From NCBI GenBank assembly GCA_963777955.1, contig CAVZSQ010000013.1, positions 192,001 to 256,000 of the forward strand: a DNA stretch of 64,000 nucleotides, given 5' to 3'. Below are positions 1-64,000 of the stretch, one piece after another (within the stretch, counting starts at the first letter, position 1; the number at the start of each line of letters is the position of its first letter). The notes beneath the pieces are model-generated. The model did no database searches, was not told the DNA's origin, and saw only the letters and a program-made list of their open reading frames with translations. The translations under genes and the position numbers were made by a program. This DNA is from Calditrichia bacterium (GTDB lineage: Bacteria; Calditrichota; Calditrichia; JAJRVZ01).

Positions 1-1245
1 TGTGTTTAAATCGATCACGGCGATATTTAATCGGGATCCGCTTCCGCTATCCTTAACCTGCTCTCTTTGCCTGATTAAATCCGGGTCATTCAGGCTCAGA
101 TTATGAATTTGCGGGCTTAGTCCCGGATAGAGAAACTTGTCATCAGTATAACCATCACGAAATACTTTAAATTTTAATTTTGAACCGAAACTGAATTGTG
201 GAAGTATAGCAGAAACAAATTCCGCGACCGTTTTACCGCGCAGGGCAATTCCGCCGAATTCCAGTAATATATCGCCTCTCTTTAATCCGGCCAGCTCGGC
301 AGGTCCATTTTTCAGGATGCCAATGACTTTCAATCCGTCGGTCACATTTTTCAATTCAATGCCCAGGGTATTCTTTTTTCCGAAGACTTTGAACGCCTCT
401 TCATATCTGCCCTGCGCCACATGGTTAAATCCTAAATAGAATGTTACATCTTTCTTTTCCGCATCAGTTTCTAAGCGGTTTTGTATTGTGGTTAAGAGAT
501 CCATAGCTTTATCATATTCACCCATGGCCTGATAAACCTTGCATAAAGCGATATAACTGTAATTGACCGGTTTTATTTTGATGGACTCCTTAAACTGTTC
601 AATGGCGTCATAGTACATTTGTAAATAGTAATAATTCCAGCCCAGTCTATTATGCGGCAACCATGAAGCTGCATTTTGAGGATGTAATTCGGCAAATTTT
701 AAATAATATTTAAGCGAGGTTTCGTAATCCTCCAGCGCGTTATAACACAGGCCCAGCCAGTTATAATTATCGTAGGATTCTTTTATTGTATTGGCTTTTA
801 TAAGATTTTCGATGGCCTCATTATATTTATGCAGGTTATAATATGAGTAACCCAGCCATTGATAGCAAGAGGCTTCCTGCGGTTTAAATTTTCTGGATAG
901 GGAGAAATTCAGCAGGGCTTTTTCATAATCTTGCAGCGCATAATAGCATTCCCCCAGGCCTAAATAGTTATCCCAGACCTCGTTTATAGTATTTGCCTTA
1001 TTAAGATTTTCAATTGCCAGATCGTATTTAGCCAGCCGGTAATAAGTCCAGCCTAGCCAGTGGTAGGGCGGCATCTCTTTTGGTTTTGATTCCACCCATT
1101 TTAAGAAATTGGGCAGAGCCTCTTCATATCTGCCTGCCTTATATAAAGTCTGACCCTGGTTCATAGAAGATTCAGCATCTTGAGAAAAACTAGTGAAAGG
1201 TACGCTGACCATTAGTAAAGAAATGACCATCCATAAGCGTGACAT
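1..1245 (-). CDS. Exported TPR-repeat + PDZ domain protein, 3'-truncated by window edge
   Basis: Not in ORF track (no stop in window). Translated by hand from ATG 1245 (RBS AAGGAA): signal-like MSRLWMVISLLMVSVPFTSFSQ, multiple TPR units (YHWLGWTYYRLAKYDLAIENL; YLGLGECYYALQDYEKAL), PDZ motif LGIELKNVTDGLKVIGILKNGPAELAGLKRGDILLEFGG, then NIAVIDL at the edge. Confidence 0.85.
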   Translation of the reverse strand, partial: MSRLWMVISLLMVSVPFTSFSQDAESSMNQGQTLYKAGRYEEALPNFLKWVESKPKEMPPYHWLGWTYYRLAKYDLAIENLNKANTINEVWDNYLGLGECYYALQDYEKALLNFSLSRKFKPQEASCYQWLGYSYYNLHKYNEAIENLIKANTIKESYDNYNWLGLCYNALEDYETSLKYYLKFAELHPQNAASWLPHNRLGWNYYYLQMYYDAIEQFKESIKIKPVNYSYIALCKVYQAMGEYDKAMDLLTTIQNRLETDAEKKDVTFYLGFNHVAQGRYEEAFKVFGKKNTLGIELKNVTDGLKVIGILKNGPAELAGLKRGDILLEFGGIALRGKTVAEFVSAILPQFSFGSKLKFKVFRDGYTDDKFLYPGLSPQIHNLSLNDPDLIRQREQVKDSGSGSRLNIAVIDLNT

Positions 1246-1388
1246 TTGAATTCCTTCTTTAAATATTTATTAAGCATTAATAATGAGATTCATGTTATCA
1301 ATTATCGTACATATAGAGAATTATCTGAGCAGGAAAGTTATATAATAAAAGGCACTAAGGCAGATAGTAGGGATGCCCGGTCATCAAT

Positions 1389-1419
1389 CACCTCCGAAGT
1401 TATCAGAACCCCGGAGGTG
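1389..1419. repeat. REP-like imperfect palindrome
   Basis: CACCTCCGAAGTT-ATCAG-AACCCCGGAGGTG, just downstream of the rplQ terminator. Confidence 0.45.
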
Positions 1420-1421
1420 GT

Positions 1422-1453
1422 AAAAAAAAAGGCGGTTTATTTACCGCCTTTTT
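1422..1453 (-). terminator. Intrinsic terminator of the alpha operon, overlapping the rplQ stop
   Basis: Minus strand AAAAAGGCGGT-AAATAA-ACCGCC-TTTTTTTTT; the loop contains the TAA stop. Confidence 0.8.
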
Positions 1454-2057
1454 CCTTTTTATCTTTTTTGTCCTTTTTAACTTTTTTCTTTTCCGGTGGG
1501 ATTTCTTCTTTAGCCTTGGTTTCTTTGGATTCTTTGGCTTTGCCTTTCTTATCCTTCTTCGGTTTCGCTTCCTCCGCTCCCGGTTCTACCAGTGATCCTG
1601 TTTCACCTCTTGTTTCCAATACCTTGGCTTTATCTTCCGCTGCTTTTTTCTTAGCCTTTTTCTTTTCATCTTTGGCCGCTTTGGCTGCTTCCACTGTTTT
1701 TTCAAAACCGACCAGCTGCAGCAGGGCTATCGAAGCTCCGTCACCCTGCCGGCGGCCAAGTTTCAATATCCTGGTATAACCGCCCTGGCGATCGGTATAA
1801 ACCGGGGCAATTTCATCAAACAATATTTTAATCGATGCTTTTTGCCGCAGAAAATTAAAAGCCAGGCGCCGATGGTGTAATCCCCCTCTTTTAGCATAGG
1901 TAATCAATCGCTCCACCAGCGGCCGCGCCGTCTTGGCTTTGATCGTAGTGGTCTTAATCTCTTTATGTTCAAATAACTGATTAGCCAGATTTCTTAACAA
2001 CGCTTTGCGATGGCTGGCTGTACGGGTTAGTTGCTTACCCTTTTTTCGATGTCGCAT
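1437..2057 (-). CDS. rplQ: 50S ribosomal protein L17 with Lys/Glu-rich C-terminal extension
   Basis: MRHRKKGKQLTRTASHRKALLRN...GGYTRILKLGRRQGD; follows rpoA. Confidence 0.97.
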   Translation of the reverse strand: MRHRKKGKQLTRTASHRKALLRNLANQLFEHKEIKTTTIKAKTARPLVERLITYAKRGGLHHRRLAFNFLRQKASIKILFDEIAPVYTDRQGGYTRILKLGRRQGDGASIALLQLVGFEKTVEAAKAAKDEKKKAKKKAAEDKAKVLETRGETGSLVEPGAEEAKPKKDKKGKAKESKETKAKEEIPPEKKKVKKDKKDKKEKGGK

Positions 2058-2084
2058 GATAACCTCTTATCCATTCAAGCCAAT

Positions 2085-3072
2085 TTATTTTTCATCACCT
2101 TTCAGATACTGATCCACATTCATTCCGAAATGCAGACCCCGTTCTTCCAGAATTTTATTTAATTCGGTCAAGGACTTGCGTCCGAAGTTTCTGAATTTGA
2201 GCATCTCCTGCTCATCGCGGCGGACCAGGTCGCCGATGGTTTTGATATTCGCCGCCTTCAGACAGTTATGGGAACGAACCGACAATTCCAGTTCGTCAAC
2301 ACTCATCTTCAGCAGTTTTTTAATGCGCAGCACTTCTTCATCCACTTCGGTGGTTTCTTCTTCTTCCGGTTCAATATCAAAATTGATAAATAATTGAATA
2401 TGATCGCGCAGAATTTTGCCGCTGAAGGTCAGGGCATCATCCGGTGTGATACTGCCATCGGTATGGATTTCCAGGATCAGTTTCTCAAAATCTGTGCGCT
2501 GACCCACCCGCGTATTTTCAATATAGTATTTGACGTTCATAATCGGCGAGAAGATAGCATCCATGGGTACCACGCCTATCGGCTGATCGATCATTTTATT
2601 CTCTTCAGCCGTGACATAACCGCGTCCTTTGCCGATGCGCAATTCCATCTCGAAATCCGCTTCTTCATTAAGCGAAGCCAGGTGCAGATCCGGATTGAGT
2701 ACTTCGACTTCGGCGCTTTGCTTCTGGATATCCGCTGCTTTCAATTCAGCCGGGCCTTTAATCTGCAGTACGATTTTCTCCAGGCGTTTGTTCAGCAATT
2801 TCAGACGTACCTGTTTCAGGTTTAAGACCAGTTCGGTTACATCTTCATACACACCGGGGATGGTAGTAAATTCATGCTGTATGCCTTCGACCCGGATAGC
2901 CGTAATAGCCGCACCCTGTAATGAGGAAAGTAAAACCCGGCGAAACATGTTTCCAATGGTAACAGCGAAACCTTTTTCCAGCGGTTGCACCACAAACCGA
3001 CCGAAAGTGTTACTATAACTCTGCTCATCTCAGCTCGATGCGCTCAGGCATCTGAAAATTTGTCCAGCTCAT
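2085..3072 (-). CDS. rpoA: RNA polymerase alpha subunit (apparent +1 frameshift near 3030)
   Basis: ATG 3072 MSWTNFQMPERIEL joins DEQSYSNTFGRFVVQPLEKG if one base at ~3030 is removed; alpha-CTD LSVRSHNCLK...NFGRKSL. Confidence 0.95.
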
Positions 3073-3103
3073 TCACGTACCTTTTTATTTAGATTATGTT
3101 TTA

Positions 3104-3733
3104 TTATTTGGAATAAAATTCAACAATTAAATTTTCCTGAACCTGGCTTGGAATATCGCTGCGTTTGGGCCAATCCAGGAAAGTACCTTCCAGCTTGGCT
3201 TTCTCCAATTTTAGCCAGGGATACATATCTTCATCATGTATTTTGCGCATAGATTCATGTATCACCGAGAGTTTTTTACTTTTTTCCTTAACCGAGACCA
3301 TATCCCCCGGCCGCAGTTGGTAAGTCGGGATATTTACCGGTTTATTGTTGACCATAAAATGGCCGTGCTTGACCAGTTGCCGGGCCTGCTCACGCGACTG
3401 GGCAAAGCCGAGACGATAAACCGTATTATCCAGCCGGCTTTCCAGCAAGCGCAACAGATTTTCACCGGTAATGCCCTTCATTCTTTCGGCTTTCAGGAAG
3501 GTGTTCTGGAACTGCCGTTCCAAAGACCCGTACATGCGGCGAACCTTCTGTTTTTCACGCAACTGTACGCCATATTCCGAAAGTTTAGCCCGCTGAGATA
3601 CACCATGCTGTCCGGGAGGATAACTCTTTTTCTCAAAGGCACACTTTACCGTCAGACATCGGCTGCCTTTCAGAAACAATTTTTCTCCTTCCCTTCTGCA
3701 CAACTTACAAACTGCACCTGTATATCTTGCCAT
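3104..3733 (-). CDS. rpsD: 30S ribosomal protein S4
   Basis: [23 protein letters not shown]...[13 protein letters not shown]. Confidence 0.98.
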
Positions 3734-3760
3734 TCCGTTTACCTCATTCTCTTTGGTCTA

Positions 3761-4153
3761 TTAAACTCGTCTTTTCTTCGGCGCACGACATCCATTATGG
3801 GGAATGGGTGTAATGTCCTTGATCGATACAACTTCCAGGCCGGCAGCCTGCAGTGACCGGATCGCAGCCTCGCGGCCTGAACCAGGTCCTTTCACCTCGA
3901 CATCTACGCGGCGTAGACCGAGTTCAAAGGCTTCCTTGGCAGCATTTTCCGCAGCATTCTGTGCCGCGAAAGGAGTATTTTTCCGCGAACCTTTAAAACC
4001 GGCCCGGCCAGCGGTAGCCCAGGCTACAACATTTCCGTAGGCATCAGTCAGGGAAATAATCGTATTATTAAAACTGGCTTTTATATGAGCCTTACCATGA
4101 GCATCAACCCGCTCTCTTTTTTTTGTTTTCTTTTTACCTTTTGGTGCTACCAA
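3761..4153 (-). CDS. rpsK: 30S ribosomal protein S11
   Basis: ASFNNTI...[13 protein letters not shown]...[13 protein letters not shown] start. Confidence 0.98.
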
Positions 4154-4178
4154 TTTATTTCTCCTGTTTTATTCTTGC

Positions 4179-4544
4179 TTACTTTTTAGCTCCGAGAGCA
4201 CGCCGGCGGCCTTTGCGTGTACGGGCATTGGTTTTAGTCCGCTGACCATGTACCGGTAATCCCCGGCGGTGACGCGTACCACGGTAGCAGTTAATATCCA
4301 TCAGGCGCTTGATGTTCATACTGGTTTCTGACTTAAGCGAACCTTCCACTTTGTAATTGGTCTGGATGATATTACGGATAGCTTTTACCTGTTCATCATT
4401 CAACTCGCTCACCCGCGTATCCTCATTCACATTGGCTTCCGAACAAATCCGGCGCGCGCTGCTTTTACCGATTCCATAAATATATGTTAAACCGATTACG
4501 ACGCGCTTATTCTTCGGTAAATCAATTCCAGAAATACGTGCCAA
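4179..4544 (-). CDS. rpsM: 30S ribosomal protein S13
   Basis: [13 protein letters not shown]...[21 protein letters not shown] start after GAGGAGG. Confidence 0.98.
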
Positions 4545-4567
4545 AACTGCCTCCTCGAATCGGGTTT

Positions 4568-4684
4568 CTAACCCTGTCTTTGTTTATGTTTGGGATTCTT
4601 TTTACAGATCACCCGGACTACTCCCTTGCGCCGGACAATCTTGCAACCATCACATATCTTTTTAACCGATGCTCGTACTTTCAT
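4568..4684 (-). CDS. rpmJ: 50S ribosomal protein L36 (Zn-binding type)
   Basis: Below ORF-track cutoff; hand translation [38 protein letters not shown]. Confidence 0.97.
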
Positions 4685-4725
4685 GTCTTAATCCTTTAGT
4701 GTACATTCCTGTAGGGTACTTCCTG

Positions 4726-4944
4726 CTATTTATACCGATAGATGATCCGGCCCCGGGTCAAATCGTACGGCGAAAGTTCCAGACTGACCTTATCGCCCGG
4801 CAGAATCTTAATGAAATGCATCCGCATCTTACCCGAAACATGAGCCAGTACTTCGTGACCATTATCCAGTTTTACAATAAAAGTGGCATTGGGCAATGTT
4901 TCCTTGATGATGCCATCAATCTTGATCGCTTCTTCTTTCGCCAT
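4726..4944 (-). CDS. infA: Translation initiation factor IF-1
   Basis: [11 protein letters not shown]...[33 protein letters not shown]. Confidence 0.98.
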
Positions 4945-4951
4945 GGTGCCT

Positions 4952-5704
4952 CTAATCTAATTTGGATAAAATATCCGGATCATTTTCCGTGATCGCCACC
5001 GAATGTTCAAAATGGGCTGACGGTAATCCATCTACTGTTTTAACCGTCCATTTGTCGTCCGCGAAATAAACCTCATATCCACCCATATTAACCATGGGTT
5101 CAATTGCGAGCACCATTCCTTTTCTCAGTTTAGGCCCGCTATGAGCAGCACCGAAATTCGGGATTTGCGGATCTTCATGGGGCTGCAAACCGACCCCGTG
5201 TCCGACCAGATCGCGAACAACGCTGAAACGATGATTCTCCACATGCTGCTGGATTGCACTGCTTATATCTCCCACCCGGTTTGAATCCAGTGACCGGGCA
5301 ATCCCGATATATAAACTCTCTTCGGTAACTTTCAGTAATTCGGCCACCTGTGGTTTAACTGTCTCCACTGCATAAGTATAGGCCGCATCACCATAATAAC
5401 CGTTTAATTCCACTCCCACATCTATCCCGACAATCTCACCGCTATGTAGTATCCGCTGGTCCGAAGGGATACCGTGTACTACTTCATCCTGAATCGAAAT
5501 ACAGGAACTGGCCGGAAAACCGTATAATCCTTTGAAAGCCGGCCGGGCTTTTTTACCAATTATGAAATTTTCAATCTCTCTGTTTAATTCTCCGGTACTG
5601 ATTCCCGGGCGGATGAAATCTTTGATATATCTTAAGGTCTCCGCAACAATCCGATTACTTTCCCTGATCCTTTCAATTTCATCCTTGCTCTTTATGAAAA
5701 TCAT
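4952..5704 (-). CDS. map: Methionine aminopeptidase type I
   Basis: VVHGIP, GHGVG..HEDP, AIEPM, SAHFEH motifs. Confidence 0.97.
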
Positions 5705-5713
5705 AAAACGCTG

Positions 5714-7033
5714 TCAACCCCGTCTACCCCTGATCCGGCCCGACTTCATGAAACCGTCATAATGCCGCATGAATAAATGCGATTCCACCTGCTGCAAAAA
5801 GTCCAGGGCTACTCCGACAATAATCAGTAATCCGGTACCGCCGAAGAATGAGGCCAGGTTGTAAGGTACTTTCAAATATTTTGCCAGCAGGGCCGGGATG
5901 ATCGCCACAAAGGCCAGAAAGAACGAACTGGGTAAGGTAATACGGGTCAGAATATTATCCAGAAACTCGGAAGTTTTTTTGCCCGGACGAACGCCCGGAA
6001 TAAATCCGCCCTGTTTCTTCAGGTTATCAGCCACGTCGACCGGATTCAGCGCAATCGCGGTATAAAAATAAGTAAAGAAAACGACCATGATAAAGTACAG
6101 GATCCAGTAAAACCAGGAATCATACGAGAACAGCCGCTGGACACTGTCCATGAAATCACTTTCCGGGAAGAAGGTGATCATGGTACTGGGAACAAACATG
6201 ATGGCCTGGGCAAAGATGATCGGCATCACTCCGGCCGTATTAACCCGCATGGGAAAATGGGTATTGACACCGCCATATACTTTCCGGCCGATTACCCGTT
6301 TGGCGTATTGAATCGGAATACGGCGGGTACCCTGGGTTATCAGCACAACCACTAAAATGATGCTAAAAGCCAGAGCCAGCAGGAAAATTTCCCACAGCAA
6401 ACCGCGTTGTCCGCTTTGTATTTCCTGAAATACCGCATTGGGAAAACGGGCCACAATGCCGATAAAAATGATCATGGAAATACCATTACCGATGCCGCGG
6501 TGATCGATCTGCTCGCCAAGCCACATGATCAGCATAGTCCCCGTGGACATCGAAATCATGGTAAGCAGGATAAAAGATAATCCCGGATCGGGTACTGCCC
6601 GCATACCGTTGGACAGTTGAATGTTCTGCAGAAAAATAGCCACTCCATACCCCTGCATGGCTGAAATCAACAGCGTGCCGTACCGGGTATACTGGGTAAT
6701 TTTTTTCCGCCCTTCTTCGCCCTCGCGCTGCAGTTTCTGGAAGAAGGGGAAAACCGATCCCAGTAATTGAATAATAATCGATGCACTGATATAGGGCATA
6801 ATCCCCAGACCGAAAATAGCAGCCCGGCTGAAGGCTCCTCCGGCGAATAGATCGTAGAGTCCGAATAACGTTCCCTGTAACTGTTTAAATCCTTCCTCCA
6901 GCACGGCCGTATCAATTCCGGGGGTAATCACCAGTGTGCCGATCCGTTCAATCGACAGGATCATCAGTGTAAACAGGATACGCTGGCGCAGTTCGGCAAT
7001 TTTGAAAATATTTCGAAAGGTATTGAATATCAT
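5714..7033 (-). CDS. secY: Preprotein translocase SecY
   Basis: LGIMPYISASII, GIGNGIS, AGVMPIIFA, FIPGVRPG, GGTGLLIIVGV. Confidence 0.98.
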   Translation of the reverse strand: MIFNTFRNIFKIAELRQRILFTLMILSIERIGTLVITPGIDTAVLEEGFKQLQGTLFGLYDLFAGGAFSRAAIFGLGIMPYISASIIIQLLGSVFPFFQKLQREGEEGRKKITQYTRYGTLLISAMQGYGVAIFLQNIQLSNGMRAVPDPGLSFILLTMISMSTGTMLIMWLGEQIDHRGIGNGISMIIFIGIVARFPNAVFQEIQSGQRGLLWEIFLLALAFSIILVVVLITQGTRRIPIQYAKRVIGRKVYGGVNTHFPMRVNTAGVMPIIFAQAIMFVPSTMITFFPESDFMDSVQRLFSYDSWFYWILYFIMVVFFTYFYTAIALNPVDVADNLKKQGGFIPGVRPGKKTSEFLDNILTRITLPSSFFLAFVAIIPALLAKYLKVPYNLASFFGGTGLLIIVGVALDFLQQVESHLFMRHYDGFMKSGRIRGRRG

Positions 7034-7470
7034 GACAGCGTTATCGTGCCTCCCAGTTTTTCAATCTTTTCGCGTGCAGATTTACTGATCGCATCCACTT
7101 TAATGTTGATCTTGGATTTCAAATCTCCATTGCCTAGAATTTTTACCGGTATATCCATTTTGCGGATCAGGCCCTTTTCTTTCAGCAGTTCACGGTCAAT
7201 TTCTTTTGGACCGGCCAGTTTCTCCAGGTCTGCTACATTCACCACCTGAAATGCCTTTTTATGGATATTAACAAAACCAAATTTGGGCAATCGTCTTTGC
7301 AGTGGCATCTGTCCGCCCTCAAACCAGGCGCGTTTTCCGGAACCGCCCCGGGATAGTTCTCCCTTATTGCCGCGTCCGGCTGTTACTCCGCGACCCGATC
7401 CTTCACCACGGCCAACACGTTTCTTTTTATGGCGGGCGCCATCCCTGTATTTTAAACTTCCTAAATCCAT
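7030..7470 (-). CDS. rplO: 50S ribosomal protein L15
   Basis: KRVGRGEGSGRG, FEGGQMPLQRRLPKFGF. Confidence 0.97.
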   Translation of the reverse strand: MDLGSLKYRDGARHKKKRVGRGEGSGRGVTAGRGNKGELSRGGSGKRAWFEGGQMPLQRRLPKFGFVNIHKKAFQVVNVADLEKLAGPKEIDRELLKEKGLIRKMDIPVKILGNGDLKSKINIKVDAISKSAREKIEKLGGTITLS

Positions 7471-7480
7471 CACATTTCCT

Positions 7481-7678
7481 TTACTTTACATCCTCGACCC
7501 GAACCAGATCTTTTACTTTTTTCACCATCCCTACTATCTGGGGAGTGGCCGGATGAGTGACACTATGATTCAGTTTATGAATGCCGAGAGCACGAATAGT
7601 CCGTTTCTGTTTTTCTATACACCCGATCGTACTGCGAATCTGGGTGATCTTAATTTTCTTGTTGTCCTTGCTTGTCAT
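7481..7678 (-). CDS. rpmD: 50S ribosomal protein L30
   Basis: IKITQIRSTIG...TIRALG; position between rpsE and rplO. Confidence 0.96.
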   Translation of the reverse strand: MTSKDNKKIKITQIRSTIGCIEKQKRTIRALGIHKLNHSVTHPATPQIVGMVKKVKDLVRVEDVK

Positions 7679-7701
7679 GGTTATATCCCAGTTGTTATCT
7701 G

Positions 7702-8208
7702 CTAGCCGTTAAAAATTTCCAGAATTTTCAGACCCCGTTTCTTCGAGAGGGATGAAGCATCCATCAAAGACCGCAAGGCGTTAAACGTCGCCTTGGTAAC
7801 ATTATGGGGATTGGACGATCCGAGGGATTTGGTCAGGATATCCTGGATCCCTACTGCTTCACACAGCGCTCTTACCGGGCCGCCGGCAATCAAACCGGTA
7901 CCGGCCGAGGCAGGTTTTAAAATCACCTTGCCTGCGCCGTATTTCATCACGATCGGATGAGGGATAGTCCCTTTTATAATCGGAACACGGATGATATTTT
8001 TTTTGGCCTTTTCAGTGGCTTTGGCGATGGCCCCGGTTACCTCACGTGCTTTGCCATGTCCGATACCGACATGCCCGTTCCCGTCACCAACCACAATGAT
8101 CGCATTAAATGAAAATCTACGCCCACCTTTGATCACCTTGGCCACGCGATTTATATGAACGACTTTTTCCTTCAGATCCAGTTCTGCGGAATTAATCCTC
8201 TCGATCAA
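7702..8208 (-). CDS. rpsE: 30S ribosomal protein S5
   Basis: [31 protein letters not shown] start. Confidence 0.98.
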
Positions 8209-8228
8209 ACTATGTCCTCCTTATGGTT

Positions 8229-8567
8229 TTAAAATTTCAATCCGCCTTCACGGGCTCCTTCAGCGAAAGCTTTAATCCGCCCATGATAGAGATAACCATT
8301 GCGATCAAAGACTACCTGTTCAATCTTTTGTTTAACGGCCCGTTCAGCCAGAATTTTACCGATCTCTTTACTGGCTTTTGTTTTGTTTCCTGCTTTTTTC
8401 AGACTCTGGCCCAGATCTTTACTTATATTGGAAACCGAGAGCAAAGTCTTGTGATTGATATCGTCGACCAGTTGCCCGTATACATATTTTAAACTGCGAT
8501 AGACAACCAGGCGCGGTTTTTGCGGTGTTCCAATTATTTTTTTCTTTTTGTTGCTACTGTTAGGCAT
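8229..8567 (-). CDS. rplR: 50S ribosomal protein L18
   Basis: KPRLVVYRS...VVFDRNGYLYHGRIKAFAEGAREGGLKF. Confidence 0.96.
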   Translation of the reverse strand: MPNSSNKKKKIIGTPQKPRLVVYRSLKYVYGQLVDDINHKTLLSVSNISKDLGQSLKKAGNKTKASKEIGKILAERAVKQKIEQVVFDRNGYLYHGRIKAFAEGAREGGLKF

Positions 8568-8595
8568 TTTAAACCTCAACCCTTATTATGCTGCT

Positions 8596-9132
8596 TTATG
8601 CACCCGTCTTGCCGGCTTTTTTGCGCACATACTCTCCGGCATACCGAATACCTTTACCTTTATATGGTTCCGGGCTGCGGAAACCGCGGATTTTTGCCGC
8701 TATCAAACCGACTAATTCTTTATCCGCTCCCTCAATCACAATTTCGGTGGCTACGGGACAGGAAGCGGTAATTGTTTCCGGCATGGCTAATAGAATAGGA
8801 TGGGAATATCCCAGATTTAACAATAGATGTTTCCCTCTCAGTTCCGCTTTATATCCCACTCCGATAATTTCCAGTTTGCGCTGGTAACCTTTGGAAACCC
8901 CGGCAACCATATTGGCAATCAGCGAACGGGTCAGCCCGTGCAAGGATTTATGCTTCTTACTATCCCCGGGCCGGCTGACTTTAATTTCATTTTGTTCGAT
9001 CTTGACATCCATGTCGGCATGTATTTTCATGGTCAACTGTCCTCTGGGACCTTTGCAGGACAATACATGATTTTCAAGATTCACATCCACTTTTTCAGGA
9101 ATCTTTATCGGTAATCTTCCAATCCGTGACAA
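8596..9132 (-). CDS. rplF: 50S ribosomal protein L6
   Basis: TTG-SRIGRLPI...PEPYKGKGIRY. Confidence 0.97.
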   Translation of the reverse strand: MSRIGRLPIKIPEKVDVNLENHVLSCKGPRGQLTMKIHADMDVKIEQNEIKVSRPGDSKKHKSLHGLTRSLIANMVAGVSKGYQRKLEIIGVGYKAELRGKHLLLNLGYSHPILLAMPETITASCPVATEIVIEGADKELVGLIAAKIRGFRSPEPYKGKGIRYAGEYVRKKAGKTGA

Positions 9133-9156
9133 GGTCGCTTCTCCTTTAACTAACAA

Positions 9157-9558
9157 TTAGTACACATAACAAAGAACTTCGCCGCCCACATGATTTCGCT
9201 GTGCTTCATGAGCGGTCATTATACCCTTAGGTGTAGTCATGATGGCCACCCCCAGATTATTTAAAACTCTAGGTAAACCATTGACACCCACGTAATGGCG
9301 GCGTCCGGGTTTACTGATACGGCGTATTAAATTGATCAGGGGTTTTCCGCCTTCATCATATTTAAGCCAGATCCGCAGTATACCTTTGTTGCCTTCGGTA
9401 TCTATAATTATGTATCGTTTCAGGTACCCCTGCGCGTATAATATTTTGGTGATCTGTAGTTTCATTTTCGATGCGGGGATATCGACATGTTTGAATCCCG
9501 CTCTTCCTCCATTACGGATGATCGTCAAATAATCTGCAATCGGATCGGTTACAGCCAT
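9157..9558 (-). CDS. rpsH: 30S ribosomal protein S8
   Basis: TDPIADYLTIIRN...ISKPGRR...GGEVLCYVY. Confidence 0.98.
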   Translation of the reverse strand: MAVTDPIADYLTIIRNGGRAGFKHVDIPASKMKLQITKILYAQGYLKRYIIIDTEGNKGILRIWLKYDEGGKPLINLIRRISKPGRRHYVGVNGLPRVLNNLGVAIMTTPKGIMTAHEAQRNHVGGEVLCYVY

Positions 9559-9582
9559 GTTCTTTCAACTCCTATTCACTAT

Positions 9583-9768
9583 TTACCAACTTGCTTTGGT
9601 CACACCGGGGATTTCCCCCATCAGTGCTAATTCCCGGAAACAAATACGGCATAATCCATATTTGCGGATATAGGCTCTGGGCCTGCCGCAGCGTTTGCAG
9701 CGATGATAATTTCTGGTGCTGAACTTTTGTTTTCGATTCGCCTTAACTATCATGCAACGTTTTGCCAA
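9583..9768 (-). CDS. rpsN: 30S ribosomal protein S14 (61-aa Zn-binding type Z)
   Basis: RCKRCGRPR...[24 protein letters not shown] start 9768. Confidence 0.97.
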
Positions 9769-9787
9769 CTTGCACCTCACTCCTTAA

Positions 9788-10345
9788 TTATGCTTGTTTT
9801 CTGAACGGCATGCCAAAAGCCTTCAACAATTCAAATGCTTCTTCATCACTCCTGGCATTAGTGACGAACGTAATATCCAACCCGCGAATACGGTCTATTT
9901 TATCTACATTGATCTCCGGAAAAATAATCTGTTCTTTTATCCCGATACTATAACCGCCGCGTCCGTCCAGCGAGGTATCAGAGAGTCCCCTGAAATCACG
10001 GATTCTGGGAATAGTGATGGTGATGAAGCGATCCAGAAACTCGAATAACCGTTTACGGCGCAAGGTTACCCGGCAACCGATGGTCATGCCGGCCCGCAAT
10101 TTAAAATTTGACACGGATTTTTTGGCCTTGGTAACCGCCGGTTTCTGACCGCTGATCAGGGTCAGTTCACTTATGGCATGTTCGAGCAGTTTAGGATCCT
10201 GCTTGGCATCACCCACACCCATATTCAAACAAATCTTCTCTATCCGCGGTACCTGATGAACATTGGTGTAACCAAAACGTTTCATCATATAGGGAATGAT
10301 CTCTTTTTTATATTTTTCTAATGCTCGCGGAATATATTCAGCCAT
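9788..10345 (-). CDS. rplE: 50S ribosomal protein L5
   Basis: [30 protein letters not shown]. Confidence 0.98.
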
Positions 10346-10365
10346 TTTTCTTCATCCTATCTATA

Positions 10366-10686
10366 TCAGGTTGATAATATTTCACCACAATCGGCATTCT
10401 TACAGATACGTACCTTGGTGCCGTCATCAAGATATTTATGACCCACGCGGGTGGGCTGGTTACATTTTTTACAGATTACCATCAAATTCGAAACATGAAT
10501 CGGCGCTTCCTTTTCGACAATGCCACCCTGCGGATGTTTACGGGAAGGCTTGGTATGACGTTTGATCATGCCTACCCCTTCAATAATGACCCGATTCTTA
10601 TCAGGATAAACTTTCAGTACCTTACCTGTTTTGGTTTTATACTTTCCGGATATTACTTTTACCAGATCATTTTTTACCAGGTTCAT
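10366..10686 (-). CDS. rplX: 50S ribosomal protein L24
   Basis: KOW motif [21 protein letters not shown]. Confidence 0.97.
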
Positions 10687-10704
10687 TGTTCAAATCCTAT
10701 CTAT

Positions 10705-11073
10705 TTATAGTACTTCAGGAGCTAACGATACAATTTTCATAAATTCTTTTTCACGCAATTCCCGCGCTACCGGACCAAAGATACGGGTACCGCGAGGTTC
10801 GTTTTGATTATCCAGTAACACCGCAGCATTATCTTCGAAACGGATATAGGAGCCATCATCCCGCCGGATTTCCTTGCTGGTGCGTACGATTACCGCCCGG
10901 GAAACTTCTCCTTTTTTTACCGCACCACCCGGGATAGCGGTTTTAATCGACACCACAATGATATCCCCCACTGTAGCATATTTCCTTTTTGATCCACCCA
11001 GTAAGCGGATACACATGACGCTCTTGGCACCTGAATTATCGGCTACACTCAGCCTGGTATATTCCTGAATCAT
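10705..11073 (-). CDS. rplN: 50S ribosomal protein L14
   Basis: ADNSGAK...[13 protein letters not shown]...SLAPEVL. Confidence 0.98.
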
Positions 11074-11097
11074 GTGTGAATCCTTTCTGCTTGCAAC

Positions 11098-11361
11098 CTA
11101 CTTTTTACGTTCAACAATCTCCACTAGGCGCCATCTTTTATTTCTGCTCAAAGGCCTGGTTTCCATGATTCTGACCAGATCCCCTTCCTGGCATTCATTC
11201 TTTCTCGTCATGAGCCATAAGTTTAGTGGTACGATTGATATATTTTTTATAGACCGGATGTTTGATACGGCGCTCCACCGAGACCGAAATCGTCTTATCC
11301 ATTTTATTACTCGTGACCAATCCGATTCTGTTCTTTGCGTATGGTCCGATCTTGTATCCAT
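11098..11361 (-). CDS. rpsQ: 30S ribosomal protein S17 (three compensating +1 insertions)
   Basis: C-terminus [16 protein letters not shown] in ORF frame; the middle [40 protein letters not shown] lies in another frame. Confidence 0.95.
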
Positions 11362-11364
11362 ATT

Positions 11365-11601
11365 TCACCTGTTCCTTTTATTTACCCTTGAGGCCTTGCG
11401 TATTTCGTTTTTATATTCTGCCAACAAGGTTTTCACCCTGGCAATGTCTCTGCGTACCGTGCGAATCCGCAGGGGATTTGTAATCTGATGCGTGGATTTC
11501 TGCAATTGTAGATTATTCAGTTCTTCCTGCAGTATACCCAATTTATTTTGCAACTGGTCCGGCGCCATACTCATAATTTCATCTTTGCTTTTCATAGCCA
11601 T
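11365..11601 (-). CDS. rpmC: 50S ribosomal protein L29
   Basis: [17 protein letters not shown]; position. Confidence 0.95.
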
Positions 11602-12013
11602 TACCTTTCCCGTGCCACAAATTTTGTTTTAATCGGTAATTTAAAGGAAGCCAGGCGCATCGCTTCTTTGGCCAGATCTTCGGTTACCCCTTCAATTTCA
11701 AACATAACACGTCCTGCTTTTAACGACAGCCACCCAGAATTCAGGTGCACCTTTTCCTTTACCCATGCGGGTTTCGGCGGGTTTTTTAGTTACCGGTTTA
11801 TCCGGAAAGATGCGGATCCATACTTTGCCGCCTCTTTTTATATGACGGGTCATGGCAATACGCGACGCTTCTATCTGCCGGCTGGTTATCCAGGCGGATT
11901 CCATGGCTTTTAAGCCATAGTGTCCGAAGGCAACGATAATTACCTTTCTGTGCATACCCTTTCATATGCCCGCGTTGCTGCTTACGGTACTTGATTCTTT
12001 TTGGCATTAACAT
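11601..12013 (-). CDS. rplP: 50S ribosomal protein L16 (two apparent +1 frameshifts, ~11940 and ~11720)
   Basis: [15 protein letters not shown] | FGHYGLKA...WIRIFPDKP...RMGKGKG | GRVMFEIEG...KLPIKTKF in three frames. Confidence 0.95.
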
Positions 12014-12031
12014 ATCGGTTTACTCCACTCT

Positions 12032-12664
12032 TTACATTTTGCCGATCACTTCACCATTACAAATCCATACCTTTACACCGATGCAACCATAGGTGGTATG
12101 AGCGGTATAGCGGGCAAAATCTATATCTGCACGCAGGGTATGCAGTGGAATCCGTCCCTGTTTATATTCTTCTCTACGGGCCATTTCAGCGCCACCCAGT
12201 CGGCCGGAACATACAATTTTGATTCCTTCTGCACCCAGACGCATCGTTGAGGTTATCGCTTTCTTCATCGCCCGGCGGAAACTGATTTTTCCTTCCAACT
12301 GCTTGGCAATATTCTCAGCAACCAGATAGGCATCTAATTCCGGCCGTTTAATTTCGGAAATATTGATCTGTACATCTTTGCCGGAGATAGTCTTGAGTTC
12401 TTCACGCAGTTTGTCCACCTCGGAACCGCGTTTTCCGATAACCAGACCGGGCCGGGCCGTAAAGATGGTCAGAATAATTTTCTTGGCCGTCCGCTCGATG
12501 GCTATCTTCGATACCGCTGCACTTTCCAGACGACTGCGAACGTATTTACGTATGCGCAGATCTTCCTGCAGTTTATTGGCAAAATCTTTTTCATCAAACC
12601 AATTGCTGTTCCACGTTTTGATGATGCCCAGCCGTAAACCGATTGGATGCGTTTTTTGTCCCAA
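12032..12664 (-). CDS. rpsC: 30S ribosomal protein S3
   Basis: [12 protein letters not shown]...[16 protein letters not shown] start. Confidence 0.98.
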
Positions 12665-12676
12665 AGTCTTGATCTC

Positions 12677-13021
12677 CTATTTACTATCTTCCAAGATAAT
12701 AGTTATGTGTGATGTTCGTTTTCTGATCCGGCCGGCCCGGCCCATCGACATCGGTCTGAATCGTTTCAATGTCGGACCGGCATTGACATAGGCCTGGGTG
12801 ACATAAATTTCATCCAGATTCAACTTTTTACCCTCTTCCAGATTTCCCAGATTCGCTACGGCGGAGCGGATTGCTTTTTCGATCGGCATTTTAGCGCTTT
12901 TAATGGTGAAGTGTAAAATATCCAGGGCCTGATCCACTCGCTGACCTCTGATCAAATCCAAAACGCGGTTAATTTTTTGCGAAGATACTCTGATATATTT
13001 TGATCTGGCTCTAGCCTGCAT
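12677..13021 (-). CDS. rplV: 50S ribosomal protein L22
   Basis: GPTLKRFRPMSMGRAGRIRKRTSHITI. Confidence 0.97.
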   Translation of the reverse strand: MQARARSKYIRVSSQKINRVLDLIRGQRVDQALDILHFTIKSAKMPIEKAIRSAVANLGNLEEGKKLNLDEIYVTQAYVNAGPTLKRFRPMSMGRAGRIRKRTSHITIILEDSK

Positions 13022-13038
13022 AATCGCTCTCCGTTTCC

Positions 13039-13326
13039 TTACTTTACCTGAGTCACTTTTTCTGCCAATCTACCGCTATGTCCGCGAAAAGTGCGCGTAG
13101 CGGCAAATTCACCCAGTTTGTGTCCTACCATATTTTCACTGATGTAGATAGGGATAAATTTTATACCATTATGTACAGCAACCGTATGTCCGACGAAATC
13201 AGGCGGTATGGTAGAACGTCGTGCCCAGGACTTTACCACCACTCTCTTGTTTTCTCTGTTTAATTTCTCGATTTTCTTGGCCAGATGCTCATCGACAAAC
13301 GGACCTTTTTTAATTGACCTTGCCAT
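13039..13326 (-). CDS. rpsS: 30S ribosomal protein S19
   Basis: [12 protein letters not shown]...[14 protein letters not shown]. Confidence 0.98.
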
Positions 13327-13334
13327 TTTTTCTC

Positions 13335-14159
13335 CTATTTCCGTCTTTTCACAATAAGTGCACTAGATAACTTTCTCCTGTTGCGGGTTTTCAAACCTTT
13401 TGATTTCTGTCCCCAGGGAGAACAAGGATGCCTGCCACCGGATGATTTTCCTTCACCGCCGCCCATGGGATGATCGATCGGATTCATGGCCACACCGCGT
13501 ACATTAGGTTTGCGGCCCAGCCAGCGGGATCTGCCGGCCTTGCCGATAAAAATATTAAAATGATCTTGATTGGAAACCTGTCCAACCGTGGCATAACAAT
13601 TCAGAGGAACTTTGCGTACTTCGCCTGAAGGCAATTTCAACAGCGCATATTTTCCTTCCTTGGCCAGCAACTGCACGGCCGATCCGGCACTGCGCGCCAG
13701 TTGACCGCCTTTATTTTCACGCATTTCGACATTGTGCACCGATACGCCGATAGGGATCTTGTTCAGCGGCATGGCGTTGCCAACTTTCATTTCTGCTTTT
13801 TCGCCGGCAATCAGCGTGTCCCCGACCTTCAGTCCGTCAGGTGCCAGGATGTAACATTTTTCTCCGTCGCTGTAATGAAGCAGGGCAATGCGGGCAGTGC
13901 GGTTGGGATCATATTCAATCGAGGCAACTTTTGCCGGAATCTCGCGTTTGTTCCGTTTAAAATCGATCAGACGGTATTTGCGTTTATGTCCGCCGCCACG
14001 ATGCCAGGAAGTAACCCGGCCTAGATTATTGCGTCCACCCGAACGCTTTTTTCCCTTCACCAGCGATTTTTCAGGAGTGGTCGTGGTGATTTCGTCGAAA
14101 GTGCTGACCATCTTGAAACGTTGACCGGGTGTGGTTGGTTTAAATGTCTTGATACCCAT
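13335..14159 (-). CDS. rplB: 50S ribosomal protein L2
   Basis: [26 protein letters not shown]. Confidence 0.98.
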
Positions 14160-14179
14160 ATAATCCTCGAATAACTCTC

Positions 14180-14479
14180 TTATGCGTTTTCAAATAATTC
14201 CAGTTTTTGGCCTGCAGCCAGAGTGACAATCGCTTTCTTCCAATCCGGCCGTTGTCCAAAAAAGCGGCCTGATTTTGTCAATTGCTGGCGAACTTTACCG
14301 ATAACATTCACAGTTTGAATACCGGTGACTTTCACATTGAATTTCCTCTCAATTTCCCGGCGGATTTCAATTTTATTGGCATCCCGGGCCACGGCAAAGG
14401 CATATTTGTTTTCACTCTCCTGCAACCGGGCAATTTTTTCCGTATATAACGGTTTAATCAGTATAAGTCGCTTGCTCAT
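14180..14479 (-). CDS. rplW: 50S ribosomal protein L23
   Basis: KPLYTEK...ANKIEI...WKKAIVTL. Confidence 0.97.
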
Positions 14480-15105
14480 TTTCCCAGTACCTCATTTATT
14501 TTCTGCAAGGCGCTCTCCTGCACTATCAGTTTTTCAGCGTATAAGACATCATAGGTCGAAAAAGTGATTGAATCGCGAATAGCCACCTTGGGAATATTAC
14601 TGGCCGATAAATTGATATTTTTTTCATTTTTTGCTGTCAGCAGCAGAACCTTTTTATCGCTTAATTCAAGATTGCTCAGAAATTTCGTAAACGTGCTGGT
14701 TTTGGGTTTGCTGTAGGAAAAATCTTCCACCACCAGAATTCCATTTTCTTTGGCTTTATAACTTAAAGCTGATTTACGGGCTAACACTTTTACTTTTTTA
14801 TTGATCTCTACATGATAGGTATGTGGATGAGGACCGAAGATACGCCCGCCGCCGACATGATGCGGAGCACGGATACTACCCTGCCTGGCCCGTCCTGTAC
14901 CTTTCTGCCGGAAAGGCTTTCTTCCACCGCCGGAGACATAGGAACGTCCTTTAGTAGAATGAGTCCCCTGGCGCTGATTAGCCCGGATGGATCTTATATC
15001 CAGCCAGATAGCATGATCATGCGGTTCAATGGCAAATACCTTTTCGTCCAGTTCAATTTTCTTGCCGGTTTTTTTCCCGGCTTCGTTCAAAATATCAACT
15101 TTCAT
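14476..15105 (-). CDS. rplD: 50S ribosomal protein L4
   Basis: RQGTHSTKGR..VSGGGRKPFRQKGTGRARQGS. Confidence 0.98.
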   Translation of the reverse strand: MKVDILNEAGKKTGKKIELDEKVFAIEPHDHAIWLDIRSIRANQRQGTHSTKGRSYVSGGGRKPFRQKGTGRARQGSIRAPHHVGGGRIFGPHPHTYHVEINKKVKVLARKSALSYKAKENGILVVEDFSYSKPKTSTFTKFLSNLELSDKKVLLLTAKNEKNINLSASNIPKVAIRDSITFSTYDVLYAEKLIVQESALQKINEVLGK

Positions 15106-15126
15106 AACTTAACCTTTATGCTCTGC

Positions 15127-15747
15127 TTAAACCTTTATAATCTCCAGGATCGAATTAGGAGCTCCTGGTACGGGTCCTTTGACAAAAATTAAATTTTTCT
15201 CGGTGTCAATTTTCAATACCGAGGTCGTGGGAACCGTTACCTGGTCATTACCCATTCTGCCGGCCATTTTTAATCCTTTATATACACGGGATGGCCAGGA
15301 ACTCTGTCCCAGGGAACCCGGTGCCCGTTGCCGGTCAGACTGACCGTGGGTGATGCTGCCGCCGCCGAAATGATGGCGCTTAACCACCCCTTGAAATCCT
15401 TTGCCTTTCGAACGGCCGGTTATTACAATTTTATCTCCCACGGCGAAAATATCCACCTTCAATTCGTCGCCGACTTTCACTTCGCGGTCAGCGGATTTTT
15501 CGAACTCCCGCAAAAAGCGCAGCGTTTTGACCCTGGCTTTCTTACAATGACCCTGCCGCGGTTTGGTGCTGTGTTTTTCGGATACTTCCGCAAAACCAAG
15601 TTGAACAGCCTCATAACCATCATCCGCTTTGGTTTTTATCTGCGTGACATAGCAAGGACCTGCCGCGATGACAGTGACCGGAATAACTTTGCCGCTGTCA
15701 TCAAATAATTGGGTCATTCCTACTTTTTTACCTATCAATCCACTCAT
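15127..15747 (-). CDS. rplC: 50S ribosomal protein L3
   Basis: [28 protein letters not shown]. Confidence 0.98.
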
Positions 15748-15765
15748 CTCTGGACTCCACCTCTA

Positions 15766-16074
15766 TCAGGTCTTGATCTCAATATCGACACCCGACGGAA
15801 GTTCCAATTTCATCAAGGCATCAATAGTTTTATTGGTTGCATTTAAGATATCGATCAGTCGCTTATGGATACGGGTTTCAAACTGCTCCCGCGATTTTTT
15901 ATCCACATGCGGCGAACGCAGTACGGTATAAACCGAATGCTTGGTCGGTATGGGAACCGGACCCGAGATAACCGCACCCGTCGCCCGTGCTGTCCGGATG
16001 ATCTTATCCGTCGATTTGTCAATCAGATTATGATCGTAGGCTTTCAAACGAATTCTGATATTTTGTCCTGCCAC
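15766..16074 (-). CDS. rpsJ: 30S ribosomal protein S10
   Basis: IRIRLKAYD...[19 protein letters not shown] start. Confidence 0.98.
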
Positions 16075-16127
16075 CTGTTCACTCCATCCTATTTACAAAA
16101 TATTGAACATGCATATAAACCATGTAC

Positions 16128-17318
<1,191 letters not shown>

Positions 17319-17350
17319 GAGTACTCCTCCAGATCTTTGGAAAAGAAATT

Positions 17351-19429
17351 TTAACCTTTCATTTTTTCAACAACTTCACTCACCAGATTCTCTGGTAATG
17401 CTTCATAATGTGAAAATTGCATAGTGTAAATAGCTCGACCCTGGCTGGTGGAACGTAACTGGGTAGCATACCCGAACATTTCCGCCAGAGGTACCAGTGC
17501 ACTGATGACCTGGGCATCCTTGCGGGGAATTATCCCCGAAATTTTCCCACGCCGGGAATTCAAATTCCCGATAATATCACCGAGATACTCTTCCGGTGTT
17601 ACAACTTCAACACTCATCATCGGTTCCAGCAGGATTGGATTGGCCCGTTTACAGGCATCCTGCAAGGCTATCGACCCGGCAATTTTAAAGGCCAGATCGC
17701 TGGAATCGACATCGTGGTACGATCCATCTATCAATTTTACCTTGATATCACGCATTGGATATCCGGCACGAACTCCGCTGTTCATCGCCCCTTCGATTCC
17801 GTTCCGAACGGCCGGAATAAATTCACGGGGGATGGTACCACCAACGATACCATTTTCAAATTCAAAGCCCTTGCCGGTCTCATTTGGTCCTGCAATAATT
17901 TTAACATGACCGTACTGACCGCGTCCTCCGGATTGGCGAATAAACTTGCCTTCTGCTTCCACTGTTTTAGTGATGGTCTCTTTGTAAGCCACCTGGGGAC
18001 GGCCGACATTAGCTCCCACTTTGAACTCGCGCATCATGCGGTCGACGATGATATCCAGATGCAACTCGCCCATACCCCGGATGATGGTCTGGCCTGTTTC
18101 TTCATCGGTGCGTACCTGAAAAGTGGGATCTTCATCACTTAATTTAGCCAGGGCATCGGAGAGTTTATCCTGATCGGCTTTAGTTTTCGGCTCAATCGCC
18201 ACCGAGATCACCGGTTCGGGAAAATGCATGGATTCCAGTACAATGTGTTTATTCTCATCACACAGCGTATCACCGGTTTTGGTATGTTTCAGTCCAACCG
18301 CGGCCACGATATCGCCGGAACGAATCATCTCGATATCCAGGCGGCTGTTGGCGTGCATCTGCAGAATGCGTCCCAGCCTTTCTTTCTTTTCCGAATTCGG
18401 ATTATAAACATATGATCCGGCTTTTACCGTACCCGAATACACCCTGAAGAATGTAAGTTTTCCTACATAGGGATCAGTCATGATTTTGAAGGCCAAGGCC
18501 GAAAATGGTTCTGATTCCAAATGATTGCGGTAAATGATTTCACCACTGCGGGGATGATGTCCTTCGATCGGCTTCAAATCCTTCGGTGCCGGAAGATAGT
18601 CAATCACACTATCCAGTAAGGGTTGGATCCCTTTATTTTTAAAAGCCGAACCGCACAGAACGGGAGTAATCTTCACGTCCAGGGTGGCTTTTCTGATGGC
18701 ATTGAGCAGATCGGTCTCACCTATCTCTTTGCCGTCCAGATATTTTTCCATCAAATGGTCGTCATACTCGCTGACCGATTCGAATATTTCATTGCGATAT
18801 TTTTGCGCTTTTTCACGAAGGCCCTTGGGAATCTCACCTTCCTCGAACAGCGAGCCTAAAGAACTTTCATTATAAACTATCGTTTTCATTTTAATCAGAT
18901 CGATGATGCCGGTAAACAGATCTCCCTCACCCATGGGTATCTGCAGCGGCACCGGATGGGCACCAAGTCGTTTGCGGATCATGCTGATGACATTATAGAA
19001 ATCGGCACCGATACGATCCATTTTATTCACGAATGCAATGCGGGGGATATGGTACTTATCCGCCTGACGCCAGACTGTCTCCGATTGAGGCTCCACGCCG
19101 CCTACTGCACAGAATAACGCGATAGCACCGTCCAGCACCCGTAAGGATCTTTCCACTTCCACCGTAAAATCAACATGTCCGGGCGTATCGATTATATTGA
19201 TCGAATGATCTTTCCACTGAATCGTGGTAGCAGCACTGGTGATGGTGATGCCACGTTCCTTTTCCTGTTCCATCCAGTCCATAGTGGCAGCGCCGTCATG
19301 TACCTCACCCATCCGGTGCAGCCTTCCGCTATAATAGAGAATGCGCTCCGTGGTAGTGGTTTTTCCGGCATCAATATGAGCCATGATACCGATATTCCTG
19401 ATTCGCTCCAGTGGAAATTTGTCTGCCAT
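17351..19429 (-). CDS. fusA: Elongation factor G
   Basis: [30 protein letters not shown]. Confidence 0.98.
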
Positions 19430-19439
19430 AACTAATTTA

Positions 19440-19910
19440 TTACCATCTGAAATGAGCAAAGGCTTTGTTAGCCTCAGCCATTTTATGTGTATCTTCCTTC
19501 TTTTTTATGGTCGAGCCATCATTGCTGGCTGCAGCCATGATTTCACCGGCCAGTTTTTCGGCCATGGTTTTTTCCCCTCGATCGTGGGCATAACTGACCA
19601 GCCAGCGTGTGGCTAAAGCACGACGGCGTTTATCCCGCACTTCAACCGGTACCTGGTAGGTGGCACCGCCCACCCGGCGGGATTTTACCTCCACGATCGG
19701 AGCGGCATTCTCCATGGCCTTGTAAAAAACATCCAGCGGACTCTTTTTGATTTTCGCTTCAATGATATCCATCGCTTTGTAAAAAATATGTTCAGCCGTA
19801 CTGCGCTTTCCGCGTCCCATCATACCGTTGATAAATTTAGCTACCAATTCACTTTTATATTTCGGATCAGCTAATATTCTTCGTTCCTGTGCTCTTCTTC
19901 TTCTAGGCAT
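19440..19910 (-). CDS. rpsG: 30S ribosomal protein S7
   Basis: [12 protein letters not shown]...[13 protein letters not shown]. Confidence 0.98.
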
Positions 19911-19943
19911 ACTTTCTCCAACCCTTCACTAAGAGTTTCAAAT

Positions 19944-20315
19944 TTATTTCGGCCTTTTAGTACCGTACTTCGACCGGCCTTGTTTGCGATCACCGACACC
20001 ACTGGTATCCAGGGTTCCACGAATGATATGGTAGCGTACTCCGGGGAGATCCTTGACCCTGCCGCCGCGGATTAAAACGATGGAATGTTCCTGCAGATTG
20101 TGCCCCTCCCCGGGAATATAGGCTGTAACTTCCACACCGTGGGTCAAACGGACACGGGCAACTTTACGCAAGGCTGAATTAGGTTTCTTGGGAGTCGTGG
20201 TATATACACGAGTACATACTCCGCGCTTTTGCGGGCATGAAGCCAGAGCCGGAGCCTTGGTCTTTTTCAGTAAATTTTTTCTTCCGTGTCTGATTAACTG
20301 ATTGATTGTCGGCAC
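19944..20315 (-). CDS. rpsL: 30S ribosomal protein S12
   Basis: GTG-PTINQL...[11 protein letters not shown]...[10 protein letters not shown]. Confidence 0.98.
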
Positions 20316-20369
20316 ATTTTCCTCCAAAAAAATAAAAGCCTCGTAATTTAATAATCGGTAATTATCATA

Positions 20370-23300
20370 TCAAGAAGTTTCTTCCAACTTTCCCACAGCT
20401 GCCGGTACCAGATTACCTTCTTTCTCCCCTGCGACCGGTGTATCGACAACCAGGTTGGCATAACGGGCTAAACCTGTACCAGCCGGAATCAGATGACCCA
20501 TAATCACGTTCTCTTTCAGACCGATCAGACTATCTTCCTTCCCGGCTACTGCCGCATCGGTCAGCACCTTGGTGGTTTCCTGGAAAGAGGCCGCCGAAAT
20601 AAAACTATCCGTATTCAAGGCTGCCTGCGTAATACCCAGTAACACCGGTGTAAAGGAAGCGGGTTTGGCTTTTCTGAACTTGATCGGTTTTTTCTTATCA
20701 TTCTTCAGATCACGATTGATCAACTCGATGGTCTTCTTATCGGTTAAATCACTTTCACGGAACAAAGAATCGCCGGGATCGGTAACCACGACTTTCTCCA
20801 CAATCTTTTGATTTTCTTCGAAGAAATTGACTTTGTCGACCTGATCACCTTCCAGAAACATGCTGTCGCCGCCATCAATAATCTGCACTTTTTGCAGCAT
20901 CTGCCGGACGATAATCCCGATATGTTTATCATTAATCTTTACACCCTGCAGCCGGTATATTTCCTGGATTTCATTCACCAGATATTCCTGAACCTTACCG
21001 GGACCTTTAATGGTCAGAATGTCCTGCGGAGTTATTGATCCGTCGGTTAGGCGGTCGCCGGCGGCCACAAAATCATTTTCATGAACCAGGATATGCTTAC
21101 CATAAGGAATGGAGTAGTTTTTACTTTCCGAATCGCCCTGCACCATTATTTCACGCACCCCGCGTTTAATCGGACCGAATTTCACCACACCATCTATCTC
21201 TGTTACCACAGCCATTTCCTTCGGCCGGCGTGCTTCGAATAATTCAGCCACCCGCGGTAAACCGCCCGTAATATCCCTGGTCTTGCTGATTTCACGCGGT
21301 ATCTTTACCAGGGTCTCACCGGCATGAACCTTCTGGCGGTTGGAAACCAGCAGGAATGCTTTGACCGGGATGATGAATTTGCTCTTGTCGCCTGTTTCCC
21401 GGTTGGTGACATGGATATGCGGATTCAGATTCTTATTTTTTGATTCGACAACCACTCGTTGACGCAATCCGGTCTGTTCGTCCAGCTCCTCACGATAGGT
21501 CTGATTTTCTATAATATCTTCAAATTCGACCACACCATGACGATCGGCCAGGATCACTGAACTGTAAGGATCCCAATCGAACAAGGTTTGACCTTTTTTC
21601 ACATTTTCTTTTTCACCAACCCGCATAATCGCACCGTAAGGCACATTATAGGTGGCAATCACGCGGTTATTGTCGTCCAGAATTTCGATTTTCCCGCTGC
21701 GTCCGATGACCACATCGTTCTCATCCTTGTTGACGACAGTTTTTACGTTGAGATATTTTGCCTTGCCGTCATATTTGGTAGCGATATGTGACTCAGCGGC
21801 GATACGGGCTGCCGTACCACCAATATGGAATGTCCGTAAAGTCAACTGGGTTCCGGGTTCACCAATGCTCTGGGCCGCCATGACCCCCACGGCTTCGCCA
21901 ATTTCGACATATTTCCCCGTAGCCAGATTTCTGCCGTAGCAGGAAGAACAGACACCGCGTTTAGACTCGCAGGTCAGTTCGGTCCGTACCAGAACCGATT
22001 CAATAGCTGCAGAAGCCAGTTTAGGTGTAAGATCTTCCGTAATCAATTGACCGCGCTTGATAATCACTTCACCTGAATATGGATTGACCACATCTTCAGC
22101 GGCCACACGACCGACAATACGGTCTTCCAGCGGTTCGATAATCTCTTCGCCTTCTTTCAAGTCACTCATCTCAATACCGAGAATCGTTCCGCAATCGAAT
22201 TCAGAGATAATCACATCCTGGGCCACATCCACCAGGCGGCGGGTCAGATATCCGGCATCGGCTGTTTTTAAGGCTGTATCCGCCAGACCTTTTCTCGCTC
22301 CGTGGGTGGAAATAAAGTACTCAATCACCGAAAGACCTTCTAAAAAGTTAGCCGTAATCGGGTTTTCGATGATTTCACCGGTCTGACCGGACAGGGTCTT
22401 TTGCGGCTTAGCCATTAAACCGCGCATTCCGGCCAACTGCCTGATCTGTTCCTTGCTGCCGCGTGCACCCGAATCCGACATCATGAACAGAGGATTAAAA
22501 CCATAATTATGCTTGCTCAGCCGGCTGAACATGATTTCGGCAACTTCTCCCGTGACATGGGTCCAGATATCGATAATTTTATTATAGCGTTCACCGTCGG
22601 TGATGATACCGCGCAGGAACTGCCTGTGGATATTATCCACTTCGGATTGAGCCCGGTTGATCAGCACTTCTTTTTCGGGCGGAGATATAACATCGGCGAG
22701 ACTGATCGATACACCCGAACGCATGGCATAATAGAAACCCAAATCTTTCAGGTCATCCAGAAATTTTGCGGTAACCTTATTGCCATTACGCCGGTAACAT
22801 TCAGCAATAATTTCGGTTAAACTTTTTTTCGACAACAATTCATTTATAAAGCCCAGGTTAGCGGGCACAGACTGATTAAACAGGATCCGTCCGGAAGTGG
22901 TGTCCAGCATCTCGCCATCCACCCGTACCCTGATCCGGGCATGCAAACCCAGTTTATTATTATTATAAGCGACCATTACCTCGTCACGTGAGGCAAAGAG
23001 CATATTCTCTCCCAGATCGCCAGGTTTGACTTTGGTCAGATAATAACAGCCCAACACGATATCCTGACTCGGCACCACAATCGGTTTACCGTTGGCTGGT
23101 GACAGGATATTATGGCTGGAGAGCATCAGGATTTTGGTTTCGACCTGCGCTTCGTAGGAAAGCGGGATATGGACCGCCATCTGGTCACCATCGAAGTCAG
23201 CATTGAAAGCAGTACAGACCAGCGGATGAATACGAATGGCTTTACCTTCGATCAACACCGGTTGAAAGGCCTGTATCCCGAGCCGGTGCAGCGTAGGAGC

Positions 23301-24605
23301 ACGGTTTAACAGCACCGGATGGTCTTCGATAATCTCCTCCAGAATATCCCACACTTCGGCACCCCGTTTTTCGACCAGTTTCTTGGCGCTCTTCACGGTC
23401 TTGACATAATGCCTTTCAACCAGTTTCCGGATGATAAACGGTTTGAACAATTCGATAGCCATATCCTTGGGTATACCGCATTCATGCAATTTCAATTCCG
23501 GGCCGACCACAATTACGGACCTGCCGGAATAATCGACGCGTTTACCCAGCAGGTTCTGGCGGAAACGACCCTGCTTGCCTTTCAACATATCGGAAAGCGA
23601 TTTTAAAGGCCGATTTCCATCGGAGCGCATGGCCGTGGTGCGCTTAGAATTATCAAACAGCGAATCTACCGCTTCCTGTAACATGCGTTTTTCATTTCGT
23701 AAAATCACTTCGGGGGCACGGATTTCCAGAAGTTTTTTCAGGCGATTATTACGGATGATCACGCGGCGATACAGATCATTCAAATCACTGGTGGCGAAAC
23801 GCCCACCTTCCAGCGGAACCAGCGGACGCAATTCGGGGGGAATCACCGGTATCACATCCAGCACCATCCATTCCGGTTTATTACGGTATTCGGTATTGGC
23901 ATCGCGTACACGGAAAGCTTCGACAACTTTCAGCCGCTTTAACGCTTCGGTCTTCTTCTGAACCGAGGTTTCATTCCTCACCACGTTACGCAGTTCCAGG
24001 GAAAGTTCAATAATATTAATATAACTCAGCAGGGTGTGGATGGCTTCCCCTCCTATTTGAGCGATGAATTTATTCGTATCATCATCAGGAAGATCTTCAT
24101 TCCCGTCGCCATGCTCATCCAGTTGCTTAAAATACTCTTCTTCGGTGATCAGTTCTTTTTCTTTCAATCCGCTCTTGCCCGGGTTGATCACGACATATTG
24201 TTCGTAATAAATAATCTTTTCCAGGTCTTTGGGCGACATATCCAGCAGATAACCTATTTTTGTAGGCAGAGAACGGAAAAACCATATATGCACCACCGGT
24301 ACAGCCAGACTGATATGCCCCATCCGCTCGCGGCGAACTGATTTCTGGGTTACTTCGACTCCGCACCGATCGCAGATGATACCTTTATAACGGATGCGTT
24401 TATATTTTCCACAATGGCATTCCCAGTCTTTGACCGGTCCAAATATTTTTTCACAGAACAATCCATCTTTTTCAGGTTTGAAGGAACGATAGTTGATGGT
24501 CTCCGGTTTGGTTACCTCACCATGTGACTGCTCCAGGATATCATTAGGGGAAGCCAAACTTATGGTGATTTTACTGAAACGGTTTGGACCTTTTTTATAG
24601 TACAA
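20370..24605 (-). CDS. rpoC: RNA polymerase beta' subunit
   Basis: Zn finger CHCGKYK...CDRC; catalytic NADFDGD; TTG start. Confidence 0.99.
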
Positions 24606-24641
24606 AGCTATCTTCTCCTGTGAATTAAATTGTTTATTGAT

Positions 24642-27600
24642 TTACTCTAATTTTACTTTTAAACCCAGGCCCTGCAATTCTCTGACCAGAACATTGAAGG
24701 ATTCGGGAGTTCCGGCATCGGGTAAATTCTCACCTTTAACGATGGATTCGTACACTTTGGAGCGTCCGATCACATCATCACTTTTTACAGTCAGAATTTC
24801 CTGCAGGGTATGTGCCGCACCATAGGCTTCCAGAGCCCAGACTTCCATCTCTCCAAACCGCTGTCCGCCGAATTGCGCCTTACCACCTAATGGTTGCTGG
24901 GTAATAAGTGAATAGGGTCCGATAGAACGGGCATGAATTTTATCGTCAACCAGGTGTGAAAGTTTCATCATATAAATCATCCCCACCATCACTTCCTGGT
25001 CAAAGGCTTCTCCGGTACGGCCATCGCATAATTGGGCTTTGCCGCTGAGCGGCAATTTAGCATTGGTTAATTCCTGGTAAATATCCTCGATCGTGGCACC
25101 GTCAAATACCGGACTGGCATAACGCTTATCCAGGCGATATCCGGCCATGCCCAGCGTGGTCTCGAAAATCTGACCGAGATTCATCCGTGAGGGTACCCCC
25201 AGCGGATTCAGGATAATATCAATCGGCGTACCGTCGTCCATGAAGGGCATATCTTCCATGGGCACCACCTTCGCCACTACCCCTTTATTACCGTGGCGTC
25301 CGGCCATTTTATCGCCGACCGACAATTTGCGCTTCTCGGAAATATAGACCTTGGCCAGTTGTACAATTCCCGGAGGGAGTTCATCACCCACCAGTATTTT
25401 GTGCTTTTCGCGTTTCAGATCATTCTCAATTTCATTCATCTTGCGCCGGTATTCCGAGTACAGGTTACGTACAAAATTGTTTTTGGCATCCGACTCGAAC
25501 CAGGTCGAATTAATATCCAGGTTTTTAACATCGATTTTGTCAAACGACCCGGATCCGATTTTAGTATTAGCCTTCATGGCCATTTTACCATCCATATAGC
25601 GAATGCTGCTCGATTTGTGACCGTCGAAATGCTCGGCCAGCACCATTTGCATTTGCTTGATCAGTTTATGTTTTTTCTGTTCAGCCTGTTTTTCGAAGGA
25701 CTCGGCGTGTTCCTTATCTTTTTTCTTCGACTTGTTGTCCTTATGTTTCCTGGAGAACAGTTTGGTGTTAACCACGATACCTTCCATTCCGGGCGGAGCT
25801 TTCAACGAGGCATCTTTCACATCCCCTGCTTTACTGCCAAAGATCGCTTTCAGCAGTTTTTCTTCCGGAGTCGGATCGGTTTCGCCTTTTGGCGTCACTT
25901 TACCGACGATAATATCTCCGGCGATTACCTCAGCCCCCACCCGGATGATCCCGTTTTCATCCAGATTCTTGGTCGCTTCTTCACTGACATTAGGTATTTC
26001 ACGGGTCAATTCTTCTTCCCCGCGTTTGGTATCTCTGACCTGCAGTTCAAACTCCTGAATATGAACCGAGGTGAATAAATCTTCGCGGACGATCCTCTCG
26101 GAGACGATAATAGCATCTTCAAAGTTATAGCCTAACCAGGGCATAAATGCAACCAGAATATTACGACCCAGGGCCAGTTCCCCGTTATCGGTTCCACCTC
26201 CGTCTGCGATCACCTGACCTTTGGACACCCGCTCACCGATGTTGACTAGAGGCCGCTGGTTAATACAGGTATCCTGATTGGTGCGCTGAAACTTTATTAA
26301 TTCATAAGTGATAAATTGTTGCTTGTCGGCCAGTAGTCCTTTTTCAATTTGTACCTGCTCATCGGCATCAAAGGCTATGACAATTTTCTCGGCATCGACA
26401 AATTGCACAACGCCGTCGGTCTCCGAAATCACCATGGCCCCGGAATCGCGGGCCACTTTTTCTTCTATTCCCGTACCGACAATCGGTGTCTCCGGTTTCA
26501 GCAGCGGAACAGCCTGTCGTTGCATGTTGGATCCCATCAGGGCCCGGTTGGCATCGTCATGTTCCAGGAAGGGAATCAGGGAAGCGGCAGGTGAAACGAT
26601 TTGATTGGTAGCCACATCCATGAAATCCACCTTGGCTGGTTCCACAACTGGAAAATCACCTTTGAAGCGGGCTTTGACCTTTTCTTCCTTCATGCGATTC
26701 TTTTCGTCCAGAGTTATATTAACCTGGGCAATGGTATAACTGTCCTCTTCCGTGGCCGTCAGAAATTCCACTTCATGGGAAACCACACCATTTTTTACGC
26801 GACGATACGGTGTTTCAATAAATCCAAAGTCATTAATGCGGGCCAGCACACATAATGAAGAAATCAGACCGATATTGGGTCCTTCAGGTGTTTCAACCGG
26901 ACACAATCTGCCATAATGAGTATAGTGCACATCGCGTACTTCGAATCCGGCGCGTTCACGGGTCAATCCTCCCGGTCCCAGAGCACTAAGACGCCGCTTG
27001 TGGGTCAATTCTGCCAGGGGGTTGGTCTGATCCATAAATTGCGATAACTGCGAAGTGCCAAAAAATGTATTGATGACCGAGGAGATGGTCCGGGCATTCA
27101 CCAGATCCTGCGGGGTCAGTTTTTCAGAGTCTCCCAGATTCAGACGCTCTTTAATCGTCCGGGCCATGCGGGATAGACCTACGCTGAATTGAGCAGAAAG
27201 TTGTTCGCTGACTGTCCGGATACGGCGATTGCCCAGATGGTCGATGTCATCGGTTACCTGCCGTCCGTCTTTCAAATCCAGCAGATAGCGTATGATCGCG
27301 ATGATGTCTTCTTTACTAAGTACTGTAACATCATATGAAACCGCCACATTCAATTTTTTATTCATCCGGTAGCGGCCAACCGCGCCCATATCATAGCGTT
27401 TATTATTAAAGAACATGCGTTCGATCAAACCGCGGGCCGTATCCAGATCCGGAGGTTCGCCGGAACGGAGTTGGCGGTAGATTGAATCGATGGCTTCTTC
27501 TTCATTGCGGGTATTATCCCGTTTCAGGGTATTCAGAATTACGTTCGGCGCACTGGGATCAAATATCTTCACCACTTCCAGTTCATGAATTTTCATTTTC

Positions 27601-28416
27601 TTGCACTGGGTAAGCAAAGACTTCGCTAATCTCGCTGCCCTGTTCGGCAACCACTTCACCGGTGCCTGTGTCTACCAGGTCCTTGGCCAGCACACGACCA
27701 AGATTCTGCTTGGGATCATGTTTCAGATCGATCGTTTCAGCCAGATTAAACAGATTGATGATTTCCTCGTTAGCCGAAAAACCGATGGCCCGTAGCAACA
27801 TGGTCACCGGAAATTTTTTCTTACGATCGATATATACGAACATCATGTCATTCACATCGGTAGTGAATTCAACCCAGGATCCGCGAAAAGGAATGATACG
27901 TGCTGAAAAAATCGGCGTGCCGTTTGGATGTTCGGTTTGGGAGAAGAAAACACCGGGAGAGCGGTGCAACTGGCTGACCACTACCCGTTCCGCCCCGTTG
28001 ATAATAAATGTTCCGCGCTGGGTCATGTACGGCATATTACCCAGATATACATCCTGTTCGATAAACTCGGTAAAGTTCTCGGTCTCGCCGGTGACATCGC
28101 GGATAGCCAGCCGCATTTTAGCCTTGAGTGGAACGGCATAGGTTACGCCGCGTTCCTGGCATTCCCGCACAGAATATTTAGGTTTATCCAGATAATATTC
28201 AACGAATTGCAATTCATAATTACCGCGGCTATCGGTAATCGGAAAAACACTTTCAAAAACGGATTGCAGTCCTTTGCCGGGTCTTTCAGCAGGTGATACA
28301 TCCTCCATCAGAAATTCCTTAAAGAATTTCACCTGAATATCCATCAGATTAGGATATTCAATGATAGTAGGAATACGGCTAAAGGTTACTCTTTGATTGT
28401 GCTTGGTATTCTCCAA
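24642..28416 (-). CDS. rpoB: RNA polymerase beta subunit (apparent +1 frameshift near 27622)
   Basis: Two ORFs (27583..28416, 24642..27659) join at ..[39 protein letters not shown]. Confidence 0.97.
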
Positions 28417-28452
28417 GGTTAATCACCTCAATTAGTTAAAGATTAAGATAAA

Positions 28453-28842
28453 TTATTTTATTTCTACCGTTCCACCGGATTCTTCGATCTGTTTTTTAAT
28501 ATCTTCTGCTTCCGCTTTCGAAATTCCATCTTTAATTGTATTGGGTGCATTGTCAACCAGATCTTTAGCTTCTTTCAGACCCAGATTGGTCAGTGCGCGT
28601 ACGACTTTAATCACCTGGATTTTCTTCTCGCCTGCTGATTTCAGTACAACGGCAAATTCAGTTTTTTCTTCAACTGCCTCAGCCGGGGCGGCACCGCCGG
28701 CCTGCGGGGCTGCTGCCATTGCAACCGGTGCTGCTGCGGTCACTCCGAACTTGCTTTCGATATCCTTGATCAGATCCGAGATTTCCAGCATCGTCGCTTT
28801 TTCAAGGTAACTAAGTACATCTTCTCTGCTAACTTGAGCCAT
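28453..28842 (-). CDS. rplL: 50S ribosomal protein L7/L12
   Basis: FGVTAAAP...KIQVIKVVR...[10 protein letters not shown]. Confidence 0.98.
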
Positions 28843-28891
28843 TTTATCCTCCACATTAAATAGAATCTAACAATTTGCTTTATTATTTAAA

Positions 28892-29419
28892 TTATGATTT
28901 AACGTTTTTAACACTGACCAGAGTACCCACCAGTTTCTGACCGCTGGCCTGCAGAACCGCGAGCAACCTGCTCAGCGGGGACTGCAGCATGCCCATTAAC
29001 TGGGCCAGCAACACTTCACGCGACGGCAGATTGGCCAGGACCTCGATTTTATCAGCACCAAAGAGTCTTCCTTCAAAGATGCAACCCTTGATGACCAGGG
29101 ATTTATTTTCTTTAGTCAGCGTCTTATTAAAATCTTTAATCACCCTGATCGGGGCAGCCGCGTCATGTTCACTGAAGGCAAAGGAAGTCATTCCTTTTAA
29201 TATCTGATCCAATCCTTCGATACCGGCATTTTTTAAGGAACGCCTGGCCAGAGTATTTTTCAGTACACAGTAATCCACCTTGGCCTTGCGAAACTGACGG
29301 CGCAGTTCCGTGGTCTGCGCAACATTCATACCGGTAAAATCGGCCAGAAAAATGCTTTTGGACTTTTTAAATTTTATTGCGTATTGGTCAACCTGTTCAA
29401 TTTTCTTTTGCGTCGGCAT
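28892..29419 (-). CDS. rplJ: 50S ribosomal protein L10
   Basis: VLKNTL...LANLPSRE; position. Confidence 0.96.
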   Translation of the reverse strand: MPTQKKIEQVDQYAIKFKKSKSIFLADFTGMNVAQTTELRRQFRKAKVDYCVLKNTLARRSLKNAGIEGLDQILKGMTSFAFSEHDAAAPIRVIKDFNKTLTKENKSLVIKGCIFEGRLFGADKIEVLANLPSREVLLAQLMGMLQSPLSRLLAVLQASGQKLVGTLVSVKNVKS

Positions 29420-29441
29420 AGTCCATTCCTTAAATAAAATT

Positions 29442-30140
29442 TTAACTTGTATAAGTGTTCATATTTTTATCTAAGAAGATTCCGGGTCCCATGGTACTGG
29501 AGATGGCGATACTTTTGAGATAGATCCCTTTGGCTGAGGTCGGCTTCAGGCGGATTACCATCATGATAAAGGTGCGAATATTCTCGATCAGTTTATTTTC
29601 TTCGAAGGAGATCTTGCCCACACCGGAGTGAATGATACCTGCCTTGTCGACGCGGAAATCAATTTTTCCTGCTTTGATTTCCTTCACTGCCGTGGCCACA
29701 TTTGCTGAAACCGTACCACTTTTAGGATTTGGCATCAAGCCCCGCGTACCCAGAATTTTCCCTAATTTTCCGACCTGGGCCATCACATCGGGCGAGGCGA
29801 CGACCACGTCGAATTCCAGCCAGCCGCCCTGTATTTTTTCAATATACTCTTCCAGGCCTACATAATCTGCGCCGGCTGTTTTCGCTTTTTCCGTATTGTC
29901 GCCTTTGGTCAGGGCCAGCACACGGATCTTTTTACCGGTACCATTGGGCAGAGCTACCGTACCGCGTACCATCTGATCGGCATGACGAGGATCAACACCC
30001 AGACGCATGGCAATTTCCACGGTTTCATCGAACTTGGCGCTGGCGGTTTGTTTGAGTAATTTTACCCCTTCTTCCAGCGAATATTCTTTCTGCCGGTCAA
30101 TCTTCTCAAAAATCCTAGTAAAACGCTTGCTTCGTCTCAT
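29442..30140 (-). CDS. rplA: 50S ribosomal protein L1
   Basis: AKFDETVE, GLMPNPKSGTV, SSTMGPG. Confidence 0.98.
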   Translation of the reverse strand: MRRSKRFTRIFEKIDRQKEYSLEEGVKLLKQTASAKFDETVEIAMRLGVDPRHADQMVRGTVALPNGTGKKIRVLALTKGDNTEKAKTAGADYVGLEEYIEKIQGGWLEFDVVVASPDVMAQVGKLGKILGTRGLMPNPKSGTVSANVATAVKEIKAGKIDFRVDKAGIIHSGVGKISFEENKLIENIRTFIMMVIRLKPTSAKGIYLKSIAISSTMGPGIFLDKNMNTYTS

Positions 30141-30160
30141 TGCATTCAACCCCTTTAATA

Positions 30161-30586
30161 TTAACCTTCAACCACGATGCCCATACTGCGAGCAGTACCC
30201 TCGACCATCCTCATCGCACCCTCAATATCTGCGGCATTCAGATCCTGCATTTTCATTGCGGCAATTTCACGAACCTGTTCTCTGGTCACGGTACCGACCT
30301 TGGTGGTATTCGGGATGCCTGATCCTTTTTCAATTTTAGCCGCCTTTATTAACAGTACCGAAGCGGGAGGAGTCTTGGTGACAAAGGAAAAAGAGTGATC
30401 AGCATAAACAGTTATTTCCACCGGAATGATTAGTCCTGCTTTATCCTGCGTTTTGGCGTTATAAGCTTTGCAGAATTCCATGATGTTCACACCATGTTGT
30501 CCCAAAGCCGGTCCCACAGGCGGTGACGGATTGGCCTGCCCTGCCGGTAATTGCAGTTTGATTTTAGCGATTTCTTTCTTTGCCAT
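30161..30586 (-). CDS. rplK: 50S ribosomal protein L11
   Basis: [23 protein letters not shown]. Confidence 0.98.
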
Positions 30587-30625
30587 TATTGCTCTGACCT
30601 CTCGTTCTTAATCCCAGATCTTTTG

Positions 30626-31169
30626 TTATTTTTCCAATTCGACTTGCAGAAAATCCAATTCCACGGGAGTTGGTCTGCCAAAAATGCTGATATTTACTTT
30701 TACTTTATTCTTTTCATCATTTATTTCTTCCACAAAACCGGTAAAATCGTTGAACGGACCATCGGTCACCCGGATCGGATCACCAATTTTAAACGGCGCT
30801 TTGAGTTTTCCCTTGACTTCGGTTTCGCGCCCGCTTTCAATTTTGCCGAGAATACGATCAACCTCCACATCGCGTAACGGGGTCGGTTCGTTTTTGGGTC
30901 CGACAAAACTGATCACCCCCGGCGCATTAGAGACCACATGATGGGTCTGATTATCCAGCACCATTTCGATCAGAATATAACCCGGGAAGAAAACACGGTT
31001 TTTGACGCGTTTTTTACCATCCCGCATTTCGATCACATTTTCGGAAGGAATAATAATCCGGCCGATTTTATCTTCGATTCCCTTGAGTTTAATCTCAGAC
31101 TTCTATGTGCGCCTTAACTCTGGCTTCCTGACCGGAATAAATCCGCAGTGTATACCATTTTTTTACCAA
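30626..31169 (-). CDS. nusG: Transcription factor NusG (apparent +1 frameshift near 31101)
   Basis: TTG 31169 MVKKWYTLRIYSGQE...AHIE joins SEIKLKG...FFPGYILIEM...DGPF...IFGRPTPVEL. Confidence 0.96.
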
Positions 31170-31193
31170 TCTGATTTTCCTCTCAATGGTTAA

Positions 31194-31385
31194 CTAAAAC
31201 AGATTCATTAAAAAGCGCATCGTCCACGCTAAAATATATTCAACTCCAAAAATATAAATGGTGAACATGAGACTAACGACAGCGACAATCAGTGATGAAT
31301 TTATCAGTTCTTCCCGTGTCGGCCAGGAAACTTTAAGCATCTCGGCTTTGACATCAGCATAAAAGGTGACGATTTTCTTGAACAT
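31194..31385 (-). CDS. secE: Preprotein translocase SecE
   Basis: EMLKVSWPTREE followed by one TM helix; upstream of nusG. Confidence 0.95.
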   Translation of the reverse strand: MFKKIVTFYADVKAEMLKVSWPTREELINSSLIVAVVSLMFTIYIFGVEYILAWTMRFLMNLF

Positions 31386-31409
31386 GATCTTTTCCCTATC
31401 GATAGTATC

Positions 31410-31486
31410 TGGCAGGCCTGGAGGGACTTGAACCCCCAACCCCCGGTTTTGGAGACCGGTGCTCTAGCCAATTGAGCTACAGGCCT
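31410..31486 (-). tRNA. tRNA-Trp (CCA)
   Basis: AGGCCTGTAGCTCAATTGG...CCGGT-CT-CCA-AA-ACCGG...GGTTCAAGTCC...CAGGCCTGCCA; CCA end encoded. Confidence 0.96.
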
Positions 31487-31501
31487 AACGGCAGAATAAT
31501 T

Positions 31502-32692
<1,191 letters not shown>

Positions 32693-32736
32693 GAGTACTC
32701 CTCCAAAGTTGTTACGAATTCCGAACAAATTTACTG

Positions 32737-32809
32737 AGCCCACGATCAGGATCGAACTGATGACCTCATCCTTACCAAGGATGTGCTCTACCAACTGAGC
32801 TACGTGGGC
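32737..32809 (-). tRNA. tRNA-Thr (GGT)
   Basis: GCCCACGTAGCTCAGTTGGTAGAGC..CATCC-TT-GGT-AA-GGATG..GTTCGATC..CGTGGGCT. Confidence 0.96.
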
Positions 32810-32869
32810 TTTAATGCAAAAAGACCATCTCCTCCGGTAAAAAAGGATGATTTCAGAAGATTGTATAAG

Positions 32870-32943
32870 AGCGGGAGACGGGATTCGAACCCGCGACCAA
32901 CAGCTTGGAAGGCTGTGACTCTAGCCAACTGAGTTACTCCCGC
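32870..32943 (-). tRNA. tRNA-Gly (TCC)
   Basis: GCGGGAGTAACTCAG..ACAGC-CT-TCC-AA-GCTGT..GGTTCGAATCCC..CTCCCGCT. Confidence 0.96.
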
Positions 32944-33016
32944 ATTTACTTATCACAATCTGCACGCGGTGCAAGTGTAACCGAACCAATCCGACTAAGT
33001 CATTTGAGTCGATTCG

Positions 33017-33089
33017 AGCTGGCGAGAGGACTTGAACCCCCAACCAGCTGATTACAAATCAGCTGCTCTACCTGTTGAGCTACGCCAGC
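33017..33089 (-). tRNA. tRNA-Thr (TGT)
   Basis: GCTGGCGTAGCTCA..GCTGA-TT-TGT-AA-TCAGC..GGTTCAAGTCC..CGCCAGCT. Confidence 0.96.
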
Positions 33090-33154
33090 AGTTAATCTGG
33101 CTCACCGATACCCAAATGCCGCGTAAATCACCAATGAAATAATCAGAGCCAAGT

Positions 33155-33182
33155 AATTTAAATAATTTTATTTATATGTCAA
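33155..33182 (-). promoter_or_regulatory. Sigma70-type promoter for the tRNA-tuf supercluster
   Basis: Minus strand TTGACA-16 nt-TAAATT with AT-rich upstream sequence. Confidence 0.65.
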
Positions 33183-33297
33183 TAATTATTTTTGTTTTTT
33201 AACATAAAATTAGTACCCCTGGCTTGAGTCTAAGTTTATTATGACTGTTCCGATCAGGCCTGGAAATTAATTAATTTTCCTGAAAATAAGAATTAAA

Positions 33298-33326
33298 TTG
33301 ACATCCACGGGGTTAATCTTTAAATT
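33298..33326 (+). promoter_or_regulatory. Sigma70-type promoter for rpsT
   Basis: TTGACA-17 nt-TAAATT about 50 nt upstream of the ATG. Confidence 0.65.
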
Positions 33327-33377
33327 TTGCAACTTATAATGATTATTATAAATTAAAAAGGTTAAAAGGCAAACATT

Positions 33378-33632
33378 ATGGCACAGCATAAGTCAGCAGT
33401 GAAAAGAATCCGCTCTTCATCAACCAGACGATTACGCAACCGGCAGTACCGTAAAAAATTCAGTACCATCGTAAAATCCATTCGTGAGGCCAATACGAAG
33501 GCGGAGGGCGAAAAATTGCTAAGTGCAGCTACTCCCTATATCGATCAGGCTGCCAGCAAAAAGATCATTCACCGCAATAAAGCCAGCCGTGAAAAATCCA
33601 GACTGACAAAATTCGTCAGCAAATTAGCATAA
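33378..33632 (+). CDS. rpsT: 30S ribosomal protein S20
   Basis: MAQHKSAVKRIR...IHRNKASREKSRL. Confidence 0.97.
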   Translation: MAQHKSAVKRIRSSSTRRLRNRQYRKKFSTIVKSIREANTKAEGEKLLSAATPYIDQAASKKIIHRNKASREKSRLTKFVSKLA

Positions 33633-33651
33633 TTCTTATTCAGGCGTTTCG

Positions 33652-33698
33652 AAATAAAAAAAGGCTGCCGGCACTTTATACCGGCAGCCTTTTTATTT
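33652..33698. terminator. Bidirectional intrinsic terminator (rpsT / clpX)
   Basis: AAAAAAAGGCTGCCGG-CACTTTATA-CCGGCAGCCTTTTT between convergent genes. Confidence 0.88.
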
Positions 33699-33712
33699 AT
33701 AACTTAATATGT

Positions 33713-34960
33713 CTAGGCAGTTTTCTTGGATTTCTTGAAGGTCAAAACCGGATCTGCTTTCCCGCTGACCATTTCTTTGGTGATCGTACAGCTTTCTACA
33801 TTAGGTACCAGGGGCAACTTGTACATAATATCCAGCATCGTATTTTCCATGATCGCCCGCAGCGCCCGGGCACCTGTATTACGTTTCCTGGCAATATTAA
33901 CGATCTCGTTTAATGCTTCCTCAGCGAAACGTAATTGAATATTATCCAGACTTAACAACTTTTCATACTGGCGGACCAGGGCATTTTTTGGTTCGGTCAG
34001 GATCGAACGCAAAGCCTGTTCATCCAGATCATGCAGGGGGGCTACAACCGGCAACCGTCCGATCATTTCCGGGATCAATCCATATTCCAGCAGGTCTTCC
34101 GGCTCGGTCATGGCGTACAATTCGCCTTTGGATAGTTTGTTCATGTTTCTGCCGGCAGATTTAAATCCAATTTCTTTCTTGCCGGTTCTGCGGGCAATAA
34201 TGTCGGCCAGACCTTCAAAAGCTCCGCCGCAGATGAATAATATATTTTTAGTATTGATATTAACCAGACGCTGTTCGGGGTGCTTGCGGCCTCCCTGCGG
34301 CGGAATACCGGAAATCGTTCCTTCCAGAATTTTTAACAATGCCTGCTGCACTCCTTCTCCCGAGACATCACGGGTTATAGACGGGCTGCCATCTTTACGG
34401 GCGATTTTATCAATCTCATCCAGGTAAATGATGCCCCGTTCCGTCGGCTCAACCTGATAATCCGCCGCCTGGTAGAGTCGGACCAGCACATTTTCCACGT
34501 CTTCACCCACATACCCTGCTTCGGTCAATACCGTGGCATCGGCAATGGCAAACGGTACTTTCAGAAAACGGGCCAGCGTCTGGGCCAGCAGGGTTTTACC
34601 TGTACCGGTCGGTCCGATCAGCAGAATATTACTCTTCTCAATTTCAATACCTTCATATTCATGGGGATGATTAACTCTTTTATAATGATTGTACACTGCC
34701 ACCGACAGAATTTTTTTAGCCCGCTCCTGTCCGATCACATATTTGTCCAGCTCGCCCTTTATTTCCGAAGGAATGGGCAATGGACCACTGGTGAACATTT
34801 TCCTTTGCCGGCTGTGACTCTGGACGATATCCGCGGCTGTCTGGATGCACTCATTACAGATGTGCACACCGGGACCGGAGATCATACTCTCCACTTGTGT
34901 GGCGGTCTTACCGCAAAACGAACAAAAGGTTTTATTGATATTGTTTTTGTCTTTGGACAT
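33713..34960 (-). CDS. clpX: ATP-dependent Clp protease ATPase ClpX
   Basis: CSFCGK..ICNEC Zn domain, [18 protein letters not shown] loop. Confidence 0.98.
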
Positions 34961-35568
34961 TAACGTTTTTCCTTTGCCGGTGAAACCGGACTTTTGGTGA
35001 TTACTTCATCGATGATGCCGTAATTTTTTGCTTCTTCCGCAGACATAAAATAGTTCCGGTCAGAATCCGCAGCGATCTTATCGACCGGTTGACCGGTACA
35101 ATTGGCCAGAACCTGATTGAGCTCTTCTCTCAACCGCAATATTTCTTTGGTATGGATTTCGATATCGGTAGCCTGTCCTTCCACTCCGCCCATGGGTTGA
35201 TGAATCATGATCCGCGAGTGCGGCAGGGCAAATCTTTTACCCTTACTCCCGGCAGCCAGTAATATCGCAGCCATACTGGCTGCCTGGCCCACACAATTGG
35301 TGACCACATCCGGGCGGATATAATTCATGGTATCCAGGATGGCCATTCCGGAGGAAACGAGCCCGCCGGGACTGTTGATATACAGATTGATATCCTTATC
35401 CGGATCTTCAGCGGCTAAAAATAATAATTGGGCAATGACCAGATTCGCTATCATATCATCTATGGGCGTTCCCAGAAATATAATCCGCTCTTTCAGTAGC
35501 CGTGAATAAATGTCATAAGCGCGTTCACCGCGCCCGGTCTGCTCTATTACCATCGGCACCAGGGTCAT
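34960..35568 (-). CDS. clpP: ClpP peptidase
   Basis: [28 protein letters not shown]. Confidence 0.98.
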
Positions 35569-36848
35569 ACGATTTCCAGATCCTTTCTGCTCTTTACCGA
35601 TTTCTCGGTCACTGTTATTTTTGAATTCGTCATAATATAGTCAAAAACTTTCTTCTCGAATAAATCGTTTAAAACCCTCTTTTTAATTTCTTTATTCTGA
35701 CGGTAAAAATTCTTCAATTTCTCTTCTTCTATTTTATTCAAAAATTCATCATAATCCTGTTCCCCGATCTGAATTTGTTCAGCGCGGGCTATAGCCTCCT
35801 GCAGGTAGAACCACTTGATATTGAACAGGGCGTCGGTACGGTAATTTTTCCGGGCTTCCTCGGTATCGATCTTATCATCCTTTCTGGCAATTTCGGCGAC
35901 AATCTTATCCAGGTATTCCGTGACCATTGCTTCCGGAATGTCGAAAGGATTTTGCTGTAACAATTCGTGCACCACCTGGTTATAAAAATGCTGCTCCGAT
36001 TCCTGTCCCCAGTGGCGGGCTAACTGTTCCCTGACCATTTCCCGCAACCTGTCCACGTTATCCACTCCGAGATTTAGTTCCTTGACAAAATCATCGTTCA
36101 ATTCCGGCAACTCGACACTTTCTATTTTTTTAATGCTGACCTGAAAACGTTCCTTCTTACCCGGTATCAATTTTTTGATCCCGCGTTCAGTATAACGTTT
36201 CTCAATAAATTTTTCTTCACCTGCGGCCAGTCCGACCATTTGTTCTTCCAGTTGCGGATCAAACTTCCCTGAACCCAACTGCACCTGGATATCGCTGTAT
36301 TTTTTGCCCACCAGCGGCATGCCGGATTCATCCAGTTCCTGCATATCGATCAGCAGATGGTGTCCCGGTTGAGCTTTACCCTCGACCGGAGCGACAACCG
36401 CTTTCTGCTGCCGCAAGATCAGCAACTGATCCTCTACATCCTCGTCGCTGAGCCGGTAGACCTCTTTCTCCATTTGCAGATCTTTATATTTTTTTAATTC
36501 AATTTCCGGATAGGTTTCCACTTCTGCTTCCAGCAGCAGATTCTTTTCATCATCATACTTAAAACTTTTAATCAGCGGCGGATTGAAAGGCAGTATATTA
36601 TTTTCTTTGGCACTTTTTTCAAAACCGTGTTGCAGGGCTTCATCCAGAGTATACTTTTCAATGGCATCGGCAAAACGGCTAAGAACGATGTGTTGCGGAA
36701 CACGTCCTTTCCTGAATCCTTTAATTGCGGCCTCTTTCTGGACCACCTTTATCTGGTGTTCACGGATCGCCTGCACTTCATCCGCAGATATCTTTATCTT
36801 CAACTGCTTGCGGCAGGCACCGCTACTGGTAATCTCAGCTGTGACCAT
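35565..36848 (-). CDS. tig: Trigger factor
   Basis: GFRKGRVP ribosome-binding motif; tig-clpP-clpX order. Confidence 0.94.
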
Positions 36849-37004
36849 TCTGTTCCTTTCTGCTGGATCAACTAAATATTAAACAGAAATGAAATTTACC
36901 TCTTCCATATTCTAAATGCAAGATGTTAATCGGGCCGCTTTTGACTTCAACGGGTCTGGCACACCCGTCTATAACATTATGATATATCCGCAATTAATGA
37001 AAGA

Positions 37005-40000
37005 TTAACCGCTATGATACGGTTCAAAACGCTCTTTGATTTCCCGGATAATCTGTACAAAATCCTGTTCGATCTGCGGGAGATCTTCCCGGGTAAACGT
37101 GATCGGGCAATGCTGATCCAGGTGAGTAAAATAAAAATTTACCGTGTATTGCTGCTGCTGTGGATATAAATGGGCCAGTAATAAAGCATAGGTTTGTATC
37201 TGGATATTATAACGCTCCAGCACTTCCTGCACCTGCGTCCGCTCAATCCGGTTGGTTTTATAATCCAGAATCTCCCATTGTCCGGCTTCATTTTGAAATA
37301 TTTTATCCAGGGTACCGGTGATAAAATCACCGTCCAGCTGCATGAGCACTGCTACTTCATTTTGCGCTGTCCGGGCTGTCAGCACCTGCTGCATAAAAGG
37401 TGAATTCCGGATTTTAGGCACCAGTCCCTGTACATCCTGCCGCAGTTCCTGAATAAGATTCGGTTCACTGATATCAAATTCAAACAACCAGCGTTCAATG
37501 TCCTGCTGCGGATAAAATTGCAGGTAGCGATGCAGCAATTTCCCCTTCAGCAGGGCTTTTTCTTCTATAGATGTTGCCAGACGAAAACTTTTATAATCCC
37601 CCTCAAAATAACCCAGATGATAACGGCGGTAATATTCTTCCCTGTTCTCCCGGAAAGCCATTAATTGCGTGGCAGAAAAAATCTCACCCTGCGGATGGTC
37701 AGGGATACTTTTCAGGAACAAGGGTAATTCGCGAGAGGCAGGTTTTTGCTTCAATATGTCTTTCAACTGCTGTAAAGAACCAAAAACTTTGCTGAAAGTT
37801 GAATCCTCACTGACCGCAGAAGTCAAGGCCGTCCGCCTGACCCGTATAGTGCTGTTCTCCCAGTCGAATATCTCCCCCTCCCGGAGATCCTGCGGCTGGC
37901 GTCGCCAGGCCTGCAGCAACCAGTACAATGGCGTTTGAACCGGCACTTTTTGTTCGTCACAACAGGCACTGAGTACCAGCTGATCCTGGGCCCGGGTGCA
38001 ACCGACATAGAACAGGCGTTTTAATTCGGCCAGTTCTTTCTGCCGCTGTTCCTGCCGGACCAGGTTAAGCAGGCAGTACGAATCAGATTCCGGATAGTCC
38101 GGCGGCAATCCCATTTTACGGATGTGGGAGACCAGGCCAAGTTTTTCGTCAAAATAGGCTTCATCGGCACGGGGCACCCGGATTTTTTGCTCCAGATAAG
38201 GAAGAAATACCACCGGAAATTCGAGACCTTTGGCCTGATGAATAGTCATTACTTTTACGGTAAAGCGGTCCTCCAGTGCCAGAGGCGCTTCCCCCTCCTT
38301 GACCTGGGTATTGATCAGGTTTTGCAAATAACCGGTAAATTCACTGATCGTGGTAAAACCGGTCCGTTCAAATTCGGCGGCCAGAGCCAGAATTTTATCC
38401 AGATTAGCCGCCAACTGTTCACCCGGCAACTGGGCGCACATGACCGCGCGATACCCGCTTTGCTGGAATATTTCCCGCAGCAACTCCGAAAAATAAATGC
38501 CATCCCGCCGGTTCAGCCAGCCGCAGGCCTGCTGCCGGAAATATACCAGTTTATCCTGCTCGGCAGCAACTAAACCAGGGATTGCCGGCAGCTGCTCCAG
38601 TTTAGCCCAGTAACTGCCCGTATTTTTCGCCAGGGCCAGAAAAAGCAGAGTATCATCTGAAATGCCGGCAAAGGGCGAACGCAACAGGCCGATCAACGCC
38701 GGATCATCATGGGGATTCAACAGGAAACGCAGCAGATGATACACATCATAAATCTCCTGGCGCTGATAGAAACCAATGCCACCGATGGTTTTAAAAGGAA
38801 TCTCCTGCCGGCGCAATTGTTCTTCGACAGCGCTCAAATGATTACGGGTGCGCAGCAGAACTGCGACCTGGCCCGGTTGAATACCGGAATCGTTCAGATA
38901 TCTGTTTTATTCGTACAGCAATGAATTCTGCCTGAAGGTCAGAATCAGACTTTTCCTCCAGCAGGGCAAATTCGATCTGTCCTCCGGCTGCATCCCCGCG
39001 CTGGCTCGCTAACCGGGAATATTCCACCTCCCACTGATTCAGCTCCGAGTGTTGCATAATCCGGCTGAAACAGGCATTAATAAAAGAAGCCAGGTTTTCC
39101 TTAAAACGAAAACTCTCCTGGAAAACTACATTGCCCGGATACTGTTCTGCCGCAGTTGTACCGGCGAATTCCCGGCGGACGCGGTTAAAAACGCGGACAT
39201 CGGCATTACGAAAACCATATATTGACTGCTTGGGATCGCCGACAATGAAAAATTTATTTTGCTGCATCTCGCCCAGTTGCGCAATGATTTCCCATTGCAG
39301 CAGATTGGTATCCTGGAATTCATCCACCAGGATGAACTTGAATTGAGCGGCAATACGCTGGCATAAATCTGCATTATTCAGTAATAAATTCCTGACCCGT
39401 ATCAGCATATCCTCAAAGTCAATCCAACCCTGTTCATCTTTCTGGTCTGTATAACTTTTTTCTACCTTGGCATACAATTGATATAATTTTTGCAACTGCT
39501 GCAAAACCCGGCGGTCGACCAGACCGGGCGGAAGCATGGAAGTTTCCTTTAACCAGCGGGCGATGGGTGCAAGTAATCCGGAAAGTTGTTTTAAATGTTC
39601 CGCCGATCCATTTTTCCAGGATTTATCTCCGCCCAGCGGAGTAAGCACTTTATAGGCTGTGGCCTGCCCGGTCGTACAAGTCCGGGCCAGTTCAAAAAGA
39701 CTGGTCCAATATTCAAGGTCCGCTCGATCGGGCAGAGCGGAAAATTTTTCAATGATTCCACGAACTTTGCGGGCTTGTTCATGTTCCTGTGTTGTGCCGG
39801 AAATTTCATGCAGGATAGTTGTGCCAAGCGCCCGGACTTCTGCGAACGGATAATCCCGGAATGCAGCTTGTACACTGTTCAGGAAAAGATTGGATAATTC
39901 CTGGTACAGCATGTCTGCAGAACTGTTCTGATATTTCTGCACTAACGGTTGCATCTCGAAGCGGTGTTGCAGGCCGCTGCGTAATAATTCCTGAACCTGC

Positions 40001-40512
40001 CGGGTGCCAAATAATCTGAACAGATCCAGCCATTGCTGTTCATCAGCACTGATTTTTTCAAGTTCACTGCTGATGGTTTGTTCAATCAACAGTTCATTCT
40101 GCATTTCATTCAGTTGGCTGAAGTCCGGATCCAGTCCTGCTTCAACCGGATATTCCCGCAGAATCCTCAGGCAAAAGGCATGGATAGTTGAAATATAGGC
40201 AGAACTCAGGCGGTCACGCAGATCCAGCAATTCCTGGCGTCGGGGCAGGGTTGCTGTCTGATTCAGCAATTCATCCAGGCGTCCGGCTACCCGGTTGATC
40301 ATCTCAGCTGCCGCTTTGTTGGTAAAAGTAATCGCTAAAATTTCCCGGATATTAACCCCTGCGGTTAGCAGCAGATCCAGATAACGCTCTACCAGCACCC
40401 TGGTCTTTCCGGTACCTGCTCCGGCAGTTACAGCCAGATTGAGATTGCGCTGCAGCGCCCGGCGCTGTGTCGGCGTCAATTTTTCCGTAGATTGCTTAGC
40501 GATTACTGGCAT
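37005..40512 (-). CDS. addA: AddA-type UvrD helicase/nuclease (apparent +1 frameshift near 38900)
   Basis: AGAGTGKT, TFTNKAA, VDEFQDTN, VGDPKQSIYGFR in 38842..40512; MTIHQAKGLEF, YVGCTRA and nuclease G.LD...ILDYKT in 37005..38837. Confidence 0.9.
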
Positions 40513-40663
40513 GCGGTTAATTTAAGCGGTACAGCGCAGCGATGCATTAATATTTATACTGGAGATTTAATGAGCCTGCATTGTATTGATGTTGAAACCC
40601 GGTAGATAGCGAGTAAATTATAAGGCTAACGAGTAAGAATCTTCGATTTCAAATGTTATAAAG

Positions 40664-40695
40664 ATTTCTCACCCCGATTTATCGGGGTGAGAAAT
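40664..40695. repeat. Perfect 15-bp inverted repeat (REP-like palindrome or terminator)
   Basis: ATTTCTCACCCCGAT-TT-ATCGGGGTGAGAAAT. Confidence 0.7.
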
Positions 40696-40740
40696 GATAA
40701 ATTGATACTTTTGAATCTTCCAGAAAGCACAGACTAAAAT

Positions 40741-41166
40741 TTATTCCTGGCTGATCTTAAGCCTGAGCGGTTTTATTTTCTTAGTTTCGCCTAAGGTTTT
40801 TTTAAGATCAGCCGGTGTGGACTTGGATTTAATGTTTTTCTTTTCCAGTTCAAGTCTTGGCCCGGAATCAACAGCCGAACCAAATTTTACCCGCACTTTT
40901 TTATCACCGCTGCGCGTATTGGTCACGATCCTCACCGCTACCTTCTGCGTTGATTTTCCTTCCTGCCGATAAGTGCTGACATTCTCCTGATTATTGTTCT
41001 CCGCTGCAGATTTATTTTGCTGTACACTTGATTGTGATGTGGTTTGCGCACCCGGTTGGAGTTGCTCCGGATTTTGCGGCTGCAGCTTAGCCGCTTTACT
41101 CGTTTCCTGCGCCCAACCGCTCAGGGCAAAGAACAGGATCAAACTGACGATTGCTATTTTTTTCAT
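40741..41166 (-). CDS. Hypothetical secreted protein
   Basis: Signal peptide MKKIAIVSLILFFALSGWA-QET, Gln/Ser/Asn-rich linker, basic C-terminus; GAGG RBS. Confidence 0.8.
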   Translation of the reverse strand: MKKIAIVSLILFFALSGWAQETSKAAKLQPQNPEQLQPGAQTTSQSSVQQNKSAAENNNQENVSTYRQEGKSTQKVAVRIVTNTRSGDKKVRVKFGSAVDSGPRLELEKKNIKSKSTPADLKKTLGETKKIKPLRLKISQE

Positions 41167-41210
41167 ATATTCCTCATTCTATTTCTCGATACAATTTTTA
41201 TACTTTTCGC

Positions 41211-42632
41211 TTAGTTTTTAACTGATACGTCGATCCACTCGCCATGGGTGACCAGGGAGTTTTTGTTTTTCCCGGTTGTATATTCGACGTAAGACTCGTA
41301 TGCAGAAATCATCAACTATGTTCATATCGCCAGTTGATTGTACTCGAATTGCGGAATATAACTGCGGCATAATCGGGGAAGATGAATCTGCGCCCAGGTA
41401 AAATCCGAACCCATAAGTCATGTAATAACCCGACATAGAATACATCATTGGCCGAGATATCCACATCCAGCCGGGGATAATAGTTATTGCCATCATAGGC
41501 GATGTAGACATTGGTAGTCCCGTCGTACAGATAGGTACTCGGCATATTATTAATAGTAGAACTCCATATTTTAAAATTAGCATAAGAAGCAGTAGTATCG
41601 CGGGAAGTTACGTACAGATAAATTTCCCTGACCGAACAGGTAACTGTGCCGGACGGTTTGTCAAAGCGGACGGCAAAATAGGATGGCAGATCGGAAGAAA
41701 GCGCATCTTCCAGATAACTGTCATCGTAGTACAGCCAGGTACCCAGGGGCGCCTCATCTTCCCCGCTGAGTTCAAGTTGAACATCATTCAGATCTGAATT
41801 CGTGGCTGCATCATCCGTATCTTCAATATAAGATCCCACATCATAATACGCATCGATCTTGAAATCGTACAGCCCGTGAGGAAAGTTATCGATGAATACA
41901 GCGACGGCATCAGCCGGATTGGCCCCGGTAATAGTAAAGGTTTCGGTTACGGCCAGCAGACTGTAGGTGCCGCTGCTGTAACTTTTCTGATATATGACCA
42001 GATATACATATGTGGTTACACCCAGATTTACATCAACATCAACGACCAGATCAGCCTGCGAAGCATAGCCGTCTTCGTCATTATCGACCACATTGTCCCA
42101 ATAGGCATCATAAATGGTTAAAGCCGCATCGGTGATGGATTCTTCGATCAGTATATCTAGTAAGGGCATCACCAAAATTATCATCATTGTAACTGGCCAT
42201 TTCCAGAATGGGATTCTCGGGATCAGACTCTTCGAATACCTGAATCAGGAAATCATAACTGCCTTCCGGTAATTCATCATTCGGCGAACCAACTGAAATA
42301 AAGACCGCATCTTCCCTGGTCGAACCGTCAATCGTAAAAACTGTACTTTCCATATAGCCATAATAACCCGCCGTGTCCAGCGGATCGGTAAAACGAACAC
42401 CGATCCACACGAACAAATTCGCACTACCACTGCTGACATCCAGGTCAAAATTCAGACGCAGATAGGAAAAGTAATCATCACTGTCGTTATCAACACCATT
42501 CGAAAACCAGACATCATAAAAGGAGACTACCTGCTTTTTCGGTTTTGATTCGCTGCTGGAACTGCAATTATTAAAATAAACTGATAAAAGTAAAATAAGA
42601 GCAACGCAGCAGAGTCGCTTGAAAATCTTCAT
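41211..42632 (-). CDS. Predicted lipoprotein with two choice-of-anchor-H-like domains plus a C-terminal beta domain (multiple apparent frameshifts)
   Basis: Hydrophobic signal then C-SSSS; repeats VDNDSDDYFS..FDLDV..FTIDG..DAV..G.YDF and VDNDEDGYAS..VDVDV..FTITG..DAV..G.YDF. Reconstructed from three ORF fragments; 3' end inferred. Confidence 0.65.
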
Positions 42633-42782
42633 AAAAGACTCCTCACTTTAATTTTAAAATAATAATGATTTTATCACCATTCAGAGCAAATTGGATTCAG
42701 AGTTATATCTGACTATTAATATTAATCATACAATAGCTAAAATCAATATTTATTTTCGGCCGGTAATTAAAAGAAATGAGAT

Positions 42783-45700
42783 TTAATTTTCTGCGGTGGC
42801 AGCCAGTGCTTTCAGTTTGGCTACATCTTTACGGCAAATCTTATTATACGGACAATAACTCTGGCAGCGCTCATCTTGCGGCTGAGTGGTATGATAAAAT
42901 TTTCCCCGGCTGATATTTTCCGTGTACTCAATAACAAAATCCAGGGAGCGCCCGATCAAATCCTGCAGGGTTATTTCCTCCCCATCTATTTTAACCGGCA
43001 GAAGTGTCTTGACTTTTTTCTTATCAAACCGTTCCGGTTGAGCGCCGCTATCGGCAAATACAGTATAGCGTTGACAATGATCGGCATCGCGTACCTGATA
43101 ATATCCGGCCGCCACGGGTGCAACTTTGGGCAGTAGCCGGCCGATCACATGTAAATATACCGGCAACTGCAGACTTCTGCCCTGGTAGAGATCTTCGACC
43201 TTGACGTTATCCACCCTGCTGCTGATTTTATAATCAAAGACCAGTAATTGCTGCTGTTGATTTATATCCACCCGGTCGATCTTGCCCACCAACCTGACCT
43301 TTTTATCCCGTTGCTGAATTGTAACAGGCCGCGGGCTGGAAAGCGGATCCTGGTAGCGGCCGCTTCCCGCACGTCCGAAAGCAACCTCAAAGTGGGCCGG
43401 CTGAAATCCGGTGAGCTGTTATTTCCGCAGTTTCCAGATCGATAAACTTTTCCCATAGTCCGGGAACACCTTCACGGCCAAAATATATTTCTTTTTCCAG
43501 GGTCCATAACAATCCGGAATACGGCAATTTATCAAATTCCTCTGCAGCAATCTTTACCAGCAGACCGAGCTGATCACCGGGATTCAGGCTGCTCTTTTTG
43601 TCCGCCAATTCCGCATAAAAGCGGAACAGGATCCGGTGCACCAGCGATCCCTTCTCCAGTGCGGTAATCTCAGCTTCTACTTCCTCTTCCTCTGCCAACT
43701 TCATTATCCGGTTCAGGAAGTATTGCATGGGACAGAAAGCATAACTTTCCAGTGCGGTGATAGAGAAAGGTTTTGACGCGAAAGTCTGCTGAAGAAGTTC
43801 TACCGCTACAGAATTTTCCTGGAGATTGCCTTCAAAACGATTCCGGCTGAAGCGGTTTAATTTTCTATAAGCGTTCTCCACTCCTGTCAACCAGTGTGTT
43901 GCGGCAGACAGGTTATTCAACGTCAACCAGTCTTTAAACCATTCCAGTTGCTGAGCAGTGAGAGCGGATTTGAAATTAGCACTCAGGTATTCTGAAAAAG
44001 TGTTGTTGGTTTGTGGCAGGGCTTCCGGGAGTGTATCATTTTCGATTTTTAGATGCAGATGCAGAGCAGAGCATCTGCATCTGCACCGGCACCTGCATCC
44101 TTTAAACTGGCCAGAAATGTTGAAGGTAACAATTCAATGTCGTTGCTGAATTTCGGGCAGGTTAGATAAACCTGTTCAGCGCTGGATGCCAGCAATTGAT
44201 AAAACAGGAAGCGGTCCTGGGCCAGTATATCTTCAGAAGCAGTCAAGCCCATTTGCTGGCGTTCCTGGTCATTAAAAAAAATGTCACGGCGGAAATGGCG
44301 GGGGAAATTTCCCTCCAGTAATCCGCCGATAAACAAATAATTACATTCCAGGGCCTGTATTTCCAGACGTGGCATGATCTGCACACCGTAATTTGACCAC
44401 TCGCGCAGATTAAAAGTTTCCTGTTGGATCAGCAACTTCAAATTACGGTAATAGTCGGACAGTGTTATGGCATTATCCTGCCACTGGAATTGCAGGATCC
44501 AGGTTAACTGTTCCAATAGTTTGATAAAACGGTTAAAGGCTCGGTAGATCCGTTCCTGTTCCTGGCGATTTAAATAATTTTGTTCATGTTCCAGCCAGTT
44601 CAACATTCCCAATTCAGACAGAACCCTGATAAAATGTTCCTTGAGCAGCACTGCCGGTGCGCTGGCGGGCAGGGATTGCAGGGAATGGATCAGGGGCGGC
44701 AGGCCGGACATCATTTTTTCAAGGGCCAGGAGATACTCAACATCGGTCTCTTCCTCGTCTGCTGCTTGCTGATCTTTTTTATGTTTGATAAAGGCCTGCA
44801 CCTGTTGCTGCCAATCCCTGCTCAGGTGTTTCATTCTCATTTGCCGGATTAATCGTTTCCAGGTCGCAGCCATATTTTCATGGCTATTAATAAGCGGTGA
44901 TAATAGCAAGGCGTAGACCTGCTCACAGTCAAAGCCCTGTGTTACTACTTTAAGCACCTGCAGATAGGACTGGATCAGCGAAGACTGGGCTAATGAAAAA
45001 CCGGTGGAAAGATTATAAGCGATTCCGGCATCTTTAAAAGCATTCCTGATCAGCGGGGCATAATTTTCCAGGTCGGGGAAGGTAATACCGAACTGGTGCA
45101 GGGGCAGACCGGTTTGCTGATGGAGTTTTTTAACAGTGGCAGCGATAAAGGCTACTTCCTGTTCTTTATTTTTCAGGATCCGGGCTGATATATCTTCGAC
45201 TCTCGCTGGCCGGTTCGACAGCGTAAGAGGTTTTAAAAAAATTCTGGTAAAGTGTATCCTGTCCGGACTCTTCTTTGATTTCTGCAGAGGAAAATTTCTG
45301 GAGTGTTTCGAAAGCCGGGCGGGTATGGGCAAATAATTCCTGATTTTGTTCATTGTATTCCAGTTTAATTTCCACCTGGCACCAGTCTTTGACCTTGTTA
45401 ATAAAATCAATCATCGGGGGTGTATAGATTCCATAGCCGCTGACGTAAATATATTGAACGGCGGGGAAAATCTGCCGGAACAGATTTTGATCCAGGCCCT
45501 GCACAGACTCTGACGATCACCCCCCGCTCGTCCAGTAATTGATCATTATATTTATTATGGAGGGAAGATAGAATCCTGCCAAAGTCTTTATATTTTTCCC
45601 GGCAGGTTGAAGGCGGTTGGGCAAAGTCTTTGGGCTGATAACCGAATTCACAGAACTCATCGAGCATCTGGTCAATATGGTTAATTAATCCCGAATTTGT

Positions 45701-46036
45701 CGGAAATTGATTCTTAAAATAAGTAAGGTCCAGCCCCTGTTCCCGGAGGATCTGGTTTATCAGAATTAACCGCATCGTTCGCGGAATAATTTTTCTGGGC
45801 CTGGATACAAATTGATAAATATAGCGGGTCAAGGAATTGAAGGTGAACAGGTGCGGATCAATCAGAATATGATCAGTAGTTTTTGTGACTAATTTTTTTG
45901 TTAAATAACGTACCGCCCGGTTGACGGGCAGCAGATAGATAAATGAATCCGCTCGCTGCTGGAGAAGTTCGATAATTTTATCAAGGAAATAATAATATTT
46001 CCCCTGAGGACCGGTATGTAGAGTCAATCCTGGCAT
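42783..46036 (-). CDS. addB: AddB-type PD-(D/E)XK nuclease subunit (broken into five ORFs by apparent errors)
   Basis: SITALESYAFCPMQYF, GSLVHRIL, GKIDRVD, VFDYK, LQLPVY, C-x3-C-x5-C (Fe-S staple cysteines). Confidence 0.85.
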
Positions 46037-46049
46037 AATATCTAAGTTT

Positions 46050-46081
46050 AGTACCTGAGTTCCTTAGTCCCTAAGTCCCTT
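46050..46081. repeat. Octamer tandem repeat AGTnCCTn x4
   Basis: AGTACCTG AGTTCCTT AGTCCCTA AGTCCCTT. Confidence 0.65.
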
Positions 46082-46089
46082 TCGCCTGG

Positions 46090-46154
46090 TACCCTCTTTG
46101 TCCTCTGAATCTCCTCCCTACATATAAGGGAGGCTGGACATAGGAGCTCGGGTT
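46090..46154. repeat. REP-like long hairpin, copy 1
   Basis: Core CCTCCCT-ACATATA-AGGGAGG (46113..46133), similar to 53196..53250. Confidence 0.6.
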
Positions 46155-46164
46155 ATCTGTGCCT

Positions 46165-47511
46165 TTATATCACTTCCCTCTTCTCCACGAACTTGAATCC
46201 TGCTTTTTTCAATTCCGGTAAAACCCGGGTATAGATCGCCGGGTGCGTGGGAATGTGACATCCGCTCAGGGGTAGTTGGCCGGTGAGCAACAACCTGGCC
46301 GCTATGGCGGCAGGCAGGCCCACGGCTTTAGCCATCGCAGTAAAGCCACCCGGTTCACCATACTCAATAAATGTGGAAGTAATCTTTTCTTTGCTTTTTT
46401 TCTCGACGGGATACTCAACTTCAAACTCATGCAGGATCAAAACCATATCGCGATCCTTATCCGCCAATTTCAGTTTCTTTTTCAGCAACTCGATCATGAC
46501 CGCCGAGGGAGTATCGCCATTACAGTTAACAATGTCATCGGAAAATAATCCCAACCAGGTCAGGTTATCCATGATCTTACCGGTAGGATGAATATTCAGG
46601 AAATTAGCCACGCGATGTTCCAGGTCAGCACCCGTGGAGTGTTGCGGCAGGAACATTTCCACCAGATCGCGATAGGTATATTTGTTCAGATCAGGTATAT
46701 GCATTTCCTCATTGGGCAGGCCCAGGCGCACTACCTGCAGCCAGGTCTCGCTCCAACCCGGATAACGCAGGGTGCCGCGGATCATGGTGTGTGTTTCTTC
46801 CAGGCCCAGCAATGCCCGGTATTTCAATGAATCGCGGTTGGGATATGCTTCCAGTTTCCCGATCCCCTCCAGTTGAACCGTCCAGGTGCGATGAAAAACT
46901 TCATGCGGCGGCAATATTTTAACTTTATTTTTTGACATATACTGGGCACCCGCTTCTCCTGCCATCACTACGTTGCGGGGATTCCAGGTGATGACATAAC
47001 GCAGGGGATTGGTGGAAGAATCCGGTGCCGGCAGTCCGCTGCCGTAAGATTTGAAACTGGCGATCTTCCCCCCTTTGTCCCGTACTTCCTGAATTACTTT
47101 CATGGCCGACATGTGATCAATGCCAGGATCAAGACCCATTTCATTGAGTATTAAAACTCCTTTACGCTGAGCATCAATATTTATTTCATTCATCCGGTCA
47201 TCCTGGTAAGAGGCCGTGATCAGATGTTTTCCTTTGGCAATACAAAGTAAGGCCAGAACATATTGATAAAAAGGGGGCAGAAAACTGATTACGACATCGG
47301 ATTTCTCGATCTGGCTCTGGCGGGCTTCGGTATCATTTATATCAAAAGACAGACTGTTACCGCGGGGATGATTTTTGATTACTCTTTTAGCTACATCGGG
47401 TTCCTTATCGCCAACAGTTATGAACCAGTCGTTTTGAACAGCCTGTTTCAGTAAATAGTCAATCATGTATGGGGTGCTCAATCCGGCACCTAAAACCAAA
47501 ACATTTTTCAT
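46165..47511 (-). CDS. Saccharopine dehydrogenase (Lys9-like) family oxidoreductase
   Basis: Rossmann VLVLGAG, NEMGLDPGIDHM, NPLRYVITWNP, EAYPNRDS, RGTLRYPG. Confidence 0.9.
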   Translation of the reverse strand: MKNVLVLGAGLSTPYMIDYLLKQAVQNDWFITVGDKEPDVAKRVIKNHPRGNSLSFDINDTEARQSQIEKSDVVISFLPPFYQYVLALLCIAKGKHLITASYQDDRMNEINIDAQRKGVLILNEMGLDPGIDHMSAMKVIQEVRDKGGKIASFKSYGSGLPAPDSSTNPLRYVITWNPRNVVMAGEAGAQYMSKNKVKILPPHEVFHRTWTVQLEGIGKLEAYPNRDSLKYRALLGLEETHTMIRGTLRYPGWSETWLQVVRLGLPNEEMHIPDLNKYTYRDLVEMFLPQHSTGADLEHRVANFLNIHPTGKIMDNLTWLGLFSDDIVNCNGDTPSAVMIELLKKKLKLADKDRDMVLILHEFEVEYPVEKKSKEKITSTFIEYGEPGGFTAMAKAVGLPAAIAARLLLTGQLPLSGCHIPTHPAIYTRVLPELKKAGFKFVEKREVI

Positions 47512-47527
47512 GTTTATTGTCCCTTTT

Positions 47528-50500
47528 TTATTCCGGCAAATAATCCAGATTCGCTCCCAACCACTTTTCAGCAGTATGGATATCAATCCCTTTACGCCGG
47601 GCATAATCGAGTACCTGATCACGCGATATTTTGCCTACGCCAAAATAGGATGCCTGGGGATGTGCAAAATAATAACCGCACACCGAAGCTGCCGGCAGCA
47701 TGGCCTGGCTTTCTGTTAAACTGATGCCGGTATGTTCAGTTACCTTCAAAACTCCGAACAGGGTCTCTTTTTCACTATGATCGGGACAGGCGGGATAACC
47801 CGGAGCAGGTCGAATTCCACGATATTTTTCCTGAATCAGGTTCTCGTTATTTAATTCCTCCCCCTGGCATAGCCCCAGTAATCCCTGCGCACCTGTTGAT
47901 GCATTAATTCAGCGCATGCTTCAGCCAGACGGTCCGCCAGGGCCTTCAGTAAAATAGCCTGGTAATCATCATGTTGACTTTCGAACTGTTGAACTTTTTC
48001 CGCGCTGCCGATTCCGGCAGTAACCGCGAACAAGCCTAGATAATCCGGTTTTCCAGAGGATTGCGGAGCGATAAAATCGGCCAGGGCCAGGTTGGTGCGA
48101 TTCTGGCCTTTCTCCCCCTGTTGTCGCAGAGTATGAAAAATCGCCAGGATTTGTTTCCTGTTCCGCTCAGTGAAAATTGTGATGTCATCCCCTGAACTGC
48201 TGGCAGGATAGATGCCGATTACTGCTCTGGCTTGCAACCACTGTTCCTTAATGATTTTATCCAGCATATTCTGTGCGTCAGAGTATAGTTTGGCAGCCTC
48301 GATTCCTGATTCCTTGTCTTCCAGGATCTGTGGAAATTTCCCTTTTAATTCCCAGACCTGGAAGAAGGGTGTCCAATCGATCCGTTGACTGATTTCCGCC
48401 AGAGATAAATTCCGAAACACCTTCGCGCCCAGAAGATTCGGTTCCGGCGATTCGAACAATTCCCAGTTAATGACCAGTTTCCTCCGGCGGGCTTCACTCA
48501 ACGGTAATAATTGCTGGTCCTGATGTTTTTTACTATGCGCATCCCGTACTTTAACATATTCATTGGCTACTGCATTGAGATAGTCCGGTTTGAGTTCCGC
48601 ATTAAGCAAATTATTGACCACGCCTACTGCCCGCGAGGCATCAAGTACATGAATGACTGCACCTTGATAGAGCGGGGCGATTTTAACTGCAGTATGAACC
48701 CTGGAAGTAGTAGCACCGCCGATCAATATCGGCAGATTAATATTTTGCCGCTGAAATTCCCTGGCCACATGCACCATTTCATCCAGGGAAGGGGTGATCA
48801 GACCGCTTAAGCCGATAATGTCGGCCTGGTACTTTTGAACACTTTCTAATATTTTTTCGGCCGGAGTCATCACGCCCAGATCGATCACTTCATAATTATT
48901 ACAACCCAGCACCACGCCGACAATATTTTTACCTATATCATGTACATCACCTTTAACCGTGGCCAGAACAATGGTACCAGCCTTACGATGGGCCATTGCC
49001 GCAGACTGCTGTTCCAGGTAGGGGGTCAGGTAGGCCACAGCTTTTTTCATCACCCGGGCACTTTTTACCACCTGAGGCAGAAACATTTTTCCTGCGCCGA
49101 ACAGATCACCGACAACATTCATACCTTCCATCAGGGGTCCTTCGATGACCTTTAACGATTCTCCTAATGCCTGTCTGGCTTCAGCCGTGTCCTGCTCTAT
49201 ATATTCAACGATACCCTTGATCAACGCATGTTTGAGCCGTTCGGCCACCGGAAGTTGGCGCCAGGCCGGATCTTCAGTTTTGCTCTCCTGCTTATGCAGA
49301 TCTTTACCAATTTGCAGTAATTGTTCGGTGGCCTCTGCGGTCCGGTTCAGCAATAAATTCTCGGCCCGTTGCCTGAGTTCCGCCGGAATTTCTTCATAAA
49401 CCGGCAATTGACCGGCATTTACAATGCCCATATCCAGGCCCGCCTGGATCGCGTGATAGAGAAAAACAGAATGCATGGCTTCGCGGATGACATTGTTGCC
49501 CCGGAAGGCAAAAGAGACATTACTGATCCCGCCGCTGATCAGTGAATCGGGGAACAGTGATTTTAACTCCCGGGTGGCTGCAAAAAAATTGAGGGCATAG
49601 TTATTGTGTTCTTCCATACCCGTACCAACCGCAAATATATTGGGATCAAAAATAATGTCCTGCGCTGAAAAATTCAGTTTTTCAGTGAGTAAACGATAGG
49701 CCCGGCTGAGGATGGCGACTTTACGTTCCATGGTTTCGGCCTGGCCCTGTTCATCAAAGGCCATAACGATGACAGCGGCGCCATACTGCCGGGCCCGGGC
49801 CGCATGCTGTAAAAAGATCTCTTCCCCTTCTTTCAGGCTGATCGAGTTGACAATACCTTTGCCCTGCAGACATTTAAGACCCGCTTCGATTACCGACCAC
49901 CTGGATGAATCGAGCATAACCGGCAGACGGGCAATTTCAGGCTCCGCGGCGATCAGGTTGAGAAAATGGACCATTACTTTTTCCGAATCCAGCAATCCTT
50001 CATCCATATTGATGTCAAGAATCTGCGCACCGTTATCCACCTGTTCCCGGGCCACCTGTACGGCTTCTTCAAAATTTTCTTCAATAATTAGTTTTTTAAA
50101 TCTGGATGAACCGGTAACATTACATCTCTCACCAACATTAATGAAATTTGAATCAGGCCTGACCAGCAGTGGTTCCAGTCCGCTGAAGCAGGAAACTATT
50201 TTCGGTTGTGATATACGACGCGGAATTTTATCGGAAACGATGGCTGCAATTTTCTGAATATGTTCAGGGGTGGTACCGCAGCAACCGCCAACAATATTGA
50301 TAAAACCGCTTCCGGCATATTCACCCAGAATAGCAGCTGTAAATTCCGGTAATTCATCGTAGCCGCCGAAGGCATTAGGCAGGCCGGCATTGGGATGAAT
50401 ACTGACATAACAGTGTGACAAGCGGGACAGTTCTTCGATGAAGGGCCGCATCTGCCCGGCCCCCAGCGAGCAGTTAATACCGGTCGAGAAAAAATCAAAA

Positions 50501-51207
50501 TGTGAAACCGATATTAAAAAAGCTTCCAGGGTTTGACCGGAAAGTGTCCTGCCGCTGGCGTCAATCATCGAGACCGAAATCATTACCGGTATTTTTTTAC
50601 CTGTTTTTTGAAATTGCTCGTCTATAACGTATAGAATAGCTTTGCAGTTTAGTGTATCAAAGACCGTTTCCACCAGCAGCAGGTCGACCTCCCCGTCGAG
50701 CAGACCGCGGACCTGATCACGATAACCGGCTGCAACATCATCAAAGTTAACTCTACGATAGGCGGGCCGGTTAATGTCGGGTGATAATGAGGCGGTCTGA
50801 TTTGATGGTCCGATAGAGCCGGCTACAAAACGCGGTTTAGCGGGTTGCAATTGAGTGAAATCATCGGCCACCTGGCGGGCCAGTTGCGCAGACCTGAAAT
50901 TCATTTCATAGACTGTGTCGCTTAATTGATAATCCTTCTGGGATAGACTGTTGGCATTGAAAGTATTCGTCTCAATAATGTCGGCACCGGCATGAAAATA
51001 CTGACGATGAATGGTGGCGATCTCCTCCGCCTGGGTAAGTGATAAAAGATCCGTATTGCCCTTCAGATCGACGGGATGATCTTTAAACCGTTCACCGCGG
51101 TAATCTGTTTCCTGCAGTCCCAACCGCTGGGTCATGGTACCCATCGCGCCATCAAGTACCATGATGCGTTGATTCAATATTTCCTGCAAAATCCGTGTTT
51201 TATTCAT
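47528..51207 (-). CDS. metH: Cobalamin-dependent methionine synthase (frameshift at G-run ~47862)
   Basis: [44 protein letters not shown] and YFAHP in the downstream frame. Confidence 0.96.
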
Positions 51208-51364
51208 GCGGTTAAGTTCTTTATTTTCGATTAATTAACTATTAGTTTTATCAATTTAATCTAAAATACTATGATTTTTAGTAAAAGTGGAAACAATTCA
51301 GTATATTTTTTCGCTTTAATTAATATGCGTCTGATCAATCGTTATATAATAGGAATTCTTGCTG

Positions 51365-51778
51365 ATGAGTGAAACCGTTAATTTATCCATGGTCGAAATC
51401 GTGTCAAGATTGCATAAGATTGATCTGCCCGCAATCGATTTAATCGTAGGTATTGCCTCGGGAGGAATTGTTCCGGCCAGTTTACTGGCCTATAAACTTC
51501 AGAAACCGCTGCAACTTATCCACATCAACTACCGGGACGTTCACAATAAGCCTAAATTCGGGCAACCGCAGTTACTGGAAAATTTCCAGATCGAACAGAT
51601 GAACCAGAGAATTTTAATAGTAGATGATGTCAGTGTAACAGGCAGCACACTGAATTTTGTAAAAGAATTACTAAAAAATCAGCAGGTCTGGACCTTCACC
51701 ATGAAAGGTAAAGCCGATTTTGTATTATTTCCCGAAATATCTTCATGCGTGACCTGGCCGTGGAAAGCTAAACTATAA
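51365..51778 (+). CDS. Type I phosphoribosyltransferase family protein
   Basis: PRPP-binding loop ILIVDDVSVTGST. Confidence 0.85.
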   Translation: MSETVNLSMVEIVSRLHKIDLPAIDLIVGIASGGIVPASLLAYKLQKPLQLIHINYRDVHNKPKFGQPQLLENFQIEQMNQRILIVDDVSVTGSTLNFVKELLKNQQVWTFTMKGKADFVLFPEISSCVTWPWKAKL

Positions 51779-51828
51779 TGATTTACCCTTTATAAACATA
51801 ATTATGATTATGACAGGCTGTTCAGGTC

Positions 51829-53176
51829 TTAATCGGTTGAAGCCTTATCCAGATTTTTGTTCCACAGATATCCCCGCGTTTCAGTAACAATCACTGCCTG
51901 CAGGACCAACAACGAAACAAGATTGGGAATGGCCATTAATCCGTTGGTTATATCGGCCAGCGACCAGACCAGCGGCAGTGATAACACCGATCCGATCATT
52001 ACCACTACCACCCACAACCAGCGGTAGGGCTGAATAGCTTTACGACCCCAGATGTATTCGGCTGCTTTTTCACCGTAGTAGGACCAGCCCAGGATTGTGG
52101 AAAAAACAAAGGTTAACAAACCCACGGTTAGCACCAGCGGACCCACCAGCGGGATATCACTGAACGCAGCTTTGGTCAGAGCCGCTCCTTTGACACCCGT
52201 CATCCATTCACCGGAATTGACGATAACCAGTCCGGTCATGGCACACACTATCACAGTGTCCCAGAAAGTACCCGTTGATGAAACCAGTGCCTGCCGTACC
52301 GGGTTTTTGGTCTGAGCGGCAGCGGCCACAATGGGGGCGCTGCCTAATCCCGATTCATTGGAAAAGAGGCCGCGGGCTACACCGTAGCGAATTGCTTCCT
52401 TCATGCCGGCACCAAGAAAACCACCGATCATCGCCTGTCCGCTGAAGGCCGAGTTAATGATCAGCATAAAAGTGCCGGGAATCTTCTGCCAGTCAAGCCA
52501 GAGCAGTATCAGGCAACCGAGCACATAAAATATGGCCATAAAGGGAACCAGTTTTTCACAGACCTTGGCAATTGATTTAATACCACCCAGGATTACAATG
52601 GCGGTCAGCACGGTAAGTACGATACCTGTGATCCAGGTTTCTATTCCAAAGGTTTCCTGCACAAGCGAAGAGATGGAATTGGCCTGAACCATATTGCCGA
52701 TTCCGAAAGCAGAAACCGCAGTCAGGGCGGCGAAGATGATACCCAGCCATTTTTTATTCATACCCCGTTCCAGGACATACATGGGTCCGCCGGCCATCAG
52801 GCCATCCGCGGTTTTGATGCGGTATTTCACTGCCAGCAGAGCTTCTGAATATTTTGTAGCTATTCCGAAAACGCCCGTCAGCCACATCCATAATACCGCC
52901 CCGGGACCACCGGAGGCGACAGCGGTTGCCACACCCACAATATTACCGGTACCAATGGTCGCTGCCAGGGCAGTAGTCAACGCCCCAAACTGGCTGACAT
53001 CTCCGCTGCCTTCGGTCGATCGTTTCAATGATAACTTTATGGCCGTACCCAGATAGCGTTGTATAAAACGCAACCGGAAAGTAAGGAAAACATGTGTACC
53101 CAATAAAAGTATAAGCAGAGGTGGACCCCAAACCAGGTTACTGATATCGGAAATAATCTGTTCTAGTTGTGACCAT
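51829..53176 (-). CDS. Alanine/glycine:cation symporter (AGCS family)
   Basis: ATIGTGNIVGVATA, GGPGAVLWMW, GLFSNESGLGSAP. Likely start ATG 53176 (RBS AGAGGT) with one extra G immediately after it. Confidence 0.93.
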
Positions 53177-53195
53177 GCTAAACCTCTTCTATTTG

Positions 53196-53250
53196 ACCCT
53201 CCCCTTTTCTCCTCCCTGTATACATAAGGGAGGGGGTGAAAGGGGTGGGT
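53196..53250. repeat. REP-like long hairpin, copy 2
   Basis: ACCCTCCCCTTTTCTCCTCCCT-GTATACATA-AGGGAGGGGGTGAAAGGGGTGGGT. Confidence 0.7.
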
Positions 53251-53309
53251 TTTGCAATTTTCTACAGACATTTGATGCCTGCGGCATCATTACTCCATAT
53301 CTTCTTGAT

Positions 53310-53415
53310 TCTAAAATCTTTCATCTTTAATCTTTATTTTTGTGCCTCAGTGCCTCATTGTTTGCCTTATTTTTTACCCTTTACCCTTTACCCTTTGCCC
53401 TTTGCCCTTTATCCT
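53310..53415. repeat. Composite short tandem repeats (7-mer, 8-mer, 7-mer)
   Basis: TCTAAAA TCTTTCA TCTTTAA TCTTTAT; TTGTGCCT CAGTGCCT; TTACCCT x3, TTGCCCT x2, TTATCCT. Confidence 0.8.
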
Positions 53416-55374
53416 TTTTATCTCATCCCTGATCATGGCTGCCCGTTCAAATTCCAGGTTAGCGGCCTTGGCTTTCATTTCTATTTCCAGGCGTTCCAGC
53501 AGTTCTTCCCGGTCTAAGATACCATATTCCATTTGCGGTTCTGCTACTTTGGGCAATTTATGCCGGACTTCGGCGATGCTGGTGGCAGCCAGAATTTCTT
53601 CGGTCGTCTTATATATCGTAGTTGCGGTAATACCATGATCCTGATTGTACTGCAACTGCTTCTCCCGGCGACGATTGGTTTCATCAATTGTTTTACGCAT
53701 GGATTCGGTCATTTTATCCGCATAAAAAATGACACGACCTCCGATATTGCGGGCTGCCCGGCCGGAAGTTTGCATTAATGATACATACGAGCGCAGGAAT
53801 CCTTCTTTGTCCGCATCCAGCACTGCTACCAGTGAAACCTCCGGCAGATCCAGACCTTCACGTAACAAATTAATTCCCACCAGCACATCAAACTCGGCCA
53901 GGCGCAAATCGCGCAGGATATCTACCCGTTCCAGGGCATTGATCTCCGAATGCAAATACCGCACATTTATATTCATGCCCCGCAAATAGTCGGTCAGATC
54001 CTCGGACATGCGCTTGGTCAGCGTTGTAACCAGGGTACGTTCTTTCTTTTTCACCTGTGTTCTGATTTCAGCAATCAAATCATCAATCTGGGTGGCGACG
54101 GGACGGACTTCGATCTGCGGATCGACCAGACCGGTGGGACGTATTACCTGCTCAACTATTACTCCTTTACTCCGGGTTAGTTCGTATTCCGCTGGTGTAG
54201 CCGATACATAGATCACCTGCGGCATGTGTTCCTCAAATTCCTGAAATTTTAACGGACGATTGTCCAGGGCACTGGGCAGGCGAAATCCATATTCCACCAG
54301 CGTTTCCTTGCGGGAGCGGTCGCCGTTATACATTGCTTTTACCTGTGGTATGGACTGATGACTTTCATCGATAAATATCAGGAAATCTTTGGGGAAAAAA
54401 TCTATCAGCGTATAGGGCGGTTCGCCTGGTGCCCGGCCGGTAAGATGCCTGGAATAATTCTCAATTCCCGAGCAATAACCGATTTCCTGCATCATTTCCA
54501 GATCGAAATTCGTCCGCATCTCCAGCCGCTGCGCCTCTAAAAGTTTATTGTGCTGGCGCAGAAATTCCAATTGTAGCTGTAATTCTTCCCGTATTGTCTG
54601 AATAGCCTGCTGCAGTTTATCGCTGGTGGTTACAAAATGCCGTGCCGGATAAATGACAGCCAGCGGCACTTTTTGCATCACCGTACCGCTGACAACATCA
54701 ATCCAGCAAAGATTTTCTATTTCATTGCCGAAATATTCAACCCGCAGCGCTTCTTCGCCGTAGGCCGGGAAAATATCGACTGTATCACCGCGCACCCTGA
54801 AGGTTCCGCGCTGAAAATCAAAATCATTACGGTTATACTGGATATCAACCAGTTTCAACAACAGATCATTCCGTTCGAACTTGTCACCCTGACGAATCAT
54901 AACCATTAATTTTTGGTAATCCTGCGGCGAACCCAATCCATAAATACAGGATACACTGGCCACGATGATTACATCACGCCTGGCCATCAGCGAGGAAGTA
55001 GCTTTTAAACGCAAACGATCGATCTCATCGTTGATGGAGGAATCTTTTTCAATATATGTATCGGTTTGCGGTACATAGGCTTCCGGCTGGTAATAATCAT
55101 AATAAGAGATAAAAAATTCTACGGCATTCTGTGGAAAGAAACCTTTAAATTCTCCGTACAATTGCGCCGCCAGGGTTTTGTTATGAGAAATAACCAGAGT
55201 TGGCAGATTGACTCCGGCAATTACGTTAGCCATGGTAAATGTTTTACCGCTGCCGGTAACCCCCAACAAAGTCTGATGCTTGACATTACTGCGGATCCCG
55301 TCGCACAGTTCTTTAATGGCCTGAGGTTGATCCCCCTGCGGCTGATACTTTGACTGTAGTTGAAATTGGTTCAT
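53374..55374 (-). CDS. uvrB: Excinuclease ABC subunit B
   Basis: [43 protein letters not shown] domain FERAAMIRD. Confidence 0.98.
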
Positions 55375-55389
55375 GACTCATCCACTAGC

Positions 55390-55413
55390 AGGCACTGAGG
55401 CACTCAGGCACAA
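55390..55413. repeat. Octamer tandem repeat AGGCACnn x3
   Basis: AGGCACTG AGGCACTC AGGCACAA; reverse complement matches 53340..53357. Confidence 0.7.
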
Positions 55414-55432
55414 TATTTTTTATCGTATTTAT

Positions 55433-55726
55433 CTACTGCTGTGCCGGAGGGGATATAACAGAATCTTTCCTCATAGCAGCCAGGTAATTTTTCTGGCAAT
55501 GCTCACTGCAGAAATAAAGAGTTTGCTCATCCTGGGTATACTTAATCATTTCACTCTTCGACATTACCATTCCGCAACCCGGGCAGGTTGCCTGGCTGGT
55601 ATCCGCGACCGTGGATTCGGTTTGTGATTTTCCCTTAGTTTCCATCTCCTGTTTTTTTTCAGCGGAACAGGCCAGTAAAAGCATTAAGGGTATGATCAGT
55701 ATATACATCAGCATGCTGTGATTCAT
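55433..55726 (-). CDS. YHS/TRASH-domain lipoprotein
   Basis: Lipobox LLLAC; CPGCGM...LYFCSEHC. Confidence 0.82.
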   Translation of the reverse strand: MNHSMLMYILIIPLMLLLACSAEKKQEMETKGKSQTESTVADTSQATCPGCGMVMSKSEMIKYTQDEQTLYFCSEHCQKNYLAAMRKDSVISPPAQQ

Positions 55727-55874
55727 ATTATTGCTCTCCCTGCAAAATGAAATTTAATTTACTCCGCTGCTGCTATGTAGTCAATTGCTTTATCGGCATT
55801 ACTGCTTTTTGAATTTGAATTTTAACAATCTGCTGACTAGATTTAAAAAGTACTTGCAATTATAGCACAACAAT

Positions 55875-56603
55875 ATGCTGCCGATAAAATACCTGATCTT
55901 CGATGCCGACGACACTTTATGGGCCAATAACGTTTTTTATGAACGGGCCACCTATCATTTTTTCCAGTTGGCCGGGAAAGCCGGTGTAAGCCTGGATAAA
56001 GTTGAGCAGGATTTTCAGTCGCTTGAACTGCAAACGGTGCAGGAACACGGCTACGGCAGTGATAGTTTTCTGCTGATCATGGAGCGCATATACAAAAAAT
56101 ATGCAGACATTCTGACCACTGCCCGGCAGCAGAAAGAATACCTGTCCATCATTGCCGATTTTAAACAGCGGGCCTGGCGGCGGCCAGCCATTTTCCCCGG
56201 GGTTCTTCCGGTACTGAAACAATTGCGCAAAAGGTTTGAATTGTATATCCTGACCAAAGGTAATATTGAGGAACAGAATCGCAAGTTGCAGAACTCACGT
56301 TTGCTGCCTCTGTTCTGCGGCGCCTTTGTCGAATTAGAAAAGAATCAACATACTTATGAACGAATTTTGCAGCAAAAAGGCTGGCTGGCAGCTGAGGTTT
56401 GCATGATCGGCAACAGTCCGAAATCCGATATCAATCCTGCCCTAAAATGCGGTATGCAGGCGATCTTTATCCCGTACTCTTATACCTGGAAATTCGATAC
56501 AGAACCATTACTGGCAGGACATCCGAAACTGGTGACCGTTAAAAGTTTTGCTGATCTGCAGCAAATTCTTAATCAGAGTGATACCCCGTCTGCAGTATCA
56601 TGA
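55875..56603 (+). CDS. HAD-superfamily hydrolase
   Basis: FDADDTLW, LTKG, MIGNSPKSDI. Confidence 0.9.
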   Translation: MLPIKYLIFDADDTLWANNVFYERATYHFFQLAGKAGVSLDKVEQDFQSLELQTVQEHGYGSDSFLLIMERIYKKYADILTTARQQKEYLSIIADFKQRAWRRPAIFPGVLPVLKQLRKRFELYILTKGNIEEQNRKLQNSRLLPLFCGAFVELEKNQHTYERILQQKGWLAAEVCMIGNSPKSDINPALKCGMQAIFIPYSYTWKFDTEPLLAGHPKLVTVKSFADLQQILNQSDTPSAVS

Positions 56604-57436
56604 CCTCTGGAATACAACCTGATGCTGCCGTTCGTGGTATGGCAATACAGGCTTCCGGCACCGTCGCCGATTATTCCCGACACATGTTGTCTGGACCAGT
56701 CTCGTTGTTCGCTATAAGAAAAATCGCTGTCGATATGACCATTAGTGGTTTTCAGATTTACTTCCGCACCATAATTCTCCGGCAAACGCAGGGTGATTGA
56801 ACCGTTGGTAGTCGAGAAATTGATTTCTTCATCGGGCGGTACGGATAACAATTCAATATCAAGCGAGCCATTTGTCGTTTTTGAGCGGACCAGACCTTCA
56901 ATTTCCCTGGCAGTAATTTTGCCGTTAGTGGAGTTCAGGCGCAGGCGTCCCTTGATCTGCTGACAATAAATTTTTCCATTGGTTGTTTTAATGTTCAGAT
57001 CTATCGATTTAGGAACTTTCAATTCATACTCTACCGAAAAAGAATTATTATCCCCGTTAAACAACCAATTAAAAAATCCACCGTCCTTTTTCATAGTCTG
57101 TGGAGTAATCGTCTCAATTTTGATCTCCGTTGCCGTTTGAACCACCTCGATTTTCAATTCCTGCATCAATTCTTCAGCTTGTCCGCTGCTTCCGGCCCGT
57201 ACCTTTTTGTATGCTTTGATCTCAACTTCATTTTTATCCCAGGATTGTACCTCCACACCGCCGTTTGAATTATCCAGTTCCAGATAGCCGCCCTGCTGGA
57301 ATGAAATCTGTTTGGTAAAAACTTCTTCTACGGTAGCCGCATTCGACCATGTAGCAGGTAAAAGCAAAAGAGATACAAAGATGGTCAGCGGCAACCACCG
57401 CCAGCGAAGGTCTTTACCGGTATTATTACGCAGCAT
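56573..57436 (-). CDS. Exported DUF4097-like (toast-rack beta-repeat) protein
   Basis: Signal peptide; repeated (T/S)TNG(K/S/H)(I/L) units; VEYELKVPK. Confidence 0.85.
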   Translation of the reverse strand: MLRNNTGKDLRWRWLPLTIFVSLLLLPATWSNAATVEEVFTKQISFQQGGYLELDNSNGGVEVQSWDKNEVEIKAYKKVRAGSSGQAEELMQELKIEVVQTATEIKIETITPQTMKKDGGFFNWLFNGDNNSFSVEYELKVPKSIDLNIKTTNGKIYCQQIKGRLRLNSTNGKITAREIEGLVRSKTTNGSLDIELLSVPPDEEINFSTTNGSITLRLPENYGAEVNLKTTNGHIDSDFSYSEQRDWSRQHVSGIIGDGAGSLYCHTTNGSIRLYSRGHDTADGVSL

Positions 57437-57457
57437 GTAACCTCCTGAAAATAAACA

Positions 57458-59221
57458 TTAAGGTTCTGAAAAAGTATAAATAGTCATCCCCCAGCTGGTT
57501 TTATCACGTGGCGGATCAGAATTCCAATCTCCGTAGGCATGGCTATCATCGGTGCGATAGTGAGCAACATACGTACCGGCATCCAGCAAAATCGTTCCAT
57601 CAAACAGGCGGTTCTTCTCTGCACCACCGGCCCGGCGGGTGTCTTTAAATTTCATTTCCCAGATCGTATCACCGCTTTTAAAATCCTCGATCCAGCCATA
57701 ATCGTACATTTCATCCCAGTCCCCTTCTCCCAAAGCATAGATCCGGACATGGGTGGATTTCTTCAGGGTAAATTGTTTCTTGACATTTTCCGAGTCGCCG
57801 ATGCGCACCATCTGTACTATAATATTCCGGTCTGCCTCGGGATTATATTTTTGAATAAAATTTTCATCGTCTGTTTTTCCGACAGTATATATTTTTATTC
57901 CCCAGTCTTCCGGATTACGCGGGCTGTCGCTGTTCCAATCACGATAGGAATGGGAGTCATCGGTTTGAAAACAGACTTCATAAGATCCGGCATCAAAAGG
58001 AATGACCCGGTCATACAATCTGTTCTTTTCGGCTCCACCTGCTTTTTCGGTATCATTATAATCCATAATCCAGACATTACGGCCGGTTTTGACATTTTCA
58101 ATCCAGCCGTAGTCGGACATCTTTCTCGAACTTCCTTCACCGACAGCATAAATGCGCAGTTTCATCGGCCGCAGCAGGGTAAATCCTTCATTCACCTCTT
58201 CATAGTCTCCCAACCGATCTAATTTTACTACCAGGACTCCTTCTTTCCGCTCATAATTGGCAATGGCATTTTTATCGAAATCCTCATTACTGCCTGAGAT
58301 GGTAATTCCCCAGAAATTGGGATCATAAGGAGGATTGGAATTCCAGTCCTCATAACTATGATTGTCATCGCTTATAAAATGAACCATATAATCGCCGGCG
58401 TCAAGTTGTATCTCTTGTCTGCTTACCCTGTTTTTAATCGCACCTCCGGCATGTTCGGTCTCAGATTCCTCCATCTCCCAAATTTTATTATTCTTATTTT
58501 CATCCTGAATGTAGGCATAATCGTACATCTGACCCTTATAACCCTCGCCAATCGCATATATTTTCAAACGAACCGGACGCAAAACAGAAAAACCCGCCTT
58601 TACATCTTCAGCATTGCCGACCCTGGTCAGACTCAGGATGGCAGAATTTTTAACCGCATTCTGATATTTCAGCACCGCTGATTCTTCAAATATATCATCA
58701 ACCCCTTCAACCTGCACCTTCCATTTATCCATCAGGTCATCCCACCAGGAATCACCATGGAAAATTTTATGCTTAATTTTATCCCAGCCGAGCAGTCCGC
58801 CTTCGTATGAATAATAGGAAGGTTTAATACTGGCGAAGTAAAGTTCATATTCACCCTTGTCCAGTGGAACCTCTCCGTTGAACTTACGGATATATTTATC
58901 CCACCAGTCGCTCCTGGTATTTTCGATGGTCATGCGCCAGGCTAATTCACGGGTGCGGGCATTGATGATCCAGGCATAGGCGAACATATTCTGGGGATCT
59001 ACCTGAAAATTAGGTGTGCGCTTGATTTCCTTGTCTCCGCCTGCCCCAACTGCTGCAATTTTAACAGTTCTGGCCGTGTTCAGGGTAAATCCGTACATTT
59101 TGATACCCTGTTCGCGGATATCGGAAATAGTAATCGTGTTATCCTGTCCATACATAATAGCAGGCAAGACTAACAGACAATTACATAAGACTATAATACC
59201 CGTGGTTATTTGCTTTTTCAT
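57458..59221 (-). CDS. Exported protein with four tandem ~115-aa repeats
   Basis: Signal peptide from ATG 59221; repeats IYAxGEG...DY(G/A)(W/Y)I...W.M...AGGA.KNR...DAG.Y...DD.H.Y.DWN..P....WG..I. Confidence 0.88.
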   Translation of the reverse strand: MKKQITTGIIVLCNCLLVLPAIMYGQDNTITISDIREQGIKMYGFTLNTARTVKIAAVGAGGDKEIKRTPNFQVDPQNMFAYAWIINARTRELAWRMTIENTRSDWWDKYIRKFNGEVPLDKGEYELYFASIKPSYYSYEGGLLGWDKIKHKIFHGDSWWDDLMDKWKVQVEGVDDIFEESAVLKYQNAVKNSAILSLTRVGNAEDVKAGFSVLRPVRLKIYAIGEGYKGQMYDYAYIQDENKNNKIWEMEESETEHAGGAIKNRVSRQEIQLDAGDYMVHFISDDNHSYEDWNSNPPYDPNFWGITISGSNEDFDKNAIANYERKEGVLVVKLDRLGDYEEVNEGFTLLRPMKLRIYAVGEGSSRKMSDYGWIENVKTGRNVWIMDYNDTEKAGGAEKNRLYDRVIPFDAGSYEVCFQTDDSHSYRDWNSDSPRNPEDWGIKIYTVGKTDDENFIQKYNPEADRNIIVQMVRIGDSENVKKQFTLKKSTHVRIYALGEGDWDEMYDYGWIEDFKSGDTIWEMKFKDTRRAGGAEKNRLFDGTILLDAGTYVAHYRTDDSHAYGDWNSDPPRDKTSWGMTIYTFSEP

Positions 59222-59338
59222 AATCCCCCTTCGTCGACCCTGCACGGTTTTACTGCACGCATGAAAAGATCCTCATTTTTCAGGTTATTATTCATTGGCC
59301 GGAAGCTCCATATTTCCATGCATATTTCGCCTTTATTA

Positions 59339-59366
59339 AATACGATGCTGTATTAAAAATGTTACA
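59339..59366 (-). promoter_or_regulatory. Putative ECF sigma factor promoter
   Basis: Minus strand TGTAAC-16 nt-CGTATT, matching the AAC/CGT ECF consensus. Confidence 0.6.
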
Positions 59367-59577
59367 AAATTTTCAGAAATTTTCAGCAGGATAATGCCGG
59401 ATCAGCAAGAATAGTTTTATTTTAACTACGTGTTTATATTTATTTCGTTTCATTTTTACTCAATTTATAATATCATAGCAAGAGTATTTTATTTACATTT
59501 ATTCTTTATAGCACCTAAAACATTTTTTCAGCAAATATTAAGTTTTGCTGTAATTACCATTTCCCGGGAGAATAAAA

Positions 59578-61080
59578 ATGTCAGGTCAAATACGCTTTGA
59601 CAACACGGATAAAGATTTTATTAACTGGCTGGGTACTGTTTCAGCCTTCGCTGAATTAGATAAAAAGGAATTAGCGGCGGTAAGCCGGATCCTGAAAAAA
59701 TATGAATATGAACCGAACGAAATCGTCATCAGGGAAGGTGAAACCGGATCATCCGCCTTTATCGTAGCCGCAGGCCATTTCAGTCTGGAGATCAGGGAAC
59801 GGGTGATCAAGACATTCTCAGCGGGTGATTTTTTTGGAGAAATTGCCCTGATCGATGCGCGCCCCAGGATGGGTACCGTGCGGGCACTGACAGCGGGCAG
59901 TATCCTGGTTATGGACAAGAAGGATCTGGAAAATGAAGAACTGCTGGCGGCCAGGATATCTCTGAAACTATACCAGGCCTTTGCCCGGATGGTGACTTCT
60001 TATATGCGCGAAAGCAGCGACCTGTACAATGAAATGGATGTATTGCTTATCCAGGATGGCGGTTGTGCACCCGGTTATAATCCAATTACCGCTTTTCTTA
60101 CCGAGCACCTGGAAAAAGCAGGACGCAAGATCTATATTTCCGCCGAAGGTTTTAAATCTATCGTATCCAACCGCACTCAGGACTATCGCCGCCTGATCCA
60201 CAATCCGGATCTGTACCGCGAGCTGGAGCAGATTCCGGGGGTGATCTTTGCCCCGCCTCTGCGTGAAGCCCGCGGAGCTGATTTCCGGACAGAAAGGTAT
60301 CCCGAATTCAAGGAAGAACAAAACCAGCAAATCGCAGCCAGGAATATTATCGCCCGCCATATAAAAGTCGTTGTCGGAATCGGGGGTAATGGCACTTTTG
60401 CCGGGATCAGGGCCCTGAGTAAAATCCTTCCTGATTCGGTTCAAGTTTTCTTTATCCCGGTTACCATCGACAGCGATATTTTTGGTACGGATTGCATCGG
60501 CGAATATACCGGCGTGGAAGTCGGAGCCGAAAAGATCCGCAGTTACATGGCCGATGCCCGGACCCATAAACGTTATTATTTTATCGAAATGATGGGCGCA
60601 CGCGGTGGTTATCATGCCCTGCATTCCTGCCTGGGTGCCGGGGCACACCTGGCCGTACTCCCCTCTTCCCATCATGATCCGGCAAAAATAATACCCGCCT
60701 TGTTGCGGCGTGATTCAGTGGTGATCGTAATCGCTGAGGGATACAAGCAAAAAGAACGACAGTCTCAGAACTATACAGGTAATGCCGCAGAATTCTTCCG
60801 GGATGAACTGCTGGCGGCTGGTTTTAAACCTTTACGTCGTATTGTATGTGAAGGATATTCCCGTGATATTCGCGGTGCGGCGCCTAACAATCTGGATATC
60901 ATGCTGGCCCAGCGCATGGCGCGCAAATTAACATCGATGGTGCAAACCGGTCAAAGTAAAAAAATGCCGGCTGTTTTATCCGGGCATGAATCGAGTATCG
61001 ATTTTGATGATATCCGCACCGATAATTCGGTGGAATCGGGACTGGCCTCGCTGGCCAACCGGTTAACACCTGATTTATAA
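59578..61080 (+). CDS. Cyclic-nucleotide-binding domain fused to divergent 6-phosphofructokinase domain
   Basis: N-term IREGE.G...FFGEIALIDARPRMGTVRA; from aa ~153 QDGGCAPGYN, IGGNGT, PVTIDSD, IEMMG, IAEG. Confidence 0.88.
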   Translation: MSGQIRFDNTDKDFINWLGTVSAFAELDKKELAAVSRILKKYEYEPNEIVIREGETGSSAFIVAAGHFSLEIRERVIKTFSAGDFFGEIALIDARPRMGTVRALTAGSILVMDKKDLENEELLAARISLKLYQAFARMVTSYMRESSDLYNEMDVLLIQDGGCAPGYNPITAFLTEHLEKAGRKIYISAEGFKSIVSNRTQDYRRLIHNPDLYRELEQIPGVIFAPPLREARGADFRTERYPEFKEEQNQQIAARNIIARHIKVVVGIGGNGTFAGIRALSKILPDSVQVFFIPVTIDSDIFGTDCIGEYTGVEVGAEKIRSYMADARTHKRYYFIEMMGARGGYHALHSCLGAGAHLAVLPSSHHDPAKIIPALLRRDSVVIVIAEGYKQKERQSQNYTGNAAEFFRDELLAAGFKPLRRIVCEGYSRDIRGAAPNNLDIMLAQRMARKLTSMVQTGQSKKMPAVLSGHESSIDFDDIRTDNSVESGLASLANRLTPDL

Positions 61081-61099
61081 ATATTCTACTCTCATTCCG

Positions 61100-62167
61100 T
61101 CAGTCTACATTAATGATATAAGCCTTACCGCCAACAGCTTCGATGGCTGCTGCTGCTTTTTGCGGATTTTCCGGTGCATAGGCAAACATACAGCCCCCTC
61201 CACCCGAACCGTTGATCTTGCCACCCAGTGCACCGGCCCGATTTGCTGCGACTAACATGCTTTCAATTTTTGGGGTACTGATTTTTAGATGTTTGTTTAA
61301 GATTTCCTGATGGTATTTAAGCAGCCGGCCGAATTCAGAATGATCAAACTCCCGGGCTTGAAAACATTTCTTTGCTTCCCTGGTAAGATCACGATTTGCA
61401 AAGGCTCCATACAAAACTTCTTTTTGGACCGCAGTTATCAGATTACCGAATCGTTCTACATCCGCAGACGTACAATCAAATAAATTGAAGGTAGATTCGA
61501 CCTGCTTTATTTTCTGCACTGCTTCCGACACACCGAATTTAACCCGGGCCAGGATTTCCTTTGTGTCTTTAGGCTCCAGGGAATCCCCCAGGACAAAACT
61601 ACCCAAGCGGTTCTCCAGCATTTCATAACGAACTTCATCCTTAAAATCAATGTACAAGACACCCCCAATGGCCGTGGCATAATGATCCATCATTCCACCC
61701 GGTTCAGCAAATTCCACTACTTCACCCAGATGACCGAGACGCGCCACGTCGGCCGGGTCTGAAAATTTTATCTTTAATTCCGGAGAATGTTCGATCAGGA
61801 ACCTGGCCCAGGCTATGATCAGTGCTGAAGATGAAGATGTGCCGGAATTGATCGGTATATGCCCCTGTACTTTACAATGATACCCATTGTCCAGTCGCAG
61901 GCCATGGCGCAGAAGAACGTTGATCATACTGCGGAAATAATCCCTTTCCTGCCCATAGGAAATTTCCTGTCCGATTGGCGGCAAAGGAATTATTTCACGG
62001 GAATTAATGTCCGGCAGATCAATGCGTATTCGACGTTCCTTATGCGGCTTTCCGCTGATCGCCAGCCGCAGATTTATAGCTGCCGTGATCACCGGCAATT
62101 TCAAGTAGTCCTGATGCTCCCCGAACAGGCAGATCCGTCCGGGAACAGAAACGCGAACGCCTTTCAT
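61100..62167 (-). CDS. GHMP kinase, galactokinase-like
   Basis: PGRICLFGEHQDY, IPINSGTSSSSA, GGMMD, KINGSGGGGC. Confidence 0.9.
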   Translation of the reverse strand: MKGVRVSVPGRICLFGEHQDYLKLPVITAAINLRLAISGKPHKERRIRIDLPDINSREIIPLPPIGQEISYGQERDYFRSMINVLLRHGLRLDNGYHCKVQGHIPINSGTSSSSALIIAWARFLIEHSPELKIKFSDPADVARLGHLGEVVEFAEPGGMMDHYATAIGGVLYIDFKDEVRYEMLENRLGSFVLGDSLEPKDTKEILARVKFGVSEAVQKIKQVESTFNLFDCTSADVERFGNLITAVQKEVLYGAFANRDLTREAKKCFQAREFDHSEFGRLLKYHQEILNKHLKISTPKIESMLVAANRAGALGGKINGSGGGGCMFAYAPENPQKAAAAIEAVGGKAYIINVD

Positions 62168-62175
62168 TTTCTGTT

Positions 62176-62976
62176 TTAACCTGGGTGAAAGTTTGCAGGG
62201 GATCCAGGAGGATCTCCCGGTTGTTCAGCATTTCTTTTTATCCTCTGCTGCAATTCACGGGTACCTGCAATCAAATCTTCTCTGGTATTGATACCAAAAG
62301 TCAGAAATGGATCATCTACCGGAATTGCTTCCACTCTTTCACCACTACCGGCAAGAATACCGATCACATCGGGTAAATAATATTCATTTTGAGCATTTTT
62401 ATTATTTACCCTGGCCAGCGCGGGAAATAATTTTTTTATATCAAAACAATAATGCGAGGAACTCACCTCTTTTATTCTTCTTTCATCTGCAGTCGCATCT
62501 TTCTCCTCCACGATCCGCAGCACCCGACCGCGGGCATCCCGCACCACTCGGCCATAAGGCGGGGGCGAGTCATAAATGCTGGAAAGAAATACTGCTGCCA
62601 GATCTGACTGCTGCTGGTGCTGGATCAAAGATTGCATGATGCTGCTGGTGATAAACGGACCATCTCCAACCACTACTACCAGACTTCCGGAAAAACCTTT
62701 TAACCATTGTTCGGCAACCATAACGGCATGGGCACTTCCTGACTGCTCCTGCTGTAAAATGTAATCCACCCGTTTACCAAAAATCTTTTCCACCTCCTCA
62801 TGAATATGATTACCGACAACCAAACCGATCCGTTCGATCCACTCGAATTCCAGTGCTGCAACCACATATTCTATCAAGGTTCTGCCCAGAATCTGCAGCA
62901 GAACTTTGCTTTTCTCCGATTTCATCCGTTTACTTTTTCCGGCGGCCAGCACCAGAGCCCGCACTGGTTTAACCAT
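62176..62976 (-). CDS. Sugar-1-phosphate nucleotidyltransferase (GlmU N-terminal domain only)
   Basis: LAAGKSKRMKS..SKVL, Q.EQ.G.AH, YGRVVR...IVEEKDA, NAQNEYYLPD, GINT; ends at 266 aa without a hexapeptide-repeat acetyltransferase domain. Confidence 0.9.
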   Translation of the reverse strand: MVKPVRALVLAAGKSKRMKSEKSKVLLQILGRTLIEYVVAALEFEWIERIGLVVGNHIHEEVEKIFGKRVDYILQQEQSGSAHAVMVAEQWLKGFSGSLVVVVGDGPFITSSIMQSLIQHQQQSDLAAVFLSSIYDSPPPYGRVVRDARGRVLRIVEEKDATADERRIKEVSSSHYCFDIKKLFPALARVNNKNAQNEYYLPDVIGILAGSGERVEAIPVDDPFLTFGINTREDLIAGTRELQQRIKRNAEQPGDPPGSPANFHPG

Positions 62977-62988
62977 GCCTATAATCCA

Positions 62989-64000
62989 TCAATTGCTATT
63001 TACTCTCAGATACCCACCTGCAAAATATACGATCATGCCGGTGACTGCTATTAAAGAAGCATAGGGCCACCCACCGCTTGCGGATATCACCCCTCCGATA
63101 AAAAGAATCACCCCGCTCAGATAAATCAACAGACTTAATTTACCAACCCTGCTTTGAGGCACAATATTATAAATATCCCCGCTGTCTATTTCTTCCTGAC
63201 TGCTATGCTTGGCCTGCCAGACATTTTTTATCTTATCCGCTGCTTCAGGTCTGGTCAACAAACTCACCAGTGGAGTGACTACCAGTGCTGCTCCGGCACT
63301 GATAAAGGTAGTAATATTGAAATCATAATTCAGAACGAATTGCCCGATAATTCCGGCTACTGCTCCAGCCAGGTAGCCGATAATAGCACCGCTTGCCGTA
63401 CTGCGCTTCCAGAGTAATCCATAGAAAATACCGACAATGAATAATGGCATATCCATTATACCAATAATCGTCAGGTAGGCTTCCACAGCCCCTTTTTGCG
63501 GTACCCATAAAGCGAATATAATCATTAATATACCGATGATCAGGGTCATAAACCGGGCAATGAACAATATTTCCTTCTTACTTGCTTTACGCTTGATCAG
63601 ACTTTCGTAAATATCATTTGTAAACAAAGTTGCTACACCGTTCAGATTTCCGGAGATGGTAGAAAGTTGGGACGAGATCAAGCCACACAAAACCAGCCCC
63701 AAAACAACCGGCGGCAATAATCTCGATAACAGCAGCGGAATCGCCTGATCGGCATTCTGCAACCCAGGATACAATACCGCAGCAGCCAATCCAGGTAAAT
63801 TCCATAGCAGGGCGAACGGAGTAGTGATAATGCCGGCCAGAACCAATCCCTTGGCCACGGTACGGGTATTTTCGGCAGCAAAGGCGCGTTGCAGCAAACC
63901 CTGATCGACACTGGCCCATTCAATGCCTAATAAAAAGATCGCCAGTATAAATTTCCAGTTATAGGTCCCCGTCTCACGTACCAGAGTAAAACTCATCGCC
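62989..64000 (-). CDS. Sodium:solute symporter (SSS) family, 5'-truncated by window edge
   Basis: DQGLLQRAFAA, DQAIPLL, SSQLSTISGNLN..ATLFTNDIY, many TM helices; frame open to the edge. Confidence 0.9.
   Translation of the reverse strand, partial: AMSFTLVRETGTYNWKFILAIFLLGIEWASVDQGLLQRAFAAENTRTVAKGLVLAGIITTPFALLWNLPGLAAAVLYPGLQNADQAIPLLLSRLLPPVVLGLVLCGLISSQLSTISGNLNGVATLFTNDIYESLIKRKASKKEILFIARFMTLIIGILMIIFALWVPQKGAVEAYLTIIGIMDMPLFIVGIFYGLLWKRSTASGAIIGYLAGAVAGIIGQFVLNYDFNITTFISAGAALVVTPLVSLLTRPEAADKIKNVWQAKHSSQEEIDSGDIYNIVPQSRVGKLSLLIYLSGVILFIGGVISASGGWPYASLIAVTGMIVYFAGGYLRVNSN

Follow-up and report, generated by a model that had tools for sequence, protein, structure and literature searches.

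A phosphofructokinase-fold protein family with a cyclic nucleotide-binding or receiver domain: candidate signal-gated sugar kinases of bacteria

Introduction

In bacteria, cAMP acts on metabolism mostly via transcription factors, and phosphofructokinase (PFK) is controlled by ADP and PEP. The window analyzed here, a stretch of 64,000 nucleotides from a Calditrichia bacterium, contains a gene in which a cyclic nucleotide-binding (CNB) domain is joined to a kinase domain of the PfkA fold. This locus raises the question of whether a PFK-type enzyme could be placed directly under the control of a cyclic nucleotide. A preliminary description had proposed that the protein, hereafter CNB-PFK, is either a cyclic nucleotide (cNMP)-regulated kinase or a pseudo-enzyme.

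Gene, domain architecture and structural model

The gene (P0001, 500 aa) is located at positions 59578-61080 of the window, on the plus strand, like all CNB-PFK features given below. It forms a single open frame from ATG to TAA. A Shine-Dalgarno-like GGGAG, read from the sequence, stands seven bases 5' of the ATG (59566-59570), and the identical stretch precedes the ATG of the nearest relative, L006. Scans for promoters, terminators and CRP boxes gave matches not above chance. Two Pfam domains were found above their cut-offs, namely cNMP_binding (PF00027; aa 43-119, E 1.8e-16, 60.3 bits versus 27.5) and PFK (PF00365, IPR035966; aa 155-453, E 1.1e-41, 143.5 bits versus 30.9), in agreement with the intact 500-residue frame with a CNB and a PfkA domain that had been described. 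The protein falls below every NCBIfam PFK cut-off (best 127 versus 253 bits; 103 versus 371 bits for the TIGR02482 equivalog).

The CNB core (aa 43-119, 59704-59934, in a fold spanning approximately aa 12-124) aligned with E. coli CRP and with CNB proteins of the same genome at an hhalign probability of 99.6, and the kinase domain (aa 152-497, 60031-61068) aligned with PFK at a probability of 100. A 27-residue helix (aa 125-151, 59950-60030) connects the sensor with the strand that opens the PFK domain and bears the near-invariant residues Y142 (119 of 121 homologs) and R144 (120 of 121). No helix-turn-helix family match, as expected of a CRP/FNR-type C-terminus, was found in P0001; the CNB helix leads into the PFK domain. 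The AlphaFold2 model, built from a 48-row alignment, has a mean pLDDT of 87.9, and DSSP shows that helix 125-151 is continuous in this model into the strand preceding the GGCAPG loop. Residues 152-500 superimpose on S. aureus PfkA (5xz7; Z 33.3, rmsd 2.4, 313 residues aligned), and the N-terminus on the CNB-B domain of PKA RI-alpha (5kjx; Z 17.4). Modelled alone and without an alignment, the CNB domain gave a pLDDT of 40, which is too low for use. The homodimer prediction, with a score of 0.05, counts neither for nor against a dimer.

A conserved family with exchangeable sensors

A word-seeded search gave 579 matches among 8000 candidates. Of the 120 listed, 119 have both domains (57-97% identity), and the remaining one is a fragment of 358 aa; the fusion is thus distributed well beyond this locus, a point on which the preliminary description had proposed a check. 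A GTDB search yielded 123 loci, of which 80 were retained, from Calditrichota (nearest, 86%), Chlorobiota, Bacteroidota, Desulfobacterales and other delta lineages, and one Leptospiraceae. The CNB-PFK gene is present in 24 of the 86 genomes of the window's phylum. The architecture already exists in databases under automatic names, and in the ESM Atlas it matches only its own cluster of 72 members. Two deep-branching CNB-PFK proteins, P0126 and P0128, have low-complexity extensions and an eukaryotic-looking composition, and group together in trees.

Relative to L006, dN/dS was 0.149/1.21 (approximately 0.12) for the CNB part and 0.044/0.71 (approximately 0.06) for the PFK part, and dN/dS was low, indicating purifying selection, in all seven pairs examined (L006 and six others). 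The CNB part evolves two to three times faster than the kinase part. Conservation among homologs together with purifying selection rules out a sequencing error or a decaying gene.

When the kinase domain alone was used in a HMMER scan, with Pfam then applied to 23 of its matches, it was also found behind a receiver (REC) domain or without any sensor. The 80 GTDB loci comprise 44 of the CNB type and 36 of a REC clade, 34 of the latter with a receiver motif; the REC forms are those of Desulfobacterales. Their phospho-acceptor aspartate is kept in 28 of 36 (three gaps, five substitutions) and the lysine in 31 of 36. In two REC-clade members, L073 and L082, the receiver has shrunk to a short stub, a natural loss of the sensor. 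The sensor-less clade is large, with 439 matches at E 1e-30, among which fused forms may be included, and the names in it include Sandaracinus, Nitrospinota and Caenarcaniphilales.

With FastTree (131 rows), the CNB, REC and sensor-less forms fall into one clade with a support of 100 and a stem of 1.16 changes per site, in which the sensor-less forms are sister to the fused forms. IQ-TREE (34 rows) confirmed this split at 100/100. REC forms are basal in FastTree (CNB clade 85); since the IQ-TREE support is 68/77, we claim no order of sensor gain. The spacing between sensor and enzyme is nearly fixed: 115 of 121 homologs have a distance of 74 residues from the cassette glycine to GGCAPG and five have one of 71, and the distance from the receiver lysine to GGCAPG is 43 residues in 34 of the 36 REC-clade loci.

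The catalytic site

Residues were compared in 46 CNB-clade rows, 39 REC-clade rows (two without a receiver), six sensor-less rows and 62 outgroup rows of the PfkA type; the fragment L048 was left out. E. coli PfkA served as the numbering reference, and the MAFFT register was cross-checked by hhalign profile alignment. The outgroup was drawn from the query's own matches and is hence biased towards the query.

All motifs quoted in the preliminary description were located, namely GEIAL and PRMGTV (aa 87-101), QDGGCAPG (159-166), GGNGT (269-273), PVTIDSD (294-300), MGA (339-341) and SRDIRG (428-433), and its mapping also stands: the catalytic-base aspartate is kept as D298, while the aspartate of GGDG and the arginine of MGR are replaced by N271 and A341. 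Ten residues are invariant in all 91 family rows: Arg72, Gly102, Gly104, Gly108, Asp127, Asp129, Arg162, Met169, Glu222 and Arg252. Position 125 is threonine in the fused forms and serine in the sensor-less forms.

With regard to the phosphoryl donor, glycines at 104 and 108 form the ATP signature GGDGSxxG, whereas Asp104 marks PPi-dependent and Ile108 ADP-dependent enzymes (PMC11609450, PMC10339645). In P0001 the corresponding GGNGTFAG motif (60382-60405) has G272 and G276 at these positions, an ATP-type cleft, with N271 in place of Asp103. The same two sources give Asp127 as the catalytic base and Asp129 as the Mg ligand, and both are found, with Thr125, in PVTIDSD (60457-60477; T296, D298 and D300), in which position 124 is a valine (V295) and not the lysine of PPi-type enzymes. 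G272, G276, V295, T296, D298 and D300 are invariant in 121 of 121 homologs. PPi as donor was therefore rejected, the Pfp signature of Asp104 and Lys124 being absent, as was ADP, whose GGDGSxxI signature is contradicted by G276 at position 108.

The QDGGCAPG loop (60052-60075; TSGGDAPG in E. coli) keeps Gly11, and its GGCAPG part is invariant in 121 of 121. Asp12 is replaced by Cys163 (60064-60066), which is present in 85 of 85 fused-clade rows and absent from sensor-less members. Two further cysteines of the fused clade, Cys306 and Cys424, are likewise near-fixed.

The two altered motifs are not errors. At position 103, asparagine occurs in 110 of 121 homologs and aspartate in nine; at position 171, alanine occurs in 115 and arginine in four. 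Four GTDB loci (L040 and L045-L047) carry GGDG and MGR together. As aspartate and arginine recur in this way, we regard both changes as reversible traits of the family. GGNG is also found in 29 of the 62 ordinary PfkA-type outgroup rows, a set biased towards the query. The D103A variant of E. coli PfkA reportedly has a kcat lower by some tens-fold; data on E. coli Asp103 mutants were not found in the literature searched. The R171S variant loses approximately 75% of its kcat, and its KM hardly changes (PMC11808435). The loss of Asp103 and Arg171 is real, and its effect would probably be mild.

These observations bear on the reading of CNB-PFK as a pseudo-kinase which would sense sugar phosphate and cNMP and signal by protein contact, like the trypanosome PGK-CNB. 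Asp103 and Arg171 are altered together in most members, and TbPGKL offers a precedent for a CNB on a dead glycolytic domain (PMC4106842). The base, the Mg ligand and the ATP cleft are nevertheless invariant in 91 rows, while in TbPGKL, and likewise in the regulatory halves of eukaryotic PFKs, such sites have been lost (PMC4106842, PMC12203962), and some CNB-PFK members have both canonical residues. CNB-PFK has no further output domain, and a search for fused forms of 876-2500 aa gave none at E 1e-30, which is weak evidence in the same direction. We consider a pseudo-kinase very unlikely; of the two options in the preliminary description, the regulated kinase is thus supported and the pseudo-enzyme disfavored, inasmuch as each residue whose loss abolishes PfkA catalysis is conserved without exception in the 91 rows.

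On the acceptor side, the segment 60571-60600 extends from R332, equivalent to Arg162, a 6-phosphate ligand from the neighboring subunit, to MGA (Met169, Gly170 and A341 for Arg171). The SRDIRG motif (60859-60876; GHIQRG in E. coli) has R429 for His249 and R432 for Arg252, MAFFT and hhalign giving the same register, and R429, D430 and R432 are invariant in 121 of 121. As His249 is replaced by an invariant arginine, three basic residues (R332, R429 and R432) are retained at the 6-phosphate. The equivalent of Arg243 depends on the aligner: R421 with a two-residue insertion according to hhalign, V423 according to MAFFT. In the set that binds fructose 6-phosphate (F6P), Arg171 is thus alanine, His249 is arginine, Arg243 is aligner-dependent, and the other six residues are retained.

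An active cNMP-gated kinase acting outside glycolysis, on a different sugar phosphate or on some small phosphorylated acceptor, whose product may itself be a signal, would fit several of these features. The sugar site differs from that of all characterized PfkA in having Ala for Arg171, Ser for Asn128, Val for Gly124, Ser-Arg for Gly248-His249 and an invariant Glu425; S299, E425, S428, R429, D430, R394 and C163 are family-specific invariants around the acceptor site; at 52 positions, a residue that is nearly constant in the fused clade is seldom found in the outgroup; and the long stem separates the clade from other PFKs. Against this, the equivalents of the fructose-contacting residues Thr125, Asp127, Met169, Glu222, Arg252 and Arg162 are all retained, active F6P kinases differ from one another at His249 (PMC10339645), and no conserved nearby pathway gene suggests another substrate. 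We regard a substrate outside glycolysis as unlikely; nothing found in this analysis demands such a shift.

Loss of the effector pocket and properties of the sensor

The canonical ADP/PEP effector site, which we take to consist of Arg21, Arg25, Arg154, Glu187, Lys211 and Lys213, corresponds in P0001 to A172, E176, M324, H357, a gap and R378, so that one of six residues is kept. Across the family, position 21 is A, G or S, position 154 is M or L, position 187 is H or D, and position 211 is a gap. The 62 outgroup rows have arginine at 21 in 44, arginine or lysine at 154 in 29 and 15, glutamate or aspartate at 187 in 27 and 23, and arginine or lysine at 211 in 22 and 8. Positions 54 and 59 (Arg54 and Asp59) fall inside an insertion and have no mapped equivalent. 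Glu187 is described as an effector-site residue of PfkA (PMC10339645). The family has lost the ADP/PEP effector pocket. This loss, and the replacement of the CNB by a receiver within the same enzyme clade, are the main points that the preliminary description had missed.

With regard to the sensor, the phosphate-binding cassette (aa 86-101, 59833-59880) contains G87, E88 and R97, which are present in 120, 116 and 120 of 121 homologs, respectively, P0001 included. The base-selecting position, M98, is Met in 59, Thr in 48 and Leu in 10 of 121, and cAMP and cGMP can therefore not be told apart as ligands. Arg123 of CRP is not conserved. When the CRP alignment is extended, Y142 comes to lie at the place of Thr127 of CRP and is a candidate base cap.

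Some of these features would also suit an active PFK-type kinase whose CNB fold reads another nucleotide or metabolite, or serves assembly only. The G-E...R pattern of the cassette is intact in 37 of 45 loci and degenerate in eight, 69 of 121 homologs have Met or Leu as the base-selecting residue, CRP Arg123 is lost, a sensor-less sister clade exists, and the CNB evolves faster than the kinase part. The near-invariance of G87, E88 and R97 argues for a cNMP ligand instead, and the replacement of the CNB by an intact receiver, at a fixed spacing, speaks for a signal input. We therefore consider a CNB that does not read cAMP or cGMP rather improbable.

Genomic context and companion phosphofructokinases

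The CNB-PFK gene stands alone, with a divergent gene of unknown function on one side and a convergent operon resembling sugar salvage on the other. The divergent gene (57458-59218, minus strand) encodes a 586-aa protein with a signal-peptide-like start and no Pfam match, and is divergent from CNB-PFK in seven related neighborhoods. Recurring WGI/DDxHSY-like segments were seen by eye in this protein, and self-BLAST showed no internal repeat. Its ESM Atlas matches are several clusters without a name, with 96-412 members and for the most part from Bacteroidota and Acidobacteriota; it is a widespread family to which Pfam assigns no function. The convergent genes (61100-63999, minus strand) encode a sodium:solute symporter, a short GlmU-like nucleotidyltransferase without the acetyltransferase part and a GHMP kinase resembling galactokinase, none of which reaches its equivalog cut-off, and possibly form a sugar-salvage operon of unassigned substrate. 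This operon is conserved in no related neighborhood, and its genes were rejected as a partner system, no GHMP-kinase match being found in 83 related loci. Elsewhere in the window, a 1118-aa ORF (47851-51207, minus strand), presumably methionine-synthase-like, ends abruptly within its apparent C-terminal activation domain, and a frameshift or truncation is possible.

In three neighborhoods unrelated to one another (L031-L034, L028 and G018), the gene next to CNB-PFK encodes a class III cyclase, against a rough chance expectation of 0.06-0.18 with assumed gene counts; this adjacency argues against a CNB that does not read cAMP or cGMP. The G018 case is a post hoc observation, and the CNB-PFK gene there is interrupted, lying in two frames. 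In that locus (L177, 2183-6506), a histidine kinase, a receiver-cyclase and CNB-PFK follow each other in one direction; adenylate cyclases usually have a lysine at a position where the G018 cyclase has a glutamine. The genome of the window has five class III cyclases. Since cyclases occur in 85 of the 86 phylum genomes, with or without CNB-PFK, their presence in a genome is uninformative alone.

Co-oriented central-carbon neighbors were found in three lineages, namely glycogen phosphorylase (L042), PPDK (L029 and L030) and PEP carboxykinase (L057, L066 and L074). The link is a weak one, the majority of the 58 neighbors scanned being unrelated; most CNB-PFK neighborhoods are neither conserved nor contain sugar genes. 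For the sensor-less members, no glycolytic gene was found among 51 neighbors scanned at a strict threshold, and no conserved operon was seen in the 74 of 76 metagenome loci analyzed (L175 and L176 were omitted for weak matches). In L010 and L081, a GGDEF-EAL gene lies immediately upstream of the CNB-PFK gene on the same strand. A metallophosphoesterase encoded 3' of CNB-PFK in L028 and L041 was considered as a cAMP phosphodiesterase and rejected, given its signal-peptide-like start and the lack of a NCBIfam match.

The genome of the window has five PFK-A genes. As the other four are, by motif, two PPi-like, one ADP-like and one with Asn108, P0001 is the only one with a full ATP cleft. Other PFK-A genes were present in all six genomes checked. 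Among the phylum genomes that carry CNB-PFK, 9 of 24 also have a TIGR02482 member above the cut-off, as do 2 of the 62 lacking it; these genomes, being kin, are not independent. Because of this co-occurrence in 9 of 24 genomes, we regard CNB-PFK as accessory and reject it as a general replacement of canonical PfkA; the 9 of 24 and 6 of 6 counts would also suit the substrate outside glycolysis considered above. No class I FBPase was found in the genome of the window, which is 92% complete. The PFK-A paralog of L002 (G000, C15) reads GGEGSQQI, close to the ADP signature GGDGSxxI of PMC11609450, and is a candidate ADP-PFK outside cyanobacteria.

Proposed mode of action and significance

CNB-PFK consists of a CNB domain connected by one helix to a PfkA domain with the ATP cleft, the base, the Mg site and a three-arginine sugar-phosphate site, without the effector residues. 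From these features we infer activity, substrate, ligand and direction of control. The reading that we favor, at somewhat better than even chances, is that CNB-PFK would be an accessory ATP-dependent kinase of F6P or a close ketose phosphate, gated by cAMP or cGMP. With ATP as donor, it would phosphorylate F6P, or a close ketose phosphate such as sedoheptulose 7-phosphate, at O1, and would probably turn over more slowly than the E. coli enzyme. A cyclic nucleotide in the cassette, cAMP or cGMP, would shift the C-helix (aa 125-151), whose motion would set the state of the kinase, because the helix continues into the strand bearing the GGCAPG loop. This could switch the kinase on or off, activation being the guess towards which we lean slightly. 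In Desulfobacterales, the same helix would be driven by phosphorylation of the receiver aspartate. The entry step of glycolysis could thus come under an outside signal and not the energy charge, beside ordinary PPi-, ADP- or ATP-type PFKs.

More broadly, we see about even chances that these proteins form an undescribed PFK branch, spread over at least five bacterial phyla, that abandoned the ADP/PEP pocket and placed an interchangeable cNMP sensor or receiver on the helix that runs towards the active site, so that second-messenger and phosphorelay signaling would have the committed glycolytic step, or a related step of sugar-phosphate metabolism, as its direct output. If so, a PFK under direct cyclic-nucleotide control, together with a sister form that answers to a histidine kinase, would mean a new way of controlling glycolysis and a further clade for a textbook enzyme family, and these bacteria may switch sugar breakdown directly by cell signaling. 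The CNB, REC and sensor-less trio offers a natural comparison of sensor-enzyme coupling, and a signal-switchable PFK, if confirmed, would be a handy part for metabolic engineering.

Comparison with known systems

CNB-PFK belongs to the PFK superfamily, outside canonical allosteric PfkA, Pfp and ADP-PFK. Canonical PfkA is a homotetramer that converts F6P and ATP into FBP and ADP. Compared with the bacterial ATP-PfkAs of E. coli (1PFK), G. stearothermophilus (3PFK/4PFK) and S. aureus (5XZ7), it has the same fold (Z 31-33, rmsd 2.3-2.7, approximately 310 residues), in line with the check by structure prediction proposed in the preliminary description, and shares the Gly104/Gly108 cleft, Asp127, Asp129, Arg72, Arg162, Met169, Glu222 and Arg252. 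It differs from them in being only 21-26% identical and below the equivalog cut-off, in lacking the effector residues and in forming its own clade, with an insertion of approximately 20 residues (aa 200-227), N271, A341, R429 and an N-terminal CNB or REC domain. The PFK of Myxococcus is reportedly activated by Pkn4 phosphorylation; signaling would control both enzymes, through a separate protein kinase there and through a fused module in CNB-PFK.

With Group III and the PPi- and ADP-dependent PfkAs (TIGR02483, Pfp and cyanobacterial ADP-PFK; PMC11609450), CNB-PFK shares a like fold, the absence of a canonical effector site and variation at His249. It conforms to neither the PPi nor the ADP signature, since it has no Asp104, Lys124 or Ile108.

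The family is real, conserved and uncharacterized in the literature searched. In agreement with the earlier statement that the fusion is not known as characterized, a full-text search, with most subscription journals outside its coverage, turned up no study of a PFK fused to CNB or REC. The available part of a 2025 review of the superfamily describes no such fusion, contains neither "cyclic" nor "receiver", and anticipates new fusions (PMC12203962). In 2014, Pfam reportedly contained no CNB fused to a glycolytic enzyme (PMC4106842).

Fusions of a sensor to an enzyme are known from other systems. The mycobacterial cAMP-activated acetyltransferase Pat (NF058543; PMC12607858) likewise has an N-terminal CNB followed by an enzyme, and its profile matches aa 23-105 of P0001 (E 5.3e-6); the output is a GNAT in Pat and a predicted sugar kinase in CNB-PFK. 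The REC-PFK relatives share the logic of response regulators in which REC is joined to thioredoxin reductase, PPDK or other enzymes (PMC5847659), a paper in which "phosphofructokinase" does not occur; in the PFK clade, REC and CNB alternate on one enzyme. Kinetoplastid PGK-CNB (TbPGKL) and PAS-PGK (PMC4106842, PMC7729029) also combine a glycolytic enzyme with a sensor domain. In TbPGKL, the catalytic and the cNMP-binding residues have been lost (PMC4106842), whereas both sets are kept in CNB-PFK.
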